Below are positions 1 to 64,000 of a stretch of 64,000 bases of DNA, in pieces. The DNA is taken from positions 6,516 to 70,515 of the forward strand of contig JAYYZJ010000012.1 of NCBI GenBank assembly GCA_036340075.1, written 5' to 3'. The translations under genes and the position numbers were made by a program. Every line of letters begins with the position of its first letter. Position 1 is the first letter of the stretch. The notes beneath the pieces are model-generated. The model made no database searches, was not told the DNA's origin, and saw only the letters and a program-made list of their open reading frames with translations. The DNA comes from Thermodesulfobacteriota bacterium (GTDB lineage: Bacteria > Desulfobacterota_D > UBA1144).

Positions 1-1
1 C

Positions 2-1195
2 GGATACAAAATTCCAAAGAAAGGACCATTGGTCGATGTTAAAGAAGCCGCTAATCTAATTATGAAATCACAAAGACCAATTATTTTTGGAGGAGGGGGC
101 ATTGTTATCTCAGGTGCAACAAAGACACTTCAGAGATTTGCAAATAGATTAAAAATCCCAGTTACTTTAACTTTGATGGGGCTAGGAGGGTACCCACCTG
201 AAGATCCAATGAGAGTTAGTTGGATTGGTATGCACGGATCTTATTTCGCAAACATGGCTGTTCACCATAGTGATTTAGTAATTTCAATAGGTGCGAGATT
301 TGATGATAGGTCGACAGGAGGCATTTTTGATAAGTTTGCACCTAACGCTCAAGTTATTCATATCGATATAGACCCCTCTACCCTTAATAAAAATATTAAA
401 GTTCACTGTCCGATTCTTGGTGATGCAAAAGCTGTAATTGAACAAATTGACAAACTTATACCTAAATCATTTAAATACAATAAAGATTCCAGAAAAGAAT
501 GGTTTGCTCAAATAAGAGAATGGGAAAAAGAACATCCTACAGTGGCTCATCAGGAAGGCAAAAAAATTAAAACAAGTTATGCCATAGATTTAATATCTAA
601 AATTACTAAGGGAAATGATGTTGTGGTAACAGATGTAGGACAGCATCAAATGTGGGTTGCTCAGTATTATCAGTTTAAAAATCCAAGAAATCAGATAACC
701 TCAGGTGGTTTAGGAACAATGGGTTTTGGATTTCCTGCAGCTATCGGTGCTAAACTAGGAAGGCCTAACGACAGGGTTTTAGCTATTTGTGGTGATGGCA
801 GCTTTCAAATGAATATGCAGGAATTCTCAACAGCAGTAAAAAACAACTTGGATTTAAAAATTATTCTTATAAACAATGGGCATCATGGCATGGTAAGACA
901 ATGGCAAACACTATTTTTTGAAAAAAATTATTCATGTTGTAAATTTGATTTGAATCCCGACTACGTGAAACTTGCACAGTCTTATGGAGCAAAAGCTTTT
1001 AGAATAGACTCACCATACGATTTGGAAGCTTCCTTTAAAGAAGGTTTGTCGACAAAAGGAGTCGTATTAATGGAGCTAATTGTTGATTCAACCGAGATGG
1101 TTTACCCCATGCTAACCCCAGGCGGAACAATGGACGAAATGCTTTTTGATGCTAAGGATGAGATTCCAGATGGTCCAGTACCAGATATGGCGTAG
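2..1195 (+). CDS. ilvB: Acetolactate synthase large subunit, 5'-truncated by the window edge
   Basis: Frame open from position 2; GMHG, GARFDDR, DVGQHQMW, SGGLGTMGFG and ThDP-binding GDGSFQMN...NN motifs. No small subunit gene follows. Confidence 0.95.
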   Translation, partial: GYKIPKKGPLVDVKEAANLIMKSQRPIIFGGGGIVISGATKTLQRFANRLKIPVTLTLMGLGGYPPEDPMRVSWIGMHGSYFANMAVHHSDLVISIGARFDDRSTGGIFDKFAPNAQVIHIDIDPSTLNKNIKVHCPILGDAKAVIEQIDKLIPKSFKYNKDSRKEWFAQIREWEKEHPTVAHQEGKKIKTSYAIDLISKITKGNDVVVTDVGQHQMWVAQYYQFKNPRNQITSGGLGTMGFGFPAAIGAKLGRPNDRVLAICGDGSFQMNMQEFSTAVKNNLDLKIILINNGHHGMVRQWQTLFFEKNYSCCKFDLNPDYVKLAQSYGAKAFRIDSPYDLEASFKEGLSTKGVVLMELIVDSTEMVYPMLTPGGTMDEMLFDAKDEIPDGPVPDMA

Positions 1196-1211
1196 CATTA
1201 AAATTTTATTC

Positions 1212-1220
1212 TGGTAAATT
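1212..1220 (+). promoter_or_regulatory. Extended -10 box (TG-G-TAAATT) 7 nt before the ATG at 1228
   Basis: TG 1212-1213, TAAATT 1215-1220; no SD before 1228. Confidence 0.4.
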
Positions 1221-1227
1221 CAAAGAT

Positions 1228-2022
1228 ATGTCGAGAAAATCAGCACTTTTACTTTATCAAAGCCTAGAGAAAATTGACTCTAACAAAGATTATTGGGAAA
1301 AATATATTAAATTTCATGAGATGTATTGGGATGGACCTGCTTCAACACAAAATGTTTACTATGGAAGAGAATATGAAGAGTATAGAATTTCGTTGTCTAA
1401 CCATTTGGAAATGGAAGCCGAAGACATTAAAGACTGTCTTTTTACTAAACATGAAAATGGCCGATACTACCTTACACCTCTAGGTGATGATTCAAATAAA
1501 TATATTCTGGAGAGCGAGAATATCATACCCCCACAATGGTTCTTTCTCTTCGCTAATGAAGAAAAAAAGTTTTTTTATTCTCATGCTGGTGACGGAGCAG
1601 TGCAAGCCGATGGGATTTATTATGTTACAGATTCTGCTAGCTCAAAAAAGAGATTAAACGAGGTTCAATTGATACTTACAGAAATGGAAAAATCGGAACC
1701 TCCAAAGGCGATTGAGATTTTCTCAAAAGATTTGGAATTTGGCATCTCTGAGCTCAACTTCTGGTTGTCCAATTTTGATGAAGATAGCATGTTAATCTTA
1801 AACTACGCAGAATTGAATACTATTATCCATGAGTTTACTTTGAAAAATGAAAATTCAGTGCAAGATTTATGGTTTCTAATCAAGAACTTAGAGAAAAAAA
1901 AATACAATGAAGCTTCTTCAGACTTAAAAATATTTAAACAGAAATGGTCTGAGATTGGAGAAAAATCTTCTACTTCTGGGGAACCAATAATTAAGAACGA
2001 AGAAGAAGAAAGCATCCAATAA
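1228..2022 (+). CDS. Hypothetical acidic cytoplasmic protein (264 aa)
   Basis: Long ORF filling the ilvB-rpmH gap; no signal peptide or TM segment; no firm family recognised. Confidence 0.75.
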   Translation: MSRKSALLLYQSLEKIDSNKDYWEKYIKFHEMYWDGPASTQNVYYGREYEEYRISLSNHLEMEAEDIKDCLFTKHENGRYYLTPLGDDSNKYILESENIIPPQWFFLFANEEKKFFYSHAGDGAVQADGIYYVTDSASSKKRLNEVQLILTEMEKSEPPKAIEIFSKDLEFGISELNFWLSNFDEDSMLILNYAELNTIIHEFTLKNENSVQDLWFLIKNLEKKKYNEASSDLKIFKQKWSEIGEKSSTSGEPIIKNEEEESIQ

Positions 2023-2066
2023 GGAGCAATTGATTTTTGGACATATAGTGGTAACTTTAAGGACTT

Positions 2067-2216
2067 ATGAAAAGAACTTACCAGCCTAGTGAAAGAAAAA
2101 AAGTTAGAAAACATGGTTTTCGATCTAGACAGCTAACTAAAGCTGGGAAAAAGGTTTTAGCGCTTCGCAGATCCAAGGGTAGAGCAAGCCTCACAGTTTC
2201 TCGCCATTCTAAATGA
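2067..2216 (+). CDS. rpmH: 50S ribosomal protein L34 (49 aa; absent from the supplied ORF track)
   Basis: Manual translation [49 protein letters not shown]; AAGGA SD upstream; ATGA overlap with rnpA. Confidence 0.97.
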
Positions 2217-2551
2217 ATTCTTCTTCAAATATACCAGAATCTAGGAAATTAAAGGTTAAAAAGAATTTTAAATCGAGTAAGAAAATTAGATTGAATGGCA
2301 TAGATATGTTTATTCAAGAAAAGAAAAATATTTCATGCTCAAAACCAGGTGTTATAATATCTAAAAAAAATATCAGTAAGGCTGTATTGCGTAATAAATA
2401 TAAAAGGCTAATCAGAGAGGTTGTTAGGCTAGATTTTAAGGATTTAAAAGACAGAGAAATTTTTTTTGTAGTTAATAAAAAGATTTTAGATTTTGACTTC
2501 AATAGGATACGAAAAGAGCTTTTAATTGGTAGAAAGCGAATTACTAAATGA
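2213..2551 (+). CDS. rnpA: Ribonuclease P protein component
   Basis: [14 protein letters not shown] (RNR motif); position between rpmH and yidD. Confidence 0.92.
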
Positions 2552-2784
2552 GGAATATACTCCAGTTTATTTTAATAGGACTTATCAAACTTTATAGATT
2601 GTCTTTTTCAAAAATATTGCCAACAGCGTGTAGGCATTATCCAAGCTGTTCTCAGTATTCATTGGATGCTATTAATTTTTATGGTCCGTACAAGGGTTTT
2701 GCAATGTCTATAATACGGATACTTAAATGTAATCCGTTTTTTTCTGGTGGAATCGATGAGGTAATTGTGGAGAAAAAGAAATGA
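2548..2784 (+). CDS. yidD: Membrane protein insertion efficiency factor
   Basis: CRHYPSCSQY...RILKCNPF...GGID motif; synteny. Confidence 0.95.
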   Translation: MRNILQFILIGLIKLYRLSFSKILPTACRHYPSCSQYSLDAINFYGPYKGFAMSIIRILKCNPFFSGGIDEVIVEKKK

Positions 2785-4394
2785 AATCGAATTATGTCCT
2801 TTTCTTAGTCTTGTCTTTTTTAGTAATTATAGGGAGTAATTTTTTAATAGGTCCTCCGGAAGATAAAGAAAAAATTGTTAAGGAAAAACCCACTGAACAA
2901 TTTAATGTACAAGAAGACTCCTATGTAGTTAAAGACGATTCAGCATTTAACACTGGCAGTAGTGGAAATATGAGCAGCGTTAAATTTTCTACACCATTGC
3001 TTGAAGGAAGGATTTCATCTAATGGGGGCAGAATTCATAGTGTTCAACTAAAGACCTATTTTGAAGATTCCGGATCTTTGAAACCCATCAAGTTACTTAA
3101 AGGGCAGGAATTCATTTCTAACACCATTATTAAGTTTAAAGATATTAATTTTGGAAAAGAAATTCAGTACACACCTAATAAGAGAAATATAGTCATTACC
3201 TCACAAGGCGATTCTCTATCCATGATATCTAAGGTATCAAATATAAGATTAGAAAAAACCTATTCTTTTGTCCCAGATTCATACGCAATTCAGCAAAATA
3301 TTCTTGTTGTAAATAATTCAAATAAAAATTTAATTTTCCGTGTCTTCGAAGAAGCAGTAGGTGAGATAGATGGGAAAGAGCATGTTTTATTCAATTATCA
3401 TGCAGACCAGGATATGGAAACTGTAACATCTAATCCGTCAGAAGCTGAAAAAATAATAGCAGATATAGATTGGTATGGATTTGGAAAAAAATATTTCTTG
3501 GCATCTTCTATTCTGAATCAAGATGGAGAAAAAACGCTTAAGTATAAAAAGCATTCAAAGAAAAATCTTCGGTCTCTCTTAAGCTACAGAACGATTAGCC
3601 TGACGCCAGGCTCCCAATATTCAATCAATTCAACAATTTTTCTTGGTCCAAAGGACCCAGAAATCTTGTCAAAACTTGGCAAAGACTTTGAAAAAGCTCA
3701 GGATCTGGGATGGTTTGAATGGTTAGCTGTACCTTTAGAAAAACTACTAAAAATATTTAATAGGTTTATTAACAATTATGGTGTTTCAATTATTGTTATA
3801 ACAATATTAATTAGATTACTTTTCCTTCCTCTAACGGTAAAAAGCATGATGTCGATGAAAAAAATGCAAGCAAAAATGGCAATCATAAAGCCTCAGTTAG
3901 ACGAAATCAAAGAGAAATATAAAGACGACAAAGCAGCACAAAATAGTGAAACGATGAAAGTCTATGCAAAAGAAGGAATGAATCCTCTCTCTAGTTTGAG
4001 CGGATGCTTGCCAATGCTTGTTCAGCTGCCAGTTTTTGTTGCCCTTTATAATGTGCTTCTCTATTCATTAGATTTAAGGCACTCAGATTTTCTCTGGATT
4101 GATGACTTGTCATCCCCAGAGAATCTTTTTGATATCCCTGGTATAGGCATACCTTTTAGAGTGCTCCCTCTATTGATGGGTGTATCATGGTTTATTACCC
4201 AAAAAATGACTCCTCCAAATCCTGGAGCTGATGAATTTCAACAAAAAGTTTTTCAATATATGCCAATTATGTTTACGGTAATGTTTTGGGGGCTACCATC
4301 AGGGCTTATTCTTTATTGGACTATCAGTAATGTGATTTCTATTTTTCAACAAATTTACATAAATCAAAAATATAAAAAAATGCAAGGAGTATAA
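2781..4394 (+). CDS. yidC: Membrane protein insertase YidC (long diderm type)
   Basis: N-terminal TM, large periplasmic domain, GCLPMLVQLPVF, FLWIDDLS and LILYW motifs. Confidence 0.96.
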   Translation: MKSNYVLFLVLSFLVIIGSNFLIGPPEDKEKIVKEKPTEQFNVQEDSYVVKDDSAFNTGSSGNMSSVKFSTPLLEGRISSNGGRIHSVQLKTYFEDSGSLKPIKLLKGQEFISNTIIKFKDINFGKEIQYTPNKRNIVITSQGDSLSMISKVSNIRLEKTYSFVPDSYAIQQNILVVNNSNKNLIFRVFEEAVGEIDGKEHVLFNYHADQDMETVTSNPSEAEKIIADIDWYGFGKKYFLASSILNQDGEKTLKYKKHSKKNLRSLLSYRTISLTPGSQYSINSTIFLGPKDPEILSKLGKDFEKAQDLGWFEWLAVPLEKLLKIFNRFINNYGVSIIVITILIRLLFLPLTVKSMMSMKKMQAKMAIIKPQLDEIKEKYKDDKAAQNSETMKVYAKEGMNPLSSLSGCLPMLVQLPVFVALYNVLLYSLDLRHSDFLWIDDLSSPENLFDIPGIGIPFRVLPLLMGVSWFITQKMTPPNPGADEFQQKVFQYMPIMFTVMFWGLPSGLILYWTISNVISIFQQIYINQKYKKMQGV

Positions 4395-4395
4395 A

Positions 4396-5121
4396 ATGTC
4401 AACGGAGAAAGAATTTGAAGGTAAGACAATAACAGATGCAACAATTGAAGCATGCAAAGAACTTGGTATCACCAGGGACGAATTAGAGTTTGATGTTGTA
4501 GAAGAAGGATCAACAGGAGTATTAGGTATAGGTGGAAGAAATGCGGTTATCAAAGTAAAAATTTCTGATGATTACACTAATCAAACTGCTACAGATTCTA
4601 CGAAAGAAGAGCGTACAGATGAAGTAAAAGAAGCATCTGCCACTAATGTAGATATTGACAAGGGAGAGATAGAAGATATCTTCAAAAAGATTGTAAATCA
4701 CTTCGTCGAAGAAAATAATATTAGCTCCGAATTAAATGAGAATAATATTTTATTAAAAATGAACAGCGAAGCAGATTTAGGATTCCTTATTGGTAAGAAG
4801 GGAGATATGATTAAGAATCTAGAATTTTTATTATCTAGGATTGCTAGCAAGAAAAATTCTCAGAGCGTCATGGTATCGATAGACATAAACGGTTTTAGAG
4901 AGAAGAAAGATGCTCAATTAAAAGAGAAAGTAAAATCCTTGATTGACAAGGTAATATCTATAAATAGACCATTAAGCTTAAATCCAATGAATTCATATGA
5001 AAGAAGAATTTGTTATCTTGTAATAGAAGAAAACTCGGAGGTAACTTACAAAACTAAAGAGCAGGGACATTTAAAGAAGATCACAATTCTTCCGAAAAAT
5101 ATGAATACTAATTTATCTTAA
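4396..5121 (+). CDS. jag: Jag/KhpB/EloR RNA-binding protein (Jag_N, KH, degenerate R3H)
   Basis: EFEGKTITDA...EEGSTGVLGIG N-domain; KH IGKKG; LNPMNSYERR; follows yidC. Confidence 0.9.
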   Translation: MSTEKEFEGKTITDATIEACKELGITRDELEFDVVEEGSTGVLGIGGRNAVIKVKISDDYTNQTATDSTKEERTDEVKEASATNVDIDKGEIEDIFKKIVNHFVEENNISSELNENNILLKMNSEADLGFLIGKKGDMIKNLEFLLSRIASKKNSQSVMVSIDINGFREKKDAQLKEKVKSLIDKVISINRPLSLNPMNSYERRICYLVIEENSEVTYKTKEQGHLKKITILPKNMNTNLS

Positions 5122-5532
5122 GTTTTTAAAAAATTCTTTAATAAGATTCTGACAGTCTGAATTTTTTATCATAGTAGATTTAATTTTCTTTTCTTCATTT
5201 TTTCTTTTATTGTTTTTTGCACCAAAATAAACTTCTTTAATTCGTGATTCAATAATTGCGCCCATACACATTTCACAGGGTTCAATTGTAGAAAAAATGA
5301 TGTGATTGTCTAATCTCCAGTCATTTATTTTTTCTGCTGCAGACTTGATTGCAAGAATTTCAGCGTGGGCAGTTGGATCCTTCAGTTTCTCTGTTTGATT
5401 AAATCCTGTACCAACCACAACCTTTGCCTCATTAACTACAATAGAGCCTATAGGTACTTCATCGTACTTTAATGCTTCTAATGCCGCCTCGTAAGCAATA
5501 TGAATAAATTCTTCTATTTCGAAATCTGTCAC
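5113..5532 (-). CDS. tadA: tRNA adenosine(34) deaminase
   Basis: EVPIG, DPTAHAE and EPCEMC Zn motifs; GTG start overlapping the trpG stop. Confidence 0.9.
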   Translation of the reverse strand: MTDFEIEEFIHIAYEAALEALKYDEVPIGSIVVNEAKVVVGTGFNQTEKLKDPTAHAEILAIKSAAEKINDWRLDNHIIFSTIEPCEMCMGAIIESRIKEVYFGAKNNKRKNEEKKIKSTMIKNSDCQNLIKEFFKNLR

Positions 5533-6107
5533 GTTTTATTTTTAAGAATATTCTTAATTAACTTCTTTCCTTCTTTTGTAAGAATTGATTCGGGATGAAA
5601 TTGGACCCCTTCCAAGTCGTAAAATTTATGTTTTATACCCATTATTATTCCATCTTTAGTCTTTGCGGTAATTATAAAATCATTTGATAAGGTTTTTTTA
5701 TCCACAATCAATGAATGATATCTGGTAGCTTCAAATGGATTCTTAATATTCTTATATATCCCCTTTTCATTGTGTAATATGTTAGAAGTTTTTCCATGTA
5801 ACAATGTCTTCGCTTTAATTATTTTTGCACCAAATGCATATGCAATTGATTGATGACCTAAGCAAACCCCAAAGATTGGAATTTTACCTGCTAGATTCTT
5901 AACGATTTCTACAGAAATCCCAGCTTCTTTTGGAGTACAAGGGCCAGGTGAAATAAATATTATATCGGGACTTATTTTTTTTATTTCTTTTATACTGATT
6001 TCATTGTTTCTTCTAACAAATACAGAAGAGCCTATTTCTTCTATATAATGAACTAGGTTGTAAGTAAAAGAATCATAATTGTCTATCATTAGTACTTTCT
6101 TTTTCAT
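5529..6107 (-). CDS. trpG: Anthranilate/aminodeoxychorismate synthase glutamine amidotransferase (TrpG/PabA)
   Basis: IDNYDSFTYNL, SPGP, GVCLGHQ, RYHSL and QFHPES; abuts trpE. Confidence 0.92.
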   Translation of the reverse strand: MKKKVLMIDNYDSFTYNLVHYIEEIGSSVFVRRNNEISIKEIKKISPDIIFISPGPCTPKEAGISVEIVKNLAGKIPIFGVCLGHQSIAYAFGAKIIKAKTLLHGKTSNILHNEKGIYKNIKNPFEATRYHSLIVDKKTLSNDFIITAKTKDGIIMGIKHKFYDLEGVQFHPESILTKEGKKLIKNILKNKT

Positions 6108-7589
6108 TTAACTTTCCACTAGAACGCCTTTTTTAATAGCTCTCAACATTGCCTCAGATTTATTTATAGTTTCATTGAATTCATTAATTGGTTTCGAATC
6201 AGCTACAATTCCAGCACCAGCCTGAAAAAATAACTTTTTTCCCTCTAAATAAAACGATCTTATTGTTATGCTCATATCCATATTTCCTGAGAACCCAAAA
6301 TATCCTACAGATCCTCCGTATGGCCCTCTGTTGTTTGGTTCGAGCTCATTGATTATTTCCATAGCCCTTATTTTTGGTGCACCAGATAAGGTTCCAGCAG
6401 GGAAGCAAGCACTGAATACGTCAAAGGCATCCTTAGATTTTTTTAGCTCACCTTGAACATGAGAAACAATATGCATGACATGAGAATATCTCTCAATAGT
6501 CATCATTTCATCTACTTTTACGCTACCAAAATTACAAACTTTACTGAGATCGTTTCTTGCCAAATCAACCAACATAATATGTTCAGCCAATTCTTTAGGA
6601 TCAGATAATAAATCCTTTTCGTTGAATCTGTCTTTAGTTTCATCAGAACCTCTTGGTCGTGTTCCAGCTATAGGTCTAGATTCAACCTTTCTTTTATCAA
6701 GACGAACCAGAACTTCTGGTGAGGCTCCAACAATATATGATTTATCAATTTTAATATAAAACATATAAGGAGATGGGTTAAGAATACGTAATGCTCTATA
6801 TAAATTGATTGGGTCATCATTATAATTTGTTGACCATCTCTGGGATATTACCGTCTGAATTACATCACCCCTTTTTACATACTCTTTTATTCTTTTTACT
6901 GATTGTAGAAAATTGTCTTTTTTGAAATTAGAAGTGATTTTAATTTTATTTTCTTTTTTATTTTTTTCCTTATAAGGATCTTTTATCGCACCTTTTAATA
7001 TTTTTTCTATTTTATTGATAGACTTTAAAGCAGAAGAATAATATGTTTTGTATTTTCCCTTGTCTTTTACATGAACATTAATTACAATCTTTGCTGTTTT
7101 TGAAATATTATCAAAAATTATTACTGAATCAGTAAGCATAAAACAACAATCAGGGAAGTCGGTGTCTCTTAGTTTGGGAGCAGGAAGATTTTCAATTTGT
7201 CTGATTATTTCATAAGAAAAAAAGCCAACTAATCCCCCATAAAATCTTGGAAGATTTTCAACCTTTGCAGCTTTAAATTCAGACATGATTGATTTTAGTT
7301 TTTTAATAGGACTACCTGTTTCCGTTGTTTTCTTTCCAGTATCCAATATTGTTTCTATTCTGTTTTCATATGATTTAATTATCATTTTTGGATTAAAGCC
7401 AATGAAGCTAAATTGAGACCATTTTTCTGGACCATTAGAGCTTTCTAAAAGGAAACAATGCCTATTTTTATTAATTTTTTTTAAAATAGACAAAGGGTTA
7501 TCATAATCGAGATTAATTTCTTTGAATACAGGAATCAGATTAGCATCCTTCAAAGTCCTTCTAAAATTTTCTAAAGTTAAAGAAATCAT
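6108..7589 (-). CDS. trpE: Anthranilate synthase component I
   Basis: LLES and NPSPYM Trp-feedback motifs, KELAEHIMLVDLARND, FPAGTLSGAPK. Confidence 0.92.
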   Translation of the reverse strand: MISLTLENFRRTLKDANLIPVFKEINLDYDNPLSILKKINKNRHCFLLESSNGPEKWSQFSFIGFNPKMIIKSYENRIETILDTGKKTTETGSPIKKLKSIMSEFKAAKVENLPRFYGGLVGFFSYEIIRQIENLPAPKLRDTDFPDCCFMLTDSVIIFDNISKTAKIVINVHVKDKGKYKTYYSSALKSINKIEKILKGAIKDPYKEKNKKENKIKITSNFKKDNFLQSVKRIKEYVKRGDVIQTVISQRWSTNYNDDPINLYRALRILNPSPYMFYIKIDKSYIVGASPEVLVRLDKRKVESRPIAGTRPRGSDETKDRFNEKDLLSDPKELAEHIMLVDLARNDLSKVCNFGSVKVDEMMTIERYSHVMHIVSHVQGELKKSKDAFDVFSACFPAGTLSGAPKIRAMEIINELEPNNRGPYGGSVGYFGFSGNMDMSITIRSFYLEGKKLFFQAGAGIVADSKPINEFNETINKSEAMLRAIKKGVLVES

Positions 7590-7597
7590 GTAAATTC

Positions 7598-7626
7598 AAT
7601 ATATTATTACTAAAAACTTTTGTCAA
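7598..7626 (-). promoter_or_regulatory. Sigma70-type promoter of trpE (TTGACA-17-TATATT), 8 nt before the ATG
   Basis: TTGACA at 7626-7621 and TATATT at 7603-7598 on the minus strand; no SD. Confidence 0.7.
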
Positions 7627-7645
7627 AACTTATTTAAGAAGGTGC

Positions 7646-9028
7646 GTGTTGAATAATTCAATTTTTAGGGAATATGACATAAGAGGAATAGCGGAAAAAG
7701 ATCTAACTGACGAGGTAGTAGAGCTGATAGGCCTTGCATATGGTACTAAAATAATTGAAGCGGGCCTTAAAAATATAACGATTGGCAGAGATTGTAGGAA
7801 GAGCTCAGATAGAATTTTTAATTCTTTGGCAAGGGGGATATTGAGAACCGGTGTCAATATAACTAATTTAGGTATTATTACGAGCCCCGTTCTATATTTT
7901 TCATTATATGGATTAAATGTTGATGGAGGAATAATGATTACAGCAAGCCATAATCCTCCTGACTATAATGGATTTAAGGCAGCTATCGGAAAAAATGTTC
8001 TTTCCTCAGAAGAAATACAAAATCTTAAAACTAAAATTGAAACAGAATCATTTTTGATTTCTAAAACAAAGGGAAAAATTTCAGATTACGATATCATCAA
8101 AAACTACAAAGAAGATATTCTAAAAAATATTAAGATTACTAGGAAATTAAGAATAGGCGTTGATTCAGCAAATACACCAGTTGGCCTTTTTGCTAAGGAT
8201 ATTTTGTCATATGCAGGATGCGAGGTATATGAATTATTTGCTGAACCAGACGGGAACTTCCCAAACCACCATCCAGATCCATCAATTGAGGAAAATTTAA
8301 TAGATTTAAGAAATTTAGTAAAAAAGGAAAAACTAGATTTAGGAATAGCTTTTGATGGTGATGCAGACAGATTGGGAGTCTTAGATGAAAATGGAGATCT
8401 AATATATTCTGATATGATTTTGCTTATTTTAGCCAGGGCTGTAATCAAAGAGCTTCCAGGATCAAAAATTATAGCAGAAGTTAAATGCTCTAAAAATCTT
8501 TTTGATGAAATAAGGAATTGTGGCGGGAGTCCAATTATGTGGAAGACTGGACATTCAAACATCAAAAGAAAGATTAAAGAAGAAAAAGCTCCATTAGCAG
8601 GTGAGCTCAGCGGTCACATATTCTTTTCTGATAAGCATCATGGCTATGACGATGCTCTTTATGCTGCACTTAGATTAATAGAGGTCTTATCCCAAAGTGA
8701 TAGCTCTATCAGCGAAATGCTCACCAATATTCCTAAGATGTATTCAACCCCAGAAATTAGAATAGATTTTCCTGAACACGAAAAATTTGAAGTTATAAAT
8801 AAATTAATTGAAGTAATCAAAGAAGAGAATGACAATTCTTTTGATTTAATAACCGTAGATGGTATTAGATTAGAAAATTCCAAAGGATGGGCGCTTGTTC
8901 GAGCTTCCAATACCCAGCCCGCACTAACAATCAGATTGGAGGCTGATTCGGAACCAAACTTAAAAGAGCTAGTAGCGTATGTTTCAGAGAAATTAAAATC
9001 TGTTACTAGTATAAGTATCAACTTATAG
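7646..9028 (+). CDS. Phosphomannomutase/phosphoglucomutase (AlgC-like)
   Basis: IFREYDIRG, ITASHNP phosphoserine loop, FDGDADR, GELSGH; GTG start. Confidence 0.93.
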   Translation: MLNNSIFREYDIRGIAEKDLTDEVVELIGLAYGTKIIEAGLKNITIGRDCRKSSDRIFNSLARGILRTGVNITNLGIITSPVLYFSLYGLNVDGGIMITASHNPPDYNGFKAAIGKNVLSSEEIQNLKTKIETESFLISKTKGKISDYDIIKNYKEDILKNIKITRKLRIGVDSANTPVGLFAKDILSYAGCEVYELFAEPDGNFPNHHPDPSIEENLIDLRNLVKKEKLDLGIAFDGDADRLGVLDENGDLIYSDMILLILARAVIKELPGSKIIAEVKCSKNLFDEIRNCGGSPIMWKTGHSNIKRKIKEEKAPLAGELSGHIFFSDKHHGYDDALYAALRLIEVLSQSDSSISEMLTNIPKMYSTPEIRIDFPEHEKFEVINKLIEVIKEENDNSFDLITVDGIRLENSKGWALVRASNTQPALTIRLEADSEPNLKELVAYVSEKLKSVTSISINL

Positions 9029-9037
9029 ATTTTATAT

Positions 9038-9064
9038 AAAAAAAGGGGCATGAAGCCCCTTTTT
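9038..9064. terminator. Bidirectional intrinsic terminator between convergent PMM/PGM and groEL
   Basis: A-run, GGGGC-ATGAA-GCCCC, T-run. A second hairpin AGGGTC-ACA-GACCCT lies at 9081-9095. Confidence 0.85.
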
Positions 9065-9107
9065 ATTTTTTATAGTTTTAAGGGTCACAGACCCTGAACT
9101 TTTTTGT

Positions 9108-10784
<1,677 letters not shown>

Positions 10785-10789
10785 CTAAG

Positions 10790-11077
10790 TTATTCAATGA
10801 TTCCTAGAACTTCGTCTTGTTTTAGGAAGATATAATTACCATCTCCCAGAGAAAGCTCCATACCACCATACCTATTAAATAAAACCACATCACCCTCTTT
10901 AATATCAAGAGGCTTTACTGTTCCATCTTCAAGTAGTCTTCCATGCCCAACAGACACAACTGTGCCTTGTTGAGGTTTTTCTTGAGAACCTTCAGGTAGG
11001 ATAATACCCCCTTCGGTCTTCTCTTCAGGATTATCAATCTTTACCATAATCCTATCGTATAAAGGTTTAATTTTCAT
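10790..11077 (-). CDS. groES: Co-chaperonin GroES (start revised to ATG 11077)
   Basis: MKIKPLYDRI...KTEGGIILP; GGAGGGT SD just upstream of 11077. Confidence 0.97.
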   Translation of the reverse strand: MKIKPLYDRIMVKIDNPEEKTEGGIILPEGSQEKPQQGTVVSVGHGRLLEDGTVKPLDIKEGDVVLFNRYGGMELSLGDGNYIFLKQDEVLGIIE

Positions 11078-11117
11078 AGCACCCTCCAAAAAACCCTTGT
11101 CAATGTTTAATAGATTG

Positions 11118-11145
11118 AAGATAAACATCATACCTGCTTTGTCAA
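11118..11145 (-). promoter_or_regulatory. Putative groESL promoter TTGACA-16-TATCTT
   Basis: TTGACA at 11145-11140 and TATCTT at 11123-11118 on the minus strand; no CIRCE visible. Confidence 0.5.
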
Positions 11146-11193
11146 GAAAATAATATAAACTAATGATTAATACAAAGGAGCTTTTTACAAAAA

Positions 11194-13293
11194 TTGAATA
11201 ATTTAAGGCATAATCTCAATCAAAGCCAAAAAATGGCGGCTACCCATGTAGATGGACCAGCTCTTGTGTTGGCGGGGGCAGGGTCTGGAAAAACAAGAGT
11301 ATTAACTGAAAGAATATGCCATTTGATTAAATCTGGTAAAGCCAATAGCTTTGAAATCTTAGCCCTTACTTTTACCAACAAGGCTGCAGAGGAAATGAAA
11401 TCCAGAATCAAGAAGTTGCTTGGTAACAAATATGACTTCCCCTGGGTAGGAACATTTCATTCAATCTCCTACAAAATTTTAAGTATTTTCATAACAGAGA
11501 TAGGAAAAGATTATAAAAAGAATTTTACTATTTATGATCCCAATGATCAGCTTAAGATTATCAAAAATGTTGTAAAAGAATTAGATTTAGATTCGAATGA
11601 ATACAATCCAAATCTTATTAGAGGAAAGTTGGACAAATTAAAAAATTTGTACACTTTCGATGAATGGGATGATGAATGGAGTTACAGAGATGAGAAGGAA
11701 AGAAGTGTGTTCCACAAATATCAGAAAGCATTAGAAGATAATAATGCTATGGATTTTGGTGATTTAATCTTAAATTTTTATGAATTAATTTCCAGAAACG
11801 ATAAAGTTAAAAAAAATTTACACAATAGATTTAAGTATATTCTTGTTGATGAGTATCAAGATACAAATAAAATACAATTCCGATTACTAAATAACCTTGC
11901 ATCGAAAACCAAGAATATATTTGCAGTTGGAGATGAAGATCAAACAATATATGGATGGAGAGGGGCATCAATTGATAACATATTTAAATTTAAGGAAATT
12001 TATCATAAAACAAAAATCTATAAACTCGAACAGAATTACAGATCATCGCCGGAAATTTTACAAGTATCAAATCAGTTAATATTTAACAATAAAAAAAGAA
12101 TGGACAAGGTCCTTACTACTTCCAACCCAAATGCTGGTAATGTTGAAGTAATTTCTTGTCCAGATAATTCTGTTGAAGCAGACTTTGTTTCAGAAAAGAT
12201 TACTCAATATATAAAAGAAAAAAAATATAGACTTAAAGATTTTGGTATTTTCTATAGAACCAATGCTCAATCACGTTCCCTTGAAGATGTATTTAGGCGA
12301 AGGAAGATTAAATATAAAATATTTGGGAATATTAGTTTTTATGACCGAGCGGAGATTAAAGATTTGATTTCTTTTCTCCGGTTAATAGTAAATCCTTATG
12401 ATGAAATTTCTTTCAATAGAATAGTTAATATTCCACCAAGAGGAATAGGGGCCAAAACATTAATAAAAATGAAATCTATTCAAGAATCATCCGGTATGAA
12501 TTTTTTAGAATGTATTGAATACTGTTCAGATAAAAATGATGTTTTTTCGAAAAAAGTAGCTTCAAATCTAAAAGATTTTAAAGATTCTTATCGTAATCTA
12601 ACTTTGGAAATAAACAACAAACATCTTCCTATATCCGAAGCCATAGAAAAATTTTTAATAAATATAAAATATTTTGAATATCTTGAAGATACCGACAAAA
12701 AAGAAAATATATCAGAATTTTTGAACTTAGTTGCTGAATATCAAAATGACAACAAAGAATCAAGCTTAAATGATTTTCTTAACATGCTTTCCATATCTTC
12801 TTCTATAGATAATTTCAATGAAGATAGTGGCTATGTTGCTATGATGACAGTTCACTTAGCTAAAGGATTAGAGTTCCCGTGTGTATTTCTTGTAGGAATG
12901 GAAGAAGGTTTGTTCCCTCATAGTAAGATTTTAGATGATCCAGATGAGAATGGGATTGAGGAAGAGAGACGATTGTGTTATGTCGCTTTTACCCGAGCAA
13001 TGAACAAACTACATATTTCTTATTGTAGAATGAGAAGACAATTTGGGGATATAAATTATTGTGAAAAATCACAATTTATCGCCGAAGTTGAGAATTGCAA
13101 AAATGTTGAACTAGATAATTATGGGCAAGATGAAGTTGATAACAAAAATCACGTTAAAGTTTTTCATCATCGTTTTGGAGAAGGTGTAATTCTGGAAGAA
13201 GAGCTGGATGAATTTATTGATGATGTGGTGACAGTGTTGTTTGACAATGGAACAAAGAAGAGAGTATTTTTAAGTGATTTAGAAGATGGATAG
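11194..13293 (+). CDS. uvrD: UvrD/PcrA SF1 DNA helicase
   Basis: AGAGSGKT, VDEYQD, GDEDQTIYGWRGA, AKGLEF, EERRLCYVAFTRA; Tudor-like C-terminus (VFHHRFGEG). Confidence 0.95.
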   Translation: MNNLRHNLNQSQKMAATHVDGPALVLAGAGSGKTRVLTERICHLIKSGKANSFEILALTFTNKAAEEMKSRIKKLLGNKYDFPWVGTFHSISYKILSIFITEIGKDYKKNFTIYDPNDQLKIIKNVVKELDLDSNEYNPNLIRGKLDKLKNLYTFDEWDDEWSYRDEKERSVFHKYQKALEDNNAMDFGDLILNFYELISRNDKVKKNLHNRFKYILVDEYQDTNKIQFRLLNNLASKTKNIFAVGDEDQTIYGWRGASIDNIFKFKEIYHKTKIYKLEQNYRSSPEILQVSNQLIFNNKKRMDKVLTTSNPNAGNVEVISCPDNSVEADFVSEKITQYIKEKKYRLKDFGIFYRTNAQSRSLEDVFRRRKIKYKIFGNISFYDRAEIKDLISFLRLIVNPYDEISFNRIVNIPPRGIGAKTLIKMKSIQESSGMNFLECIEYCSDKNDVFSKKVASNLKDFKDSYRNLTLEINNKHLPISEAIEKFLINIKYFEYLEDTDKKENISEFLNLVAEYQNDNKESSLNDFLNMLSISSSIDNFNEDSGYVAMMTVHLAKGLEFPCVFLVGMEEGLFPHSKILDDPDENGIEEERRLCYVAFTRAMNKLHISYCRMRRQFGDINYCEKSQFIAEVENCKNVELDNYGQDEVDNKNHVKVFHHRFGEGVILEEELDEFIDDVVTVLFDNGTKKRVFLSDLEDG

Positions 13294-13309
13294 TTTGGAG
13301 AAGAATTGA

Positions 13310-13627
13310 ATGGCATTAAAAAAAAATAGAAAGGGAAAAATCATGATTAAACACCATAGGATTAAAAATCTTGATACTTTTTTAGAGAAATTTATAGAGC
13401 CAATCGAATCAGTGAAACTAATAACTCCAGGAGCAATAAAAGTCGGAAAAGGAACAGGTGAAAATCTAAAGGTAACTTATGGTAGAGAGATTTACCAAGG
13501 TTCTGGAGAGATACTAACGGGATGCAAATTAAATGCAACATCAGGGAATTCGAATCAAGAAATATTGGTGTCCACTTCGAATCCAGAAGAAGTAAAAAAA
13601 GTTATAAGTAAAATTAATAAAAACTAA
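13310..13627 (+). CDS. DUF2103-like small protein
   Basis: Pattern KHH-x-I...ITPGAI...GCKLNATSGNSNQEILVST resembles DUF2103 as I recall it; GGAG SD. Confidence 0.6.
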   Translation: MALKKNRKGKIMIKHHRIKNLDTFLEKFIEPIESVKLITPGAIKVGKGTGENLKVTYGREIYQGSGEILTGCKLNATSGNSNQEILVSTSNPEEVKKVISKINKN

Positions 13628-16600
13628 TTAAGATTAATTGTTTTTGATATTTCTTCTTCAAGTTCTTTGCAATTTTCTACACTTATATTGTCAATGGAAA
13701 TTCTTGCCCTTACTCCACTATCCTTTAGCAATATTTCAACCGGACTCTTCCCAGGATATTTATGAAATAAATTTTTAAGATTGTTGACTTGCTTTTTTGA
13801 GAGATTTTCATTAATTGTGATTTTAAGCGGTACTGGCATGTCTCTTATGAGCTGTACGGAATCCTCACCATTAAATGAATTTATTATTAATTTAGTATTC
13901 CCATCACTTTTCTCAATCGAACCCGTTATTAAAAGAGGAGCTCCGATATTTAATATGGATTCAGATTTTTCAAATTCATCATTAAATATTATTGCTTCTA
14001 ATAATCCAGATGTATCCTCTAGATTGATTATAGCGTATTTCTTTGAATTCTTTTTTGAAGTCTTAACTGATATAGACGATATAAATGCAGCAAGAGTTAC
14101 TACACTTTTTTCTGATTCATTTTTAATATCCCTAATTCTTTTGTAATTAATCTTAGATAACTTATGTTTGTATATGTCCAGCGGATTTATTTTAACCGAA
14201 TAACCTAATGTCTCTATCTCATATTTGCTTAGTTCATCCAAAGGCCATTCTTTAAAATCTTCTAAGGTTGGTTCCTGAATTAGCTTATCTAAATCAAACA
14301 AATTTTCTTGATCTGTATTTCGATTCTTACTGTATTGGCCTACAAAGCTCAAAAGTAAATCCATATTATTAAACAGAGTTGCTCTAGTAAATAAAAAACA
14401 ATCTAAAGCCCCTGATTTAATTAAACTCTCTAAACTTTTTTTATTCATCTTTCTTGAGTCCATTACAGATAAAAATTCAAATATGGTTGAAAATTTACCT
14501 AAATCTTTTCTAGAATTAATAATATTCTCAACGATATTAGTACCTAAATTTTTAATTGCACTTAGACCAAATCGAATCGACTTATTTATTGGAGTAAAAC
14601 CTGAGCCACTTTCGTTTATATCAGGAGAAAGTATCTCAATCCCCATTTCTTTACATTCGGTAATATTTGCAACAATTTTTTCAGATAAATTGATTTCAGT
14701 AGACATAAGTGCAGACATAAATTCGCATGGATAATAAGTTTTTAGATAAGCTGTTTGAAAAGTTATATTAGCATAGGCAGTACTATGACTTTTATTAAAA
14801 GAATATTCTGCAAATTTTTCCATTGTGTCAAAAATTTCATGTGCGACTTTTAGAGGAACTTTATTTGTTTCTGCCCCTCCAATAAATCTTTCTCTTTGAG
14901 CTAGCATTTCAGAGGTTTTTTTCTTTCCCATAGCTCTTCTTAGTAAGTCTGCTTCACCTAAAGAGAAATTCGCCAAAATCGAAGCAGTTTTCATTATTTG
15001 TTCTTGATAAACAAAAAGACCATGAGTTTCTTCTAGAATTTTTTCTAATTCTGGTAAAGGATAATCTGTTTTAGTCTTTCCGCTCTTTCTTAGAATATAT
15101 TCATCCACCATCCCACTATCTAATGGTCCTGGCCTGTAAAGAGCCAACAAGGCAACAATATCATCAAATTTATCAGCACGTAGATTTTTTAAAACATCTT
15201 TCATTCCACTTGATTCAATCTGAAATATACCTCTTGTAAGTCCATTAGAGAGCATTTGATAGACATCCTTATTGTTCATGTCAGCATATTTCAATTCTTT
15301 ATCTATATCCGGATTGCCTACTTTAATAAAATCTTTTGTGTTCTTTATTACGGTAAGAGTTTTCAAACCCAAAAAGTCAAATTTAACAAAACCTAAATCT
15401 TCTACAGCATTCATGTCATACTGAGTTACGGTCTCATTTTTTGAGCCTCTGAAAAGAGGAATCATTTTGTCTAATGGTTCATTTGATATAACAACGCCAG
15501 CAGCATGAGTAGAAGAGTGCCGCACAGAGTTCTCAAGCTTTACACTCAAGTTATAAAGTTCAGTAAACTTTTCATCAGATTCAACCAATTGTCTAAATTC
15601 TTTAACTTTTTTGTGGCTCTCTTCAAGCGAATAGACTTTACCTCTAAAAGAAGGAATTAGATTTGTTAATTTATTTACATCGCTAAAACTAAAACCTAAT
15701 ACTCTACCAACATCTTTTATAACTGCCTTTGAAGACATTGTTCCAAAAGTTCCTATTTGAGCAACTTTGTCTTCTCCATATTTGTTTATTACGTATTTGA
15801 TTACTTCCTCACGCTTTTCACCACAAAAATCTATATCTATATCTGGCATGCTAATTCTTTCAGGATTCAAAAATCTTTCAAAAATTAAATCATATCTGAT
15901 AGGATCTATTTCTGTTATATCTAGTAGGTTTGCTACTAGACTGCCGGCTGCACTACCTCTTCCAGGACCAACTGGTATATTATTTTTTTTTGCAAACCTT
16001 ATGAAATCAGAAACAACTAGAAAGTAACCTTCGTATCCCATATCTCTAATAATCGACAATTCATGATCAATCCTATCTTTATACAAACCCGATTCATTTG
16101 GAGAGATTAATTTTTCCTGAATCTTGTTTTCGAGAGCGGACAAAACCATTGCTTTTATATCATTAGAACTTGATGAATCCTCAGTATTTAACTGTGGCAA
16201 ATGATAATCATTTGTCTTTAAATCTATATTGCATCTTTCAGCAATCAAAAGAGTATTCTCTAAGGCTTCTTCGTTGTCATCAATTGCATCTCTCATTTCA
16301 TCTCTGGATTTCAAATAGAACTCGTTCCCGTTGAATCTAAATCTTTTTTCTTCTTTAACAAGAGAGTTTGTCTGAATACATAGAAGAGCATCATGTGAAT
16401 GAAAATCATTTTTAGTTAAATAATGACAATCATTAGTTGCAACAATTGGGATATTTAGCCTAACACTCATCTCTTTTAAAACCGAGTTAACTCTTTTTTG
16501 TTCTTTTAATTTAGTACCTTGAATTTCAAGAAAATATCTGTCACCAAATACAGCTTTGTACTCACTAGCAATTCTTATCGCTTCTTCCTTTTTTCCCTTT

Positions 16601-17043
16601 AAGATATTGTGACAAACTTCGCTGTTTAAACATCCACTTAAAACAATTAACCCAGAACTATTTTCAAACAAAAGCTTCTTGTCTACTCTAGGTTTGCGAT
16701 AGAATCCCTTTAAGTGTCCTCTTGATACAAGGGAGCAAAGATTCTGATAACCATCTATGTCCATAGCTAATACAGTAAGATGGTGGGTTTTGTTATCCTC
16801 AGGAGTCTTATTGGTGTGATCCTTTGCTATGTATACTTCGCAGCCGATTATTGGCTTAATATCGTTTTCTTTGGCTTTTCTATAAAAATCATATGCACCA
16901 AATAAATTCCCGTGGTCAGTTAAGGCAACTGCTGGCATACCCTGTTTTTTTACTTCTTCAAAAAGCTCGTCAAATTTAATAGCCCCATCAAGTAGTGAGT
17001 ATTGAGAATGCAAATGCAGGTGTACAAATTCGTTTTTATTCAA
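13624..17043 (-). CDS. dnaE: DNA polymerase III alpha subunit (start revised to TTG 17043)
   Basis: FVHLHLHSQYSLLDG PHP domain, GPGRGSAAGS, MPDIDIDF, FNKSHS. The longer upstream extension would overlap ftsY. Confidence 0.97.
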   Translation of the reverse strand: MNKNEFVHLHLHSQYSLLDGAIKFDELFEEVKKQGMPAVALTDHGNLFGAYDFYRKAKENDIKPIIGCEVYIAKDHTNKTPEDNKTHHLTVLAMDIDGYQNLCSLVSRGHLKGFYRKPRVDKKLLFENSSGLIVLSGCLNSEVCHNILKGKKEEAIRIASEYKAVFGDRYFLEIQGTKLKEQKRVNSVLKEMSVRLNIPIVATNDCHYLTKNDFHSHDALLCIQTNSLVKEEKRFRFNGNEFYLKSRDEMRDAIDDNEEALENTLLIAERCNIDLKTNDYHLPQLNTEDSSSSNDIKAMVLSALENKIQEKLISPNESGLYKDRIDHELSIIRDMGYEGYFLVVSDFIRFAKKNNIPVGPGRGSAAGSLVANLLDITEIDPIRYDLIFERFLNPERISMPDIDIDFCGEKREEVIKYVINKYGEDKVAQIGTFGTMSSKAVIKDVGRVLGFSFSDVNKLTNLIPSFRGKVYSLEESHKKVKEFRQLVESDEKFTELYNLSVKLENSVRHSSTHAAGVVISNEPLDKMIPLFRGSKNETVTQYDMNAVEDLGFVKFDFLGLKTLTVIKNTKDFIKVGNPDIDKELKYADMNNKDVYQMLSNGLTRGIFQIESSGMKDVLKNLRADKFDDIVALLALYRPGPLDSGMVDEYILRKSGKTKTDYPLPELEKILEETHGLFVYQEQIMKTASILANFSLGEADLLRRAMGKKKTSEMLAQRERFIGGAETNKVPLKVAHEIFDTMEKFAEYSFNKSHSTAYANITFQTAYLKTYYPCEFMSALMSTEINLSEKIVANITECKEMGIEILSPDINESGSGFTPINKSIRFGLSAIKNLGTNIVENIINSRKDLGKFSTIFEFLSVMDSRKMNKKSLESLIKSGALDCFLFTRATLFNNMDLLLSFVGQYSKNRNTDQENLFDLDKLIQEPTLEDFKEWPLDELSKYEIETLGYSVKINPLDIYKHKLSKINYKRIRDIKNESEKSVVTLAAFISSISVKTSKKNSKKYAIINLEDTSGLLEAIIFNDEFEKSESILNIGAPLLITGSIEKSDGNTKLIINSFNGEDSVQLIRDMPVPLKITINENLSKKQVNNLKNLFHKYPGKSPVEILLKDSGVRARISIDNISVENCKELEEEISKTINLN

Positions 17044-17092
17044 GTTAGAGGTAATTATAAATGAATTAATCCTAATTAAAAAATTAATATTA

Positions 17093-17121
17093 TTGATAAT
17101 TAAATTAAATGGTGACAGAAT
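17093..17121 (+). promoter_or_regulatory. ftsY promoter TTGATA-17-(TG-A)CAGAAT, 7 nt before ATG 17129
   Basis: TTGATA 17093-17098, TG 17113-17114, CAGAAT 17116-17121; no SD. Confidence 0.55.
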
Positions 17122-17128
17122 AAAATTT

Positions 17129-18070
17129 ATGTTTAAGAAGGCCAAATCACTTTTTTCTTTTGTTAAAGATAAATTAGTCAAAACCCGTGAATCAATTACA
17201 GAATCAATTACTCAGGTTTTTAAGAAAAAGGTTATTATCGACGAAGAGACATTAGATGAATTACAGGAGACGCTTATACTTTCCGATGTTAGTTATAACT
17301 CCTCAGAAAGAATAATAAAAAAATTTAAGGAAGATATAGGGAAAAGAGAAACAGAAAAAGAAACTGACAAAGCTTTTTTCTTGGATGTATTACAACAAGA
17401 GATTGCTATCATGTTACAAAGAGACGACCTGGACATAAACCTTGAGAGCAATGGGTTGTCGGTTTTTATAGTTAGTGGAGTCAATGGGAGTGGAAAGACT
17501 ACTTCTATAGGAAAATTATCAAAAATGCTTAGCAGTGAAGGGAACAAGAAAGTTATGATTGTTGCAGCTGATACGTTTAGAGCAGCGGCTATTTCTCAAT
17601 TACAAGTTTGGGCAAATAGGGTTCAAGTTGATTTCTTTTCGAACGAAAGTAAAGATCCAAGTAGTGTTGTTTATTCTGCTATTGAAGAAGCTAAGATTAA
17701 AAAAATTGATATTTTAATAGTTGATACTGCAGGAAGACTAGGAACAAATAATGAATTAATGATGGAATTGTCGAAAATAGAAACCGTTGTAAAAAAGCAA
17801 ACTGGATCAAATCCGGTAGAAAATTTACTTGTACTTGATGGAACATCAGGACAAAATGCACTTAGTCAGATAGAGAAATTTAAACAATCAGTTAATCTTA
17901 CTGGAATTATAATAACTAAACTTGATAGCACATCTAAAGCAGGTTTCGCTATATCTGCATCTTACGATTATGACTTGCCTATTAAATTTATAGGAGTAGG
18001 TGAGGGCCTTGACGATTTATTACCTTTTGTTCCAGAGGATTTTGCTAAGGCACTATTTCATTTAAACTAA
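17129..18070 (+). CDS. ftsY: SRP receptor FtsY (NG domain, no long acidic N-domain)
   Basis: GVNGSGKTT, DTFRAAA, DTAGR, TKLD, GVGE; start taken at ATG 17129. Confidence 0.95.
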   Translation: MFKKAKSLFSFVKDKLVKTRESITESITQVFKKKVIIDEETLDELQETLILSDVSYNSSERIIKKFKEDIGKRETEKETDKAFFLDVLQQEIAIMLQRDDLDINLESNGLSVFIVSGVNGSGKTTSIGKLSKMLSSEGNKKVMIVAADTFRAAAISQLQVWANRVQVDFFSNESKDPSSVVYSAIEEAKIKKIDILIVDTAGRLGTNNELMMELSKIETVVKKQTGSNPVENLLVLDGTSGQNALSQIEKFKQSVNLTGIIITKLDSTSKAGFAISASYDYDLPIKFIGVGEGLDDLLPFVPEDFAKALFHLN

Positions 18071-18076
18071 TTTAGA

Positions 18077-19153
18077 ATGAGCAGAGAACAATATATGAAC
18101 CTGGCTTTTAAAATTGCTAAGAAAGGATTAAATAATACTGGATCTAATCCAATGGTAGGAGCAGTTATAGTCAAAAGGGGTAAAATAATAGGAAAAGGCT
18201 ATCACGAAAAGTTTGGTGGACCGCATGCAGAAGTTAATGCAATTATGGATGCTGAGTCAAAAGGCCACTCTGTTAAAAACTCATTGTTATTTGTGACATT
18301 AGAGCCATGTAGCCATACAAAGAAACAAACTCCTCCTTGCACAAAATTAATTTTAAATAAAGGTATAAAGAAAGTTTTTGTTGGAATGAAAGACCCAAAC
18401 GAAAAAGTTAATGGAGCAGGAATTAGATATTTAGAAAGACATAATGTTAAAACTTCTATACTAAACTACAAAGAAGAAAACAAAGAACTCAACAAAGGAT
18501 TTATTAATTTAATAAAAACAAAAAGACCATACATGACACTAAAAATTTGCCTCTCATTGGATGGCAAAATATACAATTTAAATAGACCTAAAGATACAAT
18601 TGGGGATCGAACACAATTGAATCATGCTAACAAGCTTCGTAAAGATTTTGATGGAATTATGGTAGGAGTAAACACAATACTTAACGACAATCCAAGACTT
18701 ACCTATAGAGGACCAAAAGATAAATCATATACCCAACCACGACCCATTGTCTTGGATTCAAAATTAAGGACCCCTTTAAAAAGTAAAATAATTTTAGAAG
18801 AAAACAAACCTATCATTTTTACTCAGAAATCTACAAATAGCATAAAAATGAAAACCATGGTGGAATCTGGATGTGAAATAATTATAATGAAAACAATGAC
18901 ACCGCAAGCTATATTGAAGAAACTAGGATCACTGAACTTGCAAAGAATTCTTGTCGAAGGAGGAGCGAAAGTCTTCTCAAGCTTTTTATCCTCAAGACTA
19001 TGGAACGAATTAATAGTATATTATTCTCCTAAATTTATAGGAAAACATGGTTTGCCTTTGACTAAAGAACTCTCAAAAGATTTTTTAATAGACAGTAGAT
19101 ACAAGACCAAAACAAAGAAAGTTGGACGTTCTTTGATGTTAAAAATAAATTAG
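18077..19153 (+). CDS. ribD: Bifunctional riboflavin deaminase/reductase
   Basis: NPMVGAV, HAE, TLEPCSH...PPC, SLDG, DNPRL, VEGG. Confidence 0.95.
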   Translation: MSREQYMNLAFKIAKKGLNNTGSNPMVGAVIVKRGKIIGKGYHEKFGGPHAEVNAIMDAESKGHSVKNSLLFVTLEPCSHTKKQTPPCTKLILNKGIKKVFVGMKDPNEKVNGAGIRYLERHNVKTSILNYKEENKELNKGFINLIKTKRPYMTLKICLSLDGKIYNLNRPKDTIGDRTQLNHANKLRKDFDGIMVGVNTILNDNPRLTYRGPKDKSYTQPRPIVLDSKLRTPLKSKIILEENKPIIFTQKSTNSIKMKTMVESGCEIIIMKTMTPQAILKKLGSLNLQRILVEGGAKVFSSFLSSRLWNELIVYYSPKFIGKHGLPLTKELSKDFLIDSRYKTKTKKVGRSLMLKIN

Positions 19154-19804
19154 ATGAGAATAGGTATTATAGGTGGGAATTTTAATCCAATACATATTGG
19201 TCATGTGTCAATGATTGAAGAGGTTTATGAAAGTTTTAATCTTGATAAACTCTTAATAGTTCCAAATTCGAATCCTCACTATAAGGAAACAAGAAAAATA
19301 AAATTTGAGTTAACCGTAGATATGATTAATTTGGCTATAAATAAAAAAATCGACTATGAAATCAGTACACTGGAAAGTGATGTTAATGAGAAGCATTTCA
19401 CCCTAAACACATTAAAAAATATTTCTGAAATGTACAAAAATGACAAGCTTATTTTTATAATTGGTAGTGATCAATTTTTGAAATTTGAAACATGGTACAA
19501 ACCAGAAGAGATAAGAAAATTAATCAACATTGTTGTCCCTATTAGGACACCATACTTTGTTGATGTTGAAGAATTGATCAAGAAGAACCCAGGTTCTTTT
19601 ATAAGAAAAAATTATGGCAGGAAGGTCTTGTTAAAAACAAGCACAGAAAAGATGATGATATTCTTTGATTTGGTTAACAAAATCGATATATCTTCTTATG
19701 CGATAAAGAAGATGTTTGTTGAAGACAATGCTCGAGAAGCGAAGAAATTTTTACCAAGTACTGTTTTTGAATATATTGTAAAAAACAAAATATATAATTT
19801 ATGA
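19154..19804 (+). CDS. nadD: Nicotinate-nucleotide adenylyltransferase
   Basis: GGNFNPIHIGH, IIGSD, ISS motifs; followed by rsfS. Confidence 0.92.
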   Translation: MRIGIIGGNFNPIHIGHVSMIEEVYESFNLDKLLIVPNSNPHYKETRKIKFELTVDMINLAINKKIDYEISTLESDVNEKHFTLNTLKNISEMYKNDKLIFIIGSDQFLKFETWYKPEEIRKLINIVVPIRTPYFVDVEELIKKNPGSFIRKNYGRKVLLKTSTEKMMIFFDLVNKIDISSYAIKKMFVEDNAREAKKFLPSTVFEYIVKNKIYNL

Positions 19805-20139
19805 AATCATTTGATAACGTTAAAATTATTTATAATGAGCTAATTGAAAGAAAAGCCGAAAATGTAGTTGTTTTGGATATCAATAAAGTCTCGTCAATTG
19901 CTGACTACTTTATCATTGCTAGTGCTGATTCAGAAAGGGGTGTTAAATCCTTAGTGGATTTTGTTTCAAAGAAGATTAAAGAAAGATTTGGGAATATAGG
20001 AAAAATAGAGGGGGTAAGTGGAGGAAGATGGATTGTAATTGATTTCGGTGATGTAATTGTTCATGTATTCCACAAAGACACAAGAGAGTACTTTAATTTA
20101 GAATCCCTTTGGGATGACGCAAAAGTTGTTGGGCTTTAA
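19801..20139 (+). CDS. rsfS: Ribosome silencing factor (iojap)
   Basis: KAENVVVLD, DYFIIAS, WIVIDFGDVIVHVF, REYFNLESLW. Confidence 0.95.
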   Translation: MKSFDNVKIIYNELIERKAENVVVLDINKVSSIADYFIIASADSERGVKSLVDFVSKKIKERFGNIGKIEGVSGGRWIVIDFGDVIVHVFHKDTREYFNLESLWDDAKVVGL

Positions 20140-20145
20140 CATAAA

Positions 20146-21354
20146 TTACTTTTTTGGTTTTCTTATAAAAGCAGGTATTTCAAAATGTTCATCATCACCC
20201 AATGGGTGGAGCTCCTCAGGTTCTGAGTCACCATTGCCATTAGATGAAATTTGACTTAATGATGAATCATCATCAATGGCTTCATCAAGGTTAAAACTAA
20301 TCTGATTTTTATCCTCTTCAACTTCTTCTGTGACTTCCGCAGACCTAGGCTTTGGTCTTGATGCACCATCAATGCCCGTTGCAATTACTGTAATTTTAAC
20401 TTTATCACCCATAGTTTCATCAACTACTAAGCCAAAAATTAATTCAACATCAGCACTTGCTCTACTTCTTATATGGTTGCAAGCTTCATTCAATTCATCG
20501 ATTGTGAAATTACTTGATGCTGTAACGTTAATTAGAATTCCAGTAGAGCCATCAATTGAAACGTCTTCTAATAGAGGGCTCGTTATAGCATTTTCAGCAG
20601 CTTCTGTTGCTCTCGAAGTTCCTTCGCCATCACCTGTTCCCATCAAGGCCTTGCCACCGCTTTCTTTCATAATTTTTTTGACGTCAGCAAAGTCAACATT
20701 TATAAATCCAGACCCAACAATTATATCCGCAATTCCTCTAACCGCTCCTGCAAGCACGTTGTCTGCTGCTTTAAAAGAATCGAGAATCCCAGCAATTTGT
20801 TGAATTTCTCCCAACTTGTCATTAGGGATAACAATCATAGAATCAACTTCGGTAGATAAATCTTCAATCCCTACCTCTGCATTTGTTAATCTTTTCTGCG
20901 CTTCAAATTCAAAAGGCTTTGTTACAATAGCAATTGTCAAAGCACCTGAATCTTTAGCAAGTTTTGCTACAACTGGTGCAGCTCCGGTTCCTGTACCACC
21001 ACCCATACCTGCGGTAATAAAAACCATGTCTGCTCCTTGAAGCGCTTCTGTTATGTCGTTTTGATCCGCTTTAGCACATTCGCTTCCTAATCCAGGGTCT
21101 CCTCCAACCCCTAATCCTTTAGCGATATTTTTTCCTATTTGAATTATTCTTTTAGCTTTTGATTTTTGTAAATCTTGAAAATCGGAATTAATTGCTATAA
21201 ACTCAACACCGGTTATATGCATATCTATCATGCTATTTACGGCATTCCCACCGGCTCCACCAATTCCTATAACCTTAATTTTCGCCCCAAGCTTTTCAAA
21301 AGGATTCTCCTCTTGTGACCCTGAGACAGAACTAGAAAATTCGAAAGTAGGCAT
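20146..21354 (-). CDS. ftsZ: Cell division protein FtsZ
   Basis: GGGTGTG tubulin signature, INVDFAD, C-terminal EIPAFIRK; GAGGT SD. Confidence 0.99.
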   Translation of the reverse strand: MPTFEFSSSVSGSQEENPFEKLGAKIKVIGIGGAGGNAVNSMIDMHITGVEFIAINSDFQDLQKSKAKRIIQIGKNIAKGLGVGGDPGLGSECAKADQNDITEALQGADMVFITAGMGGGTGTGAAPVVAKLAKDSGALTIAIVTKPFEFEAQKRLTNAEVGIEDLSTEVDSMIVIPNDKLGEIQQIAGILDSFKAADNVLAGAVRGIADIIVGSGFINVDFADVKKIMKESGGKALMGTGDGEGTSRATEAAENAITSPLLEDVSIDGSTGILINVTASSNFTIDELNEACNHIRSRASADVELIFGLVVDETMGDKVKITVIATGIDGASRPKPRSAEVTEEVEEDKNQISFNLDEAIDDDSSLSQISSNGNGDSEPEELHPLGDDEHFEIPAFIRKPKK

Positions 21355-21370
21355 CTCTACACCTCTAAAA

Positions 21371-21417
21371 TAACTATATATAGTAGTCTCAATAAAAAAA
21401 GATACTATATTTAGTAT
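21371..21417. promoter_or_regulatory. Tandem NrdR-box-like operators upstream of ftsZ
   Basis: TAACTATATATAGTAG (21371-21386) and ATACTATATTTAGTAT (21402-21417) match acaCwAtATaTwGtgt; 31-bp period; minus-strand TATAAT at 21424-21419. Confidence 0.65.
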
Positions 21418-21459
21418 TATTATATATCATAAATTAATAAAAAGATATAAAAAAAAGAC

Positions 21460-22692
21460 TTAAAAAAGGTCTGAGAACCAGGTTCTCATAGAGTCCATAA
21501 CTCGCTTAAATACTTGAGCTTCTCTTATTCTTATTTTCTGAGCCCCACCAACATCATTGTGGGATCCCCATAAAAGCAAGCCAACCCCAGTTGCACATTC
21601 GGGACCAGAGACAAGTTCTTCTAGGCCAGTAATAGACGTAGGACGTCCCAATCTTACTGGCATATTCAAGATTTTTTGAGCTAAATGCTCAGCTCCATTG
21701 ATTGCCATTGACCCCCCAGTTACTACGCATCCTGCAGGTAGCATATCATAGTATCCAGATCTCATTATCTCTCTTCTTGCCATTGAAAAAATTTCTTCTA
21801 GTCTAGGTTCAATTATATTAGCTAGCTCCAATTTGCTTATTTTTTTTCTTCCTGGACCAGCTATCTTATCAATTCTTATATCCTCATCTTCAGATATCAA
21901 ATCAGCTGAAGCAATACCATATCTTTCTTTAATATCTTTTGCATCTGCTTTAGAGGCACCTAGTCCAAATGAAATATCGTTATCTAAGAAATCACCGCCT
22001 ATTGTTATGTTGCTTGTATACTTTATTGAACCATCACAAAATACAGCAATATCTGTAGTCCCTCCTCCACAATCTAGTAATACAACTCCGACATCTCTTT
22101 CGTCGGGAGTTAATACAGCTTCACTCGATGCAATTTGTTCTAATACTAGAGATTGAACATCAAGCCCAGAGTTATGGACGCACTTAACTAAATTTTGTGC
22201 CTGTGTAACCTGTGCAGTTACCATATGAATTTTTGCCTCTAGTTTAACACCATAAAGACCAACAGGATCTTTTATTTTCCTTTCTCCGTCAACAATAAAT
22301 TCTTGAGGCATTACATGTATTACTTCTCTATCAGCAGGTTGAGCCCCTGCCGTTGCGGACTCTATTACTCTATCTAAATCTTTTTTTGTTACTTCTCTGT
22401 TTCTTAAAGTAATCATTCCATGCCCATTTAGACTTCTAATATGACCACCAGCAATACCTACAATTACATTAGTTATTTCTGTTCCAGCCATTTTCTCAGC
22501 ATCAACAATTGCTTGTCTAATGGACTGTACAGTGCTTTCTATATTAAGAACAATTCCTCGTTGGAGGCCTTTAGAAGGATGAGAGCTAACACCAATTACC
22601 TCTACATCTCCTGGACCATTTACTTCAGCTACTAGACAGAGAATCTTGGTCGTTCCTATGTCTAATCCTACTACAACATTAGTTTCCGCCAT
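21460..22692 (-). CDS. ftsA: Cell division protein FtsA
   Basis: GLDIGTTKI, DCGGGTTD, C-terminal amphipathic MRTWFSDLF. Confidence 0.98.
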   Translation of the reverse strand: MAETNVVVGLDIGTTKILCLVAEVNGPGDVEVIGVSSHPSKGLQRGIVLNIESTVQSIRQAIVDAEKMAGTEITNVIVGIAGGHIRSLNGHGMITLRNREVTKKDLDRVIESATAGAQPADREVIHVMPQEFIVDGERKIKDPVGLYGVKLEAKIHMVTAQVTQAQNLVKCVHNSGLDVQSLVLEQIASSEAVLTPDERDVGVVLLDCGGGTTDIAVFCDGSIKYTSNITIGGDFLDNDISFGLGASKADAKDIKERYGIASADLISEDEDIRIDKIAGPGRKKISKLELANIIEPRLEEIFSMARREIMRSGYYDMLPAGCVVTGGSMAINGAEHLAQKILNMPVRLGRPTSITGLEELVSGPECATGVGLLLWGSHNDVGGAQKIRIREAQVFKRVMDSMRTWFSDLF

Positions 22693-22709
22693 TTTTAGCC
22701 ATTATAATC

Positions 22710-23390
22710 TTAAAGATTCGATTTTACAACACCTTTTCGTATATTGCTTATATCTATAAAAGAAGGACTAAGTTTCTTTTTACTATAATCATCTAGAATT
22801 TTTTTAAGGTTTTTAACTTTTGATTTATAATTCCCTTTTCCAAAGTAAATATGAGTATTTTTAGAAGTGAATACACTAAATCCTATTATTTCATCATATT
22901 TTATTTCAGAGATTTCTTCTTTTGAAAAGCTTGTTTCTTTTGTAATTAATTCTAATATTTCACCACCAATCCTTAAATTTTCTTTAGAATCTGAAGTGAA
23001 TATAGGAAAATCTATGCCAACTAAATAACTATCAATTCCAGTAATAAAATTAAATTTAGAATCAATGTATCCCTTTTTGTCAGCAACATATCCCACCATT
23101 AAGATTTTTTTTTCTTTTATGTTTATCCGTAGTTTTCTTAAATTAATTTGTTCGAATTTTATTTCATCGATTATTTTAATTGATTTTAGTTTCACTTCTA
23201 CTTCCTCTTTATTTAATACATAGAAGAGTTTTCCTTGAATTTCGGATGTATGAACAATTTCCTCTGAAGATACATATTGATTTCCCTGGACTTCAATTTT
23301 TTTAACAAAACAAAAAATCGGGAAATATATGTAAGTAGCAACGCTTAATATTGAAATTGCAATAATTAGATTTTTTTTTATTTTATTCAT
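22710..23390 (-). CDS. ftsQ: Cell division protein FtsQ/DivIB
   Basis: Single N-terminal TM, POTRA-like VKKIEVQGNQYVS, position before ftsA. Confidence 0.8.
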   Translation of the reverse strand: MNKIKKNLIIAISILSVATYIYFPIFCFVKKIEVQGNQYVSSEEIVHTSEIQGKLFYVLNKEEVEVKLKSIKIIDEIKFEQINLRKLRINIKEKKILMVGYVADKKGYIDSKFNFITGIDSYLVGIDFPIFTSDSKENLRIGGEILELITKETSFSKEEISEIKYDEIIGFSVFTSKNTHIYFGKGNYKSKVKNLKKILDDYSKKKLSPSFIDISNIRKGVVKSNL

Positions 23391-24312
23391 CTATTATTCT
23401 AACTTCCGTCTCGAGTGTAATACCTAATTTTTCTTTTGATTTACTCCTTATTTTTTCTATGAGATCAAGTATGTCGTTAGGATTTGCTCCTCCCAAATTT
23501 ATAATATAATTTGCATGCAATTCTGAGACTTGTGCCCCACCAACAGTTAGACCTTTAAGCCCCAAGTCTTGTATTAATTTTCCCGCAGCAATGTTTTTAT
23601 TATTCATAAATACACTGCCCGCACTTGGAAATTGTACTGGTTGGGTCTCATTTCTATGTTTGATGAATTCTTTAATCTTTTCTTGGGTTTTTGCAATATC
23701 CCCTTTCTCTAAAATAAATTTAGCTCTTGTTATTACATCTTCTCTTTTTATTGAGCTATACCGATAACCAAATTCTATCTTCTCTTTTTTCACTTCCACT
23801 TCCTTTCCTCCTCTAAGAAAGAAAACTGAGACTAATGAGTCCGATATAGTGCCCCCGTTCGCCCCAGCATTTGTTATTAAGGCCCCCCCAATGGTTCCAG
23901 GTATGCCATTTGAAAATTCAAACCCAACTAAGCCTTTTTTGAGTGATTTATTCAAAACAAGACTTAAGGGACATCCGCAGTCAGCTACTATTTCAATCGA
24001 AGTATCTTTATAATCGGAAAAAACTATATTTTTTAATTTTTTTGTACTTATTATTATTGTCTTCTTCAGTTCAATATATAAAGTATTCGTAGCATTGCCA
24101 GCAATTATATAATTTATTTCTGCTTTGATTAAATTTTCAATAATTATTTTTAATTCAACAAGATTTTTAGGATAAGAAATTATTCTAGTAATTGGTCCTA
24201 CTTTCCATGAGGAATAATTACTCATATCGTAATTCTCAGCATGTTCAATCTTGCTATCAATCAAGAATTGCTTATGATTTGCTAATTTTGTTTCTGATAT
24301 CGAATCCGACAT
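23383..24312 (-). CDS. murB: UDP-N-acetylenolpyruvoylglucosamine reductase
   Basis: GIPGTIGGA...NAGA, FGYRYS, PSAGSVF, SELHANYIIN, LETEV. Confidence 0.94.
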   Translation of the reverse strand: MSDSISETKLANHKQFLIDSKIEHAENYDMSNYSSWKVGPITRIISYPKNLVELKIIIENLIKAEINYIIAGNATNTLYIELKKTIIISTKKLKNIVFSDYKDTSIEIVADCGCPLSLVLNKSLKKGLVGFEFSNGIPGTIGGALITNAGANGGTISDSLVSVFFLRGGKEVEVKKEKIEFGYRYSSIKREDVITRAKFILEKGDIAKTQEKIKEFIKHRNETQPVQFPSAGSVFMNNKNIAAGKLIQDLGLKGLTVGGAQVSELHANYIINLGGANPNDILDLIEKIRSKSKEKLGITLETEVRIIDE

Positions 24313-25645
24313 CTCTTATATCTCCTGCTCCCATTGTTATAACTATAGTAGCTCTTTTTTTAGATTCAGAAATAATTTTCTCAATTAATTTCTCTTTAGA
24401 CGAAAAATATTTGACACTATTATTTATTTTTTTTACTTCCTTATAAAGGATATTTGAGCTTAGTTCTTTTTTTGTTTCCTCAAAAGCTGAATATATATCA
24501 ACTAAATATAACTTTTTCCACAATGACAATTCTCTTACAAAATCTTTAAAAAGTATTTGAGTTCTAGAAAATCTATGTGGTTGAAAAACTAAGACAATAT
24601 TGGTATTTTTGTTTTGATTTTCAAGACTTTGTCTGATTGCCGCTACTGCATTAGGATGGTGGCCATAATCATCAATTATGGTTAATTTCTTAGTCTTTGC
24701 TATTACCTCGAATCTTCTTGATGGAGCTGTAAACTTATTAAGGTTTTTTCTAATTGATTCTAAATTCCCTCCTGCTTCCAATACGGTAATTACAGAGCAG
24801 ACCGAATTATAAAGGTTGTATTCTCCATTAAGTTTTGATGAAAATTCTCCTAAATCTATGTTCTGCTTTTTTAATGAAAATTTTATCCCATCAGATTTTT
24901 TTAGAATCTTGAATTGATAAGTATTTTTTTTATTTTTGTACTGCCCAAATTTAATTATTTTCTTAGAATTGATGTTTTTAAGTAGATTTCTTGTTGTCCC
25001 ACAATCATTATTGACTATGCATTTTGATTTGGGAGATTTAGCAAATTTTAGAAAAGCATCTTTAAGATTTCTTTTGGTTTTGTAAAAATCCAGGTGGTCA
25101 TTATCTATATTTGTTATAACAGAAATATATGCATCCAAATAATTAAAGCTATTGTCGCTTTCATCCGCTTCTAATACACAAATCTTTGAAGAACCATAAT
25201 AAAAGTTCGACTTTAATCTTTTATCTATCGCACCCAAGAACAAAGTTGAGTCAATCTTGCTTCTGTTCAACAAGAATTGAGTCATAGCAGAGGTAGTGCT
25301 TTTGCCGTGGCAACCCGAAATTGCTATATTCTTATATCCTTTTGTGAACAATCCTAAGGCTTTTCCTCGGGAAATAATTTTAATCTTCTTTTTTCTTGCT
25401 GCCATGATTTCTGGATTATCTTTGCCTATAGCAGTGGAGGTGATTACCAAATCATGATTAGAAATATTTTCTGCTTTGTGAGCATTATGTATTAAGCAAC
25501 CCAATTTTTTCATTTTATTTATGGTAGGGCTTCTTGAAATATCTGATCCACTAATTATCTTCTTCTTCTTCAATAGGAATTGTGCTAAAGAGCTCATTCC
25601 AACTCCTCCAATACCAACAAAATGAACTCTTTTTATTGTTTTCAA
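24272..25645 (-). CDS. murC: UDP-MurNAc-L-Ala ligase
   Basis: HFVGIGGVGMS, GCHGKSTT, EADESD, DDYGHHP, FQPHRFSRT; TTG start. Confidence 0.96.
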   Translation of the reverse strand: MKTIKRVHFVGIGGVGMSSLAQFLLKKKKIISGSDISRSPTINKMKKLGCLIHNAHKAENISNHDLVITSTAIGKDNPEIMAARKKKIKIISRGKALGLFTKGYKNIAISGCHGKSTTSAMTQFLLNRSKIDSTLFLGAIDKRLKSNFYYGSSKICVLEADESDNSFNYLDAYISVITNIDNDHLDFYKTKRNLKDAFLKFAKSPKSKCIVNNDCGTTRNLLKNINSKKIIKFGQYKNKKNTYQFKILKKSDGIKFSLKKQNIDLGEFSSKLNGEYNLYNSVCSVITVLEAGGNLESIRKNLNKFTAPSRRFEVIAKTKKLTIIDDYGHHPNAVAAIRQSLENQNKNTNIVLVFQPHRFSRTQILFKDFVRELSLWKKLYLVDIYSAFEETKKELSSNILYKEVKKINNSVKYFSSKEKLIEKIISESKKRATIVITMGAGDIRDVGFDIRNKISKS

Positions 25646-26745
25646 GCGATCTCCTTTAATATCGTATTACATATCGTGTTCACAGAAGAAGTCTTTTGAT
25701 TTGATTCTTCCTTGGATTTTTTATAAACAAAACTTATTTCTTCATGAAAAAGAAGATTGATTACCTTGTTACACAAAATAGAATTTTCTTCATCTTCTAA
25801 GTGAATCATTGCAAGCTTTTTATTGGAAAGCTCAACCGCATTTAAATATTGATGATTGTTCGTAGATGTCTTTATAGGAACAAGAATAGGCAGGATAGGA
25901 AATTGACTAACTTCACTTGTAGTGCTTGCTCCAGCCCTTGAGATTAGTATTTTGCTAGAAGAATAATATTCTTCTAGATTGTGGATAAATTCGAAAGTTT
26001 CGAATTCGAAAAATTTATATTGATCCCTAAGTTTTTGATAATAATTTTTTACTCTTATATTGTCGCTAATTCCTGTCTGATGGACTAAGGAAATTTTTTG
26101 GCCATTCTCAATAAATCTTTCTTTAACCTTTTCTAACATATTTTGAATTGCTAAAAGAACCTTCGAATTTAATACTTCTGATCCTTGACTGCCTCCTAGA
26201 ATTAGAATGTCAATTTTATTTTTTTCACTTTTCTTAGGAAAGAACTCTCTTACGGGGTACCCTGAAGTTATGCACTTATTCTTGGGAAAGTATTTTTTCG
26301 TCTCATCGAAGTTAATAAAAATCTTTTTAGAAAACTTACCAATTAATTTATTTGATAAACCAGGTACTGAATTCCCTTCTATTATAAATATCTTCACACC
26401 TTTTAAATATCCACAAATAGACACTGGGAGAGATACGAATCCTCCAGTACCTATTATTACATCGGGCTTGAATTGATTTATAATTTTATTTGATTGGATT
26501 ATAGATAGAAGCAATGCGAAGATTGCTTTAATCTTTCCGAGGAAAGTTTTGCCTTTGAAACCCAACGAATCAATTTCAAATAATTTTTCTGTTGAATATT
26601 TGTCTAGCAGGTCAACTTTTATTTTTTTTGTATTTACAAAAGAAACCAATATTTTATTGTCTAATTTTTTTAAATTTTTTGCTATTGCTACCCCAGGAAA
26701 AATATGACCACCTGTTGCACCAAGAGTTATAAGTATCTTCTTCAT
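25642..26745 (-). CDS. murG: Lipid II GlcNAc transferase
   Basis: TGGHIFP, GTGGFVS, GGSQGS, SRAGAST, HQYLNA. Confidence 0.95.
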   Translation of the reverse strand: MKKILITLGATGGHIFPGVAIAKNLKKLDNKILVSFVNTKKIKVDLLDKYSTEKLFEIDSLGFKGKTFLGKIKAIFALLLSIIQSNKIINQFKPDVIIGTGGFVSLPVSICGYLKGVKIFIIEGNSVPGLSNKLIGKFSKKIFINFDETKKYFPKNKCITSGYPVREFFPKKSEKNKIDILILGGSQGSEVLNSKVLLAIQNMLEKVKERFIENGQKISLVHQTGISDNIRVKNYYQKLRDQYKFFEFETFEFIHNLEEYYSSSKILISRAGASTTSEVSQFPILPILVPIKTSTNNHQYLNAVELSNKKLAMIHLEDEENSILCNKVINLLFHEEISFVYKKSKEESNQKTSSVNTICNTILKEIA

Positions 26746-27848
26746 TTCCTTTTCTTATCTAAAGCTAGAATCAATCCCATCGCAACCAATGTAAAAACTA
26801 GTGAGCTTCCTCCATAGCTTATAAATGGTAATGGCATACCCTTTGTAGGAAGAAGTCCTACCGTAACAGAAATATTAATTATTATTTGTAATGAAGTAAT
26901 AATTATTATCCCAGCCATTAAATTTCTTACAAAAAGATTTTTTGCTCTATCAATCATCTTGAATCCACTATAAATTAAACATACAAACAGAGAAATAAAA
27001 ACACTACTCCCAACAATGCCTAATTCCTCTGCAATTATAGAGAATATGAAATCGTTATGTTGATGAGGTAAGAAGAATAATTTTTGAGTACTATTTCCCA
27101 ATCCAACTCCAAACCAATTTCCTTTTGCCAATGCTATGTAAGATTGAATTATTTGCCATCCTGCACCCTCTGGATCACCATAGGGGTCCAGAAATGATAA
27201 TAGTCGCTTCATTCTATAAGGTGCGACCCATATTAAACTTACAAATGAAGCAGAAAGTAGAAGAAATATTGAGACAATATGAGAAAATCTTGCCCCAGAT
27301 ACGATAATCATGGTGAAAACAGTAGTTCCGAGGAGTACCAGATTCCCAAAATCAGGTTGAAGACTTAAGAGCACAGCATAAGGAAAAAAAGGCAAAATAG
27401 AAGATACAACTCCAATTTTGAACTCCCTTATTCTCATGCCCTTCTTAGCTAAATGTTGTGCCATAAAAATTAGCAACATGTACTTCGTTATTTCTATTGG
27501 TTGGAAAGAGAAAGAAATTAAATTGATCCATCTTGTTCCACCACCAGCCGTTTTTCCTAATATAGGAACAAACACAAAAACAAGCATTATAATTCCGAGA
27601 AAATAAAATAGCCTATATTTTTTTTCTAGTATGTCTGTATCAATCTTGGAACAAACAAAAAACAGGATTAAACCTATTACTAAGAAAATGGATTGTTTCT
27701 TTAGAAAAAATAAATAGTCACCATGGTGCTCCATTCCACTAACAGAGCTTGAGCTAAACACCATAAGCAACCCCAGAATAGATAGGACCAGGATTGATAA
27801 AATAAAAAGTTTCCTAGGTTCCACGATGTTAATATAATTTTTTAACAT
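26742..27848 (-). CDS. ftsW: SEDS peptidoglycan polymerase FtsW (start revised to ATG 27848)
   Basis: Multi-TM; RWI, QPDFG, HNDFIFSIIAEE, LPFISYGGSS. Confidence 0.95.
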   Translation of the reverse strand: MLKNYINIVEPRKLFILSILVLSILGLLMVFSSSSVSGMEHHGDYLFFLKKQSIFLVIGLILFFVCSKIDTDILEKKYRLFYFLGIIMLVFVFVPILGKTAGGGTRWINLISFSFQPIEITKYMLLIFMAQHLAKKGMRIREFKIGVVSSILPFFPYAVLLSLQPDFGNLVLLGTTVFTMIIVSGARFSHIVSIFLLLSASFVSLIWVAPYRMKRLLSFLDPYGDPEGAGWQIIQSYIALAKGNWFGVGLGNSTQKLFFLPHQHNDFIFSIIAEELGIVGSSVFISLFVCLIYSGFKMIDRAKNLFVRNLMAGIIIITSLQIIINISVTVGLLPTKGMPLPFISYGGSSLVFTLVAMGLILALDKKRK

Positions 27849-29091
27849 ACTCTTTAAATTTATCTCCTCTTTCAGAATATGATTTAAATTGATCAAAGCT
27901 TGATGTGCCTGGACTAAACAACAAAGTTCCACCCTTGGCTGAACTCTTCAATCCCTGTAGGACAGCATCGAATAAATCTGCTGCTATTATTTTCACCTTC
28001 GTATCAAAAGTTTTTGCAAGCTCAAATTTATTCTCTCCGAAAAGTATCAATGTATTAATTTTTGTTTTCACACTGTTCCTTATTAGTGAGTAATCTAATT
28101 TCTTATCTTTCCCTCCCATTATTAACACAGATTTTCCATCTAAGCTATTAATTGCAACTTGTGTTGCTTCAGGAGAGGTGGACTTTGAATCATTAATTAT
28201 AATCCCTCTTCTATTCTTCTTTACTATTTCGAGTCTATGATTCAAAGGTTTGAATTTTTTTAATATATTTAGTTCTTTAGCGCCAAGTTCTTTTAAAATA
28301 GAGCAGATAGTAATAGCGAAAGCTATATTTGTTAAATTGTGCTTACCTATAAGTTGAATATCTTTTATATCTAACCTATATTTTTTCCCGACCAATAGCC
28401 CATTTTTGAGTATTTTTAAATTCTCGTTTCTTGTTGGATTACAAAAAATAGGAAAATTATTTTTTGTTATATTTCTATATATGTCCTTAGAGCAAACGGC
28501 AAAACAATCTTTGTCTTGATTGTTAAAGATTTTCATTTTTGACCCTACATACTCTTTCATGTTTGCGTGATGATCTAAATGATTCTCTGATATATTTAGA
28601 AATGCTGATATTAAAGGCTTAAAAGATGATTGTATAAATTGGAGCTGAAAACTACTTACTTCGACTAAAATTAAATCCTTATTTTGTTTTTCAAGCAAAT
28701 AGCTTATTAAGGGTTTGCCAATATTTCCACCCAAAAATACCTTGTACCCTAAGCTTTTTAGTAATTCATACGTTAGCATTGTTGTAGTTGTCTTTCCATT
28801 TGTTCCAGTAATAGCAACTATAGGGGTTTTAATATACCTAGAAGCAAATTCTATTTCACTCAGTATCTTTTTTCCCGATTTGATTGCCAATTTAATATTT
28901 TTGTTTCTTAATCCTATACCTGGGCTTACTATTATTTCTTCACAATTTTTTAACAAATCTTTAAATTCATATTTTGTTTTCGACACACTATTATCATCGA
29001 AAGTTATATAGGAAATTCTCTTTTTTCTACAGAATTTTCTTAACTCAACACCAGTCACTCCCATCCCATAAATAAGCACTTTCTTTTTCAT
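27829..29091 (-). CDS. murD: UDP-MurNAc-L-Ala-D-Glu ligase
   Basis: ITGTNGKTTT, GGNIG, EVSSFQL, NDSKST, SPGTSSFDQF. Confidence 0.96.
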   Translation of the reverse strand: MKKKVLIYGMGVTGVELRKFCRKKRISYITFDDNSVSKTKYEFKDLLKNCEEIIVSPGIGLRNKNIKLAIKSGKKILSEIEFASRYIKTPIVAITGTNGKTTTTMLTYELLKSLGYKVFLGGNIGKPLISYLLEKQNKDLILVEVSSFQLQFIQSSFKPLISAFLNISENHLDHHANMKEYVGSKMKIFNNQDKDCFAVCSKDIYRNITKNNFPIFCNPTRNENLKILKNGLLVGKKYRLDIKDIQLIGKHNLTNIAFAITICSILKELGAKELNILKKFKPLNHRLEIVKKNRRGIIINDSKSTSPEATQVAINSLDGKSVLIMGGKDKKLDYSLIRNSVKTKINTLILFGENKFELAKTFDTKVKIIAADLFDAVLQGLKSSAKGGTLLFSPGTSSFDQFKSYSERGDKFKEYVKKLY

Positions 29092-29092
29092 T

Positions 29093-30193
29093 TTATCTAA
29101 TTTTTAAAGTAGCGATTGCAAACAAAGCCAAGAGAATTGATATAATCCAAAATCTTATTACAATTTTTGATTCTACTACACCTTTCTTTTCAAAATGATG
29201 GTGAATTGGTGCAATTAAAAAAAATCTTTTTCCAAAGAATCTAAAAGAAATTATTTGGATAATCACTGACAATGCTTCTATTACAAATACTCCTCCTAAT
29301 ATTAATAAAAGTATTTCTTGTTTAATTAAGATAGAAACAATACCAATACTAGCCCCTAAAGGTATAGACCCAACATCTCCCATAAATATTTGAGCAGGGT
29401 TAGAGTTGAACCACAAGAAAGCAAGCATGGCACCTAAGATTGCCGAGAGAAAGATTGTTATTTCAGCTACACCTCCAACAAATGGAACATATAGGTATCC
29501 TGCATAAAGAGGGCTCCCAACTATGTAAGCAATAACAATTAGTGCGGAAACGGTTGATATAATTGAACCTGTAGCTAAACCATCTAAGCCATCTGTTATA
29601 TTGACAGCGTTTGCAGATCCAATAATTACCAAAAAACAAAAGATAAAATAAATGAGTCCCAAATCTAAAACAGCTTTAGTAAATGGAAATGAGATTGTAG
29701 TTAATCCCTGGCTAAAGAAAATGTTTGATTGATACAAAACAATAACCAAGATGATTGTCAATAGAATTTGGAGGAATAGTTTTTTAAATAATGGAAGACC
29801 ACTACCATTTTTGAGTTTTATATAATCGTCAAAGAAACCTGATAATGCAAAAACTATATAAGTGATTAAGCATATCAAAAAAGGATAAATAGGATAATCA
29901 GATAAAGATTTATAGAATTTACCGCATACAAGACACGAAAGAATAACCGCAATTGCAATTATAATCCCCCCCATATTAGGCGTACCACTTTTTTGCTTAT
30001 GAGTGGTTTCAAGAAATTGACTAATATTTTCTGTAACTTTATTTACGGTAAAAATTTTTATAAATCTTGGGGTTAGAAACATTACAGTTAAAAATGAGAT
30101 TGAACCAGCAAGAAATGACCTAAAAGTTATATATTGAAAAATATTTAGAAAAGTATATGAATCTACAAAATTCAGATATAGGTAATAAAGCAT
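29093..30193 (-). CDS. mraY: Phospho-MurNAc-pentapeptide transferase
   Basis: GTPNMGG, DDYIK, NAVNITDGLDGL, FMGDVGS, APIHHHFE. Confidence 0.97.
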   Translation of the reverse strand: MLYYLYLNFVDSYTFLNIFQYITFRSFLAGSISFLTVMFLTPRFIKIFTVNKVTENISQFLETTHKQKSGTPNMGGIIIAIAVILSCLVCGKFYKSLSDYPIYPFLICLITYIVFALSGFFDDYIKLKNGSGLPLFKKLFLQILLTIILVIVLYQSNIFFSQGLTTISFPFTKAVLDLGLIYFIFCFLVIIGSANAVNITDGLDGLATGSIISTVSALIVIAYIVGSPLYAGYLYVPFVGGVAEITIFLSAILGAMLAFLWFNSNPAQIFMGDVGSIPLGASIGIVSILIKQEILLLILGGVFVIEALSVIIQIISFRFFGKRFFLIAPIHHHFEKKGVVESKIVIRFWIISILLALFAIATLKIR

Positions 30194-31567
30194 TTAAATT
30201 TTTAGAGAATCGAAAATTTTTTCCATTCTCATTCCTCTCGATCCTTTTACTAGGATAACAGTATTAGTAATAGAATCTAAATCGATAAAATCTATAATTT
30301 GTGAATGCTCTACAATTTTAATAAAACGTGTAGTTTCTTTTAAATTTATGGAATAGTTTTCAGAGTTATCTCCATATGCGTATAGCTCCTTAAAGCCGTT
30401 ATCTGAAATTTCTTTACCTATTTTAATATGCTCATCTTCTGCTAAATCTCCCAGTTCAAGCATATCCCCCAATATGGCAATCTTCTCCTTTGTTGAAAAA
30501 ATTTTACTTGTCATTTCAATCGCAGATTGCATTGAATTTGGATTAGCATTGTAAGTATCATTAATTATGACGTTTCCGTTTTTCAATTTGATTATTTTAA
30601 ATCTGTTATCTATACCGGCGAATTCTTCAATACCATTTTTGATTTGTTCTAATTCTAATCCAGCCATAATGCTTAATGACGCTGAACATAAACAATTATA
30701 AATATTATGAACCCCGGGAGCCATCAAATTTATTTTTATATTTTTTTTGTTATAACATAAGTCAAACTCAGAATAATTAGTCGAAATATTATTAGCACTT
30801 ACATCAGCTTTATTCTTAATTCCAAAACTAATCTTCTTACATTCAATTTCTAAGAAATAATCTTTTAAGAATCGATTATCAAAATTAAATGAGAAAATAG
30901 AATCGGAGTTAAAGAAACAAGCGATATCTTTTTTCTCATGAAAAACTGTTTTTTCATTTTTCAATTTCTCTGTATGCCCTTTTCCGATATTTGTAATAGT
31001 TGCAAACTGTGGTCTAGCTATATTAGCCAGTCTTCTTATTTCTCCTTCTGAGTTGGTGCCCATTTCTAAAACTAGGGCTTCATGATTATTCGTTAAATTC
31101 ATAATAGTCAATGGCAAACCAATTAAATTGTTAAAATTCCCTTTTGTTGATAAAATTTTAAATTTTTTTGAAAGAATAGAACTTAATAGTTCTTTTGTAG
31201 TTGTCTTTCCATTAGTTCCCGTTATTCCAAAAATTTTAATATTTTTATTTTTGGTAATTAGAAATGATGCAAGATTTTCTAGAAATTTCGTCGTCGAATC
31301 TACCAAGATTCCGCCTTTATCGATATTTTTGTCTTCTGTTATAAAAAATTTACATCCTTTTGCTATTGCTTCATTAGCAAACTTGTTTCCGTCAAAACTA
31401 TCACCCTTTAGGGCTAAGAACACATCATCTTTTTTTATTGTTCTACTATCTGTAGATATTGTATTGAAGTCTGATAAATTTACTTTAGGATCTACTTTCA
31501 GTACACCTTTGTATGATTTTACAAAATCTTTAAAGTGTAAATTTAATATTTTATTTCTTTCAGACAT
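30194..31567 (-). CDS. murF: UDP-MurNAc-tripeptide-D-Ala-D-Ala ligase
   Basis: GNFNNLIGLP, EMG, DTYNANP, GDMLELG, KGSRGM. Confidence 0.96.
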   Translation of the reverse strand: MSERNKILNLHFKDFVKSYKGVLKVDPKVNLSDFNTISTDSRTIKKDDVFLALKGDSFDGNKFANEAIAKGCKFFITEDKNIDKGGILVDSTTKFLENLASFLITKNKNIKIFGITGTNGKTTTKELLSSILSKKFKILSTKGNFNNLIGLPLTIMNLTNNHEALVLEMGTNSEGEIRRLANIARPQFATITNIGKGHTEKLKNEKTVFHEKKDIACFFNSDSIFSFNFDNRFLKDYFLEIECKKISFGIKNKADVSANNISTNYSEFDLCYNKKNIKINLMAPGVHNIYNCLCSASLSIMAGLELEQIKNGIEEFAGIDNRFKIIKLKNGNVIINDTYNANPNSMQSAIEMTSKIFSTKEKIAILGDMLELGDLAEDEHIKIGKEISDNGFKELYAYGDNSENYSINLKETTRFIKIVEHSQIIDFIDLDSITNTVILVKGSRGMRMEKIFDSLKI

Positions 31568-32997
31568 TTTTTTACTTCTTTATAATCAGAAAATTTATTT
31601 TTTTTGCCATTAATTTCTTGGTAATCCTCATGCCCCTTTCCCGCAATCAATAATACTTCATTTTTTTTAATATTCTGAATTGACCACATAATTGCTTCTT
31701 TTCGATCAGTGATAATTTTTTTAGGTTTTTCAATACCTTTAATAATATCTTTAATTATACTTACGGGGTCTTCAAATCTAGGATTATCCGATGTTATTAT
31801 TATCTTGTCGGCGAATTTTTCTGCTATGCTACCCATCTTAGCCCTCTTTCCGGTATCTCTATTACCTCCGCAACCAAACAAAACAGTTATTTTTTTATTT
31901 CGAAAATTATCCCTTAAAGATGATATAGATTTTTTTAATGCATCAGGCGTATGCGCATAATCGATAAAAATTTTTAAATCCGTATTCTTAATCTTTTCTA
32001 ATCTCCCTGGTGCACCTTTAAATCTTCTTACCCTTTTCTTTAATTCTCCCGAATCAAGCCCTTTTGTTATTGAATAGGAACAAGAGGCAAGTATGTTTTC
32101 AAAATTATATTTTCCAAACAATTCTGTTTTTATAGAAAATTCTTTGTCTCTGGATTTAATAATTAAATTATTAACATCTTTTTCTTTTGTAATTTTACTT
32201 ATATAAAAATCCGCATCCTTGTTTTTGAGAGAATAAGTTATAGTTGAAATTTGCTTAGGTATCAATGTTAATAATTTTTTCCCCCATTTATTATCTAAAT
32301 TAATGATGGCGAATTTATTAGCCTTCTTACTTTCTCTTAGATTTTCTATAAATAGTTTAGCTTTTGTTTGGAAGTAATCAGTCATATTTTTATGGAAATC
32401 TAAATGATCCCTACTTAAATTTGTAAATATACAAGAGTCAAAATTTGTATAATTTACTCTACACATATCTAATGAATGAGAAGACACTTCCATAAAGACT
32501 TTCTTCATTCTACTTTTTTTCATGTCTTTTAAAATTTTATTTAACTCGTAGGAGTCAGGGGTAGTTAAAGAGGATGGTAGGACTTTTTTAGAATAACTAG
32601 TCTCTATTGTCCCTATTAGTCCAGATTTCTCACCCCATATTATTCTTAATAAATGAGCAATTGATGTTTTACCGTTGGTTCCTGTTATACCGCAAATCTC
32701 AAGATTAGATGAAGGCCTAGAGAAATATTCAGAACATGAATGTGCATAAGAGTCTCTACAATCATCAACTATCAAAATTCTTACAGATTTATTATATATT
32801 TTTGCAACATTTTTTTTGTCTGTAACAATTGCTTTAGCGCCTTTTTTTATTGCATCTTTAATATATTGATTTCCATCTGTTTTGGTCCCTGATATTGCAA
32901 AAAAAACACCACCATTTCGAACTAGTTTTGAATTGTTAGTTATGTTTTTAAACTTCTTTATTTTGTTAAATACTTTATTTGTATTTTTTTTTTGCAT
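31543..32997 (-). CDS. murE: UDP-MurNAc-dipeptide-meso-DAP ligase
   Basis: MEVSSH, DHLDFH, DYAHTPDA, DAP-specific DNPR, AGKGHE. Confidence 0.96.
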   Translation of the reverse strand: MQKKNTNKVFNKIKKFKNITNNSKLVRNGGVFFAISGTKTDGNQYIKDAIKKGAKAIVTDKKNVAKIYNKSVRILIVDDCRDSYAHSCSEYFSRPSSNLEICGITGTNGKTSIAHLLRIIWGEKSGLIGTIETSYSKKVLPSSLTTPDSYELNKILKDMKKSRMKKVFMEVSSHSLDMCRVNYTNFDSCIFTNLSRDHLDFHKNMTDYFQTKAKLFIENLRESKKANKFAIINLDNKWGKKLLTLIPKQISTITYSLKNKDADFYISKITKEKDVNNLIIKSRDKEFSIKTELFGKYNFENILASCSYSITKGLDSGELKKRVRRFKGAPGRLEKIKNTDLKIFIDYAHTPDALKKSISSLRDNFRNKKITVLFGCGGNRDTGKRAKMGSIAEKFADKIIITSDNPRFEDPVSIIKDIIKGIEKPKKIITDRKEAIMWSIQNIKKNEVLLIAGKGHEDYQEINGKKNKFSDYKEVKKCLKEIKY

Positions 32998-33001
32998 ATA
33001 C

Positions 33002-34906
33002 TCAGAAGCCCGGCTCTAGGAATAGAATAATCTCTTCATTGAATTTATATTTTTCTCCAGGTGAAGGATTTTGACTTTGCACAAACCCCGACCCTTGGAT
33101 TTTAATTTTAACATTGTTGTGATTAGCAATCATTATTGCTTCTCTTTTACCACGACCAATAAATGATGGGACCTGATTACTTACAGCCATTTTCTCAACA
33201 CCTTCTACGTTAGTGAGAATCTTTTCTATAGCTTCTTTAAAAATTGGTGCTGCCCATACTCCACCCCAAGGACCTAAATTAGGACCCTGTCTTTTTGGCT
33301 CATCAATTGTAATAACTGAAACCAGCATTGGATCTTCTGATGGGGCAAAACCAATTATTGATACAATATGTTTACTTTTTTCTTTATCGTATCCACCTCT
33401 TGTTGCCTTCTCAGCGGTTCCAGTTTTTCCAGATACATTAATCCCTTTTATTAGGGCTCTAGGTGTTGACTCTTCCAAACTTCTCCTAAGAATTCTTCTC
33501 ATTTTTTTTGCAGTTTCATACTTGAGGACTCTCCTGATTACATTAGCTTTTTTAAGCATTTTAATTTTTCCATCCGAACTCTCGATTGATTTCACTATGT
33601 AGGGTTCTACTAATTCCCCACCATTTGCTATTACGGATATAGCTTGTGCAAGCTGAATAGAGGTTACAGATATTCCTTGCCCAAAAGCTATATTGGCTCT
33701 TTGGATTTCACTCCATTTATCAGCAGGAACCAATATTCCAGCTTCTTCCCCAGGTAAATCTATTCTTGTTTTGTCACCAAATCCTAACTCTTTAAGTTTT
33801 TTATAGTACTCTTTTTTTGGTATTCGCTCCATAATTCTTGATGCGCCAATATTGCTAGAGTATCTAAGGATTCCAGCGATATTTAAATTCTTTTTTGGAT
33901 TAACATCTCTTATTGTATGCCTGCCAATAACTCTGACTCCGTCTCCCACATTGAACGTTTCATCTTCTTTTATTTTATTCTCATTAAAAGCTATGGCTAC
34001 CAAGAGACTTTTCATAACTGAACCGGGCTCAAAATTATTTACTATCGGAAGATTTCTTTTTTGTTCATTTGTGTATTGACGAAATTTGTTTGGATCAAAA
34101 AATGGGTAAGAAGCCATAGCATAAATTTCACCAGTCCTTGGGTTCATTATTATTCCAAAACCTTGTATGGCTTTTGATGCTTTTACTTGTTTTTCTATTT
34201 CTTTTTCTAAAATTAATTGATGATTGCTTCTTAAGGTAAGAATTAAATTATTCCCCTTTCTTCGTTCTTTGGTCTCCTCGGTATTTACTTTAATTTCTTT
34301 GTTTCTGGCATCCATATATACAGAAATCTTTTTCTGTTCACCTCTTAACTCTTTGTCATATTTGTATTCAAGGCCAGCCTGACCTCGGTCGCTATAAAGC
34401 TCTAAGTGCCCAATTACTTGACCTGCCAAAGAATTCTCAGGATAAATTCTTATTGGTTCTTGAGTGATAAAAATATATTTTAAATTTTTCTTTGCCACCT
34501 TCTTGCCTTGCTCTGGTGTTGCAAGTCTTTTTATATAAACGAATCTTTTATTTGTATTAATCTTTTTATAAACTTCTTCCTGAGACATATCTAATACTTC
34601 AGAAAGTATTCTTGCATAATCAATTTTGTTAGTGATTTTTTTTGGGTCCGCAATAATAGATGGCCTCATTTCACTTACAGCCAATTTTACCCCATTCGCA
34701 TCTCTAATCTCTCCCCTTTCCCCATTGAGTATAATCGGGTTTTTTTTGTACCCTTGATAATCCATTGCTTTGTGATCAATTAGTTGAATATGAAATACTT
34801 TTAAGAAAACTATTAATAAACAAAAATATATACAAAGCTTAATAAAACTTAATCTCTTTTTGAAATTAGTTTCATTTTTTTTCATCTTTTTTATAAGCTT
34901 ATTCAT
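33002..34906 (-). CDS. ftsI: Division-specific class B PBP (FtsI/PBP3) with C-terminal PASTA-like domain
   Basis: EPGSVMK (SxxK), SSN, KTGT; N-terminal TM. Confidence 0.95.
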   Translation of the reverse strand: MNKLIKKMKKNETNFKKRLSFIKLCIYFCLLIVFLKVFHIQLIDHKAMDYQGYKKNPIILNGERGEIRDANGVKLAVSEMRPSIIADPKKITNKIDYARILSEVLDMSQEEVYKKINTNKRFVYIKRLATPEQGKKVAKKNLKYIFITQEPIRIYPENSLAGQVIGHLELYSDRGQAGLEYKYDKELRGEQKKISVYMDARNKEIKVNTEETKERRKGNNLILTLRSNHQLILEKEIEKQVKASKAIQGFGIIMNPRTGEIYAMASYPFFDPNKFRQYTNEQKRNLPIVNNFEPGSVMKSLLVAIAFNENKIKEDETFNVGDGVRVIGRHTIRDVNPKKNLNIAGILRYSSNIGASRIMERIPKKEYYKKLKELGFGDKTRIDLPGEEAGILVPADKWSEIQRANIAFGQGISVTSIQLAQAISVIANGGELVEPYIVKSIESSDGKIKMLKKANVIRRVLKYETAKKMRRILRRSLEESTPRALIKGINVSGKTGTAEKATRGGYDKEKSKHIVSIIGFAPSEDPMLVSVITIDEPKRQGPNLGPWGGVWAAPIFKEAIEKILTNVEGVEKMAVSNQVPSFIGRGKREAIMIANHNNVKIKIQGSGFVQSQNPSPGEKYKFNEEIILFLEPGF

Positions 34907-35219
34907 TGTTTATTTTTATCAAGTCCTGTTGGTTTGGATATTTCATACCATTTAAAAATGCTATTTCTTGAATCCTATTCAAAGATTGTAATTTTAATTT
35001 TTCGTTCCTTAATCTTTTATTCGTAATACTTAGCTTTGTTAGTTTTCCTTCTGTTCTGGCTATTTCATATCCTATCTGTCTTTTCTGGGCTTTTATTCCA
35101 ACCAAAACAAATAATAAGCTAGTGCAGACTAATACAAAAATGACTCCAGGTGCAATTATTTTGACTTTGTTTACAATCTTTGACTTAGGTCTAATCAATT
35201 TAATCGAATCAAAGTCCAT
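34899..35219 (-). CDS. ftsL: Cell division protein FtsL
   Basis: One TM plus coiled coil, RIQEIA...GM; between rsmH and ftsI; TGATG overlap with the rsmH stop, GGAGG SD. Confidence 0.8.
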   Translation of the reverse strand: MDFDSIKLIRPKSKIVNKVKIIAPGVIFVLVCTSLLFVLVGIKAQKRQIGYEIARTEGKLTKLSITNKRLRNEKLKLQSLNRIQEIAFLNGMKYPNQQDLIKINNE

Positions 35220-36133
35220 CAACAAGCCTCCCCAATCCTCATCTTCGCACTTCTGGCCTTCTTGTTCATGCCCACTTCTTCTTCAGAAGGAATTAAAGGC
35301 TTCTTTGTTAGTCTTCGGAAAGTCTTTTTTTTGCCACAATTGCATATCATTACAGATTTTGGACATATACATTCTGATTCAGCCTGCTTAAAGAATTGTT
35401 TAACTATTCTATCTTCTAAAGAATGAAACGTAATTATAATGAGCCTCCCCCCTTTCTTTAGAATTGATCGAGATTTACTTAAGAAACTGCTTAAGGAAAT
35501 TAGCTCACCATTAACTTCTATTCTGAGGGCTTGAAATGTTCGTGTAGCTGAATCTATCTTTGTTATTGATTTGTTAGATTGGCGAATTATTTCAGCTAGT
35601 TCAAAACAAGTTTTAATTTCTTTTTTGCTCCTATGTCTTACTATTGCAGACGCAATCTTAAAATGATTCTTTTCTTCACCGAAATTTTTAATCAAATCTG
35701 ATAAATCTTTAATATTGTAATTGTTTACAATTCTATGAGCAGTAAGTTGTTGTTTCTTGTCAATCCGCATATCTAACAAAGATTTTTCATCAAAACTAAA
35801 TCCACGAGATGCGCTAAGGAGCTGGTAGGTCGATATACCTAAATCCGCAATAATTCCATCAACTTTTTCGTTAACTAAATTATCTATGTCTTTGAAATTA
35901 CCTTGGATATAAGTGATATTTTTGGAATGGTCTGATAAATTTTCTTTTGCCATACTTAATGATTCTTCGTCAAGATCAATACAGAACATTTTTTTTGGTT
36001 TTATATCTGATTCCATTATTGCATGAGTATGTCCTCCCATACCCAACGTGGCATCAATATATACAGCATTCTTTTTTTTCTCTAAATTCTTGATAATTTC
36101 GTGCTTCATGACTGGTTCATGATAGCTAGACAT
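35219..36133 (-). CDS. rsmH: 16S rRNA m4C1402 methyltransferase (start revised to ATG 36133)
   Basis: HEPVM, DATLGMGGH, DLGISTYQL, TRTFQALRIEVN, FHSLEDRIVK. Confidence 0.97.
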   Translation of the reverse strand: MSSYHEPVMKHEIIKNLEKKKNAVYIDATLGMGGHTHAIMESDIKPKKMFCIDLDEESLSMAKENLSDHSKNITYIQGNFKDIDNLVNEKVDGIIADLGISTYQLLSASRGFSFDEKSLLDMRIDKKQQLTAHRIVNNYNIKDLSDLIKNFGEEKNHFKIASAIVRHRSKKEIKTCFELAEIIRQSNKSITKIDSATRTFQALRIEVNGELISLSSFLSKSRSILKKGGRLIIITFHSLEDRIVKQFFKQAESECICPKSVMICNCGKKKTFRRLTKKPLIPSEEEVGMNKKARSAKMRIGEAC

Positions 36134-36584
36134 TTTCAATGGTCTCCCTGCTTTTTTGAAATTTTTTAAAGCTTGTCTTGTTGTTTGCTTCCCATGCTTT
36201 TTCTGACCAAATTTCAAACCTAGACAACATACCCACATAGACAATTGAACTCTTAATAGTTAAACCTTTTCTTATAGCGGTAGGAATCATAATCCTTCCT
36301 TCTGTATCAATTTCGCATTCGTTTGCATTGCCTATTAAATATCTTTCGAATTCAACTATATCTGTTTTGAACTGAGGTAGTTCGGATATTTTAGATTCTA
36401 ATTTTTCCCACTCGGACAAGGGATAGCCAACAGCGCATTGATCAAAAGAGGAAATAATAATTTTATTTGTTTTATATTTTTTTCTTAAAATCTCTCTAAA
36501 CCTTACAGGCATACTAGTCCTACCCGAACTTGAAATCTTATGAATATATTGACCTCTAAACACATCTATACCAAAATCTGCCAT
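36126..36584 (-). CDS. mraZ: Transcriptional regulator MraZ
   Basis: FRGQY...GR and IDTEGRIMIP duplicated SpoVT/AbrB motifs; head of the dcw cluster. Confidence 0.93.
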   Translation of the reverse strand: MADFGIDVFRGQYIHKISSSGRTSMPVRFREILRKKYKTNKIIISSFDQCAVGYPLSEWEKLESKISELPQFKTDIVEFERYLIGNANECEIDTEGRIMIPTAIRKGLTIKSSIVYVGMLSRFEIWSEKAWEANNKTSFKKFQKSRETIENV

Positions 36585-36610
36585 AAAATGACAAATTACG
36601 CCTTGATGGA

Positions 36611-36639
36611 ATTGTTACAAAAAAGCTTAATAAAGTCAA
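36611..36639 (-). promoter_or_regulatory. Putative dcw/mraZ promoter TTGACT-17-(TG-T)AACAAT
   Basis: TTGACT at 36639-36634 and AACAAT at 36616-36611 on the minus strand, with an extended TG. Confidence 0.55.
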
Positions 36640-36662
36640 GAAGATAGGTTAGTATTGAGGCG

Positions 36663-36869
36663 ATGGCACAAATTAAATTAAAATTAGAGAGCAAGAAGAA
36701 AATAGTACTTTTTCAGTTTTTGTATTCACAGAATCTACATTTAGGCTGGTCAAGATCAGATAGTTTAAATCCAGAATTCATGACCATATATACAACAGAT
36801 GACTTAATTAAGAAGAATATAGAGATTTTAAAGAAAATTGATAATTATGTGAGCCTTTCTTTGCTTTAG
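36663..36869 (+). CDS. Hypothetical small protein (68 aa)
   Basis: GAGG SD plus ATG; fills the gap between mraZ and the convergent MBL gene, stops 2 nt apart. Confidence 0.55.
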   Translation: MAQIKLKLESKKKIVLFQFLYSQNLHLGWSRSDSLNPEFMTIYTTDDLIKKNIEILKKIDNYVSLSLL

Positions 36870-36871
36870 CT

Positions 36872-37807
36872 CTAGGAAGCTTTTTCGGTTTCAACCAAAT
36901 GTTTAAAACCAGTAATGCTACTTACTAAAGCTCTTCTTAGGCCACCATATTCACCTGGATGTTGTTCTTGAGAAAAAAGTTTACCTGCACCATAGTCGAC
37001 TTTTGAAAGTTCTTTCGCAATTAATTCTTCATCTTGAATTCCTTTTTCTAGAGAATTCGATACTGCTTCTTTCCAAACTTCAAGCTGTTCTATGTGCTGA
37101 CTCATCAAACTCATTCCGCTTTCTCTTAATGCATGATGAGCAAAAGCAAGGCTATCCGGTTTCTTTTCCATCATAGACTTTATCGAGGCTATGCCAGATT
37201 CAATTCTATAAGGTTGAGGTGTAGTTGGAACTAATATGTTTAATGAATTTATATACATGCCTACGGCATCACCACAAAACATTATTTTCTTATTTTCCAA
37301 CATAAAACTAAAATGATGACTTGCATGACCAGGAGTTTCTATCCAACTAAATTCAAGATCATTCACCTTAATTTCATATGTTTTTTCATCTAAAGACACA
37401 AGACATTCTTCTTTAACTGGCTCTGGTTTTTCATACATTTCAGCAACCCATCCAAGAGTATCAACAGAGGATTGCCAAAGAACCTTTTCTGGGTCAACAA
37501 GGTGAGGAACACCTCTTCTATGAACCAAAACCTGAGTGTTTGGAAAGTTCTTTAGTAAAGTCCCTAATCCCCCTGAGTGGTCTAAATGAATATGAGTTAA
37601 AAACACATATTTTAAATTATCTTTATTTACTCCCAATATTCCAAGCTGCCTTTCTAGCTCTGGTATTCCACAGGTTGGACCGACATCAACTATTATATAG
37701 TCATCATTTGCCTTTATTAGATATGGTGCAATAAATTCTTTATCATTATTGACCTTTAAATCTAACTGCCAAATTATTTCATCAAGCTGCCGTATATTTT
37801 TTTCCAT
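36872..37807 (-). CDS. MBL-fold metallo-hydrolase
   Basis: THIHLDHSGG (HxHxDH), TPGHASHH, CGDAVG, FAHH. Confidence 0.9.
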   Translation of the reverse strand: MEKNIRQLDEIIWQLDLKVNNDKEFIAPYLIKANDDYIIVDVGPTCGIPELERQLGILGVNKDNLKYVFLTHIHLDHSGGLGTLLKNFPNTQVLVHRRGVPHLVDPEKVLWQSSVDTLGWVAEMYEKPEPVKEECLVSLDEKTYEIKVNDLEFSWIETPGHASHHFSFMLENKKIMFCGDAVGMYINSLNILVPTTPQPYRIESGIASIKSMMEKKPDSLAFAHHALRESGMSLMSQHIEQLEVWKEAVSNSLEKGIQDEELIAKELSKVDYGAGKLFSQEQHPGEYGGLRRALVSSITGFKHLVETEKAS

Positions 37808-37871
37808 AAGAATATTTTATAATTTTGAATAGTATTTTATATACTTTTACCCCTTAGGTAAAGGGAGCAAC

Positions 37872-39398
37872 ATTATAAAGAGTTTTTTTTCCTCATCAAT
37901 TAGAGTCGGTTTCTTAACATTCATAAGTAGAATATTTGGCTATATTAGAGATTTGCTAATTACTTTCTTCTTTGGTGCAAATGTTGAAACAGATGCATTC
38001 TATGTAGCTTTTAGGATACCAAATTTATTCAGAAGACTTCTGGCAGAAGGAACTTTAAGCGCTACGCTTGTACCTTTTTTTACTGAATCAAGTCTATCTA
38101 AAAATAGAAATGTTTTTAAGAAACTCAGAAATGATGTTTTTACCATTTTATTTATTTTACTTTTGGTAACAACCCTGTTGTTTTATTTCTTTTCCTCCGA
38201 GATTATTTCGTTATTTGCATTTGGATTTGACGAATCTACTAATGAAATATCATCCGACTTATTGAGAAATATGTCACCATTTCTGTTTTTAATATCTTTG
38301 TCTGCTCTAAATATGGGTTTGCTCAATTCAGTTAAAAAATTTAATGCACCTGCTTTTTCACCGGTAATGTTGAACCTGGGAATAATAGGAACAATTATCT
38401 TTTCATATTATTTCTTATCAATCAGCATCTTTACCTTATCATACGCTGTTTTGTTTGGGGCAATTTTACAATACTTGTTCCAATTGCCTTTTATATTGTC
38501 AAACAAACTCGGCTACTTCTTTTCATTTAGTGACATAATTAACAAAGAAACTAGAAGTATTTTTGTGGTAATAGTCCCTCAAATTTTTGGTCTAGCAATT
38601 TATAATCTGAATATTTTAGTTAATACTCAATTTGCTTCATTTATGGAGAAAGGAGCTGTTACTTATCTATATTTGGCCGAAAGATTAATTGAGTTTCCAT
38701 TAGGCATCTTTGCAGTCGCAGTCGCTACTACTTCTTTGCCAGATTTTGCCAAACTTAATATTAATAAAAAATTTGGTGAATTTTCATCCTTACTTAATAG
38801 CAAAATAAAATTTTTATTTTTTTTGTCAACGCCATGTGCTGTAGCCTTTATTTTATTAGGAGAAGAAATTTGTTCCGTACTATATTTAAGAGGAGAGTTT
38901 CTTTATTCTGATGCAATTCTAACCTCAAAAGCTTTGGGAGCTTATTCTGTAGGATTAGTGTTTGTTGGGTCTATAAGAGTATTAACTCAAGCCTTCTATG
39001 CAATAAAAGATACAAAAACTCCCGTATTATTAGCAGGTGCCAATCTGGCTACTAATATAGCTTTATGTTATTTGCTCGGTTTTTATTTAGATTTAGGATT
39101 CTATGGCCTAGCTCTAGCTGCATCAATTTCCGCAATAATCTTGTTCTTTATGTTAGCAATGAAACTGAATTCTTACTTGGGACAAGTTAATATTTATGAA
39201 ATTATTAGATATTTCATAATCATCGTTCTTATTTCTTTAGTTTCAATCTACACAAGCATTTTAATTGTAGGATCTATAGGGCATATATATTCAAACTTAT
39301 ATGTTGATTTAGCACTGGCAATTATCTTCTCCGCATTGTTTTATTTTTGTTTAGCTAAAATAATAAAACTTGATGAATTAAAGATGATTTTTGAATAA
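37872..39398 (+). CDS. murJ: Lipid II flippase MurJ/MviN; start apparently non-canonical (ATT 37872 or ATA 37875)
   Basis: DAFYVAFRIPNLFRRLLAEG; the conserved SRIFGYIRD lies in frame upstream of TTG 37953; AGGGAG SD at 37862-37867. Confidence 0.93.
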   Translation: MIKSFFSSSIRVGFLTFISRIFGYIRDLLITFFFGANVETDAFYVAFRIPNLFRRLLAEGTLSATLVPFFTESSLSKNRNVFKKLRNDVFTILFILLLVTTLLFYFFSSEIISLFAFGFDESTNEISSDLLRNMSPFLFLISLSALNMGLLNSVKKFNAPAFSPVMLNLGIIGTIIFSYYFLSISIFTLSYAVLFGAILQYLFQLPFILSNKLGYFFSFSDIINKETRSIFVVIVPQIFGLAIYNLNILVNTQFASFMEKGAVTYLYLAERLIEFPLGIFAVAVATTSLPDFAKLNINKKFGEFSSLLNSKIKFLFFLSTPCAVAFILLGEEICSVLYLRGEFLYSDAILTSKALGAYSVGLVFVGSIRVLTQAFYAIKDTKTPVLLAGANLATNIALCYLLGFYLDLGFYGLALAASISAIILFFMLAMKLNSYLGQVNIYEIIRYFIIIVLISLVSIYTSILIVGSIGHIYSNLYVDLALAIIFSALFYFCLAKIIKLDELKMIFE

Positions 39399-39440
39399 TT
39401 TCTATTGTGTATAGAATTATTTTGTTTTAACCTAAGCTTA

Positions 39441-39872
39441 ATGAGAGTTCTAGTAATAAATGGTCCCAATTTAAATATGTTAGGAAAAAGGGAAAAGGAT
39501 ATTTATGGTACTCTGACTTTGGATGAAATCAATCAATTGATGACAGACAAGGCAGAAGAATTAGGGATTGAAATAGATTTCTATCAATCTAATGAAGAAG
39601 GGAAGATTGTGTCCAAAATTCAGGAATGTAAAGAGGATGAAGATTTTATAATTATTAATCCAGCTGCTTTTACTCATACTAGCATTGCCATAAGAGATGC
39701 TTTGCTTTCTGTTAAGGTAAAATTTATTGAAGTGCATCTATCAAACATCTTCGAAAGAGAAGATTTCCGACAACATTCTTTTGTTTCTTCAATTGCATTA
39801 GGAGTAATTTCTGGATTCGGACATCATGGTTACATTATGGCTCTCGATGCATTAAGCAATCTGCAAAAATAA
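39441..39872 (+). CDS. aroQ: Type II 3-dehydroquinate dehydratase (start ATG 39441)
   Basis: INGPNLNMLGKRE, NPAAFTHTSIA, EVHLSN; TTGTGT-17-TAACCT-7-ATG upstream. Confidence 0.96.
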   Translation: MRVLVINGPNLNMLGKREKDIYGTLTLDEINQLMTDKAEELGIEIDFYQSNEEGKIVSKIQECKEDEDFIIINPAAFTHTSIAIRDALLSVKVKFIEVHLSNIFEREDFRQHSFVSSIALGVISGFGHHGYIMALDALSNLQK

Positions 39873-39879
39873 AATTACT

Positions 39880-41574
39880 ATGAACTATTGTTGGAACGTT
39901 AAAACTCCAGACCAAGAAAAAATTAAACTTTTGTGTGCCGAGTTAGGCATATCATTCTTCTTTTCGAAACTTTTGGTAAGTAGAGGTTTGTCGGATATTA
40001 ATCAAGTTAAGGAGTTTCTTTCCCCAACATTAGACAAGTTGCCAAACCCTTTCTTGCTTAAAGGTATGGAGAAGAGTGTAGAAAGGATAATTCAAGCAAT
40101 TGAAAGCTCGGAAAAAATTGCTATCTATGGAGATTTCGATTGCGATGGGATTACTTCAACAGCAATTCTTTACGATTTTCTAAAAAGGGTTGAAGGAAAT
40201 GCCGTTTTTTATAATCCTCAGAGAATTGAAGAAGGATACGGAATCAATTTCAAATCAATAGAAAAACTATCAAGTGAGGGAGTAACATTAATTATTTCCA
40301 CAGATTGTGGAATCTCTGAAAACGAAGTAGTTGAAAAAAGCAAAACTCTTAATATAGATTTTATAATTACTGATCATCACACTGCCCCTGAAATTCTTCC
40401 AGAGGCTGTATCTATTGTTAACCCGAAACAATCAGATTGTGAATACCCATTTAAAGAGATTTGTGCTGCTGGTGTTGTGTTCAATTTAATCATGGCCCTA
40501 AGAAGCGAACTTCGTAAAAGAGAGTATTTCGAATTCATTAAGGAACCAAATTTGAAAAGATATTTAGATTTGGTTGCTATAGCAACAATAGCTGACAGCA
40601 TGCCCATAACGAATATAAATAGAATTTTTGTTTCCAACGGTCTTAATGAAATCCCGAAGACTGACAAAAAAGGCCTATTGGCTTTGATAAGAAATAATGA
40701 CAAAAAAAAATATTCTACTAGAGATGTTTCCTTTCAGGTTGCACCAAAGATTAATGCAGCAGGTAGAGTTGGGAAAGCAACTAATGCAGTAAAACTCTTA
40801 GTTGAAGAAAACCCGGAAGAAATAAATTCATTAGTTGCAATAATCGATCAAGATAATTCTAGGCGTCAAAAAATTCAAGAACAAGTTCTAACAGAAGCAA
40901 TATCTATGAGTAAAGATATTATCAAGCAGGATAAAGATAGAAATTCATTAGTTCTTTCTTCGGAAGATTGGCACCCAGGCGTTATAGGTATTGTCGCCTC
41001 CAAGATTTCGGAGAACTTTAGTAGGCCTTGCGCGATTATTTCACTAAAAAATGGAATTGGGAAAGGAAGCTTAAGAACAAGAAGCAATATAAATCTTTAC
41101 CAGGTTCTTAAGGAATGCGAATCTACTTTAGTTCAGTATGGAGGACACAGTGGAGCAGCAGGGATAACTATCGATAATAATGAAATTGAGAACTTTTCGA
41201 AAATATTCGAATCATCTGTACAAAATTACGAACATAAAGAGGAAGAGCGTTTTCCAGATATTGACCTAGATTTTGATGAAATTAATTCAAAAACTCTAAT
41301 TGATTTACAACGAATGGAGCCTTTTGGGCGAGAGAACGAAAACCCAACTTTCGTAACGCATAATTTAAAAATTAAAAGTAAAAAGATTTTAAAGGAAAAG
41401 CATTTAGAAATATTTTTGGAAAAAGAAGAAACTGTTAGAAGAGCAATTTGGTTTAATTTTTCTAAACAGCTTAATGTGGGAGATACCGTAGATATTATTT
41501 ATAGAATACAAAAGGATAATTACAGTAATTACTCAAATATTTCCTTAATAGTTGAAGATTTGAGAAGCACTTGA
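39880..41574 (+). CDS. recJ: ssDNA exonuclease RecJ
   Basis: YGDFDCDG, TDCG, TDHH (DHH), PKINAAGR, GGHSGAAG, EPFG. Confidence 0.96.
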   Translation: MNYCWNVKTPDQEKIKLLCAELGISFFFSKLLVSRGLSDINQVKEFLSPTLDKLPNPFLLKGMEKSVERIIQAIESSEKIAIYGDFDCDGITSTAILYDFLKRVEGNAVFYNPQRIEEGYGINFKSIEKLSSEGVTLIISTDCGISENEVVEKSKTLNIDFIITDHHTAPEILPEAVSIVNPKQSDCEYPFKEICAAGVVFNLIMALRSELRKREYFEFIKEPNLKRYLDLVAIATIADSMPITNINRIFVSNGLNEIPKTDKKGLLALIRNNDKKKYSTRDVSFQVAPKINAAGRVGKATNAVKLLVEENPEEINSLVAIIDQDNSRRQKIQEQVLTEAISMSKDIIKQDKDRNSLVLSSEDWHPGVIGIVASKISENFSRPCAIISLKNGIGKGSLRTRSNINLYQVLKECESTLVQYGGHSGAAGITIDNNEIENFSKIFESSVQNYEHKEEERFPDIDLDFDEINSKTLIDLQRMEPFGRENENPTFVTHNLKIKSKKILKEKHLEIFLEKEETVRRAIWFNFSKQLNVGDTVDIIYRIQKDNYSNYSNISLIVEDLRST

Positions 41575-41599
41575 CATTAAAGATTTTAAGCTACATAAT
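41571..41599 (+). promoter_or_regulatory. Near-consensus sigma70 promoter TTGACA-17-CATAAT overlapping the recJ stop
   Basis: TTGACA 41571-41576, CATAAT 41594-41599; GAGGT SD at 41611-41615. Confidence 0.75.
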
Positions 41600-41623
41600 C
41601 TCAGAAAAAAGAGGTAGTTGTTA

Positions 41624-42232
41624 ATGAAATTGTTTAAAAGTTTTTTTATTTTTCTTACTATTATTTTTATGAGTGTATCAGTTCACTCTATTGCAAAAGA
41701 GGAAATAAAACAGACTGATTATTCTTCAGAATCGGAAACCATAAAAGATTCAAAGGTGAAATCTGGCTCTGAGATTAAAAAGAAGTTTGAATACAATAAA
41801 ACCTATGGACCTTCCCCTATTTTGTCTTTTGGAGCAGGTGCTTCTGCTAGCCCCGCAGGTTATTCTCTAATCACGAGATTAGACATTCCTTGGAAAAATG
41901 ACTTATATATAGGACCAGTTGGACAATTTGCCAAAGGAGATGGTGAAACTCTTGCTGGTATAACGGGTAACATCAAAAAACACTTACCATCAACAGATCC
42001 AAAGATGATTCCATCTATTGAGGCTGGCATAGGATTTCTCGTAGATGATGAAGACAATGATAATGATGATAACAGCTCTTCTTTTCTAACTGTTGCTGGA
42101 GCAGGTTTTGACTATGTTATGTCAGACAATTTAAGCTTAGGAGCCCATGGTTACATGAATAATAGTTTTGATATGGACCACAAAGAGATATTCTTTACCT
42201 TCCTAGTTAGCTTAAATATTCGTCTATATTAA
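41624..42232 (+). CDS. Exported protein, probable small outer-membrane beta-barrel
   Basis: Signal peptide, amphipathic strands (GAGFDY, LSLGAHG), C-terminal aromatic residue (LNIRLY). Confidence 0.65.
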   Translation: MKLFKSFFIFLTIIFMSVSVHSIAKEEIKQTDYSSESETIKDSKVKSGSEIKKKFEYNKTYGPSPILSFGAGASASPAGYSLITRLDIPWKNDLYIGPVGQFAKGDGETLAGITGNIKKHLPSTDPKMIPSIEAGIGFLVDDEDNDNDDNSSSFLTVAGAGFDYVMSDNLSLGAHGYMNNSFDMDHKEIFFTFLVSLNIRLY

Positions 42233-42255
42233 CTTTATGCCTTTAGGCTAAAATA

Positions 42256-43638
42256 ATGGCTACTAAAAACCCAAAAAATATAATTATTCTAGGAGCTGGA
42301 TCAACAGGTGAATATCTTGCAGAAGAGCTTTCGGCAGAGCACAATATCACCCTTGTTGATAAAGACATTAACAAGATTAATCAGATTAAAAACAAAACTA
42401 AAATGGATTTGCTAACAATATCCGGAGATGCTTCTGACTTAAGCATATTCAACGAAACAGATTTAAAAGAAATCAATTTCTTTATTGCTTGTACAGATGA
42501 TGACAAGCTTAATATTTTAACTGCTATGTATTTTGAGAAAATTCCAGGAGTTCAAACAATTGTTGTAACAAAAGATTATAGATACAAAGACTATCCAGGG
42601 AAATTAGATGTTCCTGAGGTTAAAACATTTCATTCTGGGGACATAGTTTCGCAAAAAATTATGAATCTATTTGAAACACCTTATTCGTGGGAAACTGATA
42701 AAATAGCCGACTCTAGAATCTTATTTCTTAAAATCAAAATAGATGAATCAAGCCCAATACTAGATAATTCAATCTATTCATTAAACAAAGAAGGTACTAA
42801 TAAATGGAAATTTTTAGCAGTGACAGAAGACCCATCTTCTGAAAAATTGAATTTTATAAAGCCAGATTTACCTTCAACACGTCTAAGAAAAGGAGATATT
42901 GTTCTTGCAGTTATTGTTGATGATCATGAAGAAGAATTTGAAGCAAAATATTTTTCGAAAGAAGAAGCCGAATTAAAGAACATATTTATTGTAGGGGGAA
43001 CATATATCGCATCGGAAGTTGCAAAGAAGCTTGTAAGAAGAAAATGCAATGTAAAACTCTTAGTCCCAGAGCAAACAAGAGCTAGAGAACTCTCAGAAGA
43101 GCTAGAATCTGTACAGATAATTCTTGGAGAACCTACCGACGAGCAGCTTTTGGCAGATCAAGGAGTAGGTAAAGATTGTGATTACTTTCTAGCTTTGACA
43201 TCTGATGATGAGATTAATGTACTAAGTGCATTGTTATCAAGCAAATTAAAGGCCAGAAACTCATTAGTTGTATATTCTAAATCGGAATATCAAAATGTTA
43301 TCAACAGCATTGGTGCCGAAAGAGAAATTAATACTAAATTCACTGTTGCTGGAGAAGTATGCACCTATATTATTACTACTGGCAAGATGGGCAAAAAGGG
43401 TTTTCATGAGACAATCGTTGATGCAAATACTAAAATATTCGAATTTAGATGCGAAGAAGATGTCAATGTTGAGGAAATTGCTGAAAACATTTCATTAGCT
43501 TTTACAATCAAGGAAGGGGAAGAGACTCAATATCTTACAAATCCCAAAGAAGGTATGGCACAAAAAGGAGATTTGGTCATAGCCGTAACACTGGATGCAA
43601 AATCAGAATCTAGTTTAGAATCAAAAATACTCAAATGA
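42256..43638 (+). CDS. trkA: Trk K+ uptake NAD-binding subunit (two RCK domains)
   Basis: ILGAGSTG, IACTDDDKLN, LALTSDDEIN; adjacent to trkH. Confidence 0.9.
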   Translation: MATKNPKNIIILGAGSTGEYLAEELSAEHNITLVDKDINKINQIKNKTKMDLLTISGDASDLSIFNETDLKEINFFIACTDDDKLNILTAMYFEKIPGVQTIVVTKDYRYKDYPGKLDVPEVKTFHSGDIVSQKIMNLFETPYSWETDKIADSRILFLKIKIDESSPILDNSIYSLNKEGTNKWKFLAVTEDPSSEKLNFIKPDLPSTRLRKGDIVLAVIVDDHEEEFEAKYFSKEEAELKNIFIVGGTYIASEVAKKLVRRKCNVKLLVPEQTRARELSEELESVQIILGEPTDEQLLADQGVGKDCDYFLALTSDDEINVLSALLSSKLKARNSLVVYSKSEYQNVINSIGAEREINTKFTVAGEVCTYIITTGKMGKKGFHETIVDANTKIFEFRCEEDVNVEEIAENISLAFTIKEGEETQYLTNPKEGMAQKGDLVIAVTLDAKSESSLESKILK

Positions 43639-45188
43639 ATTTAAATAAATCCTTTTACTTGATAGGTAATTTCATAATTTATTATGGCCTTTTCTTACTG
43701 TTCCCGTTGTTTTCTTATTTTATTGTGGTTCCCAGCGATAAATTTTTTTCATCGAATGATTTTTTATTTCAACTAATACCTTTTGTAATTTCATCAGTTT
43801 TGTCTTTATCTCTGGGGTACGTAATAAAAAAAATTTTCTATGATGAGGAAAGTAGCAAGGAAGATTTAACGAGGAAGGATGGTTTCTTGTTAGCATCATT
43901 AGTTTGGATTTTTGCAGGGTTCTTAGGATCTCTCCCTTACTTTTTTTCTTCGATTAATATCTATGAAACTATAGGATTTACTTTAGATCCAGTATTCAAA
44001 GAAGATGTATTTGTTAATTCATTCTTTGAATCTGTTTCTGGAATTACAACTACAGGAGCCTCGGTCTTTTCTATCTTTCCATCTACAGATAGTCATTCTT
44101 TTCTTATTTTCTGGCGCTCCTTGTCTCAGTGGCTAGGAGGGATAGGAATTATCTTGTTAGTTCTCATTGTCTTCCCAAGAATATCAGTTGGCATTATGCA
44201 AATTGCAAGCGACCAAGAGGGGACTGGTCCACAAAAAGAAAGAATTACACCAAGAATTTATGAAACAGGATTAAGATTGTTCTTTATATATCTTGGAATT
44301 ACAGTGCTATTAGCATGCCTATTGTTCTTTGTAGGTAAGTTGAATTTGTTTGATTCAATAGTTCACACCCTAAGCACAGTATCCACAGGCGGCTTCTCTA
44401 GTTACCCTTTAAACATAGAAGCCCTTAACAATATTGCAGTAGAAACAATTCTTACAATTTTTATGTTCTTAGGTGGAATTAGTTTTGCGATTTATTATTT
44501 TGTTCTTTCTGGAAATTACAAAAAGATTATTGAAAATTCAGAATTTAAAACTTTCATTTCTTTGAATTTAATCTTAATAATGTTCATCGTCTATCTTTTA
44601 TTTGCATATAATGGATATAGTTTTATAGATAGTTTGAGATATGGTAGTTTCCAATCTATATCATTATCAACAGGAACCGGATTTACTTCGTTTAATTTTA
44701 ACAACTGGCCTAATAATATTAAATTAATCTTACTGGCCTTTATGCTTTTGGGAGGTTGTTCCGGCTCTACCACCGGAGGTATAAAAATTGTAAGAGTTAT
44801 TATAGTGTTCAAAAGAATTCATAATGAAATAAAAAGAAGAATTAGTCCAAATACCGTTTCAACAGTAAAAATAAATGGTAAATCAGTTGATGAGGAAGTT
44901 GTGACAGGAGTTTTCAGCTTTCTGCTATTGTATTTGATTATATGTATATGTTCTGTTGCAGCGCTTCTAATTTTTGAGAACGACGTAAAATCATTAACTG
45001 CTTTATCTGCTGTAATTTCGAGTATAACAAATGTAGGTCCCGGTTTTGATCAAATTAACCCCCATTCTAACTATGCTTTTTTTTCCAACCAATCAAAAAT
45101 ACTACTGTCTTTCTTGATGTTTTTTGGGAGATTAGAATTATTTACAATGGTAGCGCTCTTAATACCTTCTTTTTGGAAAAAATATTAA
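43635..45188 (+). CDS. trkH: Trk K+ uptake membrane subunit
   Basis: FESVSGITTTGA, STGGFS, GGCSGSTTGGIK, NVGPG, GRLE. Confidence 0.95.
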   Translation: MNLNKSFYLIGNFIIYYGLFLLFPLFSYFIVVPSDKFFSSNDFLFQLIPFVISSVLSLSLGYVIKKIFYDEESSKEDLTRKDGFLLASLVWIFAGFLGSLPYFFSSINIYETIGFTLDPVFKEDVFVNSFFESVSGITTTGASVFSIFPSTDSHSFLIFWRSLSQWLGGIGIILLVLIVFPRISVGIMQIASDQEGTGPQKERITPRIYETGLRLFFIYLGITVLLACLLFFVGKLNLFDSIVHTLSTVSTGGFSSYPLNIEALNNIAVETILTIFMFLGGISFAIYYFVLSGNYKKIIENSEFKTFISLNLILIMFIVYLLFAYNGYSFIDSLRYGSFQSISLSTGTGFTSFNFNNWPNNIKLILLAFMLLGGCSGSTTGGIKIVRVIIVFKRIHNEIKRRISPNTVSTVKINGKSVDEEVVTGVFSFLLLYLIICICSVAALLIFENDVKSLTALSAVISSITNVGPGFDQINPHSNYAFFSNQSKILLSFLMFFGRLELFTMVALLIPSFWKKY

Positions 45189-45211
45189 TTTCGTTATGTT
45201 AGAATTCATTT

Positions 45212-46111
45212 TTGATGTCAATAATTAGTTCTAAAACAATTTTAATAGGAAATTTTGATGGATTGCATTTAGGCCATCAGAAATTAATTAAATTCGCTCA
45301 AAACTTATGTAAGGAGTCTGGTACTCAATTAACTTTAGTCACTTTTAGGCCACATCCTAGAAAAATACTTTCTAATAAAGGCACCAACCTACTTCTTCCT
45401 TATGAAGAAAAATTAAATTATTTAAAAGATTTAGGAATAGATCTTGTAGATGAAATCAATTTTAATCTTGATATCTCCAAACTTTCCCCAGAGCATTTCA
45501 TAGAAGAGTTTTTAATTAAGCGCCATAATCCAAAAAATATAGTTGTAGGTAAAAATTTTAAATTTGGATTCAAAGCATCCGGCAATGTGGACACTCTTAG
45601 AAAATTTGTCTCACCAGAAGTTGAAATTTTCCCAATAGACATAGAGGAAATAAGTGGAGAAAGAATTAGTTCAACAATTATAAAAGATTTCTTATCTAAA
45701 GGAGATGTCGAAAAAACTAAGGACTTCCTAGGGAGATATTATTCTATATCTGGAGTTGTAGTCCATGGCGAACAACGAGGAAGAGAAATAGGCTTTCCCA
45801 CAGCAAATCTTAATACAAAATTTGAATTCTTGCCCATGAATGGAGTTTATGTAACTTATATTAATCTGGGAAATAGGAAATTAGAGGGTATTACAAATAT
45901 TGGTTTTAGACCAACATTTGGGAAAAAGGATTTATTGATTGAGTCTCATATTTTTGACTTTAATCAATCTATTTATAACCAAGAAATTACAATAGAATTT
46001 ATTAATAGAATAAGAAGTGAGAAAAAGTTTGATAGTGTAGAAAAACTTATAGAAAATATTAATAAAGACGTTGAACATGGAAGGAGAGTATTTAAAAGTA
46101 AAAATGATTAA
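45212..46111 (+). CDS. ribF: Bifunctional riboflavin kinase/FAD synthetase
   Basis: GNFDGLHLGHQ, ISST, GFPTAN, IESH; extended -10 TG-T-TAGAAT just upstream. Start is TTG 45212 or ATG 45215. Confidence 0.96.
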   Translation: MMSIISSKTILIGNFDGLHLGHQKLIKFAQNLCKESGTQLTLVTFRPHPRKILSNKGTNLLLPYEEKLNYLKDLGIDLVDEINFNLDISKLSPEHFIEEFLIKRHNPKNIVVGKNFKFGFKASGNVDTLRKFVSPEVEIFPIDIEEISGERISSTIIKDFLSKGDVEKTKDFLGRYYSISGVVVHGEQRGREIGFPTANLNTKFEFLPMNGVYVTYINLGNRKLEGITNIGFRPTFGKKDLLIESHIFDFNQSIYNQEITIEFINRIRSEKKFDSVEKLIENINKDVEHGRRVFKSKND

Positions 46112-46946
46112 AGGCAACACAAAAGTTTACACAGTTATAGGCAACCCGGTTAAACATAGCAAATCACCAGATATGCATAATGCTGCACTTACAGAACTAC
46201 AAATTAATGCTTGCTATGTTGCGCTAGAGGTAAAGGTCGACGAGATTGAGTCTATATGCCATTTGATTAAATCGGGAACTATTTCTGGATCAAATGTCAC
46301 CATACCTTATAAAGAAGAAGTTATGAAGTACGTTGATGTATTAACAGAAGAAGCAAACATGATTGGTTCCGTTAACACCTTGTACCCTAAGGACGGGAAG
46401 CTGATAGGAGACAATACTGATGGTCTAGGCTTTGAGAAATCTTTATTTGCTGACAATGGTTTTGTCCCCAAAAATAAAAATTGCCTTGTACTTGGAGCAG
46501 GCGGAGCTTCCAAAGCAGTAACGACAAAACTTTGCCAGAATGGAATTAAATCTTTGTTGATTTACGATATAGACCAGAAAAAAGCTGAAGAACTCTTGAG
46601 CCATTTAGAAAAGTTCAATTATGAAACTTCTATCTCTTTAGCATCTTCCGAAGATATTGATCAATATTCATCTGATAGCAATTTGATTATAAACTGCACA
46701 CCTATTGGCATGAAAGAAGATGATCCTGTATTGATTTCAAGCGAGTCAATTTCAAGCAATCATTTTGTATATGATATTATTTATACACCACCAGAAACTA
46801 AACTTCTTAAGTCAGCAAGAGAAAATGGCGCAAAAGTTATAAATGGAATGGACATGTTGGCTTATCAAGGAGCTGAAAGTCTATCTATTTGGGAAGATGT
46901 ACCACCACCTTATGAAACTATGAAAAAGGAATTACAAAATGGATAA
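46104..46946 (+). CDS. aroE: Shikimate dehydrogenase (start ATG 46104)
   Basis: GNPVKHSKSPDMHN, NVTIPYK, NTDG, GAGGA, NCTPIGM. Confidence 0.95.
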   Translation: MIKGNTKVYTVIGNPVKHSKSPDMHNAALTELQINACYVALEVKVDEIESICHLIKSGTISGSNVTIPYKEEVMKYVDVLTEEANMIGSVNTLYPKDGKLIGDNTDGLGFEKSLFADNGFVPKNKNCLVLGAGGASKAVTTKLCQNGIKSLLIYDIDQKKAEELLSHLEKFNYETSISLASSEDIDQYSSDSNLIINCTPIGMKEDDPVLISSESISSNHFVYDIIYTPPETKLLKSARENGAKVINGMDMLAYQGAESLSIWEDVPPPYETMKKELQNG

Positions 46947-48267
46947 ATATAATTGCTGGTATCAAAGTATAGAAAATCCAGAAAACAAATATGACATAAA
47001 TGAAATTATTTATAGGTGCCCAAAAACAGGGAGCTTATTAGAAGTAGAACATGATTTAGATTTATTGAGAGAAAGAGAACCAGAAGAATGGAAGAACCTT
47101 TTTGATGAAAGATATAGGAAACAAAGCTGGCCTTATGGAAGTGGAGTGTGGGGTAAAAAAGAGTGGGTTGTTCCATTTATTAAGGATGAAAATATTGTTT
47201 CTATGTATGAGGGAGGAACAAATCTTTTTTGGGCAGAAAAATACGGTAAGCAAGTCGGCGTAGAGGATTTATGGATTAAAATGTGTGGCAATAGCCATAC
47301 TGGTTCTTTTAAAGATTTAGGTATGACTGTTCTTGTCTCTGCAGTTAAACAATTAATTGCTGAAGGAAAGCAAATTAAGGCAGTAGCATGTGCTTCTACC
47401 GGAGATACTTCTGCGGCCTTAAGTGCATATTGTGCTGCGGCAGGATTAAAATCCATAGTTTTTCTGCCAAGAAATAAAGTATCAATTGCACAACTTGTTC
47501 AACCATTAGCAAATGGAGCCAAAGTCCTATCTCTTAATACAGATTTTGATGGATGCATGAAAGTTGTTCAAGAAGTTTGCGATAAAGAAAACATATATTT
47601 AGCTAATTCTATGAATTCGCTTCGAATAGAAGGACAGAAGACTATAAGTATTGAAATATGTCAGCAGTTTGGTTGGGAGGTGCCCGACTGGGTTATTATT
47701 CCCGGAGGTAATCTCGGTAACATATCTGCTCTTGGAAAAGGATTTCTGATGCTGAGAGATTTAGGTCTAATTAAGAAATTACCAAGATTGGTTTGTGCAC
47801 AAGCAAAAAATGCAAACCCTTTGTATATTAGTTATCTTGAAGATTTTAAAAGTTTTGAACCCATTAAGGCATCAAAAACACATGCGAGCGCCATACAAAT
47901 AGGAGATCCAGTTAGTGTAAATAAAGCAATAAATATTTTAAAAATTTTTGATGGAATAGTTGAGGAGTCAAGCGAGGATGAACTAGCTACATCATCAGCA
48001 AAGGTTGACTTAACTGGAACATTTAATTGTCCACATACTGGTGTAGCAGTTACAGCTTTTGAAAAATTAGCCAAAAAAAACGTAATCAAGAAAGATGATA
48101 AAGTTGTAATTATTTCGACAGCTCATGGGTTGAAATTTGTTGATTTTAAAATTAATTATCATATGGAGAATCTAGAAGGTATTTCTAACAAGTTCTCTAA
48201 CCAGCCATTCGAACTGGAAGCTTCTGTAGATGAAGTAATGAAGACTATAAATAAAAAGATACTTTGA
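46939..48267 (+). CDS. thrC: Threonine synthase (plant-like subfamily)
   Basis: HTGSFKDLGM PLP lysine, CASTGDTSAAL, PGGNLGN, STAHGLKF. Confidence 0.93.
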   Translation: MDKYNCWYQSIENPENKYDINEIIYRCPKTGSLLEVEHDLDLLREREPEEWKNLFDERYRKQSWPYGSGVWGKKEWVVPFIKDENIVSMYEGGTNLFWAEKYGKQVGVEDLWIKMCGNSHTGSFKDLGMTVLVSAVKQLIAEGKQIKAVACASTGDTSAALSAYCAAAGLKSIVFLPRNKVSIAQLVQPLANGAKVLSLNTDFDGCMKVVQEVCDKENIYLANSMNSLRIEGQKTISIEICQQFGWEVPDWVIIPGGNLGNISALGKGFLMLRDLGLIKKLPRLVCAQAKNANPLYISYLEDFKSFEPIKASKTHASAIQIGDPVSVNKAINILKIFDGIVEESSEDELATSSAKVDLTGTFNCPHTGVAVTAFEKLAKKNVIKKDDKVVIISTAHGLKFVDFKINYHMENLEGISNKFSNQPFELEASVDEVMKTINKKIL

Positions 48268-48273
48268 TAAATA

Positions 48274-48906
48274 ATGAAAAAATTAGATGGCTTATATCTC
48301 ATTACTGATGAATCTTTAATTGATCAAGAACAATATTTTGAGACAATAGAATCAGTACTAAGGGTAGGACCGGCTCTTTTGCAGTTGAGAATTAAAGACG
48401 CTTCTTATGATGACTTGCTCTACAAAGCGAAAAAAGTTAGGGCGATTGCAAACAAATTTGATACCTTGTTTATAGTAAATGATTATATAGATATTGCTCT
48501 TGAATCTGATGCAGATGGTATTCATATTGGTGGAGAAGATTTAGATTATTTAGAAGCAAGGAAAAGAATAGGAGAAAAAAAAATTATTGGCGTTTCTTGC
48601 TATGGAGATGTTAAACGAAGTATAGATTTTTCAAAATTAGGTGCGGACTATATAGCTATTGGAACCCCATATTTTACAAAAACAAAGCCGAACCGTACTC
48701 CAACAAGTTTAAATGTTATGAGAGATATAACATCAAAAGTTATAACTACACCGATATTTGCGATTGGCGGAATCAACTATGAAAATATATCTGAAGTTAT
48801 GAATACAGGCGTAAATGGAATCGCAGTCATTAATTCTGTTTTTGGAACACCGGATCCATCTGTTGCAGCATTAAATTTAAAAAAGCAATTAGAACAAATT
48901 GTTTAA
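48274..48906 (+). CDS. thiE: Thiamine-phosphate synthase
   Basis: GLYLIT, QLRIK, IVND, ADGIHIG, TKTK, AIGGI. Confidence 0.93.
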   Translation: MKKLDGLYLITDESLIDQEQYFETIESVLRVGPALLQLRIKDASYDDLLYKAKKVRAIANKFDTLFIVNDYIDIALESDADGIHIGGEDLDYLEARKRIGEKKIIGVSCYGDVKRSIDFSKLGADYIAIGTPYFTKTKPNRTPTSLNVMRDITSKVITTPIFAIGGINYENISEVMNTGVNGIAVINSVFGTPDPSVAALNLKKQLEQIV

Positions 48907-49956
48907 TTTTTTTCCTGATCTTTTAAAATCTTTTAATCTTTCAGCTAGTGCATGAGATACAATTGGGAGTGCTATAGAAGCATCACAATAACATTGTACT
49001 AGGTCGCCTTCGGGGTCTTCTTTTCCCCAGGAGACGGCTTCTTCAAAAGTACATCCAGATAATCCACCCCATTGAGGAGAGTCAGTAGTTATTTGAACAG
49101 CGTATCGATGTGGATAATAAGACTCTTGTTCATCAATATTTTCTCTTGTTCTTGGATTTTTTCTATTTGGTATAGCTCTCTCTTCATAAAGCAAATCGGC
49201 TGTAACTGAAATTAGTTGAATCCAATCTTTAGGTACTCCACCACCGATATAGACAACTCCAGTATCTTTAACATGTTCTGCTAAGGACATATATTCTGTG
49301 TAATCTTTAATTGAGTCTATAGTTAGACTAAATCCTTTGGACTTTGCAATAAGAGCCGCATCACCATATGGACTATCAGGAAATGCAGGACAAAAAATGG
49401 GGATATTTTTTTTAGCAGCAACTGACACTATTGATTCAACACCTTTTTTAGTTAACCAAAGACCAAACAAATAAAGAAATTCTCTAGAAGAATAATTATG
49501 CTTTTCGTTAAGCGTCTGGATAAACTCAGCAATTAATTCAGTCATTTCAAGATATTCTTTCTCGCTACCTAAAATATCATAATATCTATTAAAACCTTTC
49601 TTAAATAATTCTTCATCAGAACTATTTTGAGAAGATTGAATATATGCTCCACCCATTGCCTCAACTATGTCCTCAGAAATGTTCGCGCCTGTTGGCACCA
49701 GTATGTCGATTAAATTATTTTCCAAAAGCCAATTGATGATTTTCCACTGTCCAGTAGTTGATAACGAACCAGCATATCCAAAAAGAATTGTTATATCAGG
49801 ATTTTTAGACATATTCTCGAGAACTGTTACAACTCGAGCCAAACTCTTTCCTTGGAATCCGGTATTTTCCATTAAATGAAGCACTTCGGATATTGACCTT
49901 TCCTTATCAACATCAATTGCAGAAACTTTCTTATCCAGTTTTATTTTTTTATCCAT
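48889..49956 (-). CDS. Deoxyhypusine synthase-like protein (possible homospermidine/polyamine synthase)
   Basis: GFQG, TGAN, CPAFPDS, GGGVPK, GGLSGCTFEEAVSWGK with the catalytic Lys. Confidence 0.9.
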   Translation of the reverse strand: MDKKIKLDKKVSAIDVDKERSISEVLHLMENTGFQGKSLARVVTVLENMSKNPDITILFGYAGSLSTTGQWKIINWLLENNLIDILVPTGANISEDIVEAMGGAYIQSSQNSSDEELFKKGFNRYYDILGSEKEYLEMTELIAEFIQTLNEKHNYSSREFLYLFGLWLTKKGVESIVSVAAKKNIPIFCPAFPDSPYGDAALIAKSKGFSLTIDSIKDYTEYMSLAEHVKDTGVVYIGGGVPKDWIQLISVTADLLYEERAIPNRKNPRTRENIDEQESYYPHRYAVQITTDSPQWGGLSGCTFEEAVSWGKEDPEGDLVQCYCDASIALPIVSHALAERLKDFKRSGKKLNNLF

Positions 49957-50058
49957 ATTGTTTTCCTAAACAAAGAACATGTTAATCATAAAGAAATTGT
50001 TAATTATTTCAATAATATTATAAAACATAGGTTTTAAGGGATAATCTAGCAAAATAGT

Positions 50059-50086
50059 TTGACAAAAAATATATATATTTCATACT
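50059..50086 (+). promoter_or_regulatory. Promoter TTGACA-16-CATACT for the aminotransferase/M48 genes
   Basis: TTGACA 50059-50064, CATACT 50081-50086; GGAGG SD before 50136. Confidence 0.6.
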
Positions 50087-50135
50087 TTTTTTTACATTTT
50101 TTTGTGATTTTAAGTAAATCTTTGGAGGGTGCATA

Positions 50136-51311
50136 ATGGGATACAATTTCAGTAGCAGGACAAATCATTTTACATTACCTAAGCAATGGGCAAGCATGAG
50201 AGTTGCCAAGAAACTTGAGAAAGAAACAGGAAAAAAAATTATTCATTTCGAAAAAGGAGACTATCAAGGACCCGATTTTGAGACTCCTCAGCATATACTT
50301 GAGGCTACAGTGCGAGCTTTAGAGTCAGGATATGTAAGATACGATCCAGGACCAGGATTACCAGAGTTAAGAGAATATATTGCTACCGAAACGATGAAGG
50401 ATAGAAGACCAGGAACTAAGCCAGAGGAAGTCATTATTACAGCAGGAGCAAAAAATGCTTTGACAATGTCCCTACTTACTATTTTGGAAGACGGAGATGA
50501 AGTAGTATTTCCTAACCCAGGTTATCCACCAGATGAAGTTTGGGCAAAATATACTAATGCCAAAATATTACATACTCCATTAAACAAGGGAGATTGGCAG
50601 TATGATTTAGAGAAGCTTGATAAGATGATTACTGACAAAACAAAGCTTCTTATTATTAACACACCACAGAGACCAAATGGACAATTAGTTGAAAACCCAG
50701 AAGAAATAGCAGAAATTGTTTTAAAGCACCCTGACTTACTGGTTATAACAGATGAAATTTTTAGCCAAGTTATTTATGATGGAAAGAAACATAAAACAAT
50801 ATCATCTATTCCTGAAATGAAAGATCGTTGCATTGTTATTGATACATGGTCTAAGACATATGCAATGACTGGATGGAGAATAGGTTTTGCTGTTGCCAAC
50901 GAAGAGATTATTACTAAGTTGTCAATCTTCTTGCAGGATTCAATAACTAATGTTGCTGCATTTATTCAACGAGCAGCTTATGAAGCTGTTAGTGGACCCC
51001 AAGATTGGACGATAGAAAAAAGAGACTTGCTTGAAAAGAAAAGAGATTTGATGGTTAAAGGTTTAAACGAAGTTCCGGGCATAGAATGTGTTACACCACC
51101 AGGATCTTTTTATTGTTTTCCTGACATTACAGGTACAGGACTAACATCACAGGAGTTTACAGACAGACTTGTAGTCGAGGCCGGTGTTGCCGTTGTAGCT
51201 GGTACCGCGTTTGGAACACAAGGCGAAGGCTTTGTTAGAGTAACCTATGCTGTTTCAGATGAAGATATCGCAGAAGGCATAGAGAGAATGAAAACACTCT
51301 TTTCTAAATAA
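50136..51311 (+). CDS. PLP-dependent class I/II aminotransferase
   Basis: GLPELR, TAGAK, TDEIF, SKTYAMTGWRIG, FVRVTYA. Confidence 0.93.
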   Translation: MGYNFSSRTNHFTLPKQWASMRVAKKLEKETGKKIIHFEKGDYQGPDFETPQHILEATVRALESGYVRYDPGPGLPELREYIATETMKDRRPGTKPEEVIITAGAKNALTMSLLTILEDGDEVVFPNPGYPPDEVWAKYTNAKILHTPLNKGDWQYDLEKLDKMITDKTKLLIINTPQRPNGQLVENPEEIAEIVLKHPDLLVITDEIFSQVIYDGKKHKTISSIPEMKDRCIVIDTWSKTYAMTGWRIGFAVANEEIITKLSIFLQDSITNVAAFIQRAAYEAVSGPQDWTIEKRDLLEKKRDLMVKGLNEVPGIECVTPPGSFYCFPDITGTGLTSQEFTDRLVVEAGVAVVAGTAFGTQGEGFVRVTYAVSDEDIAEGIERMKTLFSK

Positions 51312-52111
51312 TGATAAGAAACTTAATTATTCCTGTAATATTTCTAAGTATCTTTATTGCTTGTACGACTGCACCAATCACTGGCAGAAGTCAGCTCATC
51401 CTTATCTCTGAAATACAAGAAATTAAATTGGGAATAACTGCTTATAACCAGGTTCTACAAGAAAGCAAACTTTCCAAAAATAAAACTTACGTTGATTCGG
51501 TAAAAAGGGTAGGCGACAGAATAGCTTCGTATACAGGAAAAAATTATAATTGGCAGTTCAATGTAATAGAGTCAGATCAAATTAATGCTTGGTGCCTACC
51601 GGGTGGCAAGATTGCATTTTATGAAGGAATATTAGATATAATGGATAATGAAGCTCAGGTAGCAGCTGTAATGGCCCATGAAATAGCCCATGCTACTGCA
51701 AGACATGGTGGTGAGAGAATTAGCCTAGGCATATTAGCACAGGTTGGAGCAGTTGCATTACAAGTGGCATTAAGAGACAAAGACCCAGCAATTCAATATG
51801 CTGTTTTCCAAGCTTATGCTCCAACAGTTTTGATTGGCGTTATATTGCCATATAGTAGAAACCAAGAACACGAAGCTGACGAGATTGGCTTAGTCTATAT
51901 GTCAAAAGCGGGCTACAATCCAGAAGAGGCTCTTATCTTTTGGGAAAAAATGTATGAAGAGAATAAAGGCAAACCAAGACCACCAGAATGGTTGAGCACA
52001 CATCCTACAACACCAAAAAGAATAGCCGAGATAAAAGAGATGCTTCCAGAAATGATTGAAATTTACCTGGCTTCAGAGGAAAAAAATACTCCTCTTAAAC
52101 CTCTTCACTAA
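51311..52111 (+). CDS. M48 family Zn metallopeptidase lipoprotein
   Basis: Lipobox FIAC, TGRSQL, NAWCLPGG, HEIAH, EADEIG, LSTHP. Confidence 0.93.
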   Translation: MIRNLIIPVIFLSIFIACTTAPITGRSQLILISEIQEIKLGITAYNQVLQESKLSKNKTYVDSVKRVGDRIASYTGKNYNWQFNVIESDQINAWCLPGGKIAFYEGILDIMDNEAQVAAVMAHEIAHATARHGGERISLGILAQVGAVALQVALRDKDPAIQYAVFQAYAPTVLIGVILPYSRNQEHEADEIGLVYMSKAGYNPEEALIFWEKMYEENKGKPRPPEWLSTHPTTPKRIAEIKEMLPEMIEIYLASEEKNTPLKPLH

Positions 52112-52136
52112 TATAAAAATTTTTTTTATTTATCTA

Positions 52137-52193
52137 TTGCAATATTTTTTTTATCACGTATCTTTCTGTTGCGTGAAACAAAAAATAAGTTTC
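52137..52193 (+). promoter_or_regulatory. Putative promoter TTGCAA-16-TATCTT with inverted repeats
   Basis: TTGCAA 52137-52142, TATCTT 52159-52164; TCACG-N13-CGTGA (52154-52176) and GAAAC-N9-GTTTC (52175-52193). Confidence 0.35.
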
Positions 52194-52278
52194 TTTTTTA
52201 CAAAAAACATCTTTCAATTTAAACCAAAAGTCGACAATTTCTTTTACAAAATTTTTTCTCAAAACGGAGATATAAGAT

Positions 52279-53238
52279 ATGGATCTAATTAACATCTGGG
52301 CCCTAGCGGGTTTTCTACTTGCCTCATACTCAGTTATTGCTAATGATAGCATTCAAACTCTAGGAACTTTTATAGCTTCCAATAAAGAATCTATAAACTG
52401 GAAGATTTTATGGCTCTTTGGGGCCACTATTTTTTCAATTGTTGTAGTTTATGGATGGTTGACATACGGTGGCGACATATCTTATGGACGATTAACAAGG
52501 ATAGATTATATAGAGCCACAGTGGTACCATGCTGTTGCTCCAGCAATTCTTCTTGTTTTAACTAGATTCGGAATTCCAGTTTCTACTACTTTTTTAGTAT
52601 TTTCGGTCTTTGCATCTTCTGTTGTTTTAGAAAAGATAGTAATTAAATCTATAGTCGGCTACGGTGTCGCAGCGGTCTCAGCTTATCTAATCTGGCTTGT
52701 GATAAGTTCATTTATCGACGAAAAGTTAGATAAAGTTAGACCTGAGAATATAAAATACTGGAGAGTTGCTCAATGGACCACAAGTGGGTATCTATGGTTT
52801 GCTTGGCTGCAGCACGACTTAGCCAACATCGCAGTCTACTTGCCAAGACAATTATCACTACCCTTATTATTAGGAGTAGTGTTGTTAGGTATATGTTTCT
52901 TAGGTTTTATCTTTTACAGTGGGGGCGGAAGAATACAAAAAATTGTTTTAAATAAGACTGGCTCAAGGTATTTACGTTCTACAAGTATCATTGATGTAAT
53001 ATACGCGACAATCCTATTTTTCTTTAAAGAGTTAAATGATCTTCCAATGTCAACTACATGGGTATTTGTTGGCCTCTTGTCTGGTAGAGAGTTGGCAATG
53101 TCGACTACTAGAAAAGACTATAAGCTTAAATATATTTTCCCTATTGTTGCAAAAGATTTTGGAAAACTCTTACTTGGACTTGCGATTTCCATACTGGTAG
53201 TTTTCGGAGTTATTTTCTTAGAAGGAAATGGGTATTAA
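52279..53238 (+). CDS. PiT-superfamily-like multi-pass transporter, substrate uncertain
   Basis: About 9-10 hydrophobic segments; duplicated motifs ANDSIQT/HDLAN and PVSTT/PMSTT resemble PiT signatures. Confidence 0.65.
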   Translation: MDLINIWALAGFLLASYSVIANDSIQTLGTFIASNKESINWKILWLFGATIFSIVVVYGWLTYGGDISYGRLTRIDYIEPQWYHAVAPAILLVLTRFGIPVSTTFLVFSVFASSVVLEKIVIKSIVGYGVAAVSAYLIWLVISSFIDEKLDKVRPENIKYWRVAQWTTSGYLWFAWLQHDLANIAVYLPRQLSLPLLLGVVLLGICFLGFIFYSGGGRIQKIVLNKTGSRYLRSTSIIDVIYATILFFFKELNDLPMSTTWVFVGLLSGRELAMSTTRKDYKLKYIFPIVAKDFGKLLLGLAISILVVFGVIFLEGNGY

Positions 53239-53320
53239 TAACAGGGATAGATAGAAAATCATGTTTCAAACAAAGTCATTGAGAAAGCAATATAAAAAAA
53301 GAAAAAAGGAGTCATCTCAC

Positions 53321-53485
53321 ATGAAAAAAAGTGCTAACATTAATATATATATTCATTCTATGCGAGTGAAAGATGAATGTATAACGGAGAAAGAAATTAA
53401 GCCCGAATGTTTATATGATGATGGGGTATCAGTCAGACCAGAATGCTTAGAGGAGCCTGTTAAGTATCTCAAGAGGTTAAAATGA
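53321..53485 (+). CDS. Small protein (54 aa) with three Glu-Cys repeats
   Basis: AGGAG SD at 53307-53311; ATGA overlap with the porin start; DECI/PECL/PECL repeats. Confidence 0.55.
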   Translation: MKKSANINIYIHSMRVKDECITEKEIKPECLYDDGVSVRPECLEEPVKYLKRLK

Positions 53486-54873
53486 ATAAATTTTTTCTAC
53501 CTTTTTTCTTATTTTTTTCTTTAATCTCCATTTCGACTGTATTTAGCAAAGAACTACCAGAAGATTCTTCATCCGGAATCCTTAAAAATGTGACAGCTGA
53601 CTTAACTAAAGATTCTGATGATATCAAATTAAAATACAAAGCTGGTAAAGGACTTGAGTTTAAAGGCGGAGATGCTTTCAAATTAAATCTTGGTGCAAGA
53701 ATACAATTTAGATTTGATTCCGCAGACTACAATCAAGCAGCTAGTGGTACACAAGATTCAGGTACAAGAGTTGTTTCTTCTTTGGCCTCTATAGAAGGTA
53801 AAGAAGGCAGAACACACGATTTTATGACAAGAAGATTTCAAATTACTTTTTCTGGATATGCTTATAACCCAAACATTTTTTATAAATATATTTTATGTTC
53901 AGATAAAAATGGTACAGACTGTGTTGGATCAGGATCAGGTCTCGGGATTGAAGATGCTTACTTTGGATATAAATTCGGAAAAGGGAAAATATTGATGGGT
54001 CAGTGGAAACTTCCCTTCACGGTTGAAGAGCAAACATCTTCAAGCAATCTTGAATATGTTGATAGATCTGCAAATCAATTAACTTTTGAAAGAGACCACC
54101 AGATTCGTTTGGAGATTGAACCTAATAGTCAAATTAAAGCAACAGCGGCACTTGGAGCAGGCTTAGGAGGCAATAAGCTAAAATCTAATCAAGCTGCTGA
54201 AGGTACAACTGGTGATGAATCAGATGGTTGGGACAAAGTTGAAGTTTACAGATTAGAGATAACTCCATTTGGTAAAATGAAGTATAGCCAAGCAGACTTA
54301 AAAAAATCTGATAGTGTAAAACTAAGATTTGGAGCAGCTAGACTTTATTGGAGAGATGTTAACTTAAAATTCGATGGTGACTTTGATGCTGTAGGGAGTA
54401 GAGGTAAATTTGACGATCGTCTAGATGACTTTGAAACTGCATATTACAAAAATGATAAAAATGGAGCAGCCTTTCAAGGCAATAGCTTCTATACTATGAC
54501 AGCCACTACATTCGATGCGGGAATAAAGTACAATGGTTTATTCGCTGAATTCGAACACACCATTAATGAACTTAAAGATAAAACTTTAGGCAAAGGTACT
54601 GAAAGCATTAATTGGACCAGGTACCAAGTTTCTTACCACATAAGAAATGGTTGGGTAACTGGTTTTAGATATGGTGTTTTAGACCAGTCTGACAGAGCTT
54701 CAGATGAAATAACAGAAAAAACAATTACACTTTCAAAATTCTTTGTTGGCCATAATCTAAAGATCAATGCAGATTATGGATGGTTGGAAGAAGAATTAGG
54801 ACCTAAAACTACAGTAACTTCAGATCAAGCTGAGACAACAACATTTAGAATACAAGCACAGCTTAAATTCTGA
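53482..54873 (+). CDS. OprO/OprP-like outer-membrane porin
   Basis: Signal peptide; RRFQITFSG, EDAYFGY, GQWKLPFTVEEQTSSSNLEYVDRS; C-terminal QAQLKF beta-signal. Confidence 0.8.
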   Translation: MNKFFLPFFLFFSLISISTVFSKELPEDSSSGILKNVTADLTKDSDDIKLKYKAGKGLEFKGGDAFKLNLGARIQFRFDSADYNQAASGTQDSGTRVVSSLASIEGKEGRTHDFMTRRFQITFSGYAYNPNIFYKYILCSDKNGTDCVGSGSGLGIEDAYFGYKFGKGKILMGQWKLPFTVEEQTSSSNLEYVDRSANQLTFERDHQIRLEIEPNSQIKATAALGAGLGGNKLKSNQAAEGTTGDESDGWDKVEVYRLEITPFGKMKYSQADLKKSDSVKLRFGAARLYWRDVNLKFDGDFDAVGSRGKFDDRLDDFETAYYKNDKNGAAFQGNSFYTMTATTFDAGIKYNGLFAEFEHTINELKDKTLGKGTESINWTRYQVSYHIRNGWVTGFRYGVLDQSDRASDEITEKTITLSKFFVGHNLKINADYGWLEEELGPKTTVTSDQAETTTFRIQAQLKF

Positions 54874-54984
54874 GAGGCACTTAAACAAAGACTTTTCTGC
54901 TAAGGGAAAAATTATACGTGCTCTTTTATTTTGAAAAAACATTATTATGAATTAATATATCAAGAAATATTCTGGAGGAGTACT

Positions 54985-55116
54985 TTGAGACAATTTGCAA
55001 AAATTCTAGTATTGGTTGTTTTTTTAGTATCGTCACTACAAGGATGTTCCTGGATAAGTAAGAAATGGGACGAAAGACCATCTTGGATGGGCGGCGATAA
55101 GGTAGAAAAGGAATAG
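54985..55116 (+). CDS. Very small lipoprotein (43-aa precursor)
   Basis: GGAGGAG SD, TTG start, hydrophobic core, lipobox LQG-C. Confidence 0.7.
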   Translation: MRQFAKILVLVVFLVSSLQGCSWISKKWDERPSWMGGDKVEKE

Positions 55117-55172
55117 CCAGAACTAACCAACAATAAAACTTTATAACCTTTTATTGTTTTATACTTATTCCT

Positions 55173-56549
55173 ATGAGTAAAAGAGATGAATTTTCAGAGA
55201 TGTTGTCATCTTTGCTTGGGGAGAGATTTAGTTTATCTGAAAGTGTTAGATCTAATTATGCAAAAGGCGAAGATATCTTTGATCCAGTCCTACCTTTCGC
55301 GGTTGCTTTCCCTAATTCCACAGAAGAAGTTTCTCAAATACTAAAGTTGTGTAACAAGTTTAAAGTACCCGTAGTTCCATTTGCTGCAGGAACCTCACTT
55401 GAAGGACAAGTAGTAGGAAACCAAGATGGTATATCAATTAGTATGGAAAATTTCAATAAGATTATTGAAGTAAATAATGAAGATTTCGACTGCAGAGTGG
55501 AAGCCGCGGTAACCAGAATTCAATTAAACAATTATCTTAAAGACAAAGGTGTCTTTTTCCCTATAGACCCTGGAGCTGATGCAACAATTGGTGGCATGTG
55601 TGCTACTTCAGCATCAGGAACTATGGCTGTAAGATACGGAACAATGAAAACAAGTGTTTTAGGATTCACGATTGTTCTTCCAAGTGGTGAGATTATAACT
55701 ACAGGTGGAAGATCAAAGAAAACTTCTGCAGGTTATAATTTAAATGGACTTTTTATTGGCTCAGAAGGCACACTTGGGATAATTACTGAAATTCAGTTAA
55801 GACTCAGCCCTGTTCCAGAGAGCATAATTAGTGGTATATGCCATTTCGAAACTGTTAATGATGCAGTTAATTCTGTAAAAGAAATAATTCAATATGGAAT
55901 ACCTGTTGCAAGAATAGAACTCTTGAATGCTGAACAAATGGAAATAAGTATAAATTTTTCTAACCTATCAGGCTTAGACATTAAACCCACTCTTTTTTTT
56001 GAATTTCATGGAACTGAGGATTCAAATATTGAATCAGTAAGGAATGCAAATGAAATATGTGACAGCAATAATGGATTTAAATTTAGTTGGTCAAAAGATT
56101 TTGAAGAAAGAAACAAGCTTTGGAAAGCAAGACACGATGTTTACTGGTCAGTAAAAGCTCTTAAGCCTAATTCTAGAGTTTATGCTACGGATGCATGTGT
56201 CCCCATAACAAGGTTAGCTGAATGTATTGAGTTTGCAGAAATTGAAATAAAAAAATTCAATCTTCGAGCTCCTATTATTGGGCACGTTGGTGATGGTAAT
56301 TTTCATGTAACTGTTTTGTATGACCCAGAGAAAAAGAATGATTTTGATGTGATTAGAAAATTTAGTGATAAACTAGTTTCCAAGTCATTAGAACTAGGGG
56401 GGACTATTACAGGAGAGCATGGAATAGGATTGAATAAGAAGGAGTACCTATCCTTAGAACACAATGATTCCATCCCCCTTATGAAGGCACTTAAAAAGTG
56501 TATTGATCCTAACAATATTATGAATCCAGGAAAAGTTTTTGATTTATGA
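55173..56549 (+). CDS. FAD-linked oxidase, D-lactate dehydrogenase/GlcD family
   Basis: AGTSLEG, DPGADATIGG, GSEGTLG, HVGDGNFH, GEHGIG, IMNPGK. Confidence 0.92.
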   Translation: MSKRDEFSEMLSSLLGERFSLSESVRSNYAKGEDIFDPVLPFAVAFPNSTEEVSQILKLCNKFKVPVVPFAAGTSLEGQVVGNQDGISISMENFNKIIEVNNEDFDCRVEAAVTRIQLNNYLKDKGVFFPIDPGADATIGGMCATSASGTMAVRYGTMKTSVLGFTIVLPSGEIITTGGRSKKTSAGYNLNGLFIGSEGTLGIITEIQLRLSPVPESIISGICHFETVNDAVNSVKEIIQYGIPVARIELLNAEQMEISINFSNLSGLDIKPTLFFEFHGTEDSNIESVRNANEICDSNNGFKFSWSKDFEERNKLWKARHDVYWSVKALKPNSRVYATDACVPITRLAECIEFAEIEIKKFNLRAPIIGHVGDGNFHVTVLYDPEKKNDFDVIRKFSDKLVSKSLELGGTITGEHGIGLNKKEYLSLEHNDSIPLMKALKKCIDPNNIMNPGKVFDL

Positions 56550-56552
56550 GAA

Positions 56553-56639
56553 TTAACCTAAATACGCGGAATCATTGGATATTCTTAATTTTGACTAAAA
56601 TTGATGAAACAATGCCTAAAAGAAGGGCGTATTTGTTAA
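56553..56639 (+). ncRNA. Candidate structured RNA or 3'-UTR element (87-nt rod-like fold)
   Basis: Nested pairings TTAAC/GTTAA, AAATACGC/GCGTATTT, CATTG/CAATG, TTC/GAA, TAATTTT/AAAATTG; no family recognised. Confidence 0.3.
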
Positions 56640-56688
56640 GAAAAAGTTAAGAAAACCCTTGACTTAGCACCTTAAAATGACTTATTGT
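56635..56688 (+). promoter_or_regulatory. 11-bp-period direct repeat GTTAAGAAAA x2 followed by TTGACT-18-TATTGT
   Basis: Repeats at 56635-56644 and 56646-56655; TTGACT 56659-56664; TATTGT 56683-56688; strong AAGGAGGT SD downstream. Confidence 0.5.
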
Positions 56689-56720
56689 TATGTATCTTTA
56701 CAAAAAGGAGGTAAGGACGG

Positions 56721-58358
56721 ATGCGTATAATGAAATATGTATTTGCTTTGGTATTCGCCATTGGTTTAGCTATTCCTACTTTTGCTGTAGAACTTAGCCT
56801 TGGTGGATTTCCAAGTTTCATGAGATTCCGTTGGAGAACCATTCAAAATGGTACTTATCACAACATCTTAACACCTGCCGAACTTGATGACATGGGCGGC
56901 GGTTTAGATGCTGATACTACTGGTGAGAACATCCATTTTGCTGATATGACTCTTCGTTTATCACCTCAATTAGTACTTAGTGATGCTGTTACAATTAGAA
57001 CAACACTTGATGTTTTAAGTAACGCAATTGCTGGTGGTGCTACTGGTGGTTTATTTGGTGAAGACTCAGATGGTTCAGAAGGTGGCGGTGTTGTCATGGA
57101 CGACCTAAGATATACCGATAGATTTAACGGTTCATTCCTATGGGGTGACGATGCTGTGTCAGAAGACTATGGCACATTTACTGTTAAGTTTATGCACGCG
57201 GATATCAATTTAGGTGAAAGAGGTTTCGTAAGAATCGGTAGACAACCATTTGATTGGGGTCTTGGTACTTATGCAAACGGTGGACACGATCCTTATTCAG
57301 ATAAAGGATTTAACGTTGATCGTTTACTATGGTTAAAAGGATTCGGTACACCTCTAGGTAGTTTAACTTTAGTGTTAGTATCTGATTATTTAGGTGGTGG
57401 TTCTGACCACGATAGCCCGGATGGTAACAACGTTGCTGCAGATAACTCATTTGGTTTATTTGAAGGTAACGGTCAAACTGTTGACTACTTAGCTGCCGCT
57501 GTAATTGTTAACAACGGCGCACTAACATATGGTGGTTACTACTTCCCATATATCGAACAAAATAACATGGATATTGGTGGTGGTAGATCAGAAATTGACA
57601 TGGCATTAGCACTTTATAGTGCATATGTACAATGGAAAACTTCTGACTATATGTGGCATACAGAATATACAGGTGCTTACGGTGAATTGAGTTTAGCTAA
57701 CGCTGACCAGTTAACTGTTACACGTAATAACTATGTTCTAATGTCTAGACTAGAACTTTACCCAACTGCTCCATTTAGTAAGATTTTATTTGAAGCAGGT
57801 ATGTCACCAGGTGACCAGTCTAATACATCAGCTGGTAACAACGACTACGAAGGTTCTATTGTTAGATTCAATGGTGCATATAACTTAGACCAATTGCTAT
57901 TTAAACACGTTATTCCTACTCTTTATCAAAGATCAGGAAGTGTTATAAATGCTAAGTACCTTAAAGGTGCGGTTGATTATGGCTTAGCTAATGGTGATAA
58001 CCTTAACTTAGCTGTAATTATGGCTTGGCATGAAAATGACAAACCAGCAGACCAAAGCTTAGGTGCTAACGCTGGTGGATCAGCAGGTACTGCAGGTTCT
58101 CTAGACAAATTTATAGGTACTGAATATGAAGCTACTTATTCAACTAATTTAGTTGATGGTGTAGAACTTTCATTTATTGGTTCTTATATTGATGTAGGAA
58201 GTGGTTTGGAAGATGCTTTAATCGCACAAACCTATTCTAACTATTCAAAAGCAAGATCTAAGTCGTTACTAGAAACAGAAGGAAACATTTGGGCGTTTCA
58301 ATCTAGATTATTAATCTTTATTGATGACTTCTTTAAAGCTCCTGCTGCAAGTAAGTAA
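56721..58358 (+). CDS. Probable major outer-membrane beta-barrel protein
   Basis: Signal peptide ending TFA, IGRQPFDWGLG barrel-type motif, visibly biased codons (GGT, GCT, AAC, CGT), own promoter and terminator. Confidence 0.75.
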   Translation: MRIMKYVFALVFAIGLAIPTFAVELSLGGFPSFMRFRWRTIQNGTYHNILTPAELDDMGGGLDADTTGENIHFADMTLRLSPQLVLSDAVTIRTTLDVLSNAIAGGATGGLFGEDSDGSEGGGVVMDDLRYTDRFNGSFLWGDDAVSEDYGTFTVKFMHADINLGERGFVRIGRQPFDWGLGTYANGGHDPYSDKGFNVDRLLWLKGFGTPLGSLTLVLVSDYLGGGSDHDSPDGNNVAADNSFGLFEGNGQTVDYLAAAVIVNNGALTYGGYYFPYIEQNNMDIGGGRSEIDMALALYSAYVQWKTSDYMWHTEYTGAYGELSLANADQLTVTRNNYVLMSRLELYPTAPFSKILFEAGMSPGDQSNTSAGNNDYEGSIVRFNGAYNLDQLLFKHVIPTLYQRSGSVINAKYLKGAVDYGLANGDNLNLAVIMAWHENDKPADQSLGANAGGSAGTAGSLDKFIGTEYEATYSTNLVDGVELSFIGSYIDVGSGLEDALIAQTYSNYSKARSKSLLETEGNIWAFQSRLLIFIDDFFKAPAASK

Positions 58359-58378
58359 CTCTTAGTTTAATTACTTTT

Positions 58379-58414
58379 GGGAGTCCTATGAAAATTAGGA
58401 CTCCCTTTTTTTTT
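58379..58414 (+). terminator. Rho-independent terminator
   Basis: GGGAGTCCTA-TGAAAAT-TAGGACTCCC followed by T9. Confidence 0.92.
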
Positions 58415-58436
58415 ATAATCTGATAGATTAATAGTA

Positions 58437-59948
58437 ATGATTCGAAAGTTCTTGATAGTCTTTCTATTTTTTACCACTTCAGCATTGTCTATTTCTTTAG
58501 ATGATGCAATAACATACGCACTTCAAAACAATAGTAATATTAAACTTCAAGAAGCTGAAATAGAGCTAGAAAAAGGTTTAATTAAAGGAGCAAAAAGTCT
58601 CTACGATCCAAGTATAGGAATAGAATTTAATTATTCAGATGCAATCATACCAAGCACATCTGCTTTTGCCAAGAATAACGTAGTTAATGAGAATGTGACA
58701 TATGCAAGTCTCGGCTTAGATGGATACTTGCCAACAGGCACTTATTATAAGATTTTTAATTTCGAAATTGATAAAACAGAAACCGATCTAGGGTCAAGCG
58801 CTATTAGTCCACGATGGGATACAGATCTTAAATTTACACTCGGTCAAAATCTGCTAAAAGATTTCGGACCTAAAATTAATAATGCAAAGATTTTAATTGC
58901 ACAAAGAAATTCTAAAATATCAAAAATAGAATTAGAAAGAGTAATTTCAAAAACTATTCTTGATGTAGAAAAGAAATATTGGAATGCTGTGTACAGCAAA
59001 AAGAACTATGAACTTTCAAAATTGTCTTTAGACTTAGCGATAGATTTATTCAAGAAAAACGAAGTCGAAGTTGAACTAGGCACACTACCTAAAATAGCTT
59101 TATTACAAACAAAGTCAGAAGTTGCCCTTAGAGAAACAGATTTGATTAAATCAGAAAATAAGTACAAAGAAGCGCTGGATTTATTGAAGATATCTATGTC
59201 GTTACCTATAACTGAGAAAATTGAAGTTGATTCAGATGTAACAATGAAAGCCTCAGCTAATTTAGATCCTGACAAGCTAGATACTATTGCAATTAAAAAC
59301 AGACCAGAATTAAAACAAGGTGCTATTTTATTAGAAAATTCTAATGAACTAGCAGAGTATTACTTTAATCAATTGTTGCCTGATTTTAATGTTGAGGCCA
59401 CTTTGGGTTATACAGGATTAAGTGGTGAAAAAAATTCTGATTATTCATCAGCGATTCTAGGACAACCCAAGATTGCAAGTCGTTATGATGGAAAATTTAG
59501 AGATTCCATTAACAATTTGGAAACTTTAGATAATCGTTATTGGAGTGTAGGAGCAAGTATCTCGATACCGTTAAACAATAACGCAGCTAAGGGACAATAT
59601 GAGGAAGCAATTGCTACCAAAACTCAAAGATTGATAGAATTAGATAAAGTTCTTAATTCTATTAAATTCGAAGCACGAAAATCATATAGACAAGTTGCTT
59701 CAAGTATTAAAGAAGTAAAAGCATCTGAGTTAAATATTTCTTTGCATAAACAAATGCTAGAGATAGAAAAAGAATTATTTGAACTTGGAATGTCAAAAAC
59801 ACGAGATGTGCTTCAAGCACAAAGAGATTTAATTAAAGCTGAAACTCAATACAACAAAGCTCTAACAGATTACAATGTATCTCTGACATCTTTAGACTAT
59901 TCTCTTGGAACCTTGATTAAAGAAAAGAAAATTGTATTAGATGACTAA
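58437..59948 (+). CDS. TolC-family outer-membrane efflux protein
   Basis: Signal peptide, ISLDDAITYALQNN, two OEP-like repeats (VELGT, FELGM...DVLQAQ). Confidence 0.88.
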   Translation: MIRKFLIVFLFFTTSALSISLDDAITYALQNNSNIKLQEAEIELEKGLIKGAKSLYDPSIGIEFNYSDAIIPSTSAFAKNNVVNENVTYASLGLDGYLPTGTYYKIFNFEIDKTETDLGSSAISPRWDTDLKFTLGQNLLKDFGPKINNAKILIAQRNSKISKIELERVISKTILDVEKKYWNAVYSKKNYELSKLSLDLAIDLFKKNEVEVELGTLPKIALLQTKSEVALRETDLIKSENKYKEALDLLKISMSLPITEKIEVDSDVTMKASANLDPDKLDTIAIKNRPELKQGAILLENSNELAEYYFNQLLPDFNVEATLGYTGLSGEKNSDYSSAILGQPKIASRYDGKFRDSINNLETLDNRYWSVGASISIPLNNNAAKGQYEEAIATKTQRLIELDKVLNSIKFEARKSYRQVASSIKEVKASELNISLHKQMLEIEKELFELGMSKTRDVLQAQRDLIKAETQYNKALTDYNVSLTSLDYSLGTLIKEKKIVLDD

Positions 59949-61513
59949 TGCTTAAAGTGACGAACACCAACAAAAATCATGGCAATATCATTTTCATTGG
60001 CTGCTTCTATTACTTCATCATCTCTGATTGAGCCACCCGGTTGAACTATAGCTGTAATTCCTGCCTTTGCAGCTTCATCTATTCCATCTCTGAAAGGGAA
60101 AAAAGCATCAGAAGCCATAACAGAATCTTTTGTTCCGTAGTAATCTTTAGCTTTAATTGTAGCTAATTGCACAGAATTAACTCTATTCATTTGTCCAGCA
60201 CCAATCCCAACTGTTTTGTTTTCTCTTGCAAAAACTATTGCATTCGACTTTACGTTCTTGCAAACTTTCCACGCTAACAATAATGTTTTAATCTCGTCCT
60301 CGGAAGGCGCTCTTTTTGTTGCTACCTTATAATCCACAAAGTCTTCTTCTGAAGTATTGTCAGCGTCTTGATAAAGAACCCCGCCTACAACCTTTTTTAT
60401 ATCCATTGATTTTTTAGCATCTTGCTTTATTGGTGGACTTTTAAGAACTCTAAGGTTCTTCTTTGATTTCAGAATTTCAAGTGCATCCTCTGAATAGTCA
60501 GGGGCAATTAATACTTCAATAAAAGTATTTGTTATTTCTTTGGCTACCTCTTTATCTACAGTATTGTTAAATGCAACAATCCCACCAAATGCACTTACAG
60601 GATCGCAGTCTCTAGCATCAATATATGCTTGTAATGTATTTTTATGTTCCGCAACTCCACAAGGATTGTTGTGTTTAACTATTACGCAAGCATTAGAGTT
60701 GAATTCTTTTACAGTTTCAAAACAGGAATCAGCATCATAAATATTATTTAAGGATAATTCTTTACCTTGAAGCTGAACAGAGTTGGCAACACATGCTTCT
60801 GATATATTATCTTGAACAAAGAAAGATCCATCTTGATGAGGGTTCTCTCCATAACGTAAATCGTATGATTTTTGATAATGTAGTGTTAGGGTATCAGGCA
60901 TTTTATTTTTAGAATTATCTAGATTTAATTTACCCAAGTGATTAGATATTGCGGCATCATATTTAGTTACATAAGCAAACGCCTTCTTTGCAAATTCATA
61001 ATTTGTTTCTTTGTTGACATCAAGATTGTTTTTAGATATTTCTTTAATCACGGATTCATAATCTGAAGGATCAACAATTACCGTCACATCTTGAAAGTTC
61101 TTTGATGCAGCCCTAACTATTGTGGGCCCCCCAATATCTATATTTTCTATAACCTCTTGAAAGCCAACATCTTCATTCTCTATAGTTTTTTCGAACGGAT
61201 AAAAATTAACAATGACTAAATCAATAGGCTTTACAGATTCACTTTCAAGATCAATTTTATGCTGAGGATTTTCTCTAATAGCTAGAATTCCAGCATGAAT
61301 TTTTGGATGAAGAGTTTTAACTCTCCCATCTAACATTTCAGGAAATCCAGTTATATCAGAGACATCTTTTACTTCAATACCTTTTTCCCTGAGGAATTTT
61401 GCTGTTCCACCGCTTGATATTATCTCTACTCCTCTATCAGAAAGCTCCTTAGCTATGATGTCGAGGTTAGATTTGTCCCAAACGCTGATTAATGCAGTTT
61501 TAATGATGCTCAT
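59945..61513 (-). CDS. purH: Bifunctional AICAR transformylase/IMP cyclohydrolase
   Basis: ALISVWDK, GRVKTLHP, LRYGENPHQ, KHNNPCG, ASDAFFPF, RHFKH. Confidence 0.98.
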   Translation of the reverse strand: MSIIKTALISVWDKSNLDIIAKELSDRGVEIISSGGTAKFLREKGIEVKDVSDITGFPEMLDGRVKTLHPKIHAGILAIRENPQHKIDLESESVKPIDLVIVNFYPFEKTIENEDVGFQEVIENIDIGGPTIVRAASKNFQDVTVIVDPSDYESVIKEISKNNLDVNKETNYEFAKKAFAYVTKYDAAISNHLGKLNLDNSKNKMPDTLTLHYQKSYDLRYGENPHQDGSFFVQDNISEACVANSVQLQGKELSLNNIYDADSCFETVKEFNSNACVIVKHNNPCGVAEHKNTLQAYIDARDCDPVSAFGGIVAFNNTVDKEVAKEITNTFIEVLIAPDYSEDALEILKSKKNLRVLKSPPIKQDAKKSMDIKKVVGGVLYQDADNTSEEDFVDYKVATKRAPSEDEIKTLLLAWKVCKNVKSNAIVFARENKTVGIGAGQMNRVNSVQLATIKAKDYYGTKDSVMASDAFFPFRDGIDEAAKAGITAIVQPGGSIRDDEVIEAANENDIAMIFVGVRHFKH

Positions 61514-61571
61514 AGGATATGTATATTCTAATAGAAATTAGCAATATTTAAAGACCATGAGAAATGTTCTT

Positions 61572-61594
61572 TGTTATAATTAAGATACCGAGGT
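61572..61594 (+). promoter_or_regulatory. Extended -10 (TG-T-TATAAT) and SD of murQ
   Basis: TGTTATAAT 61572-61580; GAGGT 61590-61594. Confidence 0.6.
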
Positions 61595-61598
61595 AAAA

Positions 61599-62477
61599 AT
61601 GAAAGATGTTTTTTCTAACCTTTCGACTGAGAAAAGAAAAAAGGAATTAAAGACCGACAATAAGACATTTGCCGAATTAGTTGATTCCTTTGTTGAAGAA
61701 GAAAGAACAATTAACACTGTTCTAAAAGCTAATTCAAAAAAGATTGCTCAAGCTTCAGAGGTTTTTTTCGATGTATTTACAAAAGGAGGAAGAATATTTT
61801 TTATTGGTGCAGGTACAAGTGGTAGGTTGGGAATACTTGAAGCTGCAGAATGCCCGCCAACATTTGGAACCTCACCGAAACAAATTCAAGGTATTATCGC
61901 AGGAGGCAATAGGGCTATCTTAAAGGCTGTTGAAGGAGCGGAAGACTCTACGTCATCTTCAAAGAAAGATTTAATGGCTAAAAAAATATCTCATAATGAT
62001 CTTTTAATTGGTATTTCTGCCAGCGGGAAAACAAAATATGTTCTTTCAGGTATAAGTTATGCAAAAAAAGTTAAATCCCAAACAATATTTATAACTTGTA
62101 ATAAACAAACAAAGAAAATATCTAATATTGATATTGTCCTTAATGTGGGACCAGAAATTGTATCAGGATCAACAAGACTAAAATCTGGGACAATTACAAA
62201 AAATGTTTTAAATATTATTTCAACTGCAGCAATGATAAAAGCAGAAAAAATATTTATGAACTTAATGATAGATATAAAGCCAATAACTGAAAAACTTAAA
62301 GCAAGAGCAATCAGGAATATCTCTATAATACTTAATATAAGTAGGACAGAAGCAATCAAATTATTAAAAAGAAGCAAGTGGAACATAAGAGTAGGTATCT
62401 TTATGCATAAGAAGAAACTAAATTTTAAGGAGGCAGAACTTCTATCTAAGACTAAACCAATAAAGGAATTATTTTGA
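61599..62477 (+). CDS. murQ: N-acetylmuramic acid 6-phosphate etherase
   Basis: GAGTSGRLG, ECPPTFG, EGAED, GPEIVSGSTRLKSGT. Confidence 0.96.
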   Translation: MKDVFSNLSTEKRKKELKTDNKTFAELVDSFVEEERTINTVLKANSKKIAQASEVFFDVFTKGGRIFFIGAGTSGRLGILEAAECPPTFGTSPKQIQGIIAGGNRAILKAVEGAEDSTSSSKKDLMAKKISHNDLLIGISASGKTKYVLSGISYAKKVKSQTIFITCNKQTKKISNIDIVLNVGPEIVSGSTRLKSGTITKNVLNIISTAAMIKAEKIFMNLMIDIKPITEKLKARAIRNISIILNISRTEAIKLLKRSKWNIRVGIFMHKKKLNFKEAELLSKTKPIKELF

Positions 62478-62498
62478 AGATAGAAAATTAATATTTAT

Positions 62499-63614
62499 AT
62501 GAAAATAATTGGAGTTAATTCAGGGACATCAGCCGATGCACTCGATATCTGTCTTGCTGAATTTAATAATGAATCTATAAAACTTTTATATGCTAGCACA
62601 TTCAAATACCCAACAGTCCTTAGACAAGAAATTCTCAACTCAGGTCCAAACTCAAAAATATATGATATTGAAAGTTTAAATTTAAAATTAGGTGATTTCG
62701 TATCAAAAAAAATAAACTTTTTTTTAAAAAAGAATGATTTGTTAAGTAAGCACATAGATGCAATTGGTTTACATGGCCAAACAATACACCATTCTCAAGA
62801 TTTAAATAGAACCGTATCTGTTCAAATAACTGAAGCAGACTTAGTAGCTCAATCAACAGGGATATTAACTATTTTTGATTTCAGAAAAAAAGATATAGTA
62901 GCAGGTGGCACTGGTGCTCCACTTATTCCAATTTTAGATTATTATCTCTTTCCAAAAATCGAAAAACCTTTTATTTGTCAAAACTTAGGAGGAATTGCAA
63001 ATGCTACTTTAGTAGAGAGTACTCTGTCCCGTTGTATAGGATATGATTCTGGGCCAGCTAATACATTGATAGACAAGGCAATTCAATTAAGAACAAAAGG
63101 CACCACCTTTTATGATCAAAACGGAGCAATGGCAAGTAAAGGAAATGTGAACAATGAATTATTAAAAAAAATTCTCTCACACCCATATTTTAGGATTCTT
63201 CCACCTAAATCAACAGGAAATAGAGAATTTGGGATAGAATATGCTAACAATTTATATAAATATTCATTAAAAAAGAAAATTAAATTTAATGATTTGTTAG
63301 CAACACTATCGATGGTTACAGTGGAATCTATAGCAAGCTCATATGAAAATTTCATTTTTCCTATTTCATCCCCTAAATTAGTTATCATGTCCGGAGGAGG
63401 AGTTAAAAACAGATTCATTGTTTCTCAGCTTAAGAAAAGACTACCTCAACTTGAATTTTCTATATCTGACAATCTAAAGGTTCCAGCCAAATATAAAGAG
63501 TCAATATTATTTGCTCTTCTTGCTTTTTTAAGATTAAAAAATAAAAGATTGAATCTTAAAAATTTAACTGGCTCCAAAGAGCTAATACTTTTGGGTAAAA
63601 TCGCTAAACCATAG
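62499..63614 (+). CDS. anmK: Anhydro-N-acetylmuramic acid kinase
   Basis: SGTSADALD, HGQTIHH, GGTGAPL, NLGGIAN, DSGPAN, PKSTG. Confidence 0.95.
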   Translation: MKIIGVNSGTSADALDICLAEFNNESIKLLYASTFKYPTVLRQEILNSGPNSKIYDIESLNLKLGDFVSKKINFFLKKNDLLSKHIDAIGLHGQTIHHSQDLNRTVSVQITEADLVAQSTGILTIFDFRKKDIVAGGTGAPLIPILDYYLFPKIEKPFICQNLGGIANATLVESTLSRCIGYDSGPANTLIDKAIQLRTKGTTFYDQNGAMASKGNVNNELLKKILSHPYFRILPPKSTGNREFGIEYANNLYKYSLKKKIKFNDLLATLSMVTVESIASSYENFIFPISSPKLVIMSGGGVKNRFIVSQLKKRLPQLEFSISDNLKVPAKYKESILFALLAFLRLKNKRLNLKNLTGSKELILLGKIAKP

Positions 63615-63618
63615 AACC

Positions 63619-64000
63619 ATGAAAAATTTATCAAATTTAATAGTGCCAAGAATAAATGTAAATTCGGATTCCTCTATTAATGAAACTATAGGTTTAATTC
63701 AGGAATTTGATTTTAATGCTTTTATTCTTTTTGCAACTGAAAAGGTAGTATTCAAAGAAGAGTCAAAATTTTCTCTAGAAAGACTTAATTATACTAGGGA
63801 ACAATTAGAAAAAAATTCTGATAAAGATATCTTGTTTTTTATTGACGCTGAAAATGGACTAGGACATAGATGTAGTGATTATAATGAATTACCAAGAATG
63901 GAGTTCAATGAGATTAATTTAGAATTATATGAAAACCAAATATCTTTTAATTTAGCTCCAGTGGTTGATATAAACGAATTTCGAGAAAAGATCTTGGAAG
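63619..64000 (+). CDS. GH3 glycosidase (NagZ-like), 3'-truncated by the window edge
   Basis: Manual translation shows ILF, IDAENGLGHR and FNLAPVVDIN; follows murQ-anmK. Confidence 0.75.
   Translation, partial: MKNLSNLIVPRINVNSDSSINETIGLIQEFDFNAFILFATEKVVFKEESKFSLERLNYTREQLEKNSDKDILFFIDAENGLGHRCSDYNELPRMEFNEINLELYENQISFNLAPVVDINEFREKILE

Follow-up and report, generated by a model that had tools for sequence, protein, structure and literature searches.

The minus strand of the window, as we call the whole 64,000-nt stretch of DNA analyzed here, carries a complete dcw cluster in the order mraZ-rsmH-ftsL-like-ftsI-murE-murF-mraY-murD-ftsW-murG-murC-murB-ftsQ-ftsA-ftsZ. The window comes from contig C12 of a genome of 963 kb (12 contigs, 32% GC, 92.9% complete) from an uncultured host organism, and positions below refer to the window unless a contig or locus is named. 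The last gene of the cluster, ftsZ (20146-21354; Pfam Tubulin, 8.3e-48, and FtsZ_C, 1.2e-28), is separated from ftsA (21460-22692; Pfam FtsA, 1e-42, and SHS2_FTSA, 4.8e-30) by a spacer of 105 bp (21355-21459), whereas elsewhere in the cluster adjacent genes overlap or stand no more than 17 bp apart, and the 312-bp interval between rsmH and ftsI is occupied by the 108-aa ftsL-like ORF. A first-pass annotation of this DNA had singled out the ftsA-ftsZ gap as the largest spacer of the cluster, and this was borne out. At its other end, ftsZ (stop at 20146) converges on an rsfS-like gene on the plus strand (19801-20139), and the 6 bp between the two stop codons (20140-20145) leave no space for a separate terminator.

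Read on the sense strand, the spacer comprises a T-rich stretch, a candidate -10 hexamer TATAAT (21419-21424), a single base, a first candidate NrdR box ATACTAAATATAGTAT (the distal box or box 1, 21402-21417), a linker of 15 bp (21387-21401), a second candidate NrdR box CTACTATATATAGTTA (the proximal box or box 2, 21371-21386, in the 5' leader), four T, the Shine-Dalgarno sequence AGAGGTG (21360-21366) and then the ATG of ftsZ, all on the minus strand. The hexamer and the Shine-Dalgarno were read from the sequence, and the GG.G columns of the latter are invariant in the alignment of relatives. From the C at position 4 (C4) of box 1 to that of box 2 (21414-21383) the distance is 31 bp, which corresponds to the 15-bp linker. 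The first-pass annotation had placed both 16-bp palindromes, the 31-bp distance between their cores and a minus-strand TATAAT (21424-21419) correctly; its figure of 5 bp between the proximal box and the Shine-Dalgarno needs correction to 4 nt.

The requirements for an NrdR site have been worked out experimentally. As described in PMC13584703, the site consists of two partially palindromic 16-bp boxes with a linker of 15-16 bp of any sequence, and a single box is not bound, both being required. Mutagenesis and binding assays in the same source found C4 and G13 to be critical and A6 and T11 to be important, while A8 and T9 are replaceable as long as A/T makes up no less than 63% of the stretch from C4 to G13; positions 3, 5, 7, 10 and 14 tolerate change and the flanks are unimportant (PMC13584703). 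Asp15 and Arg17 of the Streptomyces coelicolor NrdR contact C4 and G13, and the Escherichia coli and S. coelicolor proteins bind heterologous sites (PMC13584703). A linker longer by one helical turn is also reported to be allowed. At ftsZ, both boxes carry C4, A6, A8, T9, T11 and G13 (6/6 key positions in each), the inner positions between C4 and G13 are A/T throughout (8/8, i.e. 100%), and the linker is 15 bp, so that on sequence the pair agrees with every published requirement for an NrdR site. What differs is the usual context, upstream of a ribonucleotide reductase (RNR) operon, since the downstream gene here is ftsZ.

The genome encodes a single NrdR (TIGR00244, 186 bits) with a Zn-ribbon and an ATP-cone, on another contig than ftsZ. 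It is similar to solved NrdR structures (E 1e-34 to 1e-30), and the residues aligned to Asp15 and Arg17 of the S. coelicolor protein are likewise Asp and Arg. A search for nrdR had been proposed as a check in the first-pass annotation; the gene is present here and in 19/19 genomes of the order. A reference is available on the contig that carries ftsZ, outside the window, in the class I reductase genes nrdA and nrdB: the nrdA promoter (TTGACT-17-TTTAAT) holds one NrdR box between its hexamers and a second 32 bp further, an architecture found in 16/16 of the family's nrdA loci examined. The proximal ftsZ box and box 1 of nrdA in the same genome are identical at 14/16 bases, with flanks of TA-C...G-TA in the ftsZ boxes versus CA-C...G-TG in the nrdA boxes.

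A symmetrized weight matrix was built from the 16 distinct boxes among the 32 nrdA-promoter sites of the order, with the ftsZ sequences left out. Under this matrix the proximal ftsZ box scores 16.3 bits (rank 4 of 962,781 positions in the genome) and the distal box 7.2 bits (rank 157 of 962,781). When boxes are scored as pairs at 31 or 32 bp, the nrdA promoter comes first with 34.7 bits and ftsZ second with 23.5, the third-best pair reaching 14.9. A matrix made from nrd boxes and a comparison with random background had both been suggested beforehand, and both favor the site: the ftsZ pair is second in the genome only to the nrdA promoter, and its 23.5 bits were reached in 0/100 genomes simulated with a first-order Markov model and in 2/100 simulations of 963 kb of intergenic-type composition, which is about 19 times the roughly 50 kb actually present. 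Of the other top-scoring single sites, the six examined (14.2-17.3 bits) are all within ORFs and lack a second box. The published regular expression for NrdR pairs (methods of PMC13584703) finds 5,331 cores and 145 pairs at spacers of 20-23 in this genome; it was discarded as a criterion, being too loose at 32% GC, and replaced by the six-position rule together with the matrix. The six-position rule itself yields 3 pairs at 31/32 bp against 0.24-0.30 expected, and at least one pair in 17/60 simulated genomes. Because loose box definitions do not discriminate in an AT-rich genome, the case relies on the matrix and, above all, on conservation. Apart from ftsZ, only the nrdAB promoter has an intergenic site of such a kind in this genome, and ftsZ and the ribonucleotide reductase genes would therefore form a regulon of two operons.

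The order consists of one family, represented by 19 species genomes in six genera, all of about 1 Mb. The relatives, recorded under names such as Candidatus Dadabacteria, Thermodesulfobacteriota and TMED58, are marine metagenome-assembled genomes; PMC8115339 deals with genome streamlining in marine Dadabacteria. The ftsA-ftsZ footprint covers the 17 genomes, from six genera, in which ftsZ was found (of the 19), with FtsZ identity down to 73%, and these 17 are kin, so that counts among them are not independent. TATAAT and both boxes occur in 17/17 spacers, the core spacing being 31 bp in 13 of them and 32 bp in the other four (linkers of 15 and 16 bp), and the C4 of box 2 lies at -27 to -31 from the ftsZ start codon in every one (17/17). 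All six key positions (C4, A6, A8, T9, T11 and G13) are invariant in both boxes across the 17 genomes, and variation within the boxes is confined to positions 5, 7 and 12 and the flanks, which are positions that tolerated change in the published assays. Mean pairwise identity over the 17 genomes is 0.96 in the -10 region, 0.90 in box 1, 0.40 in the linker and 0.79 in box 2, against 0.75 at the coding end of ftsA. An alignment of relatives' spacers had been asked for at the outset, and it returned the boxes, the 31/32-bp spacing and the -10, with the linker not kept; to judge from this pattern, selection acts on the boxes but not on the DNA that separates them, as binding studies predict for NrdR.

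Across the 19 genomes, a strict tandem pattern finds 43 sites, namely 19 at nrdA, 17 at ftsZ, five inside ORFs and two at oadG/oadA-like genes, and a reversed control pattern finds none. The pattern is thus present upstream of ftsZ in every genome with ftsZ found (17/17); the two genomes without an ftsZ match, which are 80% and 92% complete, gave no ftsZ-type pair either. The five sites inside ORFs (of 236-501 aa) were taken for chance occurrences and rejected as operators. Outside the order, ftsA and ftsZ are about 25-45 bp apart in 22/22 sampled class relatives, and neither a box nor a six-position core occurs in these spacers, which argues that spacer, -10 and operator arose together; they look like a single innovation at the root of the order.

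Transcription of ftsZ is predicted to start at about 21411-21413, inside the distal box. The conserved TATAAT lies 1 nt before box 1, where a promoter would overlap the operator; no -35 is recognizable upstream of it in the spacer, and a consensus scan of the minus strand detects no promoter of the sigma-70 type, in agreement with the remark of the first-pass annotation that a good -35 is missing. The same kind of scan reports a weak terminator-like hairpin with a T run at the end of ftsA (21472-21488, minus strand; 7 pairs, 3 of them G-C). This inverted repeat recurs in relatives and may be just a by-product of the conserved codons for K-T-W-F in the FtsA tail; were the hairpin functional, it might make ftsZ more reliant on its own promoter, though this is uncertain. 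Parts of the stretch were found in 17 metatranscriptome (RNA-library) runs. Contigs from four RNA runs fall on 20100-22750 as low-depth fragments that leave parts uncovered and in which no start or end can be read, and one 271-nt contig (run X1, 21243-21513, depth 2.3) bridges the entire spacer, which fits either read-through from ftsA or DNA in the library.

The site itself, its match to the NrdR rules, its standing in the genome, its conservation and an intact NrdR were all computed here, and they make it probable that an ftsZ-proximal promoter is repressed by NrdR loaded with dATP and ATP, and that ftsZ is co-expressed with ribonucleotide reductase. The supply of division protein would then probably be turned on and off along with dNTP production. 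NrdR that carries both ATP and dATP assembles into a tetramer able to bind a box pair, and the other oligomers that it forms in the presence of only ATP do not attach to DNA (PMC12051234). Since NrdR binds with dATP and ATP and releases with ATP alone, the predicted logic is that ftsZ is on, together with RNR, at low dATP. From this we infer binding, a promoter and its start site, the sign of the regulation and its physiological timing as follows. The spacer would serve as a control region with an ftsZ-proximal promoter recognizable by its -10 TATAAT alone, and the operator, placed directly after this -10, would extend over the predicted start and through the leader as far as the ribosome-binding site. 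With dATP and ATP held in its ATP-cones, NrdR would sit as a tetramer on both boxes and block initiation, and possibly also polymerases reading through from ftsA; with ATP only, it would not bind DNA and ftsZ would be transcribed. In this scheme ftsZ and nrdAB, as a two-operon regulon, would be on together when dATP is low relative to ATP, a state in which replication would be drawing on the pool, and a build-up of dATP would shut ftsZ off. The first-pass annotation had read the site as an NrdR operator, and every computational check it proposed came out in favor. Its broader idea of dNTP-sensing control of division, a link to nucleotide pools through NrdR, is supported too, though with a sign other than its title might convey: the division protein would be made alongside the enzymes of DNA-precursor synthesis, and the predicted control would be neither a brake applied when dNTPs are short nor a checkpoint that halts division once they are exhausted.

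Several other explanations of the site were weighed. NrdR might bind with no separate ftsZ promoter present, the tetramer then serving only to block or attenuate transcription that arrives from ftsA and the dcw genes before it. The missing -35 and the negative promoter scan of the minus strand agree with this, as do the RNA-library contig that joins ftsA, spacer and ftsZ and the position of the proximal box in the leader, adjoining the ribosome-binding site. We nevertheless regard it as unlikely, since the TATAAT before the distal box is the best-conserved element of the spacer (0.96) and would be superfluous for a pure roadblock, and since class relatives have ftsZ 25-45 bp after ftsA without any such element.

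It is improbable, to a somewhat greater degree, that the palindromes are bound by another regulator of the order that shares the NrdR-box pattern, which would leave ftsZ unconnected with nucleotide pools. In its favor, the flanks of the ftsZ boxes differ from those at nrdA, which lowers the matrix score of the distal box. However, flank positions 3 and 14 proved irrelevant in the experiments described in PMC13584703, the boxes agree with everything that experiments have established for NrdR sites, down to their arrangement as a pair with a linker of 15-16 bp, invariant and variable positions are distributed as in the NrdR logo, and a second regulator with the same specificity is unparsimonious.

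That the palindromes act in RNA, as hairpins of the ftsZ 5' leader that affect translation or stability, seems very unlikely. The boxes are each self-complementary enough to fold, with 91.2% of cells paired under a hairpin model, and at two pairs both sides have changed once; yet this pairing is no better than in shuffles (90.0%, with 71/500 as high), pair 5-12 of box 2 is broken in 7/17 sequences, a start inside box 1, as predicted, would leave that box not fully transcribed, and no Rfam match was obtained at E up to 1. We give similarly little credence to a titrating decoy, in which the sites would bind NrdR so as to tune nrdAB expression with no real effect on ftsZ, because a decoy would not need the register to -10 and ftsZ start codon that is fixed in 17/17 genomes. 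Chance similarity in AT-rich intergenic DNA can be put aside almost entirely: loose patterns are indeed frequent in the genome, but the matrix simulations (0/100, and 2/100 with a 19-fold excess of intergenic-type DNA), the 17/17 conservation beside an unconserved linker and the distribution of the strict pattern over 19 genomes all tell against it.

NrdR repression of an ftsZ-proximal promoter would have close parallels in the NrdR operators of E. coli nrdAB, nrdHIEF and nrdDG, of S. coelicolor nrdAB and nrdRJ, of Listeria monocytogenes nrdAB and nrdDG, and of this genome's own nrdAB. These RNR-promoter operators and the ftsZ site have in common two 16-bp boxes with the six key positions, a 15-16-bp linker of free sequence and a cognate repressor with Zn-ribbon and ATP-cone. 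To judge from its candidate -10 and predicted start, the ftsZ site would also resemble them in lying over or adjoining these elements. Unlike them, the ftsZ site has ftsZ and not an RNR gene downstream, and its box flanks differ. The arrangement also differs from that at the order's nrdA, where box 1 lies between -35 and -10, whereas the ftsZ spacer has its box 1 after the -10 and its box 2 in the leader beside the ribosome-binding site. By its sequence the site is a regular member of the NrdR operator class, and the new part is the target.

In the literature consulted, NrdR is regarded as an RNR-specific repressor, with topA as its one tested target elsewhere. In Pseudomonas aeruginosa, topA has a single NrdR box at which NrdR is an activator, and all other known NrdR targets were RNR genes according to this 2015 Pseudomonas study (PMC4409342). 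The topA gene and ftsZ are both non-RNR genes tied to DNA transactions, control of the latter being predicted; topA has one box and is activated, whereas ftsZ has a tandem operator in a repressing position that is conserved over the order. The known role of NrdR hardly extends beyond RNR genes, and its regulons in 186 proteobacterial genomes average 3.2 genes (PMC5343134). Large bioinformatic surveys of NrdR, as PMC13584703 relates, searched only upstream of RNR operons. A database association of the STRING type between NrdR and FtsZ is mentioned in PMC4898720 and, as far as that mention goes, is another instance of a recurring link between division gene and NrdR; in the genome studied here, nrdR and ftsZ are on different contigs and the boxes precede ftsZ. 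The first-pass annotation knew of no case of ftsZ as an NrdR target, and the literature found likewise names none, supplementary regulon tables and Rodionov and Gelfand 2005 being outside its scope. A search of the literature for NrdR together with Dadabacteria found nothing.

In other bacteria the supply or activity of division proteins is likewise coupled to the replication cycle. DnaA and CtrA control ftsZ transcription in Caulobacter, SOS-induced SulA and nucleoid occlusion link replication status to Z-ring formation, and ftsZ mRNA peaks in S phase in Prochlorococcus. To our knowledge none of these systems uses the dATP/ATP-sensing NrdR, and unlike in them the signal at ftsZ here would be the deoxynucleotide pool itself. 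A canonical, order-wide operator at ftsZ would directly link the deoxynucleotide pool to the division machinery at the level of transcription, and would show a 1-Mb genome reusing one sensor for two cell-cycle steps. A wider reading, which we put forward tentatively and do not consider the likelier outcome, is that NrdR serves in this order as a minimal cell-cycle regulator: through the insertion of a promoter and operator between ftsA and ftsZ, a two-operon regulon (nrdAB and ftsZ) gated by dATP/ATP might keep the Z-ring protein in step with replication without a dedicated cell-cycle transcription factor.

Further observations concern other NrdR-type sites and the reductase genes of the family. 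The two oadG/oadA-like sites found with the strict pattern are intergenic tandem NrdR-type pairs between an aquaporin-like gene and a small oadG-like gene, which is followed by an oadA-like carboxyltransferase gene. They occur in only two genomes, of different genera (locus L076 1533-1574, G009:C4:84632-84673; locus L078 1457-1497, G015:C4:40456-40496), and tblastn found no homologues of the flanking aquaporin-like and oadG-like genes in the genome studied here (G000).

The 5' leader of nrdA, about 130 nt between the second NrdR box and the start codon (contig C12:135405-135536), is strongly conserved in a comparison of this genome (locus L035, about 1369-1500) with 15 other nrdA loci (L036-L050). 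A stem formed by GGGGCAAGG and CCUUGCCUC encloses an invariant CCCCUUUUGCACCCCGUU, and in G000 and G001 the stem is altered on both sides, to GCGAAGAAG and CUUCUUUGC. The Rfam search that gave no match at the ftsZ locus at E up to 1 gave none at the nrdA loci either, and the segment may represent a leader RNA of the reductase operon that has yet to be described.

The genome also has a second gene for an RNR large subunit, outside the window (contig C11:33739-36228, locus L053), an 829-aa frame with ATP-cone, Ribonuc_red_lgN and barrel domains. In the very AT-rich 400 bp upstream of it, no NrdR box pair was found by eye or by the matrix and six-position scans. A family-wide search with NrdA gave a second match of such kind (E 8.6e-40) only in this genome; the sole other extra match is marginal (E 6.5e-4) and falls on the NrdR gene of G006. 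The second large-subunit gene may have been acquired recently.
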